This document shows positions 1 through 64,000 of a stretch of 64,000 nucleotides of DNA, one piece after another (position 1 is the stretch's first letter; each line of letters opens with the position of its first letter). The DNA is from Hydrolagus colliei (Eukaryota), in assembly GCA_035084275.1 (NCBI GenBank), contig CM068744.1:17360001-17424000 (forward strand). The letters are read 5' to 3'. The notes under the pieces are model-generated. The model was not told the DNA's origin. It made no database searches and saw nothing but the letters and a program-made list of their open reading frames with translations. The position numbers were made by a program, and so were the translations under genes.

Positions 1-532
1 TGTACTGTTTGAGCTTTCTATAGTGCTTATCAAGTCCATAAAAGGAACTACAATTTAAAAAATTAAAAGGTTCTGATGAATGTTCCTATCAAAGTCTCTT
101 TAATGATCTCTGAATGATATATGATGAAATGTACATGGCCCTGAGAGCTTGAGTTTTATGATCTCCAGTGTGAAATAGGCATACACTAGACAAATTACTC
201 GATGTAATTTCTAATATAAATTGAGAATGGTTTGTTTTCTAAAATAGTACACCTTGTTTATCCTGCACTAATTCATAGCTCAAAACACAAAGGTGTAAAT
301 CATGCAGAATGGATGGACTTTCAAGGGACTCTTAATTAACGTTAAAGTATTAAATAGCCAATCATACAACCTGCTCTCTAAACACATTAAAATGTTTAAC
401 AATCTGTTTTAAAGTTCCAAAGTTGTATTTTGAATTCTTAACTTCCAATGGGATCTGCTTCAGAAATTAGCTTTGCTCTGTTTGCTTTGTTAGTAAAGTG
501 ACATTGGTAAACCAAGACCCTCAACCAGAACT

Positions 533-966
533 TACAACTACAACAAAATTGCACTTATATAGTGGCTTTCACGTCAGGAGGACATCCCAAAGCGCTGAAC
601 AGTCAGGTTGGGACCCAAGCGGGGTTGGGGGGTGGGAGGAAGAGTCGGGGTAGGGGGAAGGGGAAGGAGAGTGGGAGATGGGGAAGAGTTAGTGGGGCGG
701 TTGAAGAGGAAGGTCTTGAGACTGGCCTTGAAGGAGGAAAGGGAGTAAGCAAGGAGGAGGGGCTGCGGGATGGAGTTCCACAGTTGGGAGCAAAGAGGCT
801 GAAAGTCTGGCAGCCAATGGTTGGGCGGTTAGGGTGGTGGATGCGGAGCAGGCCTGAGTCTGCTGAACGGAGGGGATGGGCAGGCTGGTAGGGAGACAGT
901 CAGAGAGATAGGTGGGGACAAGGCCATGAGTGGCCTTGAAAGTGAGAACAAGGATCTTGAATTCGA
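533..966 (-). mobile_element. L2 LINE 3' fragment (subfamily A)
   Basis: (CAA)n tail at the left end; minus strand carries the EFKIL...LWNS C-terminal ORF2 region; homologous to 32460-32976. Confidence 0.85.
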
Positions 967-1191
967 ACTTGGTTGAGGTTATTCACATCTATCACTTCAG
1001 CAATGGAGATGTCATTGTTTCTGCTAACATATGCTAACGAACTTGCTGGCAGACCAAATGGTCGTTAAAGGACTGTAGCAGGGTATGGGTCACACCTAGA
1101 AAACATGCATCAAAGGTTTTGATAAGTTTTTTTGTACAAAGCAACTATTGTTTTTAGGGGGTATCTTCTCCAGACTCTCTCCAGCTATATA

Positions 1192-1515
1192 AAATAATAA
1201 AATAATCCTTGCATTTGATATAGTACTTTTCACATCTTATCAACGTACCCAAAGCGCTTCAAAGAAAATACTGTAAAGTGAATTAACTATATTTGTGGAT
1301 GAATCGTGGCAGCCAATTGCGCACAGCAGTGTCCCATGAAATGACCAATTTTGTTATTGTGGGTTTTTTTGAGGGATTATTATTAGGCGTGTGGAGTAAG
1401 GAAACTTGCCCAAGGTTTTGCCCTGACCTGCCTGGATTCGAACACCGATCTCCCCAGCTTGGTCTCCCCAGCTTGCAAGACAAGTGCTCAAATCATTAGG
1501 CCAAAGGAGCTCCAC
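1192..1515 (-). mobile_element. tRNA-derived SINE (short family, L2-type tail)
   Basis: Minus-strand A/B boxes (TGGCCTAATGA; GTTCGAATCC), Deu-like 3' body, (ATT)n tail; more than 10 homologous copies or fragments in window. Confidence 0.88.
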
Positions 1516-1581
1516 AAATATATCGGTGCTAATTCCTTTATTGGTTTCTGGTGCTCAAATAGCATTTAGGGCTGTAACTGC

Positions 1582-2165
1582 AAACAACAACAACTTTGAT
1601 TTATATAGCGCCTTCCATGCCGGACGGCATCTCAGAGAACTTTACAGTAGCAGATCCCGGGATTGAGCCAGGGGCAGGGGGCAGAAAGGTGACCAAAAGC
1701 GCGGTCGAAAAGAAAGGTCTTCAGCTGTGACCTGAAACTGGGAAGAGAGGGGATGAGGTGAAGGGAGTGAGTAAGGGAGTTCCAGAGCCTCGGGGCGCAG
1801 TGGCTGAAGGCACGGCCGCCAAGGGTGGAGCGAAGGATTCGGGGGACATGGAGGAGGCCAGACCCAGAGGAGCGAAGGCCGCGGGTGCTGGGTTGGGGGG
1901 AGAGGAGATCAGAGAGATAGGGGCATGCGGAGGAGTGGAGGGATTTGAAAACAATGGTGAGGATCTTGAAAACGATCCTCTCGGAAATAGGGAGCCAGTG
2001 AAGTCTGGTGAGGACTGGGGTAATGAGAGAGCGAAGCTTGGAGCTGGTGAGTATGCAGGCGGCAGGGTTTAGCTGGATTAGCTGGATTTTGTGGATTGTG
2101 GTGGAGGGGAGACCGGAGAGGAGGGAGTTGCAATAATCCAGCTGAGAGGTGACAAAGGCTTTTGG
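1582..2165 (-). mobile_element. L2 LINE 3' fragment (subfamily B, young)
   Basis: ORF 1632-2183 reads [14 protein letters not shown]...[15 protein letters not shown]...APRLWNSL, typical of the L2 ORF2 C-terminus; (CAA)n tail. Confidence 0.93.
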
Positions 2166-2292
2166 ACCCTGATTGGAATACAACTCTTGTTAGCTATCTT
2201 GTTTGAAGCCCATGTGTTTTTTAAACAACTAAAAAACCTATTTACAAATAAGTGGTGCCCTGTATCCATAGAAAGTAGGGACAGGGTTTATC

Positions 2293-2367
2293 ACCCCCAC
2301 ACCAACCCAACACCCCACTCCCCCCCCCCCGCCCCCCCCCCCCCCTCCTCCCCCACCCCCACCACCC
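2293..2367. repeat. C-rich low-complexity tract
   Basis: Long poly-C runs; G-quadruplex-capable on the minus strand. Confidence 0.85.
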
Positions 2368-2501
2368 TGACACATCAACCCATAATTGAAATGAGAATAA
2401 ACCACAGATAACTACATTTTATTGAAGAAGACATATTTTGAATGTTTGATTGCCATTCAATTCTATTGAATTCTATTCTATTGACTCCACCCTTGCATTC
2501 A

Positions 2502-3785
2502 CAACAATCAAATTACATTTGAATATTGTCTTTCATGTGGGAGGATGTCCCAAGGTGCTGGACAGACAGTATTCTGGAGCCGAGCTGGAGATAGGAATTG
2601 GGGAGTGTAAATGGTGGGGTTGGTGAGAAGGAAGTTTTTCAGAGTTCTGGTTAATCTTTGGCCTGTGGAGAAAAGAGCTGGGGAGGCCGACAACAAAGAG
2701 TTTGTATAGTTAAGTCTGGATGTTATGAATGCATGTATAAGAGCTTGACGGCTGGTGGTGTAAGACTGTGGCAGAGCCAGGCAATGTTGCAGAGGGAGTG
2801 AAACACAGAAGAGGTCATGGCACGGATGTGGGTAGAAAGGACAGTTGAAGATTGAACCAGACACCAAGGTTCCAGACTGGCTTAGTGAGATAGAGTGTGC
2901 ATCCATGAAGGGTGATGCTGTCAGCACCCTAGATATGCAGGCACTGACGGGAGCCAACCAGGAGGGCCTCGGTCTTCAACTGAATAAATTCAGCACTCAT
3001 CCAGGACTTGATATACGTTCTGCAAAAAAGCAATGATCCCGGAGTCAAGGATGGAGGCAGAAAGATACAGTTGAGTGTCATCTGCATACTTATGGAAGGC
3101 CCACCTATTTCCATGTCTGTAGATGATGTTGCCAAGTGGGGCCCTGAGGAACAATGCACCAGACAGTGCAGGGACTAGAGGAGAGGTAATGGATGAGAGT
3201 GGAGTGGTTGACGGTGTCGAACACAGCAGAGAGGTCAAGGAGGATAAGGAAGCAGAGGTATAGGTCCAGTGAAGGTTTTTTAAGGATGTGAGTGATGACC
3301 AACATTTTTGAAGGGGTGGAAACAGTGCCATTGGATAGGGAAAGGTTGATGATTTCTGTGATTAGATGAGCAAGGAGATGGAGCTGGGAGGTAAGGAAAG
3401 GGGAAGAGATGGGGGTCAAGGGAGCAGTTGGTAGGATTCATGCAGGTTAAAGTATTTATGAGAGAGGAGTGGGTGACGGTGCAGGAAGTGAAGGGAGCAA
3501 TGGAGTCAAGAGTGGTGGAGAGGGAGATGTCGAGGAGAATGACTGAGGAGGATAGGTCGTTGAGGGAGGGAGCCCAGTGGGGAAGGAGTTTAGATGACTC
3601 CAAGGCAGCGGAGAGGGATGTGGGGATGCTTTTGTTTTCTAGGGGTGGTAGGAGATAGACATGGGTTGGGTGATGGTGGGGAGCGGCGTTAAGAGGAGTT
3701 AAGAAAGACAAAGTGATGATCAGAGGTGGCTTTGTTGGTGATGGTGAGTTCTGAGACAGTGAAGCTCCGAGTGGCCAACCAATAA
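2502..3785 (-). mobile_element. Old, internally deleted L2 LINE with RT remnants
   Basis: LDLSAVFDTVNH, YADDTQLY and HAFITSRLNYTNSLL fragments in different frames. Confidence 0.85.
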
Positions 3786-5159
3786 TCAAAATGCTTCAGT
3801 TTGGACTATTCTGTTGTCAAGTTTACAATAAGATTTATATTTAGATTTATATTTATAGGGCAGCTTTCACTGTGAGAGGATGCCTCAGAGTTTGACAATG
3901 CTGAATCAACACCAGAGTTAGAGGTGGTAGCTGAAGGGCCAAGGTGACCAAAAGTGCATTCAAGGAGAGATCTTTGAGATGCCTTGAAAGCAGGGAGCAA
4001 GCGAGTCGGATGGATTCAGGTATAATGTTTGGCCCTATAACTCATTGATTTGTTAATTTAATAACCCCAGCACTAATTAAGAATATTTCTAAAAGTTCCC
4101 TATATTGTTCCCAAGGCCTGTAATAGCTGCACAAGGCTTTAGTTTTCTTAGCTCTGGTTGATTCAGTACCCATGATTGTATAATTTTTAAATATAACAAT
4201 TTGGATTAATGAGAGTTTTATAGAAGAGCGGAAACATTCTTGAGGCAAAATTATTTCATGGTAAAGTGGTGTAACCTGAGCAATAAATGTCACATTTTCT
4301 TCAGTAACAGTTCCTTAAACGTACTGTGCCAAAATAATGAGCCCCTAAACATGGTTTTAAATGCCCATGATGCTTGAAACACATCCATTATTACTTTTTT
4401 TATATAGAGTTAGGGGCAGACTACACTGAATCCCATAGACCAATTCTTCTTGAGATGTTACCTGAGAGAAGAAAAAAATGTGAACTTATTGCAGCACAGG
4501 TCATGTTATTGAACCAATGCCATTTCTTTAAAAAGGAACCTTACGAGCAACTTAGGCCCATTCATAATAAATATGGGGACAATTTGTCAATCCTCATAAA
4601 TATCGTTACACACATTCACTGATACGTCATACAACTTACATTTGCAGGGAATAGACTAATAACTGGCACTTAACTGTGCAAAGTGTTAACAAAGAAACCA
4701 CTCTCAGTATTATCAGATTTTAATCTCAGAACAAGTTTTCGATATATTTTCTGTTATAGACTGTACAAGATAACTAGATGTTGTTATATACCTATTCTTA
4801 TGGAAAATTGCTATCACTGTCAAGAGAATGAAGCTTACACTTAGAGTAAGTCTCAATAGCAGCTGTTTAAAGATGATTAGGTTGCTCTAACCTTGCAGTT
4901 CAATGTGTCATTTGCATGGCCATTCTTGATGTATATGAATCTTATTTGTATTTTTCTTCATTTGCTTTTCCACCAAACGTGCAGTTCTTCATATGACATT
5001 TACTTTCTAGCTTTTTTTTCTTTGTGGACAATTTTAACTAAAGAAAATCCCAACAAACTTCTAATTTGGTATAGCTCATTTCACAATGGGAGAGAATCTC
5101 AATACATTTCAAAGGATCTACTGTAAGTATGTAGATTTTCATCATGTGGCTGTGTGTTT

Positions 5160-5300
5160 AACACAACAACAAATTTACATTTGTAAATCGCCTTTCAAGT
5201 GGGGAAGATGTCCCAAGGCACTGAAAAGTTGGGGATCAGGACCCAAGCATGAGAGTGGAGTGTTGGGATGAAGGAGGGCAGAGAGGTGGGAGGATGGCTG
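5160..5300 (-). mobile_element. Isolated L2 3' tail
   Basis: acaacaacaaatttacatttgtaaatcgcctttca...tcccaaggcactg matches the tail of other L2 copies. Confidence 0.7.
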
Positions 5301-5364
5301 ATTCATAGGTAAATGTAACAATGAGTTTGCTCACACCAATCAGGTTGAACATTGAATTTTCACT

Positions 5365-5670
5365 TGAGGGATTGTTGGCCCAGATTTTGGGAGAAACATT
5401 AAACCTGTGGTCCTGTCTGCCTGTTCGGATGGATGTTAAAGATTTTAAGGTACTATTTGAAAAGTAAAGAGGTTTCTCACAATAATCTCCAAGATAAATT
5501 CTTTATTTACTTCATGACTTTTTGAGGGATAATGTTGTGTGCAAATTAGCTGCCACATTTGCCAACAAAATTCAGTCTCTGAACTTTACAGCAAATTCTT
5601 TGATAGTACGTGAGACTCCCTCCTGACATGAAAGGTGTGCACCAGTATTCAAGGATTATTATTATTAGTA
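5365..5670 (+). mobile_element. Degenerate DeuSINE fragment
   Basis: ttaaacctgtggtcctgtctgcctgttcggatggatgttaaagat and gtgtgcaaattagctgccacattt Deu-like motifs; ATT tail. Confidence 0.7.
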
Positions 5671-7394
5671 TCATATCAATCATGTCTGCATCCATGGTCT
5701 ACAAAATTGCTCCTTCCAGGAGGGTTTTCAGTGATCAGGATCAGAACAACAATAAATTTACATTGGTGTAGCATCTTTCACATCAAGAAGTCCCAAGACG
5801 CTGGGAATACTACAGAAAGAAAATATTGCTGTTTTTTCTCTTCTTAATGTAGTATGCTGAGGCCAAATATAGTGTCCCTAATACTCCTAGGTATTTTGGT
5901 TCAGCTACGCACAAGAGAAATTCATTTAATCATCATGAGAACATGAAAGTTATTTATGATTTTCTCGATTTTACAAAATACAAAATGTAGTTTGTTGTAG
6001 TTATATATAAACAAAGAATCTAGCAGCTTCTGTAGCCATCAGCTGATTGCATTTGTGCTGTCCAATACAAAATAGTCATGCAGGCAAAAGTAAGGGAACC
6101 ATTATACTAATATTACAATAATTTACTGTAGAATTACTCAGCCCCAGGCTATCATTATTCACCGCAGGCTACTTTGCCATTGAAAAATACGTGGACAGCT
6201 AATTCTCTAAAGCAGGGGTTCTCAAGCTTTGTCACAGTGAGCTTCCATAAGCTGAGAAAACAAGTGTGCCTCCCACGGTTCACGATTACAGCAGGAAGAA
6301 CTGAAAATCCTATACTCCACAAGAATATAACCAACAAAGTAGAAGGACTCCTATCAATACAGTTACAATAAGAGTATCAACATTAAAAGCACCAATTCTA
6401 CATCACAAAGCATTCTTCGTGCTGTCCTACAGCGCTAACCTAAAGAGCACAAATCATAGCAGCCAAAACAAAACTGTACAAACATTCCAGGAAATCACAA
6501 CATCAAACCAGTGCAGACCATGTCAGTGCTATATAAATCAGTCCCAGCCAATAAGTGGGAGGAGTCTTCTTGCTGTACAAAATAGTGGAATTTGGTGTTG
6601 TGGTGAAGAAAAAAATGTTTGGCTGCCACGGAGAGCACTATCGCTGGGCCTGGCCTGGCCATTGGGAGAAGTATAGGATGACCATCGTTTTCCAACCAAA
6701 TCCGAGTTCATATATAATAAAAATTGAACTCTCCATAATTTCTGATGCTGGCTTTACCGGAGAAGTTTGTTGGATTAATGGCTGTATTTCTCTTATGAAT
6801 GGATCTGATTTTTTTTAAATTGTTCCTGCTCAGTTTATTGTTGAACTAAAGACAGGGCAGATTTGACCAGGGACACAATACCTCATCCAGGGATTGTCCC
6901 CCAGAAATCATTGATATATAATCACCCTGGAAGGGATGGCCATTGTGGGAAATACTGGCGTGGGGCACTGTCACTGGTGGAACTTCCAGGATGTGAGGCC
7001 AGGATGTGAGGCCAGCCCTGTAAAACTTGGGTCTGTTGGGACACTCACAACTGATGTTTTCCCTTACAAATGCCCATTCCTCCCCCTTTAAGTTCTCACT
7101 TGAAACCTGCTTCTTTGACCACTCTGATTCTTTGACCACCTCCACCTTCCCTTCTCTACCTGTCCCTTACTCAGCATCCAATAGTACTGCAATGGTGCAG
7201 TACTATTGCACCATTGAAGGACAATACCAACTGAGCAGGATAGGATAAATAAAACGATACAAAATCAGAATTCATTGCCAACTGATAATTAGCTGGTCTT
7301 ATAATTTTACACCATATACATAAAGGTGGTGAATTGTGAGATTGAATGAATATTGCATTTTGTTCTATTCACCTCACCATAAGGGTGCTGCCCA

Positions 7395-7790
7395 AGCCCT
7401 CGAGGCTGTGAAGAGGAGGTGCATCATTGGAGGAATGATCTATGAGCAATAATTAGACAGGCTAGGGCTATTCATCTTAAAGGAGATGTGTCAGAAGGGA
7501 TCTGAGAAAGATATCATTCTTTAAATGGAATTTGGAATGTAATCCAAGAACAATACTTTCAGATTCACCAAGTCAGTAAAACAACAGGACACAGGTTTAA
7601 AGTTACAAGGGGCAATTTCTGAATAAAATAGAAAGTATTTCCAGAGGACAATGAACAACTGGAACAAGTCACTGGGGTTGAGGCCAGGACGTATTCAAAA
7701 AACAACTTGATGGAAGGATGGGAAGATGGGTATTCTGGAAGGATGAGATAAAATGGGCCAAATTGCCCAATGCATCCAAAATTTTCATTT
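7395..7790 (+). mobile_element. Old CR1 LINE 3' fragment
   Basis: Decayed YE.RLDRLGLF.L and RGH.FK motifs; homologous to 13000-13555 and 22685-24510. Confidence 0.7.
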
Positions 7791-8074
7791 GGTCTGGTGT
7801 AGGTGTCTATGTGTTTCTATTCCCAGTACCTCCCACCCCCACCCCCACCGACCGCCCATTAATGTATATCTCACAAGCTTAATATCTTGCATTTTTTTTT
7901 AAAAAAAGAAAGACCCTCATCATGTTACCTGCCTCAAAATAAAACTCAGGGAAGTTTTAGCTAAATTTGATACATATGTGGTTTGTTTCTGAAGCAGGAT
8001 AATATTAAATTTGTTTGGATTGGCTTCTTTCTATACTTGTTGCTGCATTGCACTGGACATACAGTCTGTAAGTT

Positions 8075-8174
8075 CAGTTCTGATGAAGGGTCTGCTCCCG
8101 AAACGTGGACTCACTTTTCCTTCTCCATAGATGCTGCCTGACCTGCGGAATGTTCCCAGTGATTTCTGTTTTTG
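8075..8174 (+). mobile_element. Penelope-like terminal remnant with minimal hammerhead ribozyme motif
   Basis: AGTT-CTGATGA-A-GGG(tctgct)CCC-GAAA-CGTG-GACT followed by gatgctgcctgacctg...; near-identical copy at 63786. Confidence 0.7.
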
Positions 8175-9869
8175 ATACAGTCTGTACTTTGCTGCAATGG
8201 TGCTTTGGAGAGAGTGGGAAAATAACATGTAACACATATGCCTGAAATTGTCCTGCTTTGGGTAATTTAACTCCCTGGTTACCAATAATTATAATAGCTT
8301 GGTTGCTTTGGTGGTAACCCTGCTTTTAGCATCCCTACAAATTTCTATTTTCCACAGTGAATTAAGCATATCAGTGATACATGCTGCACAAAACTAAAAC
8401 ATTAATTAAAACAATTAAATCCTCAATTAATAGGATGTGGCCCAGGCAACTATCAACAATAACAAAATTACATTTATAGAGCGCCTTTCACATTTGGAGG
8501 ACGTCCCAAGTCACTGTTGGGCGAACCTGAAAGCTAACCTGAAATTATCTTGAAAAATAATGGTCTGCTTAACATGTTGGACGTCATATTTGACATGTGA
8601 TTTAATGCTGCACAGTCTGTTATTCATTTCATGGTGAAATGAATTACTGGGCAGAAATTCGCGGTGCCTAAAAGACAACAGCCACTGACAGGATCAGGTA
8701 ATCATGAGCCAAAAAAATCACTGTGCATTATTACTCTGTAATACTGTCTGTCAAGCGCTTTGGGGCATCCTCCTGATGTGAAAGGTGCTCTAGAAATATA
8801 ATTATATTGTTGTTGTTGTTGAAAGGCACTATACAAATGTAATTTTATTGTTGTTGTTGTTATTTCCAAAGCTGAAAGCATAATTGATGCTGCAGTAAAT
8901 GGATGGATTACAGTAGTTTCACCTGAAGGGCTGGTTGAAAAAGAGTGAATCAGAATAAAACTTAAAATTTTAAAATCTAGCTGCTCATGATAGTTTTTTT
9001 CTTCTGGTGACAGCTGAATATTGCCCAATTGTCACAGGCTATGTAACACAATATTCGATTTGCGTGAAATATATACAGTCTATGCACTTTACAGTAAATT
9101 CTCAGTCAGAACTGATCCTGATTTTACATTGTAAACTCAATGACCTAAAATACAGATGTCATATTTAGCACTTAAAACGAGGGGGTAGATAACACATTAT
9201 ATTCTTGAACTCTCCCTGTTAATACAAATATTTATGGTGGGAAGTGAATGAGGGTGTACTGAAAGAAGATAAAAACAATTTTTGACATTGATGTAATAAT
9301 CGAGTGTAATTGAAATTACACTCGAATTATGAAACTGTAGATACTGCCATGACTAAAACCATGGGCTCTCTCATTGCCTTCAAAATAATGAATGATTGAG
9401 CTAGAGATATATCAAATGCAAATATCTATTTACACACCATCTTCCAGTATTTATAAAGGATACATCTCTCTACAGGAAGGCAGAAGAACTTGTACCCACA
9501 ATATGGTCATGGGATTGGAAATTAATGTAAATGAAAATTCAATGCGCTGTCATAATGTGAACTTGGAAAGACCCCGGACTGTAATTCTAACACTAAACTT
9601 CCGAAATAATGAAAAATAGCAAACTTGTTATTAAAACAGTAAATCTTGAAGTATAAAATTAAACAGCTTGTATTTTTATCATGTTTATGTTGCTTTCTCT
9701 GTTCTCATTTGAATGGGCATTTGAATGGCATGTTGTGGGCTAAATTCTTTCCTTATATTATCCATCCTACACGTAACTTTATTCTCTGAAAACTTTCATT
9801 GTAAAACTGAAAGCAATCTTAAGTTTATTTCCTAAAACAGCAGAAATTAGGTTAGTTGATAATTGCATC

Positions 9870-10090
9870 CCATTAAGTGGTGTTGAGTCATATAGACCAG
9901 GACTGCCCAGATTTAATTCCCAATTTGTTTCATATTAACTGATTCCTGACCGGAGGGGGAATGGGATATGTTCCGATTGGTCTCTATTTCAGGTGGCATA
10001 TTAAGAAGTAAATCAGCTGCTACTCCTGATCACAGCTACATGTGTATGGACACTGGGTGGGACAGGAATGGATTTGGCAAGCATGAAGTG
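9870..10090 (+). mobile_element. Ancient SINE relic (AmnSINE2-like)
   Basis: gtggtgttgagtcatatagaccagga...ctcctgatc...tggacactgggtgggacagga resembles the recalled AmnSINE2 consensus. Confidence 0.5.
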
Positions 10091-11099
10091 ATGCTTGGGC
10101 ACTTCCTATATGTAATATACTTGTGGAGAGTGCAACAAGTGACAATGCTTCCTGTGCAAAGTGCATATGTTTGGAATGCACAGGATGTGATGTTAGCACC
10201 AACCTGAGAACCCAGATCTTGGACATCTTTAAAGTGGGAAGCTGGCTGCTCAGTGCTGGCAACCGGGCTTATTGGATTCCAGTTAGTGGGGTTCACAGAA
10301 CACCAACACTATGTGAATCCACAATAAAAAGGGAGGGTGGGGACAATTATAACTGGGTCATCTGTAATATAAGATAATATATGAGATTGAGAGAGTACAT
10401 TGAGAGAACGCAGAACAATAGTTTCAGAAATCCAAAGGCAGTAGAACAAGAGGCCCCAATTTAAGGGCAATTTCAGGATAAACATCAGGAAATATCTATT
10501 TACCTGGAGTAATAACAATAATAATAAAGGCCATTCTAAGTGTGTCCTAGCCATTTCTAATGAAAGCACCAAATTATGCCATGGAGCATATTTTAACAGG
10601 AAATCTTAACAATGGTTTACTGTGCTCTTGTAACAGCAGCAAGATATCAAAGCGATCCATTGTATAAAACTCAAGTAAGCCAATGGACAAAACTGTCCAC
10701 ACGGATATATTAACCAAATATTGCAGAAGAGGGAATACATGTAAAACTGTCTGACATGTGTGTTTAATTTCCTGTTCAATTCCATTTTATACCTGGAAAA
10801 GATGAGATTTCAGCTTAGAAATTGCTGCTTGTTAATAATAAAATGTAGCAATGGAAATAACAATTCATAAATGGTGATTATATTTTGCCAAGTATAATGT
10901 CATTCACTTCCTGGGAATGTATTCAAATTCAATGGTCAGCAATTGTTTAATAGAAGATATTCTGGAGAATTTCCAATAGAGTAAGGCCCAAAAGAGTGTT
11001 AGTGATTGCAAATAACAGATTGCAAAAGAATATTGATATTACTAAGGTCATTATTGAAAACCAGCCAAATGTGGTTATTTGTAATCCTAAACTAAATAG

Positions 11100-11530
11100 G
11101 AATCAGCCCACTCAGTTGGCAGCACTCTCACCTCTGAATCAGAAAATTCTGGGTTCAAGCCCCACAGTGGGATTTAGAATTTCACTAATTTGTGGACTTT
11201 TACCTGACTCCACTGGCTTCCCATTACTCGGAGAATTCAATTCAAGATACTCATTCTTACGTTCAAGGCCCTCCATGGCTTTGCGCACCTTACCTCTCCT
11301 AACCCCCACCAACCTATTTGTTACCTCCGCTCAGATGGCTTTGGCCTGCTCCATGTCCCCCGACTAACCAGCCCCACTATAGGTGGGCGAGATTTCAGCC
11401 ACTCTGCCCCATGCCATCGGTCAACCCCCTTCCCTCCACCCTCTCCAATCACTACCCCAGCTTGGATCCGACACAATGTTGTCCTCCCAACGAGAAAAGC
11501 ACTATACAAATGTAATTGTGTTGTTGTTCT
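11100..11530 (+). mobile_element. DeuSINE tRNA head (about 11100-11170) followed by an L2 3' fragment (11205-11530)
   Basis: ctcagttggcagcactctcacctctgaatcaga...gggttcaagcccc head; ctccactggcttccc (LHWLP) through a (TTG)n tail. Confidence 0.75.
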
Positions 11531-11786
11531 TGTTCAAGATGAAAATCGACTGGTATATGAAACATAGAGGTTTGTAGGTGGTTGGGAATCAAGCAGAGCA
11601 TGAAGATTGAATCAACAGCTTGCTCTCAGAACTAGTGCTGACTAATGGGCTGTTTCTATGTATGTATGCATGTATTTACGGATGGGCTCTTTTAACCTTA
11701 TCCTTAGTTAAATGGCTCAGGCATAATACCTCCTACAATGCAGCACACTGCTAGCATCGTACTGTAGTATCAGCTAGACTATATAG

Positions 11787-12564
11787 TAGGGTCCGGCTAT
11801 ATATCAATATATCACTAAAACCCAATATAATTTTCATATCGATACGCCGATATAGACATTTTTAAAATATCGATATATCGAAAAAACGATATATCGAGGT
11901 AAAAAATCGGGATGCGAGCACACTGAACTACAAGACCCAGAATGCTCATCTCTATACACAATGCACATACCGAGGTGCAAAGCCGCCATATTGTGTTCAC
12001 AGTCCTCAAATACAATATACAGGTATGCAAGGGGTGGGGGGTGAGAGAGATGGCTGGGGGTGGGGGGGGGGTGAGGGGGAGAGAGACTGCTGGGGGGTGG
12101 TGAGGGGGAGAGAGACGGCTGGGGGGAGGGGGAGAGAAATGGCTGGGTGGAGGGGGAGAGAGATGGCTGGGGGGAGGGGGAGAGAGATGGCTGGGGGGGG
12201 GGGGGAGAGGGGGAGAGAGACGGCTGGGGGGAGGGGGAGAGAGACGGCTGGGGGGAGGGGGAGAGAGACGGCTGGGGGGAGGGAGAGAGAGGAAGAGAGA
12301 CACAGAGACACACAGACAGAAAAATACAGAGATGGAGAGAGTGAGAGACACAGAGAGAGAAAGATATTTACCTCCTGAGAAGATGGGCCCCGATTGCGCG
12401 CACACCCTGAATGCGCGCGCACCCGGGATGCGCGTGCACTCCGAATGCGTGCGCCGCGCACGCATGCGCATTACGAAAAAATTGAAAATATCGATATTTC
12501 GGTATATCTCGATATGAGCCCATCGATATATTTAATCGGAAAATTTCCATATCGACGGATCCTA
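11787..12564. mobile_element. Non-autonomous hAT DNA transposon (778 bp)
   Basis: TIRs TAGGGTCCG / CGGATCCTA; perfect 8-bp TSD CTATATAG (11779-11786, 12565-12572); subterminal ATATCG/CGATAT arrays. Confidence 0.92.
12030..12362 (+). repeat. G-rich ~24-bp minisatellite and GA tract inside the hAT element
   Basis: About 10 units of GGCTGGGGGGAGGGGGAGAGAGA(C/T). Confidence 0.92.
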
Positions 12565-12999
12565 CTATATAGGTTTCAAGTCCCAATGTGGGGCTTGAAC
12601 TCACAACCTTCTGACTGACAGGCTGGACTGACAGCTCAGAGGGTAACTGAGCCAGACTAACACATCTTATGAAACAAACTCATACATTATATAAGAAAGA
12701 TAACAAAGTGACAAATATTACAGCAATATTGCCAATTAAGATTCATGAACAACTTAAACACTGCTCATTGACTTCACTATTTCTCATGTTTTATGCCTTT
12801 TTCCTAATTTTTCTATGTTTTAACTACATCTTGCTTTTCTGTGCCTTCAAATTGTTGCATTCATTGTGGAAGTGTGTTCCAGTGTGTTCAAAACGTCTGA
12901 AAATTTGCTCGAAATGCTGCTTCATGGACAATCACAGCTCAGGGTTTAGAAAATGATGGATTGTTTTCTATCTATTGTCCTGACTCAGGACAATATTCA

Positions 13000-13555
13000 A
13001 AACGAGGCAAACAGGATGTTAGGCTGCATTGCGATATTAGTTGTGTTTAGATCTCCAGTCAATCTCAAGCTGTACAATGTTGTTCAGGTCAGACCAAACC
13101 TTGAACAGTTCTGGTCAGAATGACATAAGGGAGGTTTTCAAGTCCTAGAAGTGGTAAAGAGGAGAGCAACAAGGATAATTCCCAGTGTTAGAGAAATGAG
13201 CTATGAGCAATGGCTAGACAAGCTCAGGCTCTTCAGTCTTGAAAAAGGACAACTTATACAGGATCTCATTCAGGTGTGTATTTTAAATGGTATTGGAAAA
13301 GTAAATCCAGATGAATAATTTAGGATGTATCATGGCAATAGAAAAAGAGGAGATAAGTTTAGAATTGTAAAGGGAAATTTCAGGACAAATACCAAGAAGC
13401 TTTTTCTTTATGCAGAGGGTAATCAACAACTGGAACAGGTTGCTAGACAAGGTGGTTGAGGCCAGGACAGTGGACTCATTTAAAAAGTAGCTTGATGCAG
13501 TGATGGGGGAACAATTGGGATGAAATGAGATGAGATGGGATGGGCTGGGCTGAAG
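13000..13555 (+). mobile_element. Old CR1 LINE 3' fragment
   Basis: Decayed ANRMLGCI, RRATRIIP, SYEQWLDKLRLFSLEK and QRVINNWNRL motifs. Confidence 0.82.
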
Positions 13556-15635
13556 CACCTTCTTGGAAGGTCCTCCTGATGTGAAAGGCACTCTATAAAT
13601 GTAATTTTGTTGTTGTTTCGTTGTCGATGTTCTTCATCCAGTCCAATCTTGTGATCTTGTGACTTTTGTTGGAACACTGTGAAAACATTTGTGGTTACCT
13701 TGATGCTGTCCTGGCAGCAGATGACACCCTGACAAAATTATTTTTCACTGGGGCTTTGAAGGTTGAACCTCTATAAAACTTTTATGTGGAAATTTTTAGC
13801 AATTTTTAAAAAATTCAAAGCAGACTATATCCAGTCATATTTTCCTCTCAACTATTGCAAACAATTCCTGAAACAATTCCAGGCGCCTTGTGAGGCTGAA
13901 TTAAAGGCATGCTGACTGCTTCTTATGACCACTGCACTCTTCATATGAACATGATTGATTCTTAAAATAGTTAATGATACTTTTTCTATTCCCAGTGTTA
14001 GACTAAGTGACCTATAATTCCGGGGTCCATGACATCTTCCTATATGAATATCAAACAAACTTTTCAAATTCTCCATTCATTTTTCCAGACCCAGCTAATG
14101 TATTTGTGGAAATTCTAAAAATATGAACCAGCGACTTGCCTATTTCCTCTCACATTTCCTTGGAGGATTATAGCATGAGTGCTCTTTGGTCATATATATC
14201 CTTGTGTTTCATCACAATGTGTATATCATTAATGTCTACATACGTATTGAACCCCACTGACTTGAATTTGGAATTTGTCTATAGCTTTACATGGCCATAA
14301 TTTCAAAAATGCAATTAATATTTTATGGCTCAGATGAAGAAGATTGATTTGTATTTTGTGCTTGCATGCAATATTGAGTCAAAGGAGATGACAAATTCAG
14401 TTTAATCTTTAACCCTTAAAGTACCGGGGTTAGCTTTAGGTTTTGTGACACTCTGATATGTTTTAGATGTGAAAAGCATGTACGGGATTAACAAGGTCAC
14501 ATTTATAATATCTCTATATTGCCCTTCCATTTTTTTCGCTTTATGGCTGCATGTGGCACAACTGCAAATTGGCTGTTGTGCTTACCTACAAAACTAGACA
14601 GTCACTACACTTCATTGTATATCTTGTGAATCGTTTTGAGACATCCTCCTGACATAAAAGGAGCTTTATCAAACGCATGGATAATTATTATCCTTAGGGT
14701 CCAGAATGGAAGTGGAAGGTTGCAAAACGGTGAAAATAAATCCCAAATAATAAAAATGAGTTAAAATAAAAATAGGACAAAGAAAGAATAGGGAAGAAGA
14801 AACATCCTGAAAACAGATAGTGCTTTTAATCCTATCTATACCTACTTATCTGTCACAGTTAGTGTTGACTCAATATTTTTACAATATCAGATGAATGCTA
14901 AGTGCCTGGTATAAATCAGGTTTCGAAGCGTTCATTTTATTCCAAATCTGTCGAAACCTCTCCAGGAGGTGGCTTATGAATGGGATTGATGCATCGGCAA
15001 CAGAATAAATCAGGTTAGTCTGGAGCCAAAAGCAAAGGACCTTTTAAACTTAAAAAATGAAAAATTATTTTGGTTAGGGCTCATGTTTTTTTTAACCGAT
15101 GTTAGAAAAACAAACGGGTTAACTGCACAATAGGCATGGAAACTGAGGTTGCCTACAAGACTAGTTTTGAAATGAGAAACTTAAAACCTCCTTACCGTTC
15201 CTAATCACTCAATTACTGTGAATGAATTGTATGAAGGACACCAATATTTTTGATATGCTTATGAAAATATATATATTTGTTTTAGTGGATCACATGTATG
15301 ATAGTAATAAAGAATTGTTGATGTTTGAATGTTTTTATTACTGTAACAAAAATATTATTTTCAGTATCACAGTGCATGAGCTGAAAATGTTTTGAAGTAG
15401 TCAGCCCACTTCTTAAGGGATAAATCCTTTGATCAGTTGCTTTGTTGTCTTCTTGCGGAAGTCTTATTTTTATGAGAAATATCACTACATTATGATTTTC
15501 CATCAGGTGGCTCACTTTCTTCACACAAGGGATATGACAAATTTAATGGAAAAATAATCCTTACACTTGATATAGCGTCTGTGATGTCAAAACATCTCAA
15601 ACTGCTTTGCAGGGAATTTCCATAAAAGGAATATA

Positions 15636-16821
15636 CAGGCAGACTCCGCTTACCGAATGCCCGATTACCGAAACTTCACTATAACGAGGGTTTCTATTTG
15701 TACAATTTCTCCGCTTAACAAAGGCTGCATTCGCTATAACGAACGTTTACACACACTTTAAATCTCGCGGGCTTCTCGTGCGCAGCTTCTTATGCGCAGC
15801 TTCTCTCTGGTTGCCCCAGCAATGCACTCAGTCTTTAGTGTGCCTCAGTTAAGCAGTGCAGTGCAGTCCCTCCCATATGGGAGGAGCTTAAGCGGCAGGA
15901 TGCTTTGTGGCTTCAATAATAGTAAGTCGAGATAGGGAGGAGGGGATAGAGAGATAGAGAGGAGGGGGAGATAGAGAGAAAGGGGGGCGATAGAGGGGAG
16001 GGGAGATAGAGGGGAGGGGGGATAGAGAGGAGGCGGGATAGAGAGATAGAAAGGATGAGGGGGATAGAGAGCAGGTTGGGATAGAGAGATTGGGGAGGGG
16101 GGAATAGAGAGGGAGGGGAGGAGGGATAGAGAGGAGTGGGGGATAAAGAGATAGAGAGGAGTGGGGAAATAGAGAGGGAGGGGAGGAGATGGGGGATAGA
16201 GAGATAGAGAGGAGAGGGGATGGAGAGATAGAGAGGAGGGGATAGAGAGATAGACAGGAGGACGGGATAGAGAGGGAGAGGAGGGGGTAATAGAGAGGGA
16301 GGGGAGGTAGAGAGATAGAGATGGAGGGGGTGATAGAGAGATAGAGAGGAGAGGGGGGTAGAGAGATAGAGAGAGGGTGGGGGGGGGGGGGGTAGAGAGG
16401 AGGGGGTGGGGGGGGTAGAGAGATAGAGAGAGTGTGGGGAGGGTAGAGAGAAAGAAAGGAGGGAGAGGAAGAAAGAAGCACGTCATGAGTCCGGAAATGC
16501 CTGGGCCCAGGTTGCGATATTTCAGTGAAGTGACTGTGAAGACCTGGCCTAAAGAAGGTAGGATTGGCGTTTTTATTCCTGCAGTTTTTGTCACATTCCA
16601 GATTCCGGAACTCCGGACTTTTGGCTGCTCAACCTGTACACCGAAAATATTAGCACTAGGAGCCGCTAGGAACTAAACTGATTTTAGAGGGGAGGTTCGG
16701 GTCGGGGCGGCGTTTTGGCTGCGGCCAAATATAGTAATACAGTTAAACTCTCGCTTAACAAAATGTTCGTTTAATGAAAGGTTTTAAAGTTCCTAACCCT
16801 TCATTAAGCGGGGTCTACTTG
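15636..16821. mobile_element. Tigger/pogo-like non-autonomous DNA transposon (about 1.19 kb, composite)
   Basis: TA|CAGGCAGACTCCGCTTACCGAA ... TTCATTAAGCGGGGTCTACTTG|TA imperfect ~22-bp TIRs with TA TSD. Confidence 0.8.
15927..16478 (+). repeat. Polypurine (GGGGGATAGAGAGATAGAGAGGA-like) tract
   Basis: About 550 bp almost entirely G/A; source of the spurious Pro/Leu/Ser-rich ORFs. Confidence 0.93.
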
Positions 16822-16974
16822 TACCACTTTCAGTTAGGAAACATAAACAGGAGTTTTAAAACATTATAGACAATTTTAGGAAGTTAGGAAGACATAAGTT
16901 TCCTTTCACCAATTGAAATCCTGGATAACATTGTATTTGAATATAAGAGACTGTCATATTTCACTGGGGCAGTG

Positions 16975-18016
16975 TGAGTTTCAACATCTATATGCTTCCC
17001 CTTGGTGACATCTCAGACATGGGGTCAACTTACATATGTATGTAGATGACACCCAATTTTATCTTTCTGCCTACACCCTCGATTCCAGGACCACTGCTGT
17101 CCTGACAGACTGCCTATTGGACAACAAGTCTTGGACACGAGCTAACTTTCTACATTTGAATGTGAACAAGACTGAGGCCCTTCTGATTGGCTTGAGCCAA
17201 CTCCTCCACACCTCAGGCACTGGTAGCATCAACCTCCAAGGTTGCTCACCAAGCCAGTCAGGAAACTAGGTGTTTTGTTTGATTGATTCTCAACTGTCTT
17301 TTCTCACTTACATCCATGCTATGACCCTCTCTGCCATCCCTCATCTTCGCAATATTGCCCAACTCTGCCACTGCCTCAACCCTTAGGCAGCTGAAACTCT
17401 CATTCATGCCTTCATCATGTCCAGGCTTGATTATGCCAATGCTCTGGTTGGCAGCCTGCCCAACCTCTCCCTCCATAGACTGCAGATCGTCCAGAACTCT
17501 TCAGCCTGTGCCCTCTCCCACTCCAAGCTTCGCAACCCTATCAACCCAATTCTTGCTCGACTCCACTGGCTTCCCATCACTCAAAGGATACAATTCAAGA
17601 TCCTGTCCTCATCTTTAAAGCCTTCCATGGTCTGGCCCCACCCTACCTCTGTGACCTCCAAACCTCCTACCTAACTCCTTCCTAACCCTCTCCGCTCTGC
17701 AGTCTCCGGCCTGCTCCATGTTCCCTGACCCACCAGCCCCACCATCAGTGAGTGAGCTTTTAGCCACCCTGCCCCCACCTGTTGGAATTCACCCAGCAAT
17801 TTCTCTTTCTTGCCCCCTCCCTTGACTCCTTCAAGTCCCACCTCAAGACCCTCCTCTTTGACAGAGCCATGAGTTGACCCCTTTCCACTCCCTTCACCTC
17901 TCTTCCCTCCACCCTCCCTGATCCCGACTCCAGCTTGGGTCCGAAACACTGACTGTGCAGTGCCTTGGGATGTCTTCCCGACATGAGAGGCACTACACAA
18001 ATGTAATTTTGCTGTT
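16975..18016 (+). mobile_element. L2 LINE 3' portion, including an RT YxDD remnant
   Basis: MYVDDTQFY, SRLDYANAL and LHWLPITQRIQFKIL motifs; L2-type tail. Confidence 0.9.
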
Positions 18017-18279
18017 GAGTTATCATCCACAGCAACAACAATTTATACTTATATAACACATTTTACCATTGTAATGTCTCAGATTGCTAAGTGAAGCATT
18101 GGAACATATCACAGATATCCTCCATTTTATATTCATTTTCATATTTGCATGCACTTTACTGTCAAACTTTTCTATTAGCTCAATTCATCTGGATTTTTTT
18201 TTAGTTAGCTACACCTCAAAAAGAGAACCTTCCAAAATGTAAGTAGAGGCAGGAAAAATTCAGTAAATTAGTTACACAT

Positions 18280-18450
18280 AAATAATAATAATCCTTGATA
18301 TAGACTTATTATGTCTTCTCGATGTCTCAAAGCGCTTCACAGAATGTAATGTAGAGTAAACTAACTGTATGTTTTTATGGGTGAAACGCAGCAGCCAATT
18401 GCATGGCAATGGCCCACAAACAGTCGTGGACTGAGTGACCAAATTATTAA
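18280..18450 (-). mobile_element. SINE 3' half
   Basis: (AAT)n-ccttg tail and gcagccaattgca...cccacaaacagtcgtgga body. Confidence 0.75.
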
Positions 18451-20179
18451 TATATTTTGAAATGAACAGGAATCTTGCTTGCAGCTAAAGGTGCTACAGC
18501 TATAACAGAATAAAGATCAATGTAGTAAAGGGCTTGGTTCCTTAATGGACAAGTAAAATACCAGCCCTTTGAATATGTCTTTATTTTGTCTGTAATATAA
18601 TCTTTTACTGTCACTTACCAGTGTTCATTTATGCCACCGTTGATATCATTGGTCATGTTGAAACTATGCAGAAAATTGATACAGCAGAATTTACTAACAC
18701 TTTGGAATAAAATTAGCCACTAACCGTGTAGCCAGATGGAATGGAATGAGTGACAAGCAAGCCAGCCAAGTTTCCACTGCTTGGTTCAGTTCAATCTAAC
18801 TCCTTCATAGAGTGGAATTGGGACAAAGGTTTTTGTCTTTAAACATATTTCCAAGATTTTTTTAAAAAACTTTGCAGGTGGGGTTTTATAGAGCCTTCTT
18901 CATTTTTTTTGAATGTTGACTTTTTAAATCAGACCCAATAGAGTCCATCTGCTCTGCGCTAAACTTTCTGTAGGTGCAGCTGCTTTCTTTTGGGATTTGG
19001 ATACATTCTGAACTTTTTCCACCGCACACATCTTTGCAGGGCTGAAATTCTGTCCATGGCCATTTGTGATTTTGTTTTCTCCCTCAAAAATATTAATGTT
19101 AGCCGATTCCAAGTTAAGATTTCGCATTTGTTTGGAATGATCGACTTCACCCTCCCATTAAAATGTATTTCAGCTGCAGTATAAGAGCACTTTTCACTTG
19201 GGGTGAAAACCTTCCTGTGTTGTCACCAGTTCTAGCTAATTTGTTTCACAGCACAAATTGGGCAGATTTCATAGACAAAATAATTTAAAGTCGGATTATT
19301 ATATCCTGTGGAAGGTGGAAACATAATCAGTTCAACTACAGTTCAGAAAATTATCTGAAGATGTATTGTTTTTGTGAAGGTTTAAAATGGACATAATCTG
19401 TTTCAAGACTGTGCTTTCTCTATTCTTACTACTACTGCCAAAAATTTTAAATCAGCCAACTCCTAAAGCAGTGAAATGTCTGAAATAATGAAGTATTTTC
19501 CTTAGAAATCCTCAGAGAATTCAGAACGTGAAAGCCAGCTCACTGCACAGCCTTTTCTCTGTGCTTTCAACACCTTGCCTCATTCAAACAATATCGTCTA
19601 TCTTATGAAACAACAATCTTTTTGCTCACTCCTTATATTTGGATTTCCCTGATTAAGTCATAACAAAAGACAACTATACTCAGCAATTAGTGCAAGGTAG
19701 TCTACAATGATAACAGGCTTTGTGCCGAGTCAATGACATTTTTATGTCAAATTGGCACAGACACTGTAATATAATTTAAGTTTCAGCAGCCTGTTGCACC
19801 TACTTCAGGCAAGTTGTGTGACTCCACCACAGAGAGATAGTTTTGACTCTAGCGATAAAAATAATCTTTGTATTTTTTAATTCTTGCATTTAGTCTGTAT
19901 ATAATTGGAATATGGGTTCAGAAGGCATGAAGCAAACCTTCAAACCTCATGTTTTTCAATAAAGAATCACCAAAATCATTTAGGTGACTGGGCAGGATCG
20001 CTAGGTAGGAGACACAGAGTTATTACTTCAATTATGGCTTTTACTTCTCGGCTTGGAGTGAAAATTTCACCAGAATTGACTTGAATTGGTTCTATGATCT
20101 TTCTGTTTGAGCGGCAGTTATAAAAATATATTACTGTAATATTGATTGTTATTTTTTAGCATCGAAGTGCCTGAGATGA

Positions 20180-21265
20180 TTACAACAACAACAACTCACA
20201 CAGCACCATCCACGCAGGGTAACATCTCAGAGCGATTAACCGATTAATAAGCTAGTGAGGGGGGAACTGGGGAGGTGACTGTGAGCATGGTTGAAAAGGA
20301 AGAGAGGGGGCAAAGTAGAGGGATTGAGAGAGAAATGCAGGAGGGTTGAGGGTGAGTGTTCCAGAGTTTCGGGGTGTAGTGGCTGAAAGCACAACCTCCA
20401 ATTGTGTAGCGGAGAGTGCGAAGGACAAGTAGGAGGCTGGTATGATTCATCAGAGGCGCAGGGTGGTGGATTGGGGAGTGCAGAGGTTGGAGAGGTAGAG
20501 AGGAGCCAGAGAGTAAAGGGATTTCAACATGAGTGTGAAGATATCTTGAAGTTGATCCATTCGTTCATCTGGAGCCTGGCCAGAACTGGTGAGATGGGGT
20601 TAAGTATGTGGGTAGCAGAGTTCTGAATGAGCTGGATTTTTTGGATAGTGGAGTTGGGGAGTCCGTCGAGATGTGTGTTTGAGGAATCCAGGCAGGAGGT
20701 ACACAAAAGTTTCAGCTGCAATTGGGATTAGGTATGGTTGGAAGCAGGCAAGGTGGCGGAGGTGGAAGAAGTTGGTCTTGGTTAGGGACCAGATATGGGG
20801 GAGGAAGGACGATATATAGATGAGGAAAAGAAGAGGATCAAGGAAAGAATCGTTGGGTACCCTGCGGGTGAAGGTGGGAGGAGAAACCATTTGCCAAGAT
20901 AAGGTTAGTTCAGTAGGACTCGAACCATTCAAATTCGGTCTCACCAAGGTGGATGAGGGATGAGAGGCGCTGGAGGAGTATGATGTGGTGCATTGTGTCG
21001 AACACGGCTGAGAGATCTAGGTGGACAAGGAGAAAGAGGAAGCCCTGGTCACACATAGAGAGAATGTAATTTGTGCCTTTCACAAATGCTGCCTCTGTGC
21101 TATGGGCTGGGCGAAAACCAGACTGCAGGGGCTCAAGGAAGGAGTGGAGGGAGAGGTTTTACCGATGTTGACCCTCAACAATGCATTGCAGGACATTGGC
21201 AAGGAAGGTTAGGTTGGAAATGGTCTGGTAGTATGAGAGATTAGAGGGATCGAGCCTGGGTTATT
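20180..21265 (-). mobile_element. Old L2 LINE fragment with deletions
   Basis: (CAA)n tail at 20181; KIQLIQNSA, PKLWN and LDLSAVFDT remnants. Confidence 0.82.
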
Positions 21266-21828
21266 GTACAACATACAATAAGCACATTAAATCATGATGT
21301 TCTGAACCACCTATTGGTATTTAAAAATGAACCGCAATTGGCGGTTAAAAATTCTTGACCCATCAAATAACACACAATTTATATTCATAGAGTGGGGAGG
21401 AGGGGGCTTCTACTTATTTGATAATATTATATGTTTATCATCATTTGGGACTGAACAGAGGACCTTTGTGTATATGCTTAGTGATATGAGTATAGCTGTC
21501 TGCTAGCACTGTAACTCCAGTCTGCAGACTCATAACATCAGGCAGTCATTACTACAGGACCCCACGTTGAATGTAATTTGTACCACAAAATAAAAGCATA
21601 ACACAATATTCGCCAAGAAGACGATTAATCCTAATGTTATTTAAATATGTTGCAGAAAGATGAACAATGAAAGTCCTGAAAACATTTGAAAAGTGAGTGT
21701 GTGTCTCCTGTCTGTGTTTCCCATTCACAGGAAATGTTTTCACGGTACTTCAGGGATAAAACTATGATGCTACAAATTGAAATAAATATCCACGAAGGTC
21801 GGAAGGTTCACTGACAATGTTCTTTCAC

Positions 21829-21938
21829 CTGTGAATCATTGGGCACCAATCCAGGGCGGAGAACAAATCTCCACGCTCGGTTCCTGAAGGACATGACGTG
21901 AAGTCAGTTCGACTGAAATGCGGACTCATTCTCACAAT
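21829..21938 (-). other. Candidate 110-nt exon of an unidentified transcript
   Basis: Minus strand: TACTAAT branch-like site, T8-CTGTGCTGCAG acceptor, CAG|GTGAAA donor; CpG-retaining unique sequence; one open frame (IVRMSPHFSRTDFTSCPSGTERGDLFSALDWCPMIH) with no recognised homology. Confidence 0.33.
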
Positions 21939-22684
21939 CTGCAGCACAGAAAAAAAAACTATTGGCAGCAATGTTTTATTAGTAAAATAACCATGTAGTA
22001 AATACAATTTGCATTTAATTTCGGATATTTCATGTCTGGATAATACCTCAAAGAGCTTTACACAGCTAATAGATTTAATAGGTCTCAATGCTCATTGTAG
22101 CTAAACATTTTATATGCTCTAAAATTCAGATGTCTGGCATAAGTGTCTGTTGGTTGAGAAAGTGAGAGACTGTTTGAATTGATTCAGAGTATCATGTTTT
22201 TCATAGGTCAATCCTCAGCAGTTCATCCTGCATTGCTCTGATGTACATCTTTTACACCAAAGCTCACAACAGGATATCCAGCAATTCAATGCTAGTGTCA
22301 CAGGTGGTCAGTAGTCCAGCTGCAAAGAACTTCCTGTCAGGGGGCTGACTCGATCCAAAGGAAGAACTGTTTCTTTCCTGTTTAAATCTGCTTGAACAAC
22401 AAAAAATGAAGGGTGCGGAGGAGGCCTGTATGCCCTCACTACAGTTACCTACACTGCAGCTTTTGTTGTTCAGAGTGTAGGCAATGTTCATGCACTTAAC
22501 AAATAACAATGTCAAGTGCTGAGCTGGCAGCATTGTTCAGCTGTACTGTGCAATGCTGTACTTGTTGGAAAGAAGTGTTGCAATTCTTGGTTTAAGTGGA
22601 TATATGTCAAATGTGTGCGCTACCACAGAGAGAATGCTGCAATTTCAGTTAAAAATTTGCGTTAAATTTTGTAATATTAGATTA

Positions 22685-24510
22685 ATAGATTCATAGATTC
22701 ATAGAATTTTACGGCACAAAAGGAGGCCATTCGGCCCATCTAGTCTGTGCCGGCTCTTTGAAAAGAGCGATTCAATCCCACTGCCCTGCCCGCTCCCCAT
22801 AGCCTAATAGACCTGTTCTCCCTAAATAAAGATCTAATTCCCTTTTAAAAGTTGTTATCGAGTCAGCCTCCACCACCTTTTCAGGCAATGCATTCCAGAT
22901 TCGAACAACTCGCTGAGTGAAAAAATTTCTCCTCAGCTCCCCTCTACTTCGCCTTGAAACTATTTTAAATCTGTGACCACGAGTCACAGATTCGCCCACG
23001 AGTGGAAATAATTTTTCTCTATTTGCCCTGTCGAAACCCCTCATGATTTTATAAACCTCTATTAGGTCTCCCCTCAATCTTCTCTGCTCCAGAGAGAATA
23101 ACCCTAGCCTATCTAGCCTCTCCTCATAGCTGAAGTCCCTCAATCCTGGCACCATCCTAGTAAATCTTCGTTGTACCCTTTCCAATGCCTTCACATCCTT
23201 TCTGTAGTGTGGTGACCAGAATTGAACACAGTATTCCAGCTGAGACCTCACCAAAGTCTTATAGAGATTAGTCAGCACTTCCTGACTTTTGTACTCTATA
23301 CCCCTATTTATAAAGCCTAGTATCCCATATGCCTTCTTAACAGCCTTGTCTACCTGTCCTGCCACCTTCAACGAGTCACTAACACAAATCCCCAGGTCTC
23401 TCTGTTCCTTCACACCATTTAAAATTTTACTATCTAGCCTATATTGCCTCCCTTCATTTCTTCTCCCAAAATGCATCACCTCACACTTCTCTGCATTAAA
23501 CTTCATCTGCCATGTGTCTGCCCACTTTACCAATTTGTCTATATCCTCTTGCAGATGGCTACTATCCTCCTCACTATTTAGTATTCTCCCTAACTTAGTG
23601 TCATCTGCAAACTTGGAAACCGTACACCCAAGTCCAGATCATTGATGTAGATTACAAACAGCAATGGTCCCAAAACTGATCCCTGTGGCACACCACTGCT
23701 CACTTCCCTCCAGTCTGAAAAACAGCCGCTCACTACAACTCTCTGCTTTCTGTCTCGCAGCCAGTTGTAGATCCACGCTGCCACTGTCCCTTTTACGCCA
23801 TGGGCCTTTAATTTCCTAATAAGTCTCTCATATGGCACTTTGTCAAATGCCTTTTGAAAGTCCATGTAAACTACATCAACTGCGCTACCATTATCCACCC
23901 ATTCCGTTACCTCATCAAAAAATTCTATCAGATTTGTAAGGCAAGATTTGCCTTTAACAAATCCATGTTGACTGTCCTTTATTAGCCTATATCTTTCTAA
24001 GTGAAGATCTACCTTGTCCCTGATTATGGACTCTAGACGTTTGCCCACTACCGACGTTAGACTGACTGGTCTGTAGTTACCAGGCTTGTCCTTCTGCCCC
24101 TTTTTATACAAGGGAGTAACATTAGCTATCCTCCAGTCCTCTGGCACGACCCCTGTGTCCAAGGAAGATTGAAAGATCGTGGCCAGAGTCCCTGCAATTT
24201 GCTCCCGTGCCTCCCTTAGTAACCTAGGGTGCATCCCATCCGGACCAGGTGACTTATCCACCTTGAGCGACGTCAACCTTTTTAGCACTTCCTCTCTGGT
24301 TATAATTATTCTATCCATTTCTCCTACCCTCTCCTCCAATACCATGGCATTGGCTGTATCCTTTTCTTTTGTGAAGACAGAGGCGAAGTACTCATTCAGT
24401 ACATCAGCCATGCCCTCTGCCTCCACAATGAGATTTCCTCCTAGGTCCCTAATTGGCCCCACCCTATCCTTGACCAACCTTTTACTCTTAATATGTTGGT
24501 AAAAAACATT
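22685..24510 (-). mobile_element. Young 5'-truncated CR1 LINE (RT domain, one frameshift)
   Basis: [35 protein letters not shown]; frameshift near 23620 just before SKFADDTKL; (ATCTATGA)n-type tail; possible TSD TTAATAGA (22682-22689, 24513-24520). Confidence 0.96.
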
Positions 24511-24910
24511 GTTTAATAGAATCATTTTGTTTTACAACTATTGGCCGATTGTGTCTGTAATGACTATAAAAGATCTATTTCAGGGTGACCAATCTTTATG
24601 GTTGGCCAACAAAATACATTTTCCAGATTGAGTGAATATTTCCAAAATTGATGCCATAAATGAAGAAATATTCAATCAAGAACACACAGGAAACAAACCA
24701 GCACTTGAATATGGACTTACCAAGACTCATGAGAATGTTCGGGAGATCAGTTCTTGATGTCCACCACTGAACTATCTTCAGTATTTAACCCCTGCCATTT
24801 CCCCAAATTCATTTATATATTTTCAACTATTTGCCCAATTTCCTTTCAGGAACATAGAAATAGGATGAGGTCATTCAGCTCCTTGAGCCTGTTCTGCCGT
24901 TCTACTAGAT

Positions 24911-25115
24911 CAGTGTAGTCCAACATGTTGTCCAGAGACTGCATCCGGTGGGTGATTTTATCCAGCCCGAGACGTGGTCCAACATTTTGAATTCCGCTGT
25001 CTCCTGTGAAAGAAGAGAGAGTGTGTGAGAGAGAGAATGGAGAATGATTGAGAGAAGGAAAACAAGGGAGAGCAGGAGAAAGAGGAACAAAAAGAAAGAG
25101 AGAGGAAAAGTGAGA
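24911..25115 (+). mobile_element. Probable hAT-Charlie-like left end followed by a GA-rich tract
   Basis: tactagat|CAGTGTAGTCCAAC...gcatccgg...ttttatccagcccg resembles MER58/MER45-type ends and their CTAG-containing target; no right end found. Confidence 0.45.
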
Positions 25116-25239
25116 GCAGTTTGGGTGGATAACTGTCAGGAGAGATGTTCAGAGTCTCCCTCAATAGCTGTGAGGAGGGAACAAGGACAGGCACAAAGAT
25201 ACGTGCCATTAAGTTTCCTCTCACAAAGCTCCCTCTTTC

Positions 25240-25600
25240 TCCAGTGAAAAAACCTCTCTACATCCTTCATTTCCCCCACCCACTTCTACGACCTCCCAAC
25301 ATGGCTGTTTCCTTAACCCGGCAAACACTGGCTTGCATCACGCCCCCCAACCCATCTGCCCCACCATTGCCATTTTGCCCCTGCTTTCTGGAGTTCCATT
25401 CCTGGAATCCCTCCAACTTGCTCCCACCTTGGTTTCAATGCACATCAAGACGTAACTCTTTGACTATGCTTTTGGTCATCTTTCCCCATTCCCATCCCAC
25501 CTTCCGCAGCTCTCATCCCCATCTCAGTTGCCCAGCCGCTGGTGTTGAGTGCTTCAAGATACCCTTCCAAAATGAAAGAGATGCTGTGTCAATGTTGTTA
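25240..25600 (+). mobile_element. Old L2 3' fragment
   Basis: ctggaatccctcc, tctttgactatgcttttggtca and a degenerate tail. Confidence 0.55.
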
Positions 25601-26064
25601 TGTTTCTGGAAGCGAAACACAAAATATTCCTTACATGGTCTGCGGATCTTTCACAGATAGGGAATCCTGCTGGAGGCCCACCCTGAATAGGATATCAGAC
25701 ATAGCCGATAAAGAGCAGGAGAATTCGTCACCTCTTAAAATTTTATTTTATTTAAATGTTGGTTTATTAGATCCTTCAATTCTTCCAAACTGCCCTCTGC
25801 TGTGTAAAATTCTTATTCTCTTCATTCATTTTCCATTAATCTTGAAGCCAAAGCCTTTATGAGTAGGGTGATCCTGGCTGGAGAAACAGAAGAAAGCTTG
25901 TTAGGCAATATTTGCTATAACAAGCTGATCAGTTTTAGCTGGATAAACTCCAGCAACACTATCAACACACACTCAAGACTTGGCTTTTGCCAAAAGCGGA
26001 GCCTAATAATCTCCAATTCTGATGAGCAAAGTGTGGCTCCTCAGAGACAGTGTGCACTCAATTC

Positions 26065-26765
26065 ACAGGAACAAAAGCACAGAAGTAGATAATTCAGTCC
26101 CACCAGCCTGTTCTGCCATTCTATTAAATTGTGGTTGATCTGGACCTCCACATTTACTCCAATTACCCACTTTTAGCCCACATCCTTTGAAATCCTTACC
26201 TAATCAACATCTAGCCATCTCAGCCTTGAAAATTTGAATGTTCCACAACCTCTTAGATGAGATAGTTCCAGATTTCCACTGTCCTTCATGTGGAAAAAAT
26301 GCTTCCTGAGATCACTCCTAAATGACCTAGCTGCAATTTTAGGATTTTGCCCCCACCAAACGAAAGTTTATATGTAGCTACTAGGGTCCGATATATTTCG
26401 ATATATCGGTTATATCCGATATCATTTTCATATTGATATGCCGATATCAGAATTTAAAATGTATCGATATATCGGAAAATTCGACATGTCGAAAAAAAAT
26501 CGATACATCGTGTCTGGCGATATTTTGGTATATCAGTATATATTGATATATCGGCGATATCGATATATCGGTATATTTCGATATGGGCAAACCAATATAT
26601 TGATATCGGAAAATTTCCATATCGACGGACCCTAGTAGCTACCCTATCACACCTGTTCATTGTTTTAAACACCTTCATCAGACGACCACTCCTAAAGAGA
26701 ATAGAGATCAAGTTCATGCCAATCGTCTTCATAATTTAGCCCTTTAAGGCCTGGTATCATTCTAG
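26065..26765 (-). mobile_element. Old CR1 3' fragment interrupted by a hAT MITE
   Basis: cagcctgttctgccattc, ttccagatttccact...aaaaatgcttcct and ttttaaacacctt CR1 motifs on both sides of the MITE. Confidence 0.65.
26382..26634. mobile_element. hAT MITE (253 bp), same TIR family as 11787-12564
   Basis: Perfect TIRs TAGGGTCCG / CGGACCCTA; perfect 8-bp TSD GTAGCTAC (26374-26381, 26635-26642); built largely of ATATCG/CGATAT motifs. Confidence 0.95.
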
Positions 26766-27318
26766 TATTGTCCGCCTTTTGTTTTTTGGTGAAATTCTTA
26801 AATGCAAACAGCCTAGTTCCTAACTCAGTGACAAATGGAGATAATGTCTCTGTTTCTGTATTATTTTGAAAAAAACTCTATCAGATATTTCTATTGATCT
26901 GACAACAAGAGAGGAGACTAATTATATTAACCTGTACATAATGATTTTTTGTGCCTCCATATTTGTGTTTCCTATTTGATATTTTCTCATCTATCTTTCT
27001 CATTGACCGATAAATGTTCTTCTTTTTGTGTTGGTATTGACTCTTCCCAGCTTCCTCATATATTTGAGTGTCTGATCTTATAAAAGAACCTGCTGAATTT
27101 GTGACCATATTGATTCATACAACACTTTACATGGATAAAATAAATGTTCTCCTGGGAGCAAAGGAAGGTAAATAGCACAATCTGCCTCTGGGAATTCGCA
27201 CAATACAATAATGTGTTGATGATTGGACAAATTGTCTGGATCATCAATGAGCTTTGTATAAACCATGGAAGCCAATATACTAACAGGAAAGTCCTGTGTG
27301 CATGAATACAGTGAAATT

Positions 27319-27712
27319 TAATAATGATAATAATCCTTGCATTTGATATAGCACTTTTCACATCTTCTAGATGTCTCAAAGTGCTTCACAGAATATACTG
27401 TTAAGTGAATTGACTGTATATATGTGGGCAAAACGTGTTGCCAATTGCACACAGCAGTGTCCCACAAACAGTCGTGGATTGAAATGACCAATTTATTATT
27501 GTTTAATTTTTGAGTAGGGTGATCAAAAATTAAACAAGGGTGCTTTGGGACGTCCTCCCAATGTGAAAGGCGCTCTATAAATGTAATTTTGTTGTTGTTG
27601 TTGCTGTAGGCGTGTGGAGTAAGGAAACTTGCCCAAAGTTTCACTTTGCCTGGAATTGAACCTAGGTCTCTTGCTTGTAAGGTGAGTGCTCTAACCACTG
27701 AGCTACAAGACT
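27319..27712 (-). mobile_element. Full tRNA SINE with an opposite-strand L2 tail inserted (about 27535-27603)
   Basis: Head TGTAGCTCAGTGGTTAGAGCAC...GGTTCAATTCC on the minus strand; (TTG)n insert. Confidence 0.88.
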
Positions 27713-28442
27713 CACATTACCTGTCCTTAATACTGGTAAGATGTACAATTAACAGTGCCTATATCCAGCCTGTGCCTATATCCAGATGGTAATACTGTAA
27801 TATGATTATGGATAGGCAGTGCCTCATCTTGTAAAGACCAAGTTCAATCTTTGAGCCGGGCAGGCATGTCATCTATCAAGAGTTTGCTTCAGGAAGTAAC
27901 ATGATTAATGGGTTTCCATGGTGTGAGTCTAGGCTAATATGGATATTTGCTCACATGCTATGTTGGTGCAGTTGGAGCCTCTTAGTAGAAACAGAAACTT
28001 TTCATCAATGGCGTAGACTTGTCTAAAAGTTTAATTTCATTGTACAGCATTCATTAATTTGAGATGATGGTTTCATTGAAAATATTACTACAGCATTTCA
28101 GACACATATCCCACAGGGCTTATCAGCAGTAACGTTGTTCTTTTATGTTTTTTTTGTTCTTTGAAGAATTGACCTTGCATTTATGAAAACTTCCTTGAAA
28201 ACCTGGTTTTTAAAGCTGCATTTTCTTTATCAGCAGCAGAAATGAAAAGACATAACATCCTAAATAAATAACTTAACATTTAATTCCAATGGAAATTATA
28301 GTTGCTTTAGATAAAGCTAGATATGGTTGACATTTGCAATGCTTACCAATTCTGGCAAAAAATAATTATAAAGCTGTAACCTAGGGTTAGCCGCGATTCA
28401 CTAAATATGGGACAAGCCATCAATTAAACTCTTAATAAAACA

Positions 28443-28920
28443 TCAATAATAATCCTTGTGTCTGTCACATCAGCAGGACATCGCAAATAATTCACAGGAT
28501 ATACAATAAGGTATATTGACTATGTCATTTGTTTGCAAACACAACAGATAATTAGCACATAATAATGACCCACAAACAGCCATGAAGCCATAAGGTGAAT
28601 GTCCTAGGTTTGTTTCGGTGGGGGTGGGTTGGGGTCAGTGGGATGGGAGGGTGGGGGGGAAGGGGGTTGTTGGTGAGCCACTGGGAGAAACTCCCTTCTC
28701 TTTTCGAACAGTGAAATAGGATATTTAACATCCTTCTGAATAGGCAGACAGATCCTCAGTTTATGTCTCATCCAAAGTTTGGCACCTCCAATAATGTAGT
28801 ACTTCGATCAACACTGCATTGGAGTGTCTGCTTAGACTTATTCACAGTCCTGACATGGGGCTTTAACTCACAACCTCTGATTCAGAAGTGAGAGAGATAC
28901 CAATTGAGCTATGCTGATAT
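28443..28920 (-). mobile_element. Full-length DeuSINE (SacSINE1/AmnSINE1-related)
   Basis: tRNA head, Deu domain (acatccttctgaataggcagacagatcctcagttta-tgtctcatcc...gcacctcc) and L2-type tail. Confidence 0.8.
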
Positions 28921-29516
28921 CTGAGATAATTGATAAGAACACATGTTTTCATATCTTGCTCTGCCTTTGGTGACTTTTTGCCTACCATGTTTTTTGCAAA
29001 GACACATATATAGACCAATTGGTACATTGGTTATTGGCATAAAACACACATCAATATTGATGATGTAATTGCCGAGCAAGTTGCTGAAATTCTCTGTTCA
29101 ATTCACTCAAGGAAACAATTTAGAATTTTCTCTAAATCCTCCATGCCTATATTTAAAATGTCTTCCTATTGCTGGACGAGTAATTCCCACTTTTACCTTA
29201 TCATTAATAAATTGAAGTAATCCTTAGTTTGAGTTCTGCTTATAATTAACTTTGGGGTGGGGGACATGCTTGTCTTTTCAGAAAATGGTAGTTGTGTTTG
29301 GGGTAGGGAGCAATAAAGTCTGTACATAACCAATCTAACCAAATGTAATTGTTTTTTAATGGACCTTTAGTTTCCATGTTTTGAGCAAAGGTTTACATAA
29401 GTGGGAAAAGTTAGGTGACAGGTCAAAGGAGGCACAATGTAATAGCTATAGGCCATTTTGCACACATATTCCCTAAGAAAACCCAGGTTCCCCTGATTGT
29501 TCAACCTTGGCAGAGG

Positions 29517-30415
29517 GACAACAACAACTTTGATTTATATAGCGCCCTTCACGCCGGACGGCGTCTCAGAGCGCTTCACAATAGCGGATCCCGGCACCGA
29601 GCCAGGGGCAGGAATAGAAAGGTGACCAAAGACCAAACGTTGAAGAGAAAGGTCTTCAGCTGGGACCTGAAACTGAGAAAAGAGTGGGGCGAGGCGAAGG
29701 GAGTGAGGAAGGGAGTTCCAGAGCCTTGGGACTTAGTGGCTGAAGGTACGGCCGCCATGGGTGGAGCGGAGGATTCGGGGGACATGGAGGAGGCCAGACC
29801 CAGTGGAGTGAAGGCAACGGGAGCTTGTTTGAGGAGAGAGGTCAGTGGGGTGCAGAGGAGTGGAAGGATTTGAAGACAAGGGTGAGGATCTTGAAGTCAA
29901 CCCTCTCTGGAATAGGGAGCCAGTGAAGTCTGGCAAGGACTAGGGTAATGGGGGAGCGAAGTTTGGTATGGGTGAGTATGCGGGCGGCAGAGTTTTGGAT
30001 GAGTTCGATTTTATGTATTGTGGTGGAGGGGAGACCGGTGAGGAGGGCATTTGAATATCCCAGCCATGAGGTGATGAAGGCATGGACCAGAATTTCAGCG
30101 GCTTTTGGGGTGAGGTATTGCCGGAGACGGACGATCCGTTGGAGGTGGAAGAAGGCGTTGCTGGTGAGGGACCGGATGTGGGGGAGGAAGGACAGTTTGG
30201 GGTCGAACCTGACACTTAGGTTGCACACAGGTTTGGAGAGTTTTAGGGGCAGACCGGAAAGGTGAAGGAGGTGAGAGCCATGTGAATGGAGACGTTGATG
30301 AGAGCCAAAGGGTGGCCTCCGTCTTGTCAACATTCAGCTGCAAGAAATTTGCGCTCATCCAGCTCCTGATGTCTGACAGGCAGGCTGACAGAACATCAGC
30401 GACTGGGGGTCGCTG
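29517..30415 (-). mobile_element. L2 LINE 3' fragment (subfamily B, young)
   Basis: CLSDIRSWMSANFLQLNVDKTEA, LVHAFITS and LHWLPIPERVDFKIL motifs; (CAA)n tail. Confidence 0.94.
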
Positions 30416-30419
30416 ATGT

Positions 30420-31138
30420 TTATGGGACAAAATATAATGTATTGCGGATTATTTAATAATTGATGTAAAATTGGAGTCCTACCATTCAAAGTGAACCTTT
30501 CATGACAGGGTGTGATTGGCTGTGACTCTTTCCACTTGCCACACGGTGCTATTAGTGCTGACCCTCTCTTCCTCCATGGAAGTTCTGTACTACTGAACCA
30601 GCAAAAAAACACATATCTGTTCACACTTTAACCATTTGGCTCCAGACATTTCTCCCATTTGTATGTCACCATGTGTTACAGGAATCCTGTAGCTCAGTGG
30701 TTAAAGCACTTGCCTCACAAACAAGAGACCTGGGTTTGATTTCCAGCAGGGAGAAATGTTCAGCAAGTTCCTTACTCCACACGCCTCTGTTTACCTAGCA
30801 GTTAGTAGGAACATAGTCGTTAGTCATTTAGCGGATTGCTTTTCCGGGGGTAATAATTCCTTAAAAAACTAATAAATTGGTCACTGCAATCCACGACTGT
30901 TTGTGCCATACTGCTGTGTGCAATTGGCTGCCATGTTTCGCTCACAAAATATACAGTCAATTCATTTATAGTATATTCTGTGAAGCACTTTGAGGCTCAA
31001 AGACATAATAAGGTGTCATGTCAAATGCAAGGATTTCTATTATTATTACCATAGTTGTTGCAATATTATTATGGGACAAAATATAATGTATTGCGGATTA
31101 TTTAATAATTGATGTAAAATTTGAGTCCTACCATTCAA
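30420..31138 (+). repeat. 70-bp direct repeat pair (30420-30489 and 31069-31138)
   Basis: ttatgggacaaaatataatgtattgcggatta...gagtcctaccattcaa; one mismatch between copies. Confidence 0.95.
30680..31047 (+). mobile_element. tRNA SINE, long variant with an extra Meta-like segment
   Basis: A box TAGCTCAGTGG, B box GGTTTGATTTCC; extra ctgtttacctagcagttagtaggaac... segment (about 30786-30851) absent from sister copies. Confidence 0.85.
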
Positions 31139-31514
31139 TTTGATACCATTAGTGTACCATCCTATGTTGGTGTATCAGTAAAACAAAATCCTTTATCATC
31201 ATTATCATAGCTGTCTCATTGAAGAGTTCGGACAATTGAACATATATTTTAGTATTTATTAACTTATTAACATCATGGCTGACTTTACGTGACAATGAGA
31301 TCTAATTCACAAGAATTTAAAAAGGATATGTAACACATCTTGCATGTTTCATAATCGACTTTCTTGCAATCCATTCAAATACTTATCTTCATTCCATAGT
31401 TTCCATGCAGAATGGTTAGAAACAGAGGAGTTGACGAATCCAGAATTCACAAGCTACAAATTATTTGGCAAATGTCACAAATTAGATTTTGTTATGTAAA
31501 ATAATTATATCTAA

Positions 31515-31820
31515 ATACAACAACTGACATTCATGCAGCACTATTCACATTAGGGGGATAACAGCTCAGAATACTGTACTATAGCAGGTTTGAACACCGA
31601 GCAAGGGCGAAGGGGAGGCTGACCATAGGTTCAATCAAAGAGGTTTGTCTTTTGGTGGGGTTTGAAGGTAGATAAAGAGGATGTGAGCCAGAGACATTGA
31701 ATAATAGAGTTGCAGAGATTTGAGGCATATTGGCTGAATGCTAAGCCACTGACGGTGGTACCAAGTGGACAGGGAACATACAGCAGGGCTGTGTTAACTG
31801 ACGGAAGGGACAGGCAGAGG
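31515..31820 (-). mobile_element. Old L2 3' fragment
   Basis: acaacaac tail and degenerate homology to subfamily A/B 3' ends. Confidence 0.6.
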
Positions 31821-32439
31821 TGGGCAAATAACTGCCTATAGATTGCTTAAATAGTCAGAAAATTATTAATACTAATCCTCAAGCAGGCTCTCTTACAGAT
31901 ATGTCAGGCTTGCTCCTACATACAGTAATACTATCTTTCTAGTTTGTTAAATCAGCCTCCAGATGTGAGGAAACTGGAATTTAAACAAGATTTTGACATT
32001 TTGGATGCATGAAGATTTGCAGTTGTTAAATACCGTGTGTGCTGCCTATCAACATGTTTTATATGCAGGCAGAAATGATTAATAATATTGGTTAAACACA
32101 TTTGCACTTCAAAGCCAGATTGAGCAAATGAATGTTAAAACGCAAATAGGAACTTCTATTTATAGCTCATCTGGCTCTTTTCATATAGCTTTACTTCAGG
32201 GCTGAAGATATCAGCAATTTGAAGGTTATAGACATAATGAATGTAGTGGTAATAAAGTTAATAAGATCAATCGTTTGCTCTGGGCTGACAAGGGAGCAAA
32301 GCTGAATATGGTTTTGGGAATTCTGATAGTCCAAACTATGGCTTTGGAGATCCCAAACATTTGTGAAAAACAATATTCAGATTTAGGTTCTGTGCAAACA
32401 AACCTTTCATAATCACTCAATGAATTTCAATTGTTATTT

Positions 32440-32976
32440 TTATTATAATAAAAAGTATAAGAATCCTTCTCCCACACCAGGCTTCACGACCACATCACTC
32501 CCACCCTCGCCCGTCTCCACTGGCTCCCCATCACCCAGAGGATCGAATTCAAGATCCTTGTTCTCAGTTTCAAGGCCATTCACGGTCTTGCCCCCGTCTA
32601 TGTCTCTGACCTACTGTGTCCCTATCAGCCTGCCCGCATCCTCCGTTCAGCAGACTCAGGCCTGCTCTGCGTGCACCGCCCTAACAGCCCAACCATCGGC
32701 GGCCGGGCTTTCAGCCTCTCTGCTCCCACACTGTGGAATTCCATCCCGCAGCCCCTCCGCCTGGCTTCCTCCCTTTCCTCTTTCAAGGCCGATCTCAAGA
32801 TCTTCCTCTTCAACCGCGCCTTCGGCTACCCCACCAACTCTTCCCCTCTCCGATTCTCCTTCCCCTTCCCCCTACTCCGACCCTTCCCCCACCCCGCTCG
32901 ACCTGACTGTTCAGCACTTTGGGACATCCTCCAGACGTGAAAGGCGCTGTATAAGTGCAATTTTGTTGTTGTTGTT
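32440..32976 (+). mobile_element. L2 subfamily A 3' fragment with a shared AT-rich 5' junction
   Basis: HDHITPTLARLHWLPITQRIEFKIL frame; (TTG)n tail; same junction as the 43300 copy. Confidence 0.9.
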
Positions 32977-33014
32977 ACATTTGTTGCTATAACATTGAAA
33001 TGTCTCAAAGCACT

Positions 33015-33145
33015 TATTTGAGGATTATTAGGCATGTGGAGAAAGGAAACTTGTCCAAGATTTCGCCTTGAACTGCCTGTATTTGAAACACACATATCAC
33101 GCTTGTAAGGCGAGTGCTCTAACCAGTAAGCTACAAGACTCCACA
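33015..33145 (-). mobile_element. tRNA SINE head
   Basis: gcttgtaaggcgagtgctctaaccagtaagctaca is the reverse of the SINE head. Confidence 0.78.
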
Positions 33146-34009
33146 GAAGGTCTGACATCCATCTGAACAGACAGATTTTGCCCTGCCTTTTGAATTATCA
33201 ACATTCTTGAATTTACCATGCGCTGTGTGATGCTTTATTTCATTTTGCTTTCTGACTGTTTTGAAAGTGAATGGGTTTCTCAGTACAAAAGTATTCCAGG
33301 TGAACTGAATTATTTAACATACTTGACTTCAAAACAACATTGCAATCCACTTTTTTTTATATAAAGATACATCCTGTCAGAGAAAGCCAAGTTCACAATG
33401 ATCTGAGAGGTAAAAGTGAAATGTCAAATGCTGACCTGATGTATTTACAAGGATTTCTGTTCAACTTTGATGCCTGTGATTCACAGGACTGAGCTTGGAG
33501 CAAAGGATTGGATTTTTATCCTCAGGCTGCAAACATTTCAACAATATGCATTTATATAACACCTTTCACATCAGCAGCGCTTCTCAAATACAACTGACTA
33601 GCAATCTCTGTAAAGCTCTTTGAGACATTACTCTATATGAAAGGGGCTGTTTAAATGCAAATTGTAAAATCTAATTATTTTCATGTTTTACTTGGTCAAT
33701 TATTTCAGCATTGTAATATAATAATAATAAATGTGGTTTGGCCGGTATAACTATATTAAGATGCACTGAGCTAACCTATTATTCATGTAATTACCAAATG
33801 TCTCTATATTAATTTACTATTTATACTGTGGCAGTGATTTCATATTCTGTTGTTCAGTGTACATTCTAGAGAAATATTGCATAAAACTACTACATAATTC
33901 AGTGCTGCAATCATCACAAGTGTATACAGTTTTCCACAATTAATTAGGAACATATCAGTACCATAGACAATAGGAATACATTAAAAAGTGCAAATATAGG
34001 TTGCAGTAA

Positions 34010-34262
34010 CATTATAATGATTCTTGCATTTGATATGGTGCCTTGTCGCATTGTCGAGACATCTAAATTACACACGTTGAGGTGTACTGACTGTATTTGT
34101 TGGCACATGTGGCAGTCAATTTGCAGTCTATACAACAATGTCCTACAAACAGCCATGAGGTGTATGATTAATTTTATCTGGGAGATTGTTGGCCAGGACT
34201 CCAGGCAAGACTTCCTTCTCTTTTCAAGTAGTGCCTTGGGATCTTTAACATCCACCTGAACA
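34010..34262 (-). mobile_element. DeuSINE 3' half
   Basis: gttggccaggactccagg...gtagtgccttgggatctttaacatccacctga Deu motifs plus tail. Confidence 0.75.
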
Positions 34263-35029
34263 CTCTTTCATATTGCTGTTTCAAAACAAAGTCCTACTGT
34301 TAATTTAAGGCTCATATTTGTGGCTTGTCGCAATTTGGACCCCATGTGGTAATAATCACATGCAATGCTGATGTTTGTTCATGAAATTACACATGGCATA
34401 ATCATGAAAAATTAACAGCAGTCAAGGTAAAATTCTGGCAAGAGCATTTGATCAGGTTCTGATGCATACCTTCATTAAAGATTGGCATAAAAATCTGGGA
34501 ACATTGATGGTTATAAGGATGGGTATAGACTAAGATAAGAAAGCATCTCACATGATATGATGCATCCTGTGCAGCATGGGGCTGGAAGAGGGGGAAACAC
34601 TGTCTTAAGAAGATAAACTTGAAGAGGGGTGGTGAGATATTACTAACAATCTTTCAGTCACAATTGCAATACAATCTACAATTTCAAAAGAACTGTGAAC
34701 AAAGATCGTAAGTATTTTAAGTAATCCTTAAGTTTAGATAGCGCTTTCCACTTCTTATCGACGTCCCAAAGCACTTCACAGAGTTTGGAGAAGGAAAGTA
34801 GGAAAATTAACTGTATATTTGTGGGTGAAACGCGGCAGCCAAATTGCGCACAGCAGTACAGTTTGTCATGTTATTTAAGCTGCTCCAAATTAGAGTAATG
34901 TCCTGTTTTCTTTCCGACACAAACATCCTGAGAAGCTCAAAGATAATTCTTCATCCTTTTACAATCAGTAAAATGAATACTACAACACAAATATATCTCA
35001 AGGAAATGGAAACGGGAGGGGGAGGTTGC

Positions 35030-35487
35030 ATTATAATAATAATCCTTCAGGAGGACATCTTAAAAGAGCTTCACAGCATATACTGATATATTGTAAAGTG
35101 TAATGGTTGTTTACTTGTGGATGAATACGACATCCAATTTGTGCAGAATAACACAATACAAAATTTTATTTGCATAGTGCCTTTCACATCTGGAGGGTAT
35201 CCCAAGGCACTGGAATAACAAACAGCCAGTTGAAGTAAATGACCAGTTTAATTTTATTTAGAGAATTGTTCCAGGACACCGAGAGAAACTCAACTGTTTT
35301 TCACATAGTAGGATCTTTAATGTCTATGTGCCAAGCAGATGGGATGTTGGTTTAATATCTAACCGAAGGACAGCACCAAGAACAAATCAGCGCTCCCCCA
35401 GCATTGCACCGGAGTGGTAGCCTAGATTGTGAGTTCAAAGTCCTAACATGGGGTTTGAACCCACAATTTCTGACTCAGAGATGAGAG
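35030..35487 (-). mobile_element. Full DeuSINE with an L2 tail inserted (about 35150-35215)
   Basis: Head tctgactcagagatgagagtgctaccaactgagcc (extends to about 35503), Deu body and tail. Confidence 0.78.
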
Positions 35488-35827
35488 TGCTACCAACTGA
35501 GCCCTAGCAACTTGTAGGCCAAGATTTGCAAGGTCGGACACATCCGCATTGAAGGCTCTATTGATGACTAAAATGTTTGTCTGGTTCTTCAATGAAACTG
35601 AGGATTAGGCATTTCATCCACCACACAGAACAAAACCTCATGGAGGATTTTTAGGCCATTAAGCCTGTTTTATTAGATCTTGGCAGATTTTAATTCCAAT
35701 TCCCTGCCTATGCTCCATATCCCTTAATGCTATTATTTAATATGTATGCAATCATGTGTGAATGGATGTATGCTTGTGTGTGTATGCATGGATGGATGTG
35801 TGTATGCATGGATATCTGTGGATAAAA

Positions 35828-36163
35828 GAATAATAATAATAATAACGATCATCATCATACTAATAATCCTTGTATTTGATATAGCACTTTTCATGTCTTC
35901 TAGACATCTCAAAACGCTTCACAGAATATACTGGAAAGTGAATTAACTGTATATTTTTGTGCAAAACATGGCAACTAATTACGCACAGCAGTGTCTCACA
36001 AACAGATGTAGATTGAAATGACTAATTCGTAATTTTTTTTTCTTGTTGGATTATTAGCTGTGTAGAAAACCGAAACTGGCTCAAGGCTCCGCCCTGCAGG
36101 GAATTGAACCCAGATCTCTCGCTTATAAGGTAAGTGTTATAACCACTGAGCTACAGGATTCTA
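35828..36163 (-). mobile_element. Full tRNA SINE (short family)
   Basis: Collinear with 1192-1515 and 57706-57995. Confidence 0.88.
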
Positions 36164-36221
36164 CATGTATGTGTTTGTGTGTGTGTATGGAGGAGTGGAT
36201 GGGTAGTTGGAATTTTACCCT

Positions 36222-36752
36222 ATATGCCTGATAATAATCCCTCAAGAAAAAAACAATAATAAATTGGTCATTTTAATCCACATCTTTTTGTGGGACACTG
36301 CTGTATGCAATTATCTGCCACGTTTCACCCAGATATATACAATCGAATTCACTCTACAGTATATTCTGTGAAGTGCTTTGGGATGTCTAGAAGACATGAA
36401 AAGCATTACAGTAAAACCTCGATAATCCGGCCCACTCACCTTCTGGATTTCAGAGTTTGCCAATGTTTAGAAACCTACCTAGAAATTGTTGGGGAGCCTC
36501 GCCCCATACACCATGTATACTACAAACACAGCACTGCAGCAATGCTCGAGCTCCACCCACAGCGCTGGATGACAGTGTGGCCACATCGGGAACTGCAAGC
36601 AGCTGTTCCGAACTTCGGGAGATTTGCCAGACATTGAAAACAAATCTAATAATAAATGTATTTTGACATCCTGCCGATGTTAGGGACTTGCCGGCTTTCA
36701 GAATGTTGGATTATCGAGTTTTATTGTATATCAATTGCAATGATTATTACTA
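36222..36752 (+). mobile_element. SINE 3' portion hosting a Tigger-like MITE
   Basis: The SINE tail aaaagcatTA resumes as TAtatcaattgcaatgattatt after the insert. Confidence 0.8.
36409..36726. mobile_element. Tigger/pogo-like MITE (318 bp)
   Basis: TA|CAGTAAAACCTCGATAATCC ... GGATTATCGAGTTTTATTG|TA; TA duplication inside the SINE tail. Confidence 0.88.
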
Positions 36753-36794
36753 TTGTTAGACAGCTGGGGTGCATGTGAGTCTGTCTGTCTTAAA

Positions 36795-37713
36795 CCTCTG
36801 AGTCTCCACTTCGCTTTGCGACCCCCCCCAGTCCCCTGATGTTCTGTCAGCCTGCCTGTCAGACATCAGGAGCTGGATGAGCGCAAATTTCTTGCAGCTT
36901 AATGTTGACAAGACGAAGGCCATATTCTTTGGCTCTCATCAACGTTTCCATTCGCATGGCTCTCACCTCCTCCATCTTCCTGGTCTGCCCCTAAAACTCT
37001 CCGAACCTGTGCACAACCTAGGCGTCAGGTTCGACCCCCAACTGTCCTTATTCCCCCACATCTGGTCCCTCACCAGCACCGCCTTCTTCCGCCTCCAATG
37101 AATACCCATCTCTGGCAATACCTCACCCCAATAACCGCTGAAATCCTGGTCCACGCCTTTGTCACCTCACGGCTGGACTGTTCCAATGCCCTCCTCACCA
37201 GTCTCCCATCCACCACAATCCATAAAATCCAACTCATTCAAAACTCTGCCGCCCGCATACCAACCCGCACCAAACTTACCCCAGTACTTGCCAGACTTCA
37301 CTGGCTCCCTATTCCAGAGAGGGCTGACTTCAAGATCCTCACCCTTGTCCTCAAATCCCTCCACTCCTCTGCACCCCCCTACCTCTCTGATCTCCTCTTT
37401 CCTCAAACCAGCTCCCATTGCCTTCGCTCCATTGGGTCTGGCCTCCTCCATATCCTGATTCCTCCGCTCAACTCTCGGCGGCCTTGCCTTCAGCCACTAT
37501 GCCCCGAGGCTCTGGAATTGCCTTGCTCACTACCTTCGCTTAGCCCCCTCTTTTCTCAGCTTCAGGTCCCAGCTGAAGAGCTTTCTCTTCGACCACGCCT
37601 TTAGTCACCTTTCTCCCCCTGCCTCTGGATTGGTCCCGGGTTCTGCTATTGTGAAGAGCTCTGAGACGCCGTCCGGCATGGAGGCCGCTATATGAATCAA
37701 AGTTGTTATTGTT
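36795..37713 (+). mobile_element. L2 LINE 3' fragment (subfamily B)
   Basis: MSANFLQLNVDKTKA, HAFVTSRLDCSNALL and LHWLPIPER motifs; TTG tail; inverted relative to 29517-30415. Confidence 0.93.
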
Positions 37714-38899
37714 GAATCAATTCTGCATCAAGTTCTTCTGGTGCAGCTCATACTAGTTCTCACAACCTTTTGACTTATTAAAATATCAAGCAGACACAAC
37801 CCGACAAATTCCATGGACAATCTGAGACACTCCCAACTGGCCAGTAAATGATTGGTTTTTTAAATGTTAACTTTGTGGGTAAATAAGAAATGAGTCTCCT
37901 AATACACCACAGATGATATTATGTTGAAAAAGGGATTCCATTACATTTTTGTAACATAATCTTTCTTTTACAGGAATTAGGGTGCAGTAATTAGTTTTGT
38001 AACTAGCTATGTTGTAGTGAGTCAACAGCTGCAATCGATTAACATTTGCCACGGTCAATTAACCAAAGAAATTCTTGTCTCCTCTTCCCATACATTTCAC
38101 TACGACTTGAATTGTTCGCATTTATCAGCCATAGATGAAAATATTGTCATTTGTTTTAAACTCTCAGCGAGTTGTCTCTCTACATAAATGGGATAATCTG
38201 TAATGACTTTATTGCATCTGAAACTGACAGAAATGACCCACAGGCACCGTGGGAATCGTAGCAGGAACGGAGATGAATCGGATAATAATGGCAACAAAAA
38301 ACAAAGTTAAATACTGTTATCAACTGGTAGCTGATTATGCCTCAAATACAGGCTGTAAATATAATCAGATGGATACAAGGGGAACTTGTTCAGCTTCATG
38401 AGTGTGCTACACAGACGTCATTTCAGGCAAGGATATTTTTCCAACAATACGATTTTAAATACCATTCAATCAAGAGAAGAAAATAAATACTATAGAAGGA
38501 ATAACAAGCAGATCCAATGCCAGCTTGTAATGGGGCTATTTCAAAATATGATTCCTTAAATAAAGCAATTCAAGTGGGGACTCCCAGTAAATCACACCAC
38601 TTACCAAAAATTCTCCAACGGATTGGAAAGCAATCTTCCAATTTGATGCAATGCACCACTGCATTGTTCAATAGAGGAATTCCATTTGAAATTGTCCATG
38701 ATTTCCTCTGTTCATGTATTTTTGTTCTTTCTGATTTCCGTAGTATAACCTGCTAGAACTTAATTTTTTCATGGTTTTGCCCACAAAAAATTGAGTCAAT
38801 TTACATTACAGTATATTCTGTGAAGTGCACAATCTCAAAGATGTGATAAGGCATTGTGTCAAATGCAAGGTTTATTATTATTCCACAGGTCAATGAGTC

Positions 38900-39172
38900 A
38901 ACTCAATGGTAGAAACATAAGGTAGTAACCAAATGAGCAAACCCAGGGGCTAGGAGAACTCTTTTAACAATGGGTTGTTTTAATATGGAATGTTCTACCT
39001 AGAACAACGATTGCGGCATAATCTATATTTTACTATATCTATAGTATTTGAAATGGAATTACATGAATATCTGGTAAGGAAATAAATATCTGGCAAGAAA
39101 AATAAAGCTACATGGAAAGGGCAGGAGATATGGAATAAACAGATAGCTCTTTCAGCCATGATGTTCATGATT
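38900..39172 (+). mobile_element. Old CR1 3' end
   Basis: ggagaactcttttaacaatgggttgtt...tggaatgttctacct (RNFF.QRVV..WN.LP-like) and ggaaagggcaggag. Confidence 0.6.
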
Positions 39173-40202
39173 CTAGTTTAGTTTTATTAATCTTATTTTA
39201 TTCCTTCAATTTCTAAAGTACTTAATTATTTTCTAGCTATTTCTATCTTTGCTCCAATACCTCTCTCATATTTGATTAATCACAAATGTATTTTCAGTTC
39301 CATATTCTATCTTCTCCATCATCTTTTGTTCCCTAAAATTCTGCATTTTTACTAACTTTCAATATCGAAAATAATTAAAATTGGGAGGGGAATACAATTT
39401 TTTTCAAAAAGGAGAAATGGAGCAAGGACAAAGAAGACTCCTTAGTATCCTGTGACACACATATTAGAATAACTAACCATTTTAAAAAATCTGGCAAAAT
39501 CCATCCAACATTTACTCAATGTAGATTGTTTTCAACAGTAACACATTGAACATATTTCACTCTTGAGAATTCAGCTGTGGATAATGAAAAAAGTTAATAT
39601 GATGGTTACTTATAAATTATTTTCTGTATTAATTTCATGATACTGTACCTTAGGAACCATTATCTATAAGTGAATCAGTATCATATTCATTTAAAACCAG
39701 CTCATGCAGGGGAAACATGTCACAGTACCCTTTGACATAGCACTGCTTCAGCAGTGGACTTTGTTAACCTGAACCGTCCTACACCTGGTTTCTGGCACTG
39801 ACCAACTGGCATTCCAGATTGCACACATACGAAGCACTACTAATGTCAGTTGGTAAAGGAAGTGATCCAACTTTTAATAAGGTTTCCCTGTGTCCAGCAC
39901 CAAATTATTGTCTTAGCAGCAGGATGTAACATCCTGCTTTGGAAGGTAGCTAATGATAACATGATAAGAATTATTGTATTTGATAAAACACCTTTGACCT
40001 CCCAAAACTCAAAACTATGTAGACAAATACAGCAACAAATCTTCATACAGCTATGAAGTGATTTTTTTTTAATGTGGCGTATTGTTGACCAGGACATAAA
40101 GAGAACATCCTTTTTCTTTTGGAACAATGCATGGAATCTTTATTGTCCACCAGAACAGAAAAATGGGATCGCAATTTAATGTCTCATCCAAAGGTTAGCA
40201 CT

Positions 40203-40522
40203 GTGGAGCACCTGTAGCTCAGTGGAGCACTCACCTTACAAGAATGAAACCTGTTCAAATCCAGGCAGATCAAGGCGAAACCATGGGCAAGTTTCCTTAC
40301 TCCACATGCCTAATAATTATCCATCCCCCAAAAAACCTCATAATAAAAATTTATCATTTTCAATCCACGACTGGTTGTGGGACCATGCTGTGTGCAATTG
40401 GCTGCCATGTTTCGCCCACAAATAAACAGTCAATTCACTTTACAGTATACTCCGTGAAGCGCTTTGAGATGTTGATAAAATGTGAAAAGTGCTGTATCAA
40501 ATGCAAGGCTTATTATTTTTAT
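40203..40522 (+). mobile_element. Full tRNA SINE (short family)
   Basis: TGTAGCTCAGTGG and GTTCAAATCC boxes, body and ATT tail. Confidence 0.88.
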
Positions 40523-41056
40523 TACAAGCACATTGAAGTGACAACTGGCACTCTGAACTCCTTGTTTCTTCATCAACCTTATTATGAAAAACTTCTGAGT
40601 CCAAAAATTGATAATTCACTTACTTGCTGTTGTGTGACATTATAGTGAGCAAATTGACTGCTCTGTTTGCCTACAAAGCACACTGTGAAGTACTGTACAC
40701 AATGTGAAAGGCACTATACCAAATGTAAGGATTATATAATTGCATTTCTAAAGCACTCTGGTGCTATATTGTTGTTGTCACAGGATCACGGATGAGGAAA
40801 GTTTGTACACATTGTGTCAGTTCCAGCATAATATTTAGTCCTACCCTTCAAGCTGGTAGATATCTGTCCAGTTGGGGCCAGTAAAGCACACACAATTGGA
40901 ATGCATCATGGTCAATCTGGGTGTAAAAGAAGACATGTCAATTATTCAAATAAATACAGGAGCTTAACACTATATTCCTTAATTAATTTCTTTACAAGCA
41001 CAAAAAATACAATAGGTTTACAACAGGTTAGAGTTTCAGTTACCAGAAGGGTTTGT

Positions 41057-41495
41057 TGAATCCTGCAGCTCAGTGATCAGAGCACTTGCCTTGCAAGCGA
41101 GAGACCTGGGTTTGATTCCCGGCAGGGGGAAACCTTGGCAAGTTTCTTTACTCCAGAAGCCTGATAATAATCCCTGAAGAAAAAGAAACAATAATAAATT
41201 GATCACTTCAATCTGCTCTGCACAGTTGGCTGCCACATATCACTCACAAATATACAGTCAATTTACAGTGTATTCTGTGTTCCACCCCGAACTCTTTTAC
41301 CTCCTCTTCGTGTTTCACCCCTTCCCAAACACTCCCCTTCCAGCTCGGGTCACACGCCTCTTGTTTAGCGCCTTGGGACGTCCTCCCGACGTGAAAGGCG
41401 CTATATAAATGTAAATTGTTGTTGTTGTTGTTGTTGTTGTTGAAGCGCTCTGAAATGCCTGCAAGACATTATATCAAATGCAAGATATTTTAAAA
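41057..41495 (+). mobile_element. tRNA SINE with an L2 3' tail inserted (41281-41441)
   Basis: The SINE sequence tattctgtg|aagcgc is split by an insert ending in (TTG)8. Confidence 0.85.
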
Positions 41496-43299
41496 TTATT
41501 TTTCCATTTTGATCCATTCAGATTTTTGGGGGCAATAATCGTCAGAAATACTGTAGATTAGACCCGGTGCTAATAATGGCCCTAATTTTTCAGTCAATTT
41601 CTTTAACAAAGTTTTCCATTTAGATGATTCAGATTCCTTACCAAGGAACCTCATCATCTTTTCAATCTGCTTCCTCCCACTGTTTCCCTCCCCACCTTTC
41701 CTTCACTCGAACCCTACCTTAGTGTCCACCCAGCCGCTGCAAAACCTTCTAATGTGTTATTCTATGTGAAGGGCACTACATAAAAGCAAGATTATTTTGT
41801 TGTATTAAAATATCCTGTTAAGACATACAAAACATTAGGACCAAATATATATATGTATATATATGAATGAAACTGAGGCCTGTTGCAATTAAGTGATTTG
41901 AAAAAAATCACAACAGAGTTACATTATCCACCAATTTAACGAGTTGCAATTTGCATCGAGAAAAAAACATATTTCTTTCAAAATGTTTCATCCTTCAGAT
42001 CCCATCTGCCAAGATCCCAAGGCATTACTTGAAAAGAGAAGGGAATTTCTTCTGGTGTCCCAGCCAACGATACACCGTAAAAAATGATCATTCACTTCAT
42101 GTGCGATAATCGCTGCTGGGTTCACTTACAAAATTCAACCATGATGCTCTTTGCTTTGGGACATCCTCCTGCTGTATTATAATTCATAAATTATTTGTAT
42201 TCCATTTCATAGCACACCGTTAGTAGCAGATTAAAGACTTATACCCTTAATGTGAAGGTAACTTTTGTCAAGTAGTGGAAGTCTAGTTCAATTTGACATC
42301 TGCAAAATGAGAGTTACAAGCACTATAATGACCAATTTGCACTGTTCTACCTCTAGTTTCTATCTCATACTTGTTGGTATACTTTCAATTTGTTGATTCT
42401 CGGTTCCTATCCCTGTTGTCAGGGAAATGTTGCGCCGTTCAGATCAGGTATAGCACTGGCTCTGGTGAGAGTGCAGTGAAGGTCTTGTGTGGATTGGTTG
42501 GACCTTTTGATATTTAATTAGTGTGTGCTTTTAAAAATAGTATCAGTTAAGAACTTTTTTGCACTTTTGTTATTCAACTTTTCCTCCAATTACAGACTCT
42601 ACAAACAAACTATATCGCACATACCATTCTGTATTCTCCTCTATATGCAGGAGTAAACCCTTCCCCACTGGGCTCTGGGTGTCCGGAATTCAGACCTTAA
42701 CTGGATTGGGCCTGAAAACGAAAGTTTAAAAAAAATCTGCAGGCTTACATGCACGTAGAATCCTATCAGCCCATTCTCCTGGTCTGATCACCCTCGTCAC
42801 CCTTGCTGGCCTTCACAGTGGCTAGGGATATCCACAAGGACCCCAATTGTTTAAATCACCTTGAACAAAAAGTATCTTAATCACTAACTTCTGCTCATGG
42901 GATTCAAACAATTACAATGTCAGAATTTATTTAAAAATACACATATGTTAGCTTGCTGAATATCCAGTGCCTTCAGATGTGCTCCCAATGTGAAAGGCGC
43001 TATTCATGTCACAGTACACTTGTGAAGTTTTCAGTAAAATTGAGAAACTATGAAATCACTGAATTTAGGCAGCAAGCATTTCATGAAAAAGTGATCATTT
43101 CTTCATATCGATAATCTTAGCTCGACATTTGCTAGCGTAATCGACAAATAAATAACACATTATAAACACTAATATTTTATTCACGATTAACGTCATGTGA
43201 CATTTCATTCACTGGTGAACGTTCATTTGTTAATGAACTTCCATGAAACCGGAAGTCATATTTTAACGTCAAACCATTTATAATAATAATCATTATTGT

Positions 43300-44253
43300 T
43301 AATTAAAAAATATAAGAATCCTTCTCCCGCACCACGCTCCACGACCACATCACTCCCACCCTCGCCCGTCTCTACTGGCTCCCCATCACCGAGAGGATCG
43401 AATTCAAGATTCTTGTTCTCACTTTCAAGGCCATTTACAGCCTTGCCTATCTCTCTGACCTACTGTCTACTTACCAATCTGCCCGCACCTTCCAACAACA
43501 ACGTCAATTTATATAGCGCCCTCCACGCCGGACGGTGTCTCAGAGCGCTTCAAAGTAGCTGATCCTGGGACCGAGCCAGGGGCAGGGGCAGGAAGGTGAC
43601 CAAAAGCTCGGTCGAAGAGAAAGGTCTTCAACTGTGACCTGAAACAGGGAAGAAAGGGGGCGAGGCAAAGCGAGTGAGGAAGGGAGTTCCAGAGCCTCAA
43701 AGCGTGGTGGCTAAAGGCACGGCCGCCGAGGGTGGAGCAGAAGACTCGGGGGACATGGAGGAGGCCAGACCCAGAGGAGTGAAGGCAGCGGGTGCTGGGT
43801 TGGGGGGAGAGGAGATCAGAGAGATAGGGGGGTGCAGAGGAGTGGAGGGTTTTGAAAACAAGGGTGAGGATCTTGAAGTCGATTCTCTCTGGGATAGGGA
43901 GCCAGTGAAGTCTGGCAAGGACTGGGGTAATGGGGGAGCGAAGCTTAGAGCGGGTGAGTATGCGGGCGGCAGAATTTTTTCGTTCAGCAGACTCAGGCCT
44001 GCTCCGCATCCACCGCCCTAACTGCCCAACCATCGGCGGCCGGGCTTTCAGCCTCTCTGCTCCCACACTGTGGAACTCCATCCTGCAGCCACTCCACCTT
44101 GCTGCCCCACAAACTCTTCCCCTCTCCCACTCTCCTTCCCCTTCCCCCTACCCTGACCCTCCCCCCACCCCGCTCAGTCCCGACCTGACTGTTCAGCGCT
44201 TTGTGATGGCCTCCCGACATGAAAGGAGCTGTATAAGTGCAACTTTGTTGTTG
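43300..44253 (+). mobile_element. L2 subfamily A 3' fragment split by a nested L2
   Basis: gcccgcaccttc...cgttcagcagactc is contiguous in the 32440 copy but interrupted here. Confidence 0.9.
43493..43980 (-). mobile_element. Nested L2 subfamily B 3' fragment
   Basis: NSAARILTRSKLRSPITPVLARLHWLPIPERIDFKIL; (CAA)n tail at 43493. Confidence 0.93.
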
Positions 44254-44508
44254 TATACATGTGGAAATTTACCCCATCTCTGCAGGTGATGCTACCAAAG
44301 GGGAGCATGTAGAGATTGAAGAGGAGGCGATCGAGGGGAACATCACACAAGACAGTGCAATGGCTGGAAGAGAAACTGTTGATAAAGACACAATGTAGAC
44401 GGCGTGAAAGAAAAGGCCTGAACCAGTCAAGGACGGAACCTGGAAAGTTGAGGTGAGAGGAAAGGCATTGGAGGAGGATTGAGTGGTCCACCGTGTCAAA
44501 GGCAGCAT
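44254..44508 (-). mobile_element. Internal L2 RT fragment
   Basis: AAFDTVDHSILLQCL...LLFNLYMLP...GVNFHMY. Confidence 0.8.
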
Positions 44509-45479
44509 ACAAACACGTGTGTAAGTCGCATACATATGTAGAACTGTCTATCTGGTTTTGATACTCTTAAACATTGTGTCAGACACCCAATTGATCAAAA
44601 ATAAATCTTTCCAAATACTGTATTCCAAAAAATATTTGAAGAGTATTCCAAAAATCAAGTAGAATGTGATTTTAGGATCTGAAAGAAATGTATAAAATGA
44701 AATGGATGGTTAGCTGCTCAATGTTTAGAATTAATAAATGTACATCCTAGAACTGAAACTCCTACATCTCTGTCTCTTAGAAGGCCTCTCTACTATAATA
44801 AAGGATACTGCATCATGAGATGGGGAGAGAAGGTTTGATCTTAGCAAGTGGTTTTCCAGCATATGTGTAATTGGATAACGAGGAAATAAGAGCATGCTAC
44901 ACCTTTTACTATTCACATGAAGCTGACACTTTTGAGGCTGTGCACTTAATCACACTGAGTCTTAGACATTTACCTGCTCTGAAAGGCTGACTGATGTATA
45001 TTCATCCTCAATGAGAGAGAGAGTCACGATTGAGGATACCCTCTTGAAAGCCTTTAACATGTGATGTGTTGTCATCAAAATCACCTTCTTCAAAGCTTTT
45101 GGACCATGGAAGAATTCCTTGTTGATGTTTGGATTGAGGCAATGAAACTGCAAAGGAAAAGAAACATAAGAAACATAGGTTGAAAAATAGCAGATATTAC
45201 AATAAGAAGCAGAAAAAGAAGAATCCTTGCATTTGATATAATGCTTTTCACGTCTTCTAGGTATCTCAAAGTGCTTCACAGACTGGATATTAGACAACAG
45301 TAACTTGCACTTACAGTAAAACCCATTGCAATAGACACTGGGGTTCATAACATTCTAACCCACCTTGGGGTCATCGGTCAGCACTTCCACAACATGAAGT
45401 CACTCGGCCAGTGATGTCACTGCATGTACATGAAGGAAGTGGCTAGTTTATCCCACCAATAAATAGTTTGTGGGAAGCC

Positions 45480-45900
45480 AGGATAGGATTAGGGATAGTT
45501 TGAAGATGTTGTCTAAACCATAATCAAAGAGAAATTTAAGAAGATTTTTTGAAGGAGGGAGACTTTGTGAAGCTATTGTGTGAAAGAATTTGCAGCTTTC
45601 ATGGCTGAATGCTCAACCTCCATTGGTGGGATGAAGGGAGTGAGCAACAAGCTGTACACATGAATTGGGTGAGTAAAGGTGTGGGCACAAGAAGGAGGTT
45701 TGAGGTAGGGAAAGGTTTGATTGAATTTGAAGATGAAGTCAAGGATTTTGAAGAAGGTTTGCTGGAGGTCAGGGAGACTATGGATCTGGCATGGATGCGA
45801 ATAAACAGCACATATATAATTAGTGTCTTGTAAGATATGGGCTATATTCTATATGAGCTCATATATAGTTGGAAGGGCCAGCAAGCAGAGTGTTGGAAAA
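45480..45900 (-). mobile_element. Very old L2 fragment
   Basis: Degenerate ggctgaatgctcaacctccattggtggg and gaagatgaagtcaaggattttgaa motifs. Confidence 0.55.
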
Positions 45901-46697
45901 TGTATTGCCCCTCTTTAACTCAAGATGGCAAATAGAATTATTATTTATAAGATGCATAATCAAGAATCGTGGGATATAATTTATATCGTAGAAATTGGGC
46001 TAACTCAATAACTGGTAAGGGATAAAATCATTAATTGAATAGTTTATTGTCAAGGAAATATGAAGAAGAAATTAAATAACAGCATCAAACAGTACTGGAA
46101 CACTTGTATAGCTGTAAATTTGATTGACTACTGCACAGAGGAAGACCACTATTATGTTCCATATATACATAGTACAATAATCATTGAGTCCTTCAGAAAG
46201 AAAAAAAATAATACTAACACTTGCATTTGATATAGTGCTTCTCACATCTTCCAGACTCTAGAATCTAGACGTCTCAAAGTGCTTTACAGAATATTCTGTA
46301 AAGTGAATTGATTGTATATTTGTATAAAGATTTGTGCAAAAGCAGATACCGCGGTCATACAAACATGTAATAAATGAATGATTGCAAAATAATCTTGGAT
46401 TATATTAGGATTCAATTAAATTTTATTTATAAACATAATTTGGAACACTAATGTGCATTTAGTTTCAAGTTAAACCTCTTAATGGGCCTTATAATATAAT
46501 ATAAAATAGTTATAGCTTTTCTTGTGGTTCAATTAACTGTAAGACATTCTGGGCCGTGTCAATTTTAATGTGGTAATAATGAGTACTCCAGCATGCTTTA
46601 TGCTGGGAGAGGGAATTGCCATCTGCTGAAATATGAAACACAGCTGAGTGTATGAATCTGTCCAATGCCTACCCTTCCTTTCCTGCCCCAACATTGT

Positions 46698-47155
46698 AAA
46701 ACAACAATACCTTGTATTTATATAGCGCCATTTACGTAGCATAGTGTCCCGGAGTGTTTAACAGTGATGGAGTGTAATGCCAAGTCATGGGGAGTGGTAA
46801 GGGTGAGGTAACACAATTTTAAACACAATTGAAAAGGAAGGGCTTAGATAGGAATTGAAGGTAGAGAGTGAGGGGGCAAGATGGAAGGATTGAGGGAGAG
46901 AGTTCCAGAGATCAGGGCATAGTGACTGAAGACATGGCTGAAAACACGGCCACCGATGGTGGAGTGGTGGGGACGAGGTACAAACAGGAGCGCAGAGCCA
47001 GCTGAGTGGGTGCAACAGGTGAGGGATTGGGGGCAGGATAAGCAAATTAATAGTTAGGGAGTGGTGAGGGCATGAAGGGATTTGAAAATGAGTGAAAGGA
47101 TCTTAAAATCGATCTGTTCAGTAATTGGGAGTCAGTTGAACTTGGCAAAACTGGT
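46698..47155 (-). mobile_element. Old L2 3' fragment
   Basis: caacaa tail; PDLWNSLPQS; gatcttaaaatcgatctg (IDFKIL reversed). Confidence 0.75.
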
Positions 47156-50048
47156 GGGAACAAGAACAACTACAAAATTACACTTGCATAACGCCTTTCC
47201 CGTCGTGAAGGAGCTAATGATAACGCAAATCCCCGTAAAACACATTGGGATATGCATTGTCATTACAGTATTATTAATTATTATCATTTCTTTGTTAACT
47301 GAAATAAATAAGTTACATTGCCCCCCAAAATTGTAAATGAACATTTACCTCTCAGTGTTCCATTACCCCCTCACCATGGAAACCCAAGTTAAGAAATTTA
47401 CTGGGAAAGAAATCATCAAATGAGGATTGACATAAATGAGGAAGCAGTTTCAAGTTCATATCTTGCTACTGAAGTTAATAAACATGGATTAATAAAGGAC
47501 AGCCAACAATGATTTGTTCTATATGTTATATATTTGTAAGTCATGTCCAATTAACTTGATGAACGAGGGGGGACAATCTATCATCTTCGATCTAGCTACC
47601 TGTCTACCTGCCTACCTGCCTATCTTCTATATTAACCAAACAACAATGTTTGAGTGGTGCAATTATAAATAGAGCATAGATGCTGGTCGCTACTTGTGTG
47701 TCATCTTTATATGATGACACAACCGAATAACACACAAGGGATGAAATTGCAAGTGTATCATGGAAAGTCTAGTTGTACAGATTGTCTGGAAAATTTCATG
47801 TTGTAAACATAAGTTCCATTTATAGGAACACGGCAATCACTGAACTGCATCACCTAAAAATAACTTGTTTTCTTTTTAATCCTAGTTGTTCATTGCTGTG
47901 GAGGTATTGGATACCTGGGTAGTTTAATATGGTATTCCTCTTGTATAGCAGTCAAGAGGTAAAAACACCATAAAATCTTCCATTACATTAAGTAACTTTT
48001 GCTTTGTTAGAATTGGGTTTATTACCTTGACAATTTTAATTCAAAGCAATCAATTTAGTGAAGGAAGGGGATGGGTAAATAAAAACATCCAATTGAGGTA
48101 CAGTAATTAAAAAGTACTGAATAACTTTGTTGCCAAATAAAATTGATCACTCATTCCATGGCTATTTGTGGAGCATTGTTGCATACAAATTGGCTGCTGC
48201 GATCACCAACAAAATACAGTCACTCTACTTTAGAATAAGTCCTGTGAAATGTTTTGAGATTGTTAAGTGCTCCAAAACACTACCCCATATGAAAGGTGCT
48301 ATATAAATGCAAGTTGTTGTTGTTGACTCAAAATGGCATTAGGCGCTAAATCAAATTGAAGGATTATTATTGTTTTGCAGCGATATAAAGTGAATACCCA
48401 CCAGAACAGAAAAATGGGTGAAATTCAACCTAGTTGTAATCTGTGGTACTCATTTTGCTTTAAAATGTAAAATCAAGCAGAAATGCTGGGATAATTCAAC
48501 AATCTGTGTAGGAACCATTTTTTAACAGAAACTAGCTTTCATATTAAGACTGAACTGAAGCCATATCCACAGTTAATATTTAAGGCAATAATAGCATTAC
48601 AAACCAAAGTGAGATGAAATTTCAGGCCTGCAATCACTTTTTTGAGTGAAGACTATATGGTAGCATTTTCTAAATCCTACAAGCAATAACTGTAGTGTGA
48701 CATTACAGTATATAAGATTGTTTGAACTTAAAATGCTGTTTTGCTATTTGTTCAATGTCACAATATTAATAACCAGCAGTGAGCTTTGAATCTCAAGGTT
48801 ATTGGTTGCAATAACCTATAGCGATTTCACACGCTGCCATTATTTACCGATGAACATCTCATATCTACACTGTGGATAATTTCATGTTCTGAAGGAACAC
48901 GATGAAGTACAAGATCCTGATGAAATGGCTGGCAAAATCCAACTAAGACAAAAACCTAAAATTCACACCAAGAATCCTCAATTTTATATTCTTGCTGTAT
49001 TTGGTTCAATGGTGGAACCGTACTGAGTACTACTTGAAAATGGCTAAATAGTTCTTAAAGATAACTTTATTCTCACTGAAAGCAACAGAAGCAAATAGCT
49101 TAATTCATGTTTTCAATTACATTTTTTTTTTTGGGGGTGGGGGGGGGGGGGGCTTGGTTAGGTTTATTTGTGGTTTGGAAAGACAATTAACATGTGCAAT
49201 GTTAGTTTTGTTAAACACATCTGTCCATCAATCTAACTTTGTTACAGCAGTGATGGATTCCAAAATTTAGAATGAGTTTGTGTTACATTCAGCCTCGTTA
49301 CATTTCTTTTGTGAAGGACTTGCAGATTTAAATTGCTTCATTGCTGACACAGGGTCCCATTACCTCTGAGGAGATTGTATACTTGTCTCAATCTGGAATG
49401 CTGACAGCTGCATAGTCAAGGGGAACACTAATGATTTTCTGGAACTGTTCCAAGTTTGAGAAGTGATCTTGTCTGTAACGCTTCAATTCAGACCCCACAG
49501 GAGTTTCCGTTACAGGGAAAGGGAGGTATGTAGCAAGACAGGCTTGATCGGTTGAATGGTCCCCTGCTTTCCTATGTCTCCACCATTAATCTGGCTCTTC
49601 ATAGGGTGCAAACACATCCATACACACATTAACAAAGTCCAAGCAAAATTCTGTGTGAAATAAATTCTTCCAAATATCCCTATATTACTTTGCTAAAACC
49701 CTACTTTTTGGACCATGCCAGGGATCCTACACAAGTTATTCTCCCATCTTTTCCCTGACTCATCTTTGAGAAGTGCACAAATTTATAATCCTACATGAAG
49801 GTAGCTATATAAATGCTAGTTGATGTTGTTGGAAATACTGTACATGGAACTGGAACTGAATGGAACTGAAAATATTGTTTTTTCAAGGAGCTAACAGAAA
49901 CATAAGGGGCCAAATGGCCTTCTTCCGTGCTCCAAATATCATTTGAAAGACTGACAATTCAGCGATCTTCCAGCTCTGCATTGGAGCTTCACCAAGGCTA
50001 TTAGCTGAAAGTTCTAATGTGGGGTTTGATGTTACAAAAGGTTTTTTA

Positions 50049-50470
50049 ATAATCTAATAATATACCACCTCATCATGTTGTTGCGATTTCTCAAAGCATT
50101 TCATAGGATATACTGTAAAGTGAATTTATTGTGTATTTTGTTTGTGAATGTGATAGCCAACTTGTGGACAGCAATGTCCCACAAACAGCAATGATTGAGT
50201 GCCCAATGTTATTCAAGGGATTTGTTGGCCACTGGGCGAAACTTTCTTTTTATGAATAGCGCCATGGGATCTTTACCTTCCGCGTGAACATGCAGATGAG
50301 ATCTTGGTTTAAAGTCTCATGCAAAAGACAGCACCTCCAACAATGCAGTATGCTCAGTTCTGCTTCGCTGTGTCTATTTAGGCTTTGTGATTCCAAGTCC
50401 CGATGTGGGGCTTGAACCCACAAATTTCTGACTCAGAGGTGACAGTACTACCACTGTGCCAAGCTGACAT
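50049..50470 (-). mobile_element. Full-length DeuSINE
   Basis: gccatgggatcttt...ggtttaaagtctcat...gacagcacctccaacaatgcag Deu domain; tRNA head at 50400-50468. Confidence 0.82.
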
Positions 50471-51399
50471 GTAAGAGCATCATTCAGGAACAAACAAATC
50501 ATTCATCCAGTTTAATACATCCAACTATTTATATTATTTGCATGTTCCAATCAGATTACATTTTCTCTCTTTCTTGCCATAGGGCCAAGCCTGCACTGTT
50601 ACATCTGATAGAATAAAGATTCTATCCATTTATTTTTTGAAAGCTTTAATCTAGTTCTCATTGCAAGCTTCATTGGATCTTTATGGCAATCTCTTTTGTG
50701 TTAACAATAATATGGTTTTTTAATGACCCTTTCCAAGACCAAACTTTTATTCCTTTTCCCCTGAGCTTTACGTAGTTTGTTTTCTCTTTCCTGATGGGTT
50801 CTTTGAACTGCTTCTGTTGAGATGACTATCCTGTTATATATAAAACATCAAGCTTCGCATTGGCTTCCATCCCTACCAGACACCATTTAAACTTTTGCTG
50901 GCACCATTTAACACAGGTCAACAATCTCACTCCTTCTCCAACTTTTCAGTCATCATTAACTTTTTTATATAGGATTGTAACAACAGTTTGAGGGAGTGAA
51001 GGACAGAAACTCATGAAAAATAATAGAAGATAAGATTTCACTTTTTATGTAAGAACTGGTAAAATGTGAAAATGTTTCTCTTGTTAGTCATGAGACCAAG
51101 TTTTGTTACGGGGCAAATCTAGATGGTTCAATGAAACAGAGCTTGTTGAAATTTGTTCTGTGCCTTCATTTAATTTCATCCCTGAAGGCAATATTTAAAT
51201 AAAAGTAGGGCCTCTACATACGGAATGAAATGCAAAGATTTCTTCTGCTTACTTGGCAATTTAGAATTATTTTTATTATTAAAACACTGTACAAATAATT
51301 CGAGAACATAATAGATGAAGAATATCAAAGGCATCTTTTCTGCCAAAGGCTGAAGTAAGGGAACCCCATATTCATCAGTACTTCAGCAGCAGAGTGGGG

Positions 51400-52020
51400 C
51401 CCAGGCAATGCTGTCTGTGGACCTCAAATTCTTAACTGCTCTCGTCAGTTATGCAACTGGGTGCTTTCAAATTCTAGGGGGGGATCTGGATGGAGTTAAT
51501 CAGTATACTGTCAACTGGTCCATTGAATAGGTAACTAAATAATTGTACCTGAAAGGGCATTTGCTTGAGAACCAGCCTCGAAGAACAACATTGAAGAATA
51601 CAATAATGTATTGTATCCCACGGGTGCAGTGGGTGATAGATTGCACACATGTGGCAATCAGATTCCAGACCATAAACCCTCCAGCATACATGGTATATTG
51701 AGGTGGTGGGGGATTTTGATGGCCACATTTTGGATATTAACATACACTTCCCAGTCTGATTGTCTCAATTCCTCCAATATGGTCGAGTAGGTGAAAGAGA
51801 CTACACAGGTTGCTGCTTGGGGACATGGACTGTGGTATCAAACGATGACTCTCATCTTGGGGCAAAATCGTGCTCTCAGTCTGAGGAACAATGCAATGCT
51901 GCACATATTTGCCATGGGTACTCATGGAAGACATTTATGTAGTCTTGAAACAATGCACAATTGTTTAGTTCGCTCAGGTGGTGATTTGTAGTTATAACCT
52001 AGGAAAAATCAGAAAAATAG
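51400..52020 (+). pseudogene. Decayed PIF/Harbinger (HARBI1-like) DDE transposase
   Basis: Hand translation gives TALVSYATGCFQ..GDLDGVNQ, PRVQWVIDCTHVAIR, LLLGD, SEEQCNAAH and CLVRSGGDL in the expected order, with stops and frameshifts. Confidence 0.82.
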
Positions 52021-52069
52021 TAATCCATTGTATATTACATTAACATTGAAAAGGGCGATGGAGTTGTGG

Positions 52070-52295
52070 AGGACAGTCCTGTAGCTTAGTGGTTAGAGCA
52101 CTCGCCTTACAAGCGAGAGACCTGGGTTCAATTCAAGGCAGAGCGAAATGTTGGGCATCTTTCCTTATTCCTCATGCCTCGTAATAATCCCTCAAAAAAA
52201 TTTGGTATTTTCAATCGACAACTGGTTGTGGGATACTGCTGTGCACAATTGACTGCCGCGATTCACCCACAACTACAGTATATAGTCAATTCACC
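52070..52295 (+). mobile_element. tRNA SINE 5' two-thirds
   Basis: TGTAGCTTAGTGGTTAGAGCACTCGCC...GGTTCAATTC. Confidence 0.85.
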
Positions 52296-54235
52296 TAGTG
52301 CCTAACGTTTTGCTCTACCTAGGAATGAAACCCATGTCCTCTCACCTGCAAGGCAACAGAATATTGTTTCAAAACCGCTCAAATGTCCTCCATGAGTACC
52401 CAAATATGCTACAGGACTCAAATTTTGCATGGATTTTCTTCACTTATATTCTTCATGAAATCTGGCTGAATGATGGTAACTTGCATCTCAGGGGTAAGCT
52501 GGAGACCTTGAATCAATCTCTGATGAGGTGGGTGGTAGCCATTCAATCGACAGAGCTGCCTAACAGGAACTAATTGACAACACATTTACCTTTAACAAAA
52601 CCATAGAACCCTATGCTTCAGTCCCTCAAACTTTCCCCTTCTTCAGTTTACACTTGAAGACTTTTCGACCGTACCTACATTCACCTCCCACTTCTTAGCA
52701 TGAAGTCAAGCCCCACCACTTTTAAATTCCCTGAGACCCTACCCCATGTGAAGGATGCTACAAAAATTGTTGTTGTTCACAGCAATGTTTGCAGCCCTTT
52801 AACCCCACTGTTTGAACAACATAAAAAATATTTATTACACTTGGCAAAAACTTTGCCAAAAGCTTTGAGACTTTCAACGGTACGTCAAATTAAAGGACTA
52901 ATACCAATTATTAAAATATTATTTGGATTGACTACTTCTGGGGATTAAATAAAAGTTTCATAGAAGCAAATTATAATTTTCATCTGAAATTGTATTCAGC
53001 ACAATTAACAGCAATAAACAACACATAATATAATTATGTATTTCTAAATATAGATATGATGTAATTTGGTAGCTCTCAACTCAAATAGATACCATTAGCC
53101 TAATGATAATGGCAATTTCACATGAAGATAAGGTACGTTTTTAATATCACAGGGCAGTGGACATTCTGTACTTTTTAGACACAAAGCTGCAAAGCGCAGC
53201 AAAGATAGCTCGGAAACAATTGTCAGAGTGATAGGTGCTTTCAGTCAAGGACACATAGTAATTGTATAACTGCAGTGAAGAGACTACTTGAAAAGACATT
53301 TCTGATCTGCTTGAGTTAATGGATTCTTGCATCCAAAAGATTTGTGCGGCCTGTGTGAAGAAAACCACATTGTTTTTCAATAATTCTCTATATTGTGGCA
53401 CATTAAAAGTATTTGGTTTTAATTCTTTTGTTTAGAGACAATTTTAGTTCAGTGGACAGATAGTTTTATAAACTGTCATATTGCTAAATATGCAAGCCTC
53501 CTGTGTAATATTTTGTCATATTAGTGAGCTTCACTTACCTTCTTACCCATAAGCTTTACTTACCTTCTCCAGTAGGTTAACTTGAACTTGTTTCACATCC
53601 CCTAAAAACTAGAATTCCATCTCTATCCTCTTCAATCTAGCCTCCTTCTATCTGACCAAATCCCTTCAAAATAACTACTTCTTTAAAAGTGGTAGTGAAG
53701 TGGCAGCAAGGAGGGTGTTAGAAAAAATTAGGCTAGGGTGAAAGATGTAGAGGAAGGTTTCAAAGCGAAATCGTCTAATACAGAGAGAAAGAGACAAAAT
53801 GACCCAGATATGACATCTGTACTATTCATATCCACAATAATTCTCTTCTGTATTGTACTACATCTTCTGCCCTAATCCAAACCACCATCATTGGCTGAGC
53901 AATCAGATTCTACTCCCCTAACCTCCAAACCTGCATCTCTTTATCCCTTCACTTCACCCCCTACTGTATTGTGAATGACATATTGCCAAATTGTCGTTGC
54001 TAAAAGGGCACATTTTAGTTGATAAACGATGAGGGTTTATTTCTGCAAATTATTCAAATACAATCTGAAAATAGCTTCTGCAATTTTTTTGCACAGGTCA
54101 GACTACAGTAATGTAACACAGTCTTGGATTGCAACAAGTCCATTGTAATCCACCTGGCCAGACCTAAAATAAAAAGACATGTAGGCTCTTGCAACTCTCA
54201 AACCAACTGATATGTTTCTTCATTGTAAAGCTATT

Positions 54236-54615
54236 AATGTCAGTCTGGCTCAATTGTTAGCATTCTCATCTCTGAATCACAGATTTGCAGATTCAAGACT
54301 CAATCTCAAGTACTATGGGTTTGCTATGTTGGTTTGGCGGTTTTGTCCTTCGGTTAAAACAATAAATCAAGGCCCCATCTCCCTGTTCGGTTGGAGGTTA
54401 AAGTTCCCATGGCACTATTCAAAAAGGAAGTTTCTCCTGGTGGCCAACAATCCCTCAAATAAAATTGGACTTTTTTTTTCATGGTTGCTTATGGTCAACT
54501 TGTTCACACACACAAAAATACAGTCACTATACTTTTTCAAGAAATCCTGTGCAGCTATTTGAGATGTTTCCAAACATGAAAGGCAGCACTATACCAAATA
54601 CATGGATTATTATTT
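54236..54615 (+). mobile_element. DeuSINE (degenerate)
   Basis: tggctcaattgttagcattctcatctctgaatcac head; aggccccatctccctgttcgg...cccatggcactatt Deu motifs. Confidence 0.72.
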
Positions 54616-54729
54616 TTATTACTTGATTCCCTCTTGAAATTCTTGATGAAATCTGACCTACTGGCCTTCCTGGATAGTCAAATCTTTGCAATCACTGCTC
54701 TCTGTGTAAAGTAGTTGAATGGAATTGGC

Positions 54730-55040
54730 CTTTTCACCTTCCAGACATCAGATTTTCAGTCTGAGATCCAATTATAGGAAAATAACTGAAAATCAGTGTG
54801 TGAGGAAACTTTGTCTGACCTGTAAAGTAATGAATGAATTGTGCCATCTTGTCAGTGATGACTTGACTATACTGTTAACTGTGAGCACTGCACTAACACT
54901 TGCTTGGGGGTCAATTGCTGCACTGAAACATTTTGCTACTGGCAGTTTCTAGGCCCCATACAGAGACCTTACTGGCATCAGTGAACCTTCTGTCAGTTGG
55001 TGAATGCAGCAGGTAACAGAAGAGTTGCTGAGGAAGGCAA
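54730..55040 (+). pseudogene. Second Harbinger transposase relic (N-terminal part)
   Basis: ITENQCVRKL...ELCHLV..DL...AALKHFATGSF*..RDLTGISEPSV...QVTEELLRKA; parallels the 51408-51555 translation. Confidence 0.75.
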
Positions 55041-55484
55041 AGAGGTAACTCATGGTCAGCCAAGATGCCCACAAGCAAGAAGAAAATCACCACCTGTTTT
55101 TTTTAAAAAAATTGGTGTGATCCTTCAGGTGCAAGCATGAACGCAACCATCAGCAGGGCTCCAATTAACAAACCCCAACCTTGATTAACTGCAAAGGATT
55201 CCACTCAGTCAGGTTTCAGGTGGTATGTGAATACCAGCTGGGAATAATGCATCTCAATGCAGAGTATCCTGGAGTGGTATATGATGCATATATTCAGTGG
55301 CATTCTTCAGTGCCTGATTTATTGAATGGATCTAACAGAAGGGAAAGATGATTACTTTGTGAAATATATCTTCAGGTCTCTGCTTTACTGCACCACTTAT
55401 GCATTCCCATTCCTCATACGAGATGACATGCAACAAGAGGTTTTTTTCTTGTTAGCCTAGATTGCTTGGCAGTATTTTGAACTC

Positions 55485-55738
55485 ATTGTGTAGGCTGACA
55501 CTCCAGTGCAGTGCTGGGGATGTGCTGCATTGTTGGAGGTGGGGTCCTTTTGGATGAGACTTTAAACCATGGTCAGTCTGCTTGCTCAAGTGGACATTAA
55601 CAATCCTATGCCATTATGCAAAAAGAGCAGGGAGTTTCTCCCGGAATCATTAGATAACAATCCTTGAGGATGGAATGTCAGTACAGACTCGATGGGCAGA
55701 ATGGCCTCCTTTTGTGCTGAAAAATTCTACGATTCTAT
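55485..55738 (+). mobile_element. Deu-domain fragment followed by a CR1 3' tail
   Basis: taggctgacactccagtgcagtgctg...gtgctgcattgttggaggt...ggatgagactttaaacc; then gatgggcagaatggcctcctttt...ttctacgattcta. Confidence 0.8.
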
Positions 55739-56934
55739 AAATGTGTTTTGAAATGATTCACTATCTGCTGTGACTTTTCTTTCAATGCCCTCTGTAACAA
55801 AGATTTGAAGTCATTGAAGACTGGTAGTGATTAACAATAATATCTAATCTGCTGAACAAATTACATTGTGTATTTACGAAAACTGTGCAAAACTTCTGCA
55901 GAGAAATTGTATCAAAACCAAATGGAACAAATTAAAAAGTCTGCAAAAGTTTATGGCTACATTCATGAGAGATTTCAGTCCTGATCTGTGCTGATAAGCT
56001 TGTCTCAGCCAAAGTACAACAATTGGTTTCAGTGCCAAGTGGAGGACGAGAATTGCTTCGGGTTCCAGCTTTTATAATGTCTGTCCAACAACCAAGTAAT
56101 ATTTTCAGGAGATATTGCTCACTGTTGCACGTATTTTGTGTCGTTTCCAAACTCTTACTTCATAGAGATGGTCAGTCCACAAGCAAGAAGCTTACTTTAC
56201 ATAGGAATTTACAGGACCTGAAAAGACCATTGCTGTTCATCTGGTCCTTCCCAATGGAAACATTCATTATGTTAATGATTTTGACTGTGGATGAGTTATC
56301 AACATCCCCTCCCAACACCCCCAATCTTGCGATATGTCGCAGAAGCTATTTCTTTGGAATGAAATCTGGAGATTTTATGCCAGTTTCACCAATAAAACCA
56401 TATGGTGTTCATTATGTTATTGAGCTGGATGTTGATAAAAAGAAAATGAATGAAGCGCTTTTCATAAGCAATTTCTTTGTCATAACAGAATTAATTCCAA
56501 TGTCCTCGGAGATCAGAAACAAATCTGTGTTCCTAATTAAGAGCAAAAATTAATAGGATAATCTGGAAAACATTTTGCAGAGAGATAAAGATAGAGTATC
56601 TAATAACAAACCTCCCCTTATGTAAAACACTAAAATATTCACAAACATTCATTCTCAGATTTTAATGCTCAGCTAACAATTAAATAGTTGTAGGGCAATT
56701 AAAACACTGGTGTGTGTGGGTATATGTGTCTCATTCTGAAAATGAACAGAATTTCAGTTTAAGTGTCCCAATTGTGGACAGTGTCATGCAGAATATGGAA
56801 ACTTTAATATTATGTGTTTAATTAAAACCTAAAGCTCTTGGTTTTAAAATGGCTGTATAATTTGTGATAGGGACTCTTGCAAGCCAGAGATAGCACTGGA
56901 TAAATTCACACTGCACCGATTCTGTCTTGTAATG

Positions 56935-57350
56935 TCTTGGGAGGGAGCAAGGCAAAGGGATTGCGGGAAGGAGTTCCAAATGGTGGGGGCAGAAAGGCTG
57001 AAAGCCCAGCTTTCAAGGGGGTGATTGAGCCTGGTATGGGTTCTGCAGCTTGTGGAGGAAGGAGTTGGGAAGGACGACACAGAGGGAGTTTCCATAGTTG
57101 AGCATTGAGGTGACTAATGCCTGTCTGAGGGTTTTGGCAGCCTAAGCGGTGAAGCAGTGGTAGAGACGGGCAATGTTGTGGAGGTGGGTGAAGGCAGAGC
57201 TGTTCATGGCACGGATATGGCGGAGAAAGGGCAGTTGAGGGTTGAACAAGATACTTAGGTTTCTGACTGGCTTGGTGAGGTGAACTGTGCAACTGTGGAT
57301 GCTGATGGTGCCAATGCCTGAGGTGTGGAAATGCTGGCACAAGCCAATCA
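56935..57350 (-). mobile_element. Old L2 fragment
   Basis: KPVRNLSILFNPQL, HLHNIARL and AFSLSAPTIWNS motifs. Confidence 0.78.
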
Positions 57351-57705
57351 GATCTTACTGACATAGAGCTGTAGAAAGTCATTATTTGTGTCAAAAAGAA
57401 TCCAAAAAATGTTGATTCTTATAAGTTTGGGATATCATGTTTATGGAATATATAAGGTTTATACTCAAGAAAAATCATCAAAAGCAGCTCTTCTTAATAT
57501 AAAATTGTACTGTGTTACAATCCTATTCCTTGAACTAAATCTGCAATAATTTTGGCATACTCAGTGCTGAATTAACAATCAACTGTTCAAAGTACTAGCC
57601 TTGAACCAATCACCAATCTATTATCAACAACTCTGTGATACAAAATAGCAATGTATTAGTTGAAATAATTCCCACTGTCCTACAACCAATGAACTACAAT
57701 ACTGT

Positions 57706-57995
57706 ATAATAATCCTTGCATTTGCATTTGTGATACAGTGCTTTTTCATGTCTTCTAGACGTCTCAAAGAATTTCACAGAATATACTGTAAAGTGAATTA
57801 ACTGTATATTTGTGGGCAAAACGCGGCAGCCAATTGTGCACAGCAGTGTCCCACAAACAGTCATGGATTTGAAATGACCAATTAATTATTGTGGGGTTTT
57901 TTTAGGGATTATTATTAGGTGTGTGGAGAAAGGAAACTTGCCCTGTTCTCCCGCTTATAAAGTGAGTGCTCTAACTATTGAGCTACAGAACTCCA
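57706..57995 (-). mobile_element. tRNA SINE (short family, B-box region deleted)
   Basis: Collinear with 1192-1515. Confidence 0.88.
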
Positions 57996-60900
57996 CTTGG
58001 CAACTGTAATATATTATCTTGAATCAAAGAGTCTGTGCTGAGTGACTCTTGTTCAATTGCTGGAATCATCCGACTGTTCGCATGACAGTTGGTAATATTC
58101 TAAAATCTGTTCATCAGTAAGTGTTTTATGTTGATCAGTGAATGCCCATGTATCACCCAGGCAGCCTGAACAGCATTGACAAGAGAGTGGGAGGTACAAT
58201 CCAGTGACATAGCTAGGAATGGAAATCTGTCCACCATAATTTGGTGCCCATTCATATTTCCATTCCCAGTTACACCACCATCTCAAACATTTAATGAATC
58301 AAGTGACATGGCAATAGAGGACAACTTGGTTACAGACTTACACATTCTAACATGGAATATAATACTGCCCATGAGTTCCTGGTCCCAGCAAGTTCATCCA
58401 GAGGAATTGTTGAGTAGAGGAACAATCTCCCTAAAGGACAAAGGGAAAAAGCAGAGTGTGAGTCAAACAGAACATAGATGTCCTCTTATTTAAAGATTGG
58501 TATACAACCATGAGGACCAGTGTAGATGGGAGAGGGAGATACTTCTGTTCCTAATTTCCTATGCTCCTAATTCAAATATGTAACTCAGTAAAATGGAAAC
58601 ATAGGTAATGTAGTCAAAAATAATTGCAATTGTGCAGAACAACTAGCACATCAATATAAATTTTGTTTCAGACTGGAATCATTAAGATGTCATTGGATAC
58701 TGTTTGCCAAATGTTATTTTAAAAGGAAAGGTATTGCCTGACCAGTGGCAGCTTTCAGTGCAGACTGTATTAATGAAGCTTTCTCTGTCAGTTCAGCACA
58801 GTCTGTTTAATAATTATTAGCAAAGACGAAATGGTTCAGTTACCAGCTGTTGGTGTGTTTTATCCTGCTTGTCTCCCTGCCTTGTTTGGTTATGAGTTTC
58901 AGTCGCCAGCTGACATTTAACTTGGCAACGATAGGATTTCATTATGAAGCACCAACGGCAAACTGAAATGGGACACAGCAGCTCTTTATATGATTGGATG
59001 ACCATTGTTCTTATTCACCCAATATTTCCAGTTAGACTGCTCTTTCCCGTTTCTAAATAGTGTTGGCTTTGCTGGCGCAAAAGTCTGCTGTGTTTGTTCA
59101 CAAATAATCTCTATACTTTGGCAGTAATTAACTGGGAAGCACTTCAGGATATTTTGACCTGATAAGGTGCTGTAAAAATGGCAGTTCTCCCTTGAAATAC
59201 AAATATTCTCTACTTTTTGGGTAGTACGTCTGACGCCAAATTCAATTATGCCCTGAAACCTATTCATTAAAATAAATACTGTATCATTCACTTCCTGGCT
59301 GCTTGTTGTGGATCAACAGCTATGTTCACCTACAAATATGAAATTACTACATTTAATTTTTAAAAATCTTCAAAGTGCTTTGAGATGTTTCAACATTATC
59401 GGCCCTATATCAAGTACAAGTGTTAGTGAAAATAAAATAGTGTTTTCCATTGACTTCTGGCTTGTGCAGTTCATTGTAGTGAACCATATCCTATTTTATC
59501 CATATGGGCCATATCATTATCTGACCTGTGTATTCACTGCTTGTATAATGACTTAAATGCCTTTTTTAATTTTTGAATACTCTGTTGTGCAGTAACAATG
59601 TTACTCTTTAAAGAGTAGTCTTTCTGGAAAACACACTAACGCCTATTGATAAACGCTGGTCACAAATTGCAATAGGATACAAGATTTTAGCCTGGAGAAA
59701 TCCGATTTACCTTTGCCTGATAGATAGCATGGATTCTCAATTGATGCTGAATGTGATGTTAGTTGTCAAACAGCAGAATTTGTAAAAAAATGAAAAAAGT
59801 TGCCCATCTTTTTAATTGTGCTTCAGGTCACTTCCCTCCTTCCTCCCCTCCTCCCCCACCAGCAAGGAATAGAATCACAGTCAGCTGCGTGCAGCACTTT
59901 GAGATGTAATTCCAGGTGAAAACACAATAAATGTATAAATGAAAATGATTGATTTACCACTTGTTCCAATACTCAGTGGTCGGGAGCTGTAAGGAGGCAA
60001 CTGGAAAATGTGCTACTGGATTAAATTGATCTGTATTATTAGCACAATATTACATTGATCTGTATCCATTCATACAGCCTATAAGATTATTCTCTACTTT
60101 TACCCAGGATTTCCAGTCTTCTTTATTACTTATGCCCTTATTCTTTCCTCTCTGACCCAAAATAGGGTACACTAATTAACCTGTTTGCTATTTTGCCCCC
60201 ATTCACTCCTTCTCACCTTAATCTCTGATCCATTAGGCCTCCCCACCCCCCTTGACCTGCTCCCTCTCCTCCACTCATGTATCACTACCCATTTTGTCTG
60301 TGCTTCCCTGTGTCCAGCCAAACTCACAGGTAACTGGTTTGCGCAGGTGGAACTCTACACCTAGTTTAGATATTGATGGGGTAGTGGACGAGGGCGGGGG
60401 TGGCTAATTTTGGACAGACACCCAGCTAACCAGACCAAAAAAAAGCACGATGTATTTAAATTCTGCCAGCTAGATTTGAACTGGGATTTCTTCTCTATCT
60501 CATTTTCCGTTTTGGCATAAGTGCTTCAGTTTACGCATTGCTGCACCTGCATTGTCCCTGAAGACACCCTTAACAAAGGGGTGTAGACATACTAACTCCA
60601 TAATACAATATTCCCCTCCAGAAAGCAGAGCAAATCTCTAGAGCAATTAAAGTGAAATATTTGAAACACAGATCAAACTGTGCCAATCCTGACAAGCAAA
60701 ACATCTGCCAAGAATGTTTGCATTGAAAGTTATTGCTGCAATTATAATTTTTTTTAGACATTGGCTTTTTGAACTTAACTCCTGTTCCTTGTAGCTTTAC
60801 AATCTGCAATGTGAAAATGTAGAACACAGTTCATCAAGTTTTAGTTGAACCTATCCACAGAAGTACACCGAATAGTTTTTTCCCTATCCACACTAGCCTA

Positions 60901-61039
60901 GCTTTCAGCAGACATTCTCTAAGTCTACTTTTAATTTTTATGCTTGGTTTTAGTTTCAGAATTGATTCATTCCCTATCCACCATTTGAATGCCTGAAATC
61001 ACAACACTGCATTTGGGCAAATCAGGATATTTTGTTCAG

Positions 61040-61448
61040 TTCAGTGCTGTGGGAGTGCTGCACTGTTGAAGGCATTATCCTTTGGAAAACATGTTAAACC
61101 ACAATGAACCAATTTACCTATTGAGGTGTTTAGGGAGGAGGGGTTTGCGCGGTTATGGGAGAGAGCTAGGGATTGGGATTAAATTGCTCTTTTTAAAGAG
61201 CCGGCACAGACTTGAGGGTCGAATGGCCTCCTTTTGTGCCGTAAGATTCTATGATTGTATGATAGGTAGGTGTACTATTCAAAAGTGAATAGACTTTTTC
61301 TCTCAATGACCTAGGTAATCCCCCAGATAAAATTGGTCACTCCCTTCATGCTTGTGAGACACAGTCATTACATATTGCAGTTACATCTTCTGAAGTGCTT
61401 TGAGACATCCTCCCACGTGAAAGATGTTATATTAAATGCAAGGATTCT
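61040..61448 (+). mobile_element. DeuSINE remnant interrupted by a CR1 3' end (about 61120-61263)
   Basis: gggagtgctgcactgttgaagg Deu motif; insert aaagagccggcacagact...gaatggcctccttttgtgccgta matches the 22690 CR1 tail. Confidence 0.75.
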
Positions 61449-63499
61449 GATGTTCCTGGTTCCTTCTATGTGGTAGCCATTAGCCAATCTTCCCATACAT
61501 GACTCAGACAATCACTGAACCCTTCCACACAGCTTTAGCATTACAAATGTGCAGAATATTTTATCATAAATTCTTTTAACTCAGTTTGTGAAAGCATGTC
61601 GAGAACAGGGCTACTTGTTAGTTTACTCCAACGTTACTTTTTTTTAAAAAAGTCACTGCAAACACTTTCTTTGAAATTAATTGGAGTTATTAACCAAATG
61701 GCTAAATTAAATTTGCATTCAGATCAAATATTGTTTTGATTAATATTAATTGATTAGTCTCTTCAAAGTTTTACTTTAAGTTAACGACAATAGGATGAAA
61801 GCACTTAGTTTTATACAATAATATTAACCTCTTACATTGAGATGAGTGGGTGGTGGCGAGTGTTACTACTGGCAGTAAATTCATAACCCTGAAGTGCATT
61901 CCTTTCTTTGATGTGCAGCACTTCTCTTAATAGTTTCTCTTAATAGTTATTGTAAGACATCTTAAAAAACACATGTACTTTTTACTGAATAGGTATAATA
62001 TCAATGTTCAAAAAACAATTGTGCCTGGTAACTGTTTATTACAAGCCTATGTCTATTTGCATTTTAAGAGTTAATATTTTGGTTAACTACTTTACTGGAA
62101 ATTGTCCAAAAGCAACTTTGGGATCTGAGAAAAGTTTCAAAATGCATCTCAACAAAATATCTAATCTGCTTTAAGCCTTACTCTCTCAGGGCAGACATTG
62201 ACTCCCTTTTGTTATCAATTTTGGGTGAAGTGCCAGTGAGATGGAGATAAAAATGTGAGAGGGACATTGTAACTTTTGAAGGAGAAGCATCTGGATTTGG
62301 TGTTGTTGTATACAAGTGTAATTGTGTTGTTGTTATTGTTGTCGCAATGAACTCTGCATTTCCCGATTTGCCTGAAAACCTAACCTACTTTTTGTGGCAG
62401 CCCAGTACATTTCCCCAATGGGCATTTTCTACTTTTTCATTTCTACAGACAACCGGTGAATCGTGGTGACTTGGGTACAGAATAAGCCTCCAAAGTTAAA
62501 GCTAACACCAATGAGACTGGTTGTATTGTACCTTTACTACTAGGATTTATTAGAACCAGTGATATTTTTGTTAAGCATTTCAAAATTAAGAAATCCTGTT
62601 ATAAAAATACAACAAAAACATAAAATATTTTGAAATAATCAGTACAATTAAACTGTATCATGCATCCCACTGACTCGCATCAGACGTGGTGGAGTTAGTG
62701 ACAGTGAAAGATAGGATAAGGGATATCTTCTCTGCGAGTCAATAAAATTATTGACATAAGCAGTGAACATATGTTACTCTCAGCTAGTAAATTCATTTAC
62801 AAAACATGACACTGTGCTTATGCAAAGCTGTTTATTGGTTTCAAAAAACAAAAGGAGTTATTCTGCTGTGTTGGGCACATATATTTATTTTCAAGGGGCG
62901 TTTTACTAAATAATTTGCTCTAATATGAGCTTTCAGCTGCGTTTTCAATGCACTCCTTGCAACCACCTCTCTCTCTAGCACCATTACATGATTGTTTAAG
63001 TACAGGTTCTTTACTAGAAAATAGTATACGTTATTCTGGCTTGCAATGGCCTCACACCGTTTCCTGAACATATTAATATTGGTGCAAACAGATTTGCAAA
63101 ACAATCCTGTTTTCCTTTCCTGCTGCATGGCATCAACTTTGCTGTCTTTTCCTGAACTGTTAAGCACTGAATGTGCTTTGCAACTTTCAAATACACACTT
63201 GTTTAGGTGTTATTTTTCATCACAAATTTCTTATGCTCATCAGAAAAACGTAGCACAAGGATAATGCAGCTGAAAATAGGTCCATAAACAGTGGCATCCA
63301 TAAACACATTCCGTTCCTTAAATAACGATCAGAATGTGGAGAACAGAATGTGTTGATGAAATGCCTTTTATGTTGCCGAATTCACCATTTAAAGGGGTCA
63401 AAAGTCATGCATTTCTAAACACATTTTCTTCCTTTAATTAAGGAACAAGGTTAACATGTGTTTTGAAATATCCCTTCACAATACCCAATTTCTGAAAAA

Positions 63500-63745
63500 A
63501 TGTATGTAGTGCCTTTCACATTGGACAGATGCCTCGAAGCCCATTTTACTGGGATCCCAGGCTGGTGCAGGTTGAGTGAAGTGTACAGGTACTTGCAAGC
63601 GCTGTTGAAAAGCTATGTCTTAAGGTCCTTTAGGACTTTAAAGTTGAGGAGGGAAGGGGCGAGGTGAACGGACTCTGTGGAGTTCCAGAGTGCATGGTAA
63701 AATGGCAGAAAGCTCACAAGATAGAGTAAGGAGGGACATGAAGCA
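63500..63745 (-). mobile_element. Old L2 3' fragment
   Basis: agtgcctttcaca tail motif; ggagttccagag and ggagggacatg motifs. Confidence 0.55.
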
Positions 63746-63785
63746 AACTAATGATTGTCAGCTGAGCAAAGGGAATAACCCATTG

Positions 63786-63893
63786 GAGTTCTGACGAAGG
63801 GTCGTGAACCCGAAACATTGACTCACTTTTCCTTTCTCCATAGATGCTGCCTGGCCTGCTGAGTGTACCCAGTGATTTCTGTTTTTTTTGTTT
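63786..63893 (+). mobile_element. Penelope-like terminal remnant with minimal hammerhead ribozyme motif
   Basis: GAGTT-CTGACGA-A-GGGT(cgtga)ACCC-GAAA-CATT-GACTC: stems I and II pair; homologous to 8075-8174. Confidence 0.72.
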
Positions 63894-64000
63894 CATGATA
63901 ACAACACCCAAATGCTTGGAAGTGCTATCTTAGTTTGCTACTCAGGGGACCTGTTTCCTAAGCTTGAATGGCATTTAATATGTTACTTTACAGGACATCA

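What the first reader, a model, noticed from the sequence alone, without database searches (positions are those of the whole stretch)
63786..63893. Minimal type I hammerhead ribozyme fold in a short dispersed repeat
Seen: stem I 5' GAGUU (63786-63790), core CUGACGA (63791-63797), an extra A, stem II GGGU/ACCC around loop CGUGA, GAAA (63812-63815), CAUU, then stem I 3' GACUC (63820-63824). Known: Penelope-like elements carry minimal hammerheads whose vestigial stem III is a palindrome such as AACGUU, thought to cleave as dimers, and an extra residue after A9 is tolerated. Inference: the ancestral motif was GAAACGUU and has CpG-decayed here to GAAACAUU, so this copy may be impaired. The ~105-bp unit appears to have moved without coding sequence.
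Basis: partly seen in the sequence, partly recalled or inferred. Interest (0 to 1): 0.7.

Follow-up and report, generated by a model that had tools for sequence, protein, structure and literature searches.

The report
Penelope retroelement stub with decayed hammerhead
This short repeat is the leftover end-piece of a decayed Penelope-type jumping gene and carries an already known tiny self-cutting RNA motif that is predicted to be broken in this copy; it is ordinary, apart from a hint that such stubs were likely copied from the uncut front end of the element's RNA.

Summary
The motif is at the stated coordinates and far beyond chance. It is the minimal type I hammerhead of a Penelope-like element (PLE) pseudo-LTR, a kind described in 2014. 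Long copies of the same repeat run upstream into GIY-YIG and RT remnants, and two run downstream into the ORF start. At least 1,802 copies exist. The family core is ACGU; this copy's ACAU is neutral CpG decay and is predicted to break the dimer helix. There is no covariation and the fifth stem I pair is flank. "Moved without coding sequence" needs correcting: the unit holds the likely first 16 codons and is a PLE integration product. Side result: 40 of 92 copies start at helix I's 5' arm and 0 of 92 at the cut site (about 2% genome-wide), with 3' ends in two classes 35 nt apart. These are likely run-off copies of uncut RNA. The scan has already noted this in other shark genomes. No cleavage or expression data. 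Low interest.

The parts
63787..63895 (+). Solo pseudo-LTR stub of a Penelope-like element: hammerhead plus likely ORF start, short 3' class without the 35-nt tail
   Evidence: 93% identical over 63787-63889 to a long copy; 45 matches from the 40 best-scored of 1,761 candidates in the genome; long copies joined to GIY-YIG/RT remnants
63787..63790 (+). Helix I 5' arm (AGUU) and the family's 5' boundary hot spot; G63786 before it is flank or an untemplated base
63791..63798 (+). Catalytic box CUGACGA (C3-A9) plus the extra A before helix II
   Evidence: matches the consensus NNN CUGANGAH G in PMC4209133 Fig. S3
63799..63811 (+). Helix II GGGU/ACCC with 5-nt loop CGUGA (family majority CGUGG; sister subfamily UGUAG)
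63812..63819 (+). GAAA box and vestigial helix III: A15.1-C15.2-A16.2-U16.1-U17, family ACGU palindrome decayed to ACAU; predicted cut between 63819 and 63820
63820..63823 (+). Helix I 3' arm (GACU)
63844..63891 (+). Likely first 16 codons of the PLE ORF (ATG at 63844)
   Evidence: In L278 this ATG frame continues without a break into the element's N-terminal coding region; L270 shows the same junction with a LINE insertion in it
8076..8180 (+). Second copy of the same stub in the window; keeps ACGU but has G at the cleavage position and a changed helix II

Best explanation
This is a solo pseudo-LTR stub of a decayed Penelope-like retrotransposon, carrying that element's minimal type I hammerhead, which is predicted to be inactive in this copy. 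In the parent element the unit sits both after the GIY-YIG domain and in front of the ORF (shown). The hammerhead has no helix III of its own and would cut only when two copies pair through the ACGU palindrome, probably with help from the element's protein (inferred from PMC4209133 and PMC11167929). The stub likely arose when the element's RT started at one of its two internal start sites about 100 or 135 nt downstream of the hammerhead and ran off the 5' end of an uncut transcript that begins at the first bases of helix I (inferred from copy ends). After insertion it decayed neutrally; one CpG change turned ACGU into ACAU (shown).
For: Linkage: upstream of the unit, long copies give Pfam GIY-YIG above cutoff (2 of 7 stretches tested); the RT stretch has 19 relatives at E<=1e-10, best 63-65% identical to ray and shark proteins, and the three relatives scanned carry RVT_1, one also GIY-YIG above cutoff; 8 of the 17 RT-selected regions show the ORF end followed about 300 nt later by the unit in the same orientation. 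Unit into ORF start: L278, L270. Ends in 92 copies picked only by a 31-mer downstream of the hammerhead: 5' ends 40 of 92 within 9 nt around helix I's 5' arm (10.5% per base against 1.1% inside the motif and 1.6% upstream), 0 of 92 at the cut site; 3' ends 44 and 36 of 92 in two classes about 35 nt apart, the PLE tail of PMC11167929 and PMC8557442. The 5' peak recurs in a sister subfamily (17 of 30). 18 of 40 short copies have an inverted piece of the unit directly upstream and 16 of 40 have a flanking duplication of 9 nt or more against 3.4% in shuffled pairs. Decay: all four CpGs, catalytic or not, are about 30% changed on each base.
Against: No cleavage assay and no RNA data. No intact ORF was seen among the long copies examined, so the parent is known only from broken copies. 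The window copy itself has no clear target-site duplication (longest shared word 5 nt). The transcript-start reading rests on copy ends alone; the test for an extra cap-derived G was weak and confounded by junction microhomology (14 of 29, p 0.018; 5 of 13, p 0.19). A small excess of copies does start at the cut site (14 against 5 at one control position, p 0.016). Rfam has no matching model hit.
Confidence: 0.82

Rival explanations
1. The stub is a separate non-autonomous, SINE-like or retrozyme-like element with its own master copy, mobilised in trans by the PLE protein.
For: Short copies outnumber long ones (74 against 48 among copies with an intact motif start) and have a sharp 5' end. Non-autonomous PLE derivatives with type I hammerheads are reported (bioRxiv 10.64898/2026.07.22.740005, abstract and introduction).
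Against: Short and long copies share the same sequence and the same two subfamilies; short copies share no upstream sequence of their own; pieces come as head-to-head inversions with varied break points, as PLE insertions do; no tandem arrays appeared among the fetched loci (not searched for separately).
Confidence: 0.12
2. The 5' hot spot marks a splice acceptor or an RT stop, not the transcript start: the unit follows a long pyrimidine tract ending in CAG, and in Drosophila Penelope an intron ends at helix I.
For: The upstream sequence looks like an acceptor; the bases before the junction in short copies are G 61, A 38, C 31 of 74 at -1, -2, -3, like an exon end (exon-end consensus recalled); PMC4209133 reports the Drosophila case.
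Against: No shared upstream exon among 130 short copies. The 5 copies joined to internal ORF sequence do not break at a GT donor. Inverted pieces often abut the junction directly, leaving no room for an exon. 48 of 122 copies read through the site.
Confidence: 0.25
3. This copy has been kept as a functional host ribozyme that cuts or regulates a host transcript.
For: All catalytic bases (C3, U4, G5, A6, G8, A9, G12, A13, A14) are intact in this copy, whereas only 7 of 63 sampled copies passed a full intactness test.
Against: The dimer palindrome is broken, the copy has about 7% divergence like its siblings, the fold is a minor state in context, the next copy is about 5 kb away in the opposite orientation (L213), and no host exon was identified.
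Confidence: 0.02

Closest known systems
Minimal hammerheads (min-HHR) in pLTRs of metazoan PLEs, Cervera and De la Pena 2014 (PMC4209133)
   Same: Type I order, CUGANGA plus one extra base, G-C first pair of helix II, GAAA, palindromic 15.2-16.2 with no loop 3, short helix I, mostly single dispersed motifs from truncated PLEs. The C-G-U-U core occurs in its Fig. S3 alignment (for example Tetraodon).
   Different: Helix II is 4 bp, at the short end of the published set. No shark entry was found in the two supplement files searched (file 1 not searchable). This copy has lost the palindrome, although a C-A-U-C core is listed for one coelacanth family.
Poseidon_Ac (PAc) of Anolis, Frangieh et al. 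2024 (PMC11167929)
   Same: Hammerhead in the pLTR at the ORF start; two internal RT start sites giving the 30-40 bp tail; uncut RNA as the main template; protein-assisted cleavage.
   Different: Here the likely ATG lies 24 nt after the cut site rather than inside helix II, and the ORF has a CX4CxxC linker before GIY-YIG (L037), which PMC8557442 gives for Neptune and Nematis and not for Poseidon. The family is decayed.
Non-LTR retrozymes (bioRxiv 10.64898/2026.07.22.740005; PMC7229834 seen as listing only)
   Same: Short, non-coding-sized, hammerhead-bearing, PLE-related, present in one cartilaginous fish genome.
   Different: Defined as tandem repeats with a hammerhead in each unit; this is a dispersed monomer continuous with PLE sequence.

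Membership tests
Metazoan PLE minimal hammerhead | CUGANGA and GAAA boxes flanking a helix II, one extra base after A9, G-C first pair | tested here: met
Metazoan PLE minimal hammerhead | Helix I of 2-5 bp closing the core | tested here: met
   4 bp AGUU/GACU; majority pair at all four positions in 82 copies
Metazoan PLE minimal hammerhead | Palindromic positions 15.2-16.2 (family level) | tested here: met
   CG is the commonest state, 31 of 82; TG 22 and CA 18 are its CpG products
Metazoan PLE minimal hammerhead | Palindromic positions 15.2-16.2 (this copy) | tested here: not met
   ACAU gives two C-A mismatches in a dimer; a decayed member
Metazoan PLE minimal hammerhead | Covariation in helices I and II | tested here: inconclusive
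   0-2 double changes per pair among 82 copies, as expected for neutral copies of one master; one-sided U-G to C-G change in 12 of 40 copies from sister-subfamily loci. Other species could not be searched.
Metazoan PLE minimal hammerhead | Self-cleavage as a dimer or with protein help | not testable with these tools
   Only an indirect hint: 14 copies start at the cut site against 5 at a control position
Penelope-like element (EN+) | One ORF with RT followed by C-terminal GIY-YIG endonuclease | tested here: met
   In long family copies, all broken. Not present at the window copy (no tblastn hit in the window plus 20 kb).
Penelope-like element (EN+) | Pseudo-LTR covering the 3' end and the ORF start; partial tandems and inverted 5' pieces | tested here: met
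Penelope-like element (EN+) | Optional 30-40 bp tail at the 3' end | tested here: met
   Two 3'-end classes, 44 and 36 of 92, only 2 between them
Neptune/Nematis clades | CX2-5CxxC linker before GIY-YIG | tested here: met
   CQRRRCNTC in L037; definition from PMC8557442 passages
Neptune/Nematis clades | Placement in an RT tree with reference elements | not tested
   No reference set was at hand
Non-LTR retrozyme | Tandem units each with a hammerhead | tested here: not met
   Single unit; other copies 55.7 kb upstream and about 5 kb downstream in the opposite orientation
Rfam hammerhead families | Covariance-model match | tested here: not met
   No hammerhead family at E<=10

The most novel reading that the evidence does not exclude
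The thousands of stubs are a fossil record of the PLE RNA in living cells: the transcript starts at the first bases of hammerhead helix I, most integrated cDNAs were made from uncut RNA, and a minority of about 2% from RNA cut at the hammerhead site. That would place the ribozyme at the very 5' end of the mRNA, acting as a late or protein-gated switch that removes the cap rather than as a processor of tandem precursors.
Probability: 0.4. Interest if true: 0.45.

Novelty: new member of a known kind. Interest (0 to 1): 0.15.

Why it matters
The motif itself adds one more genome to a known list and this copy is a decayed relic. The only wider point is that the job of PLE hammerheads is still open (PMC8557442 says so), and copy-end statistics give an in-vivo check of the in-vitro result that uncut RNA is the template. 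The scan's notes on other shark genomes already make this point.

Tried and rejected
Rfam scans: no hammerhead match. PDB sequence search with the RT stretch: nothing significant. Pfam on the RT fragments of the family itself: no RVT_1 hit on 5 RT-region stretches (one of them a part of another); RT identity rests on relatives. Look-up of earlier findings by sequence: none. Splicing to a PLE-internal donor: rejected for the 5 joined copies. Cap-derived extra G: inconclusive. Target-site duplication at the window copy: none found. Host gene: none recognised among 39 stop-free frames of 120 aa or more; short exons were not searched, so an intronic position is not excluded. Three regions picked for paired motifs (L245-L247) held no full element. 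Supplement term search of PMC11167929 found nothing; its Fig. S2, which may show PAc 5' ends, could not be seen.

Full report
Observation. A generic minimal-hammerhead descriptor found two sites in the 64 kb window, this one and one at 8076-8111; a tighter pattern gave 2 matches against 0.00 in 100 shuffles. The two are copies of one repeat (89% over 100 nt). Rfam gave no hammerhead match in 60000-64000 or in 63760-63900 at E<=10. The isolated 39-mer folds into helices I and II (z -0.57); in the 108-nt unit both helices have probability near 0.1, against 0.9 for helix II and 0.2 for helix I in the ACGU copy L002.

The repeat family. A genome search found 1,761 candidates, 40 scored. An exact 31-mer downstream of the motif occurs 1,802 times; 15 of 60 copies picked by motif-side words carry it exactly, giving roughly 7,200 copies, probably an underestimate. 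A loose hammerhead pattern gives 3,317 matches against 27 for the control and shows a sister subfamily with another loop II (1,249 exact matches) and, in part of it, a C-G in place of the U-G pair of helix I.

It is a Penelope-like element. Some copies extend upstream through about 300 nt of pyrimidine-rich sequence into a broken ORF. Two of 7 stretches tested match Pfam GIY-YIG above the cutoff; the RT stretches matched nothing themselves. The RT stretch has 19 relatives at E<=1e-10 among 130 candidates, the best at 63-65% from Hypanus, Chiloscyllium and Mobula, so the host is likely a cartilaginous fish (inference). The three relatives scanned carry RVT_1 and one carries GIY-YIG above cutoff. 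Of 20 regions, 17 were chosen for RT; in 8 of these (L252-L259) the ORF end is followed about 300 nt later by the unit in the same orientation. In L278 the unit reads straight on into the ORF's N-terminal region from the ATG that corresponds to window 63844; L270 shows the same junction interrupted by a LINE piece. So the unit is the pseudo-LTR, standing at both ends of the ORF, as in PAc (PMC11167929, parts 1-2 of 4 read) and in rotifer Penelopes, whose pLTR holds the first 12 codons (PMC3846280, passages). A CX4CxxC linker precedes GIY-YIG, pointing to Neptune or Nematis by the definition in PMC8557442 (passages); no tree was made. No intact ORF was seen in the long copies examined.

State of the ribozyme. 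The published minimal hammerhead has no helix III of its own and a palindrome at 15.2-16.2; monomers did not cut, dimers cut weakly (PMC4209133, parts 1-2 of 4 and supplement file 2 part 2 of 3 read). In this family the word with ACGT occurs 525 times and the word with ACAT 201 times. In 63 of 92 anchor-selected copies that reach the core (29 shorter ones dropped), the pentamer is ACGTT 26, ATGTT 13, ACATT 12, other 12. All four CpGs of the motif are changed in about 30% of copies per base, whether catalytic (G8, G12) or in loop II, which is neutral decay; 7 of 63 passed a full intactness test. Among 82 indel-free copies each helix I or II pair shows 0-2 double changes and 10-27 breaks: no covariation, as expected for dead copies of one master, so this neither supports nor refutes the fold. 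The window copy keeps all catalytic bases but would have two C-A mismatches in the four-pair dimer helix: predicted inactive. G63786 is not family sequence (C in 47 of 48 long copies).

How the stub arose. I took the first listed matches of the downstream 31-mer (30 loci and 60 fetched regions; 92 unique copies of 1,802, all on contig C1) and measured their ends against a real long copy. 5' ends: 6 before the cut site is reached, 0 at the cut site, 23 inside the motif, 40 within nine bases around helix I's 5' arm, 4 just beyond, 19 far beyond. The sister subfamily gives 17 of 30 in the corresponding zone. 3' ends: 44 and 36 in two classes about 35 nt apart, 2 between, 10 shorter. The two 3' classes are the PLE tail, which PMC11167929 ties to two internal RT start sites. 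18 of the 40 short copies have an inverted piece directly upstream and 16 have a flanking duplication of 9 nt or more (3.4% in shuffled pairs); the window copy has neither. The simplest reading, inferred and untested, is that RT starting in the 5' pLTR of an uncut transcript ran off its 5' end, which lies at helix I; the sequence there resembles an initiator (recalled consensus). A splice acceptor or RT stop is the rival: no shared exon or GT donor was found among 130 short copies, but it is not excluded. The cap-G test was inconclusive.

Cut-site test. Genome-wide here, 22 copies have two non-T bases before the 3' product; 14 of them lack the upstream motif. At a control position 2 nt downstream the figures are 10 and 5; 1,682 copies have the normal TT. 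That is about 1.7% after allowing for flanks that contain T, p 0.016 against one control, and not far above the 1.1% per base seen inside the motif. By eye two of the 22 are misclassified in opposite directions. I count this as a weak hint only.

Comparison and novelty. It works like, and at family level is, a metazoan PLE minimal hammerhead; this copy fails the palindrome test and is a decayed member. It is not a tandem retrozyme (bioRxiv 10.64898/2026.07.22.740005, part 1 of 5 and passages). Four literature searches listed no paper devoted to shark PLE hammerheads or to a 5'-end peak at helix I; the library lacks most subscription journals and Repbase, and PAc's Fig. S2 could not be seen. 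PMC2377424 (passages) places the Drosophila start in the pLTR, 46 nt before an intron. The scan holds 284 notes with the same key words in at least 27 genomes, and the 8 shown reach the same reading; I had noted the 5' peak before that look-up. Verdict: real, correctly recognised, known kind, decayed copy; interest 0.15.

Noticed in passing
window 22772-24531 (-): Frameshifted RT ORF fragment of a LINE, CR1-like by recalled appearance; Pfam RVT_1 E 1.7e-24.
   Followed up: partly
window 27641-27712 (-), 30683-30754 (+), 52076-52145 (+): Three ARAGORN tRNA-Val calls; two lie in inverted-repeat arms and they are probably heads of a tRNA-derived SINE.
   Followed up: no
window 1678-2159, 29686-30399, 32510-32820, 36836-37713, 43365-44106: Many fragments of one LINE 3' end, L2-like by recalled appearance, and of a short repeat ending in TTG runs.
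   Followed up: no
window 12030-12364 and 15918-16464: Purine-rich minisatellites with 24-nt and 8/16-nt periods.
   Followed up: no
L213:5332-5452 (-) and 5687-5757 (+): Further pieces of the same PLE unit about 5 kb beyond the window end.
   Followed up: partly
L285, L290, L291, L292, L288, L202: PLE-internal sequence joined directly to the hammerhead start, like template jumps at the 5' hot spot.
   Followed up: partly
L116/L117 and L266/L267/L268: Loci 99% identical over their compared length on different contigs or 180 kb apart: recent duplications or assembly duplicates.
   Followed up: no
L061, L089 and window 8066-8080: Short repeats of the unit's first bases at the 5' junction, perhaps RT slippage at the template end.
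   Followed up: no
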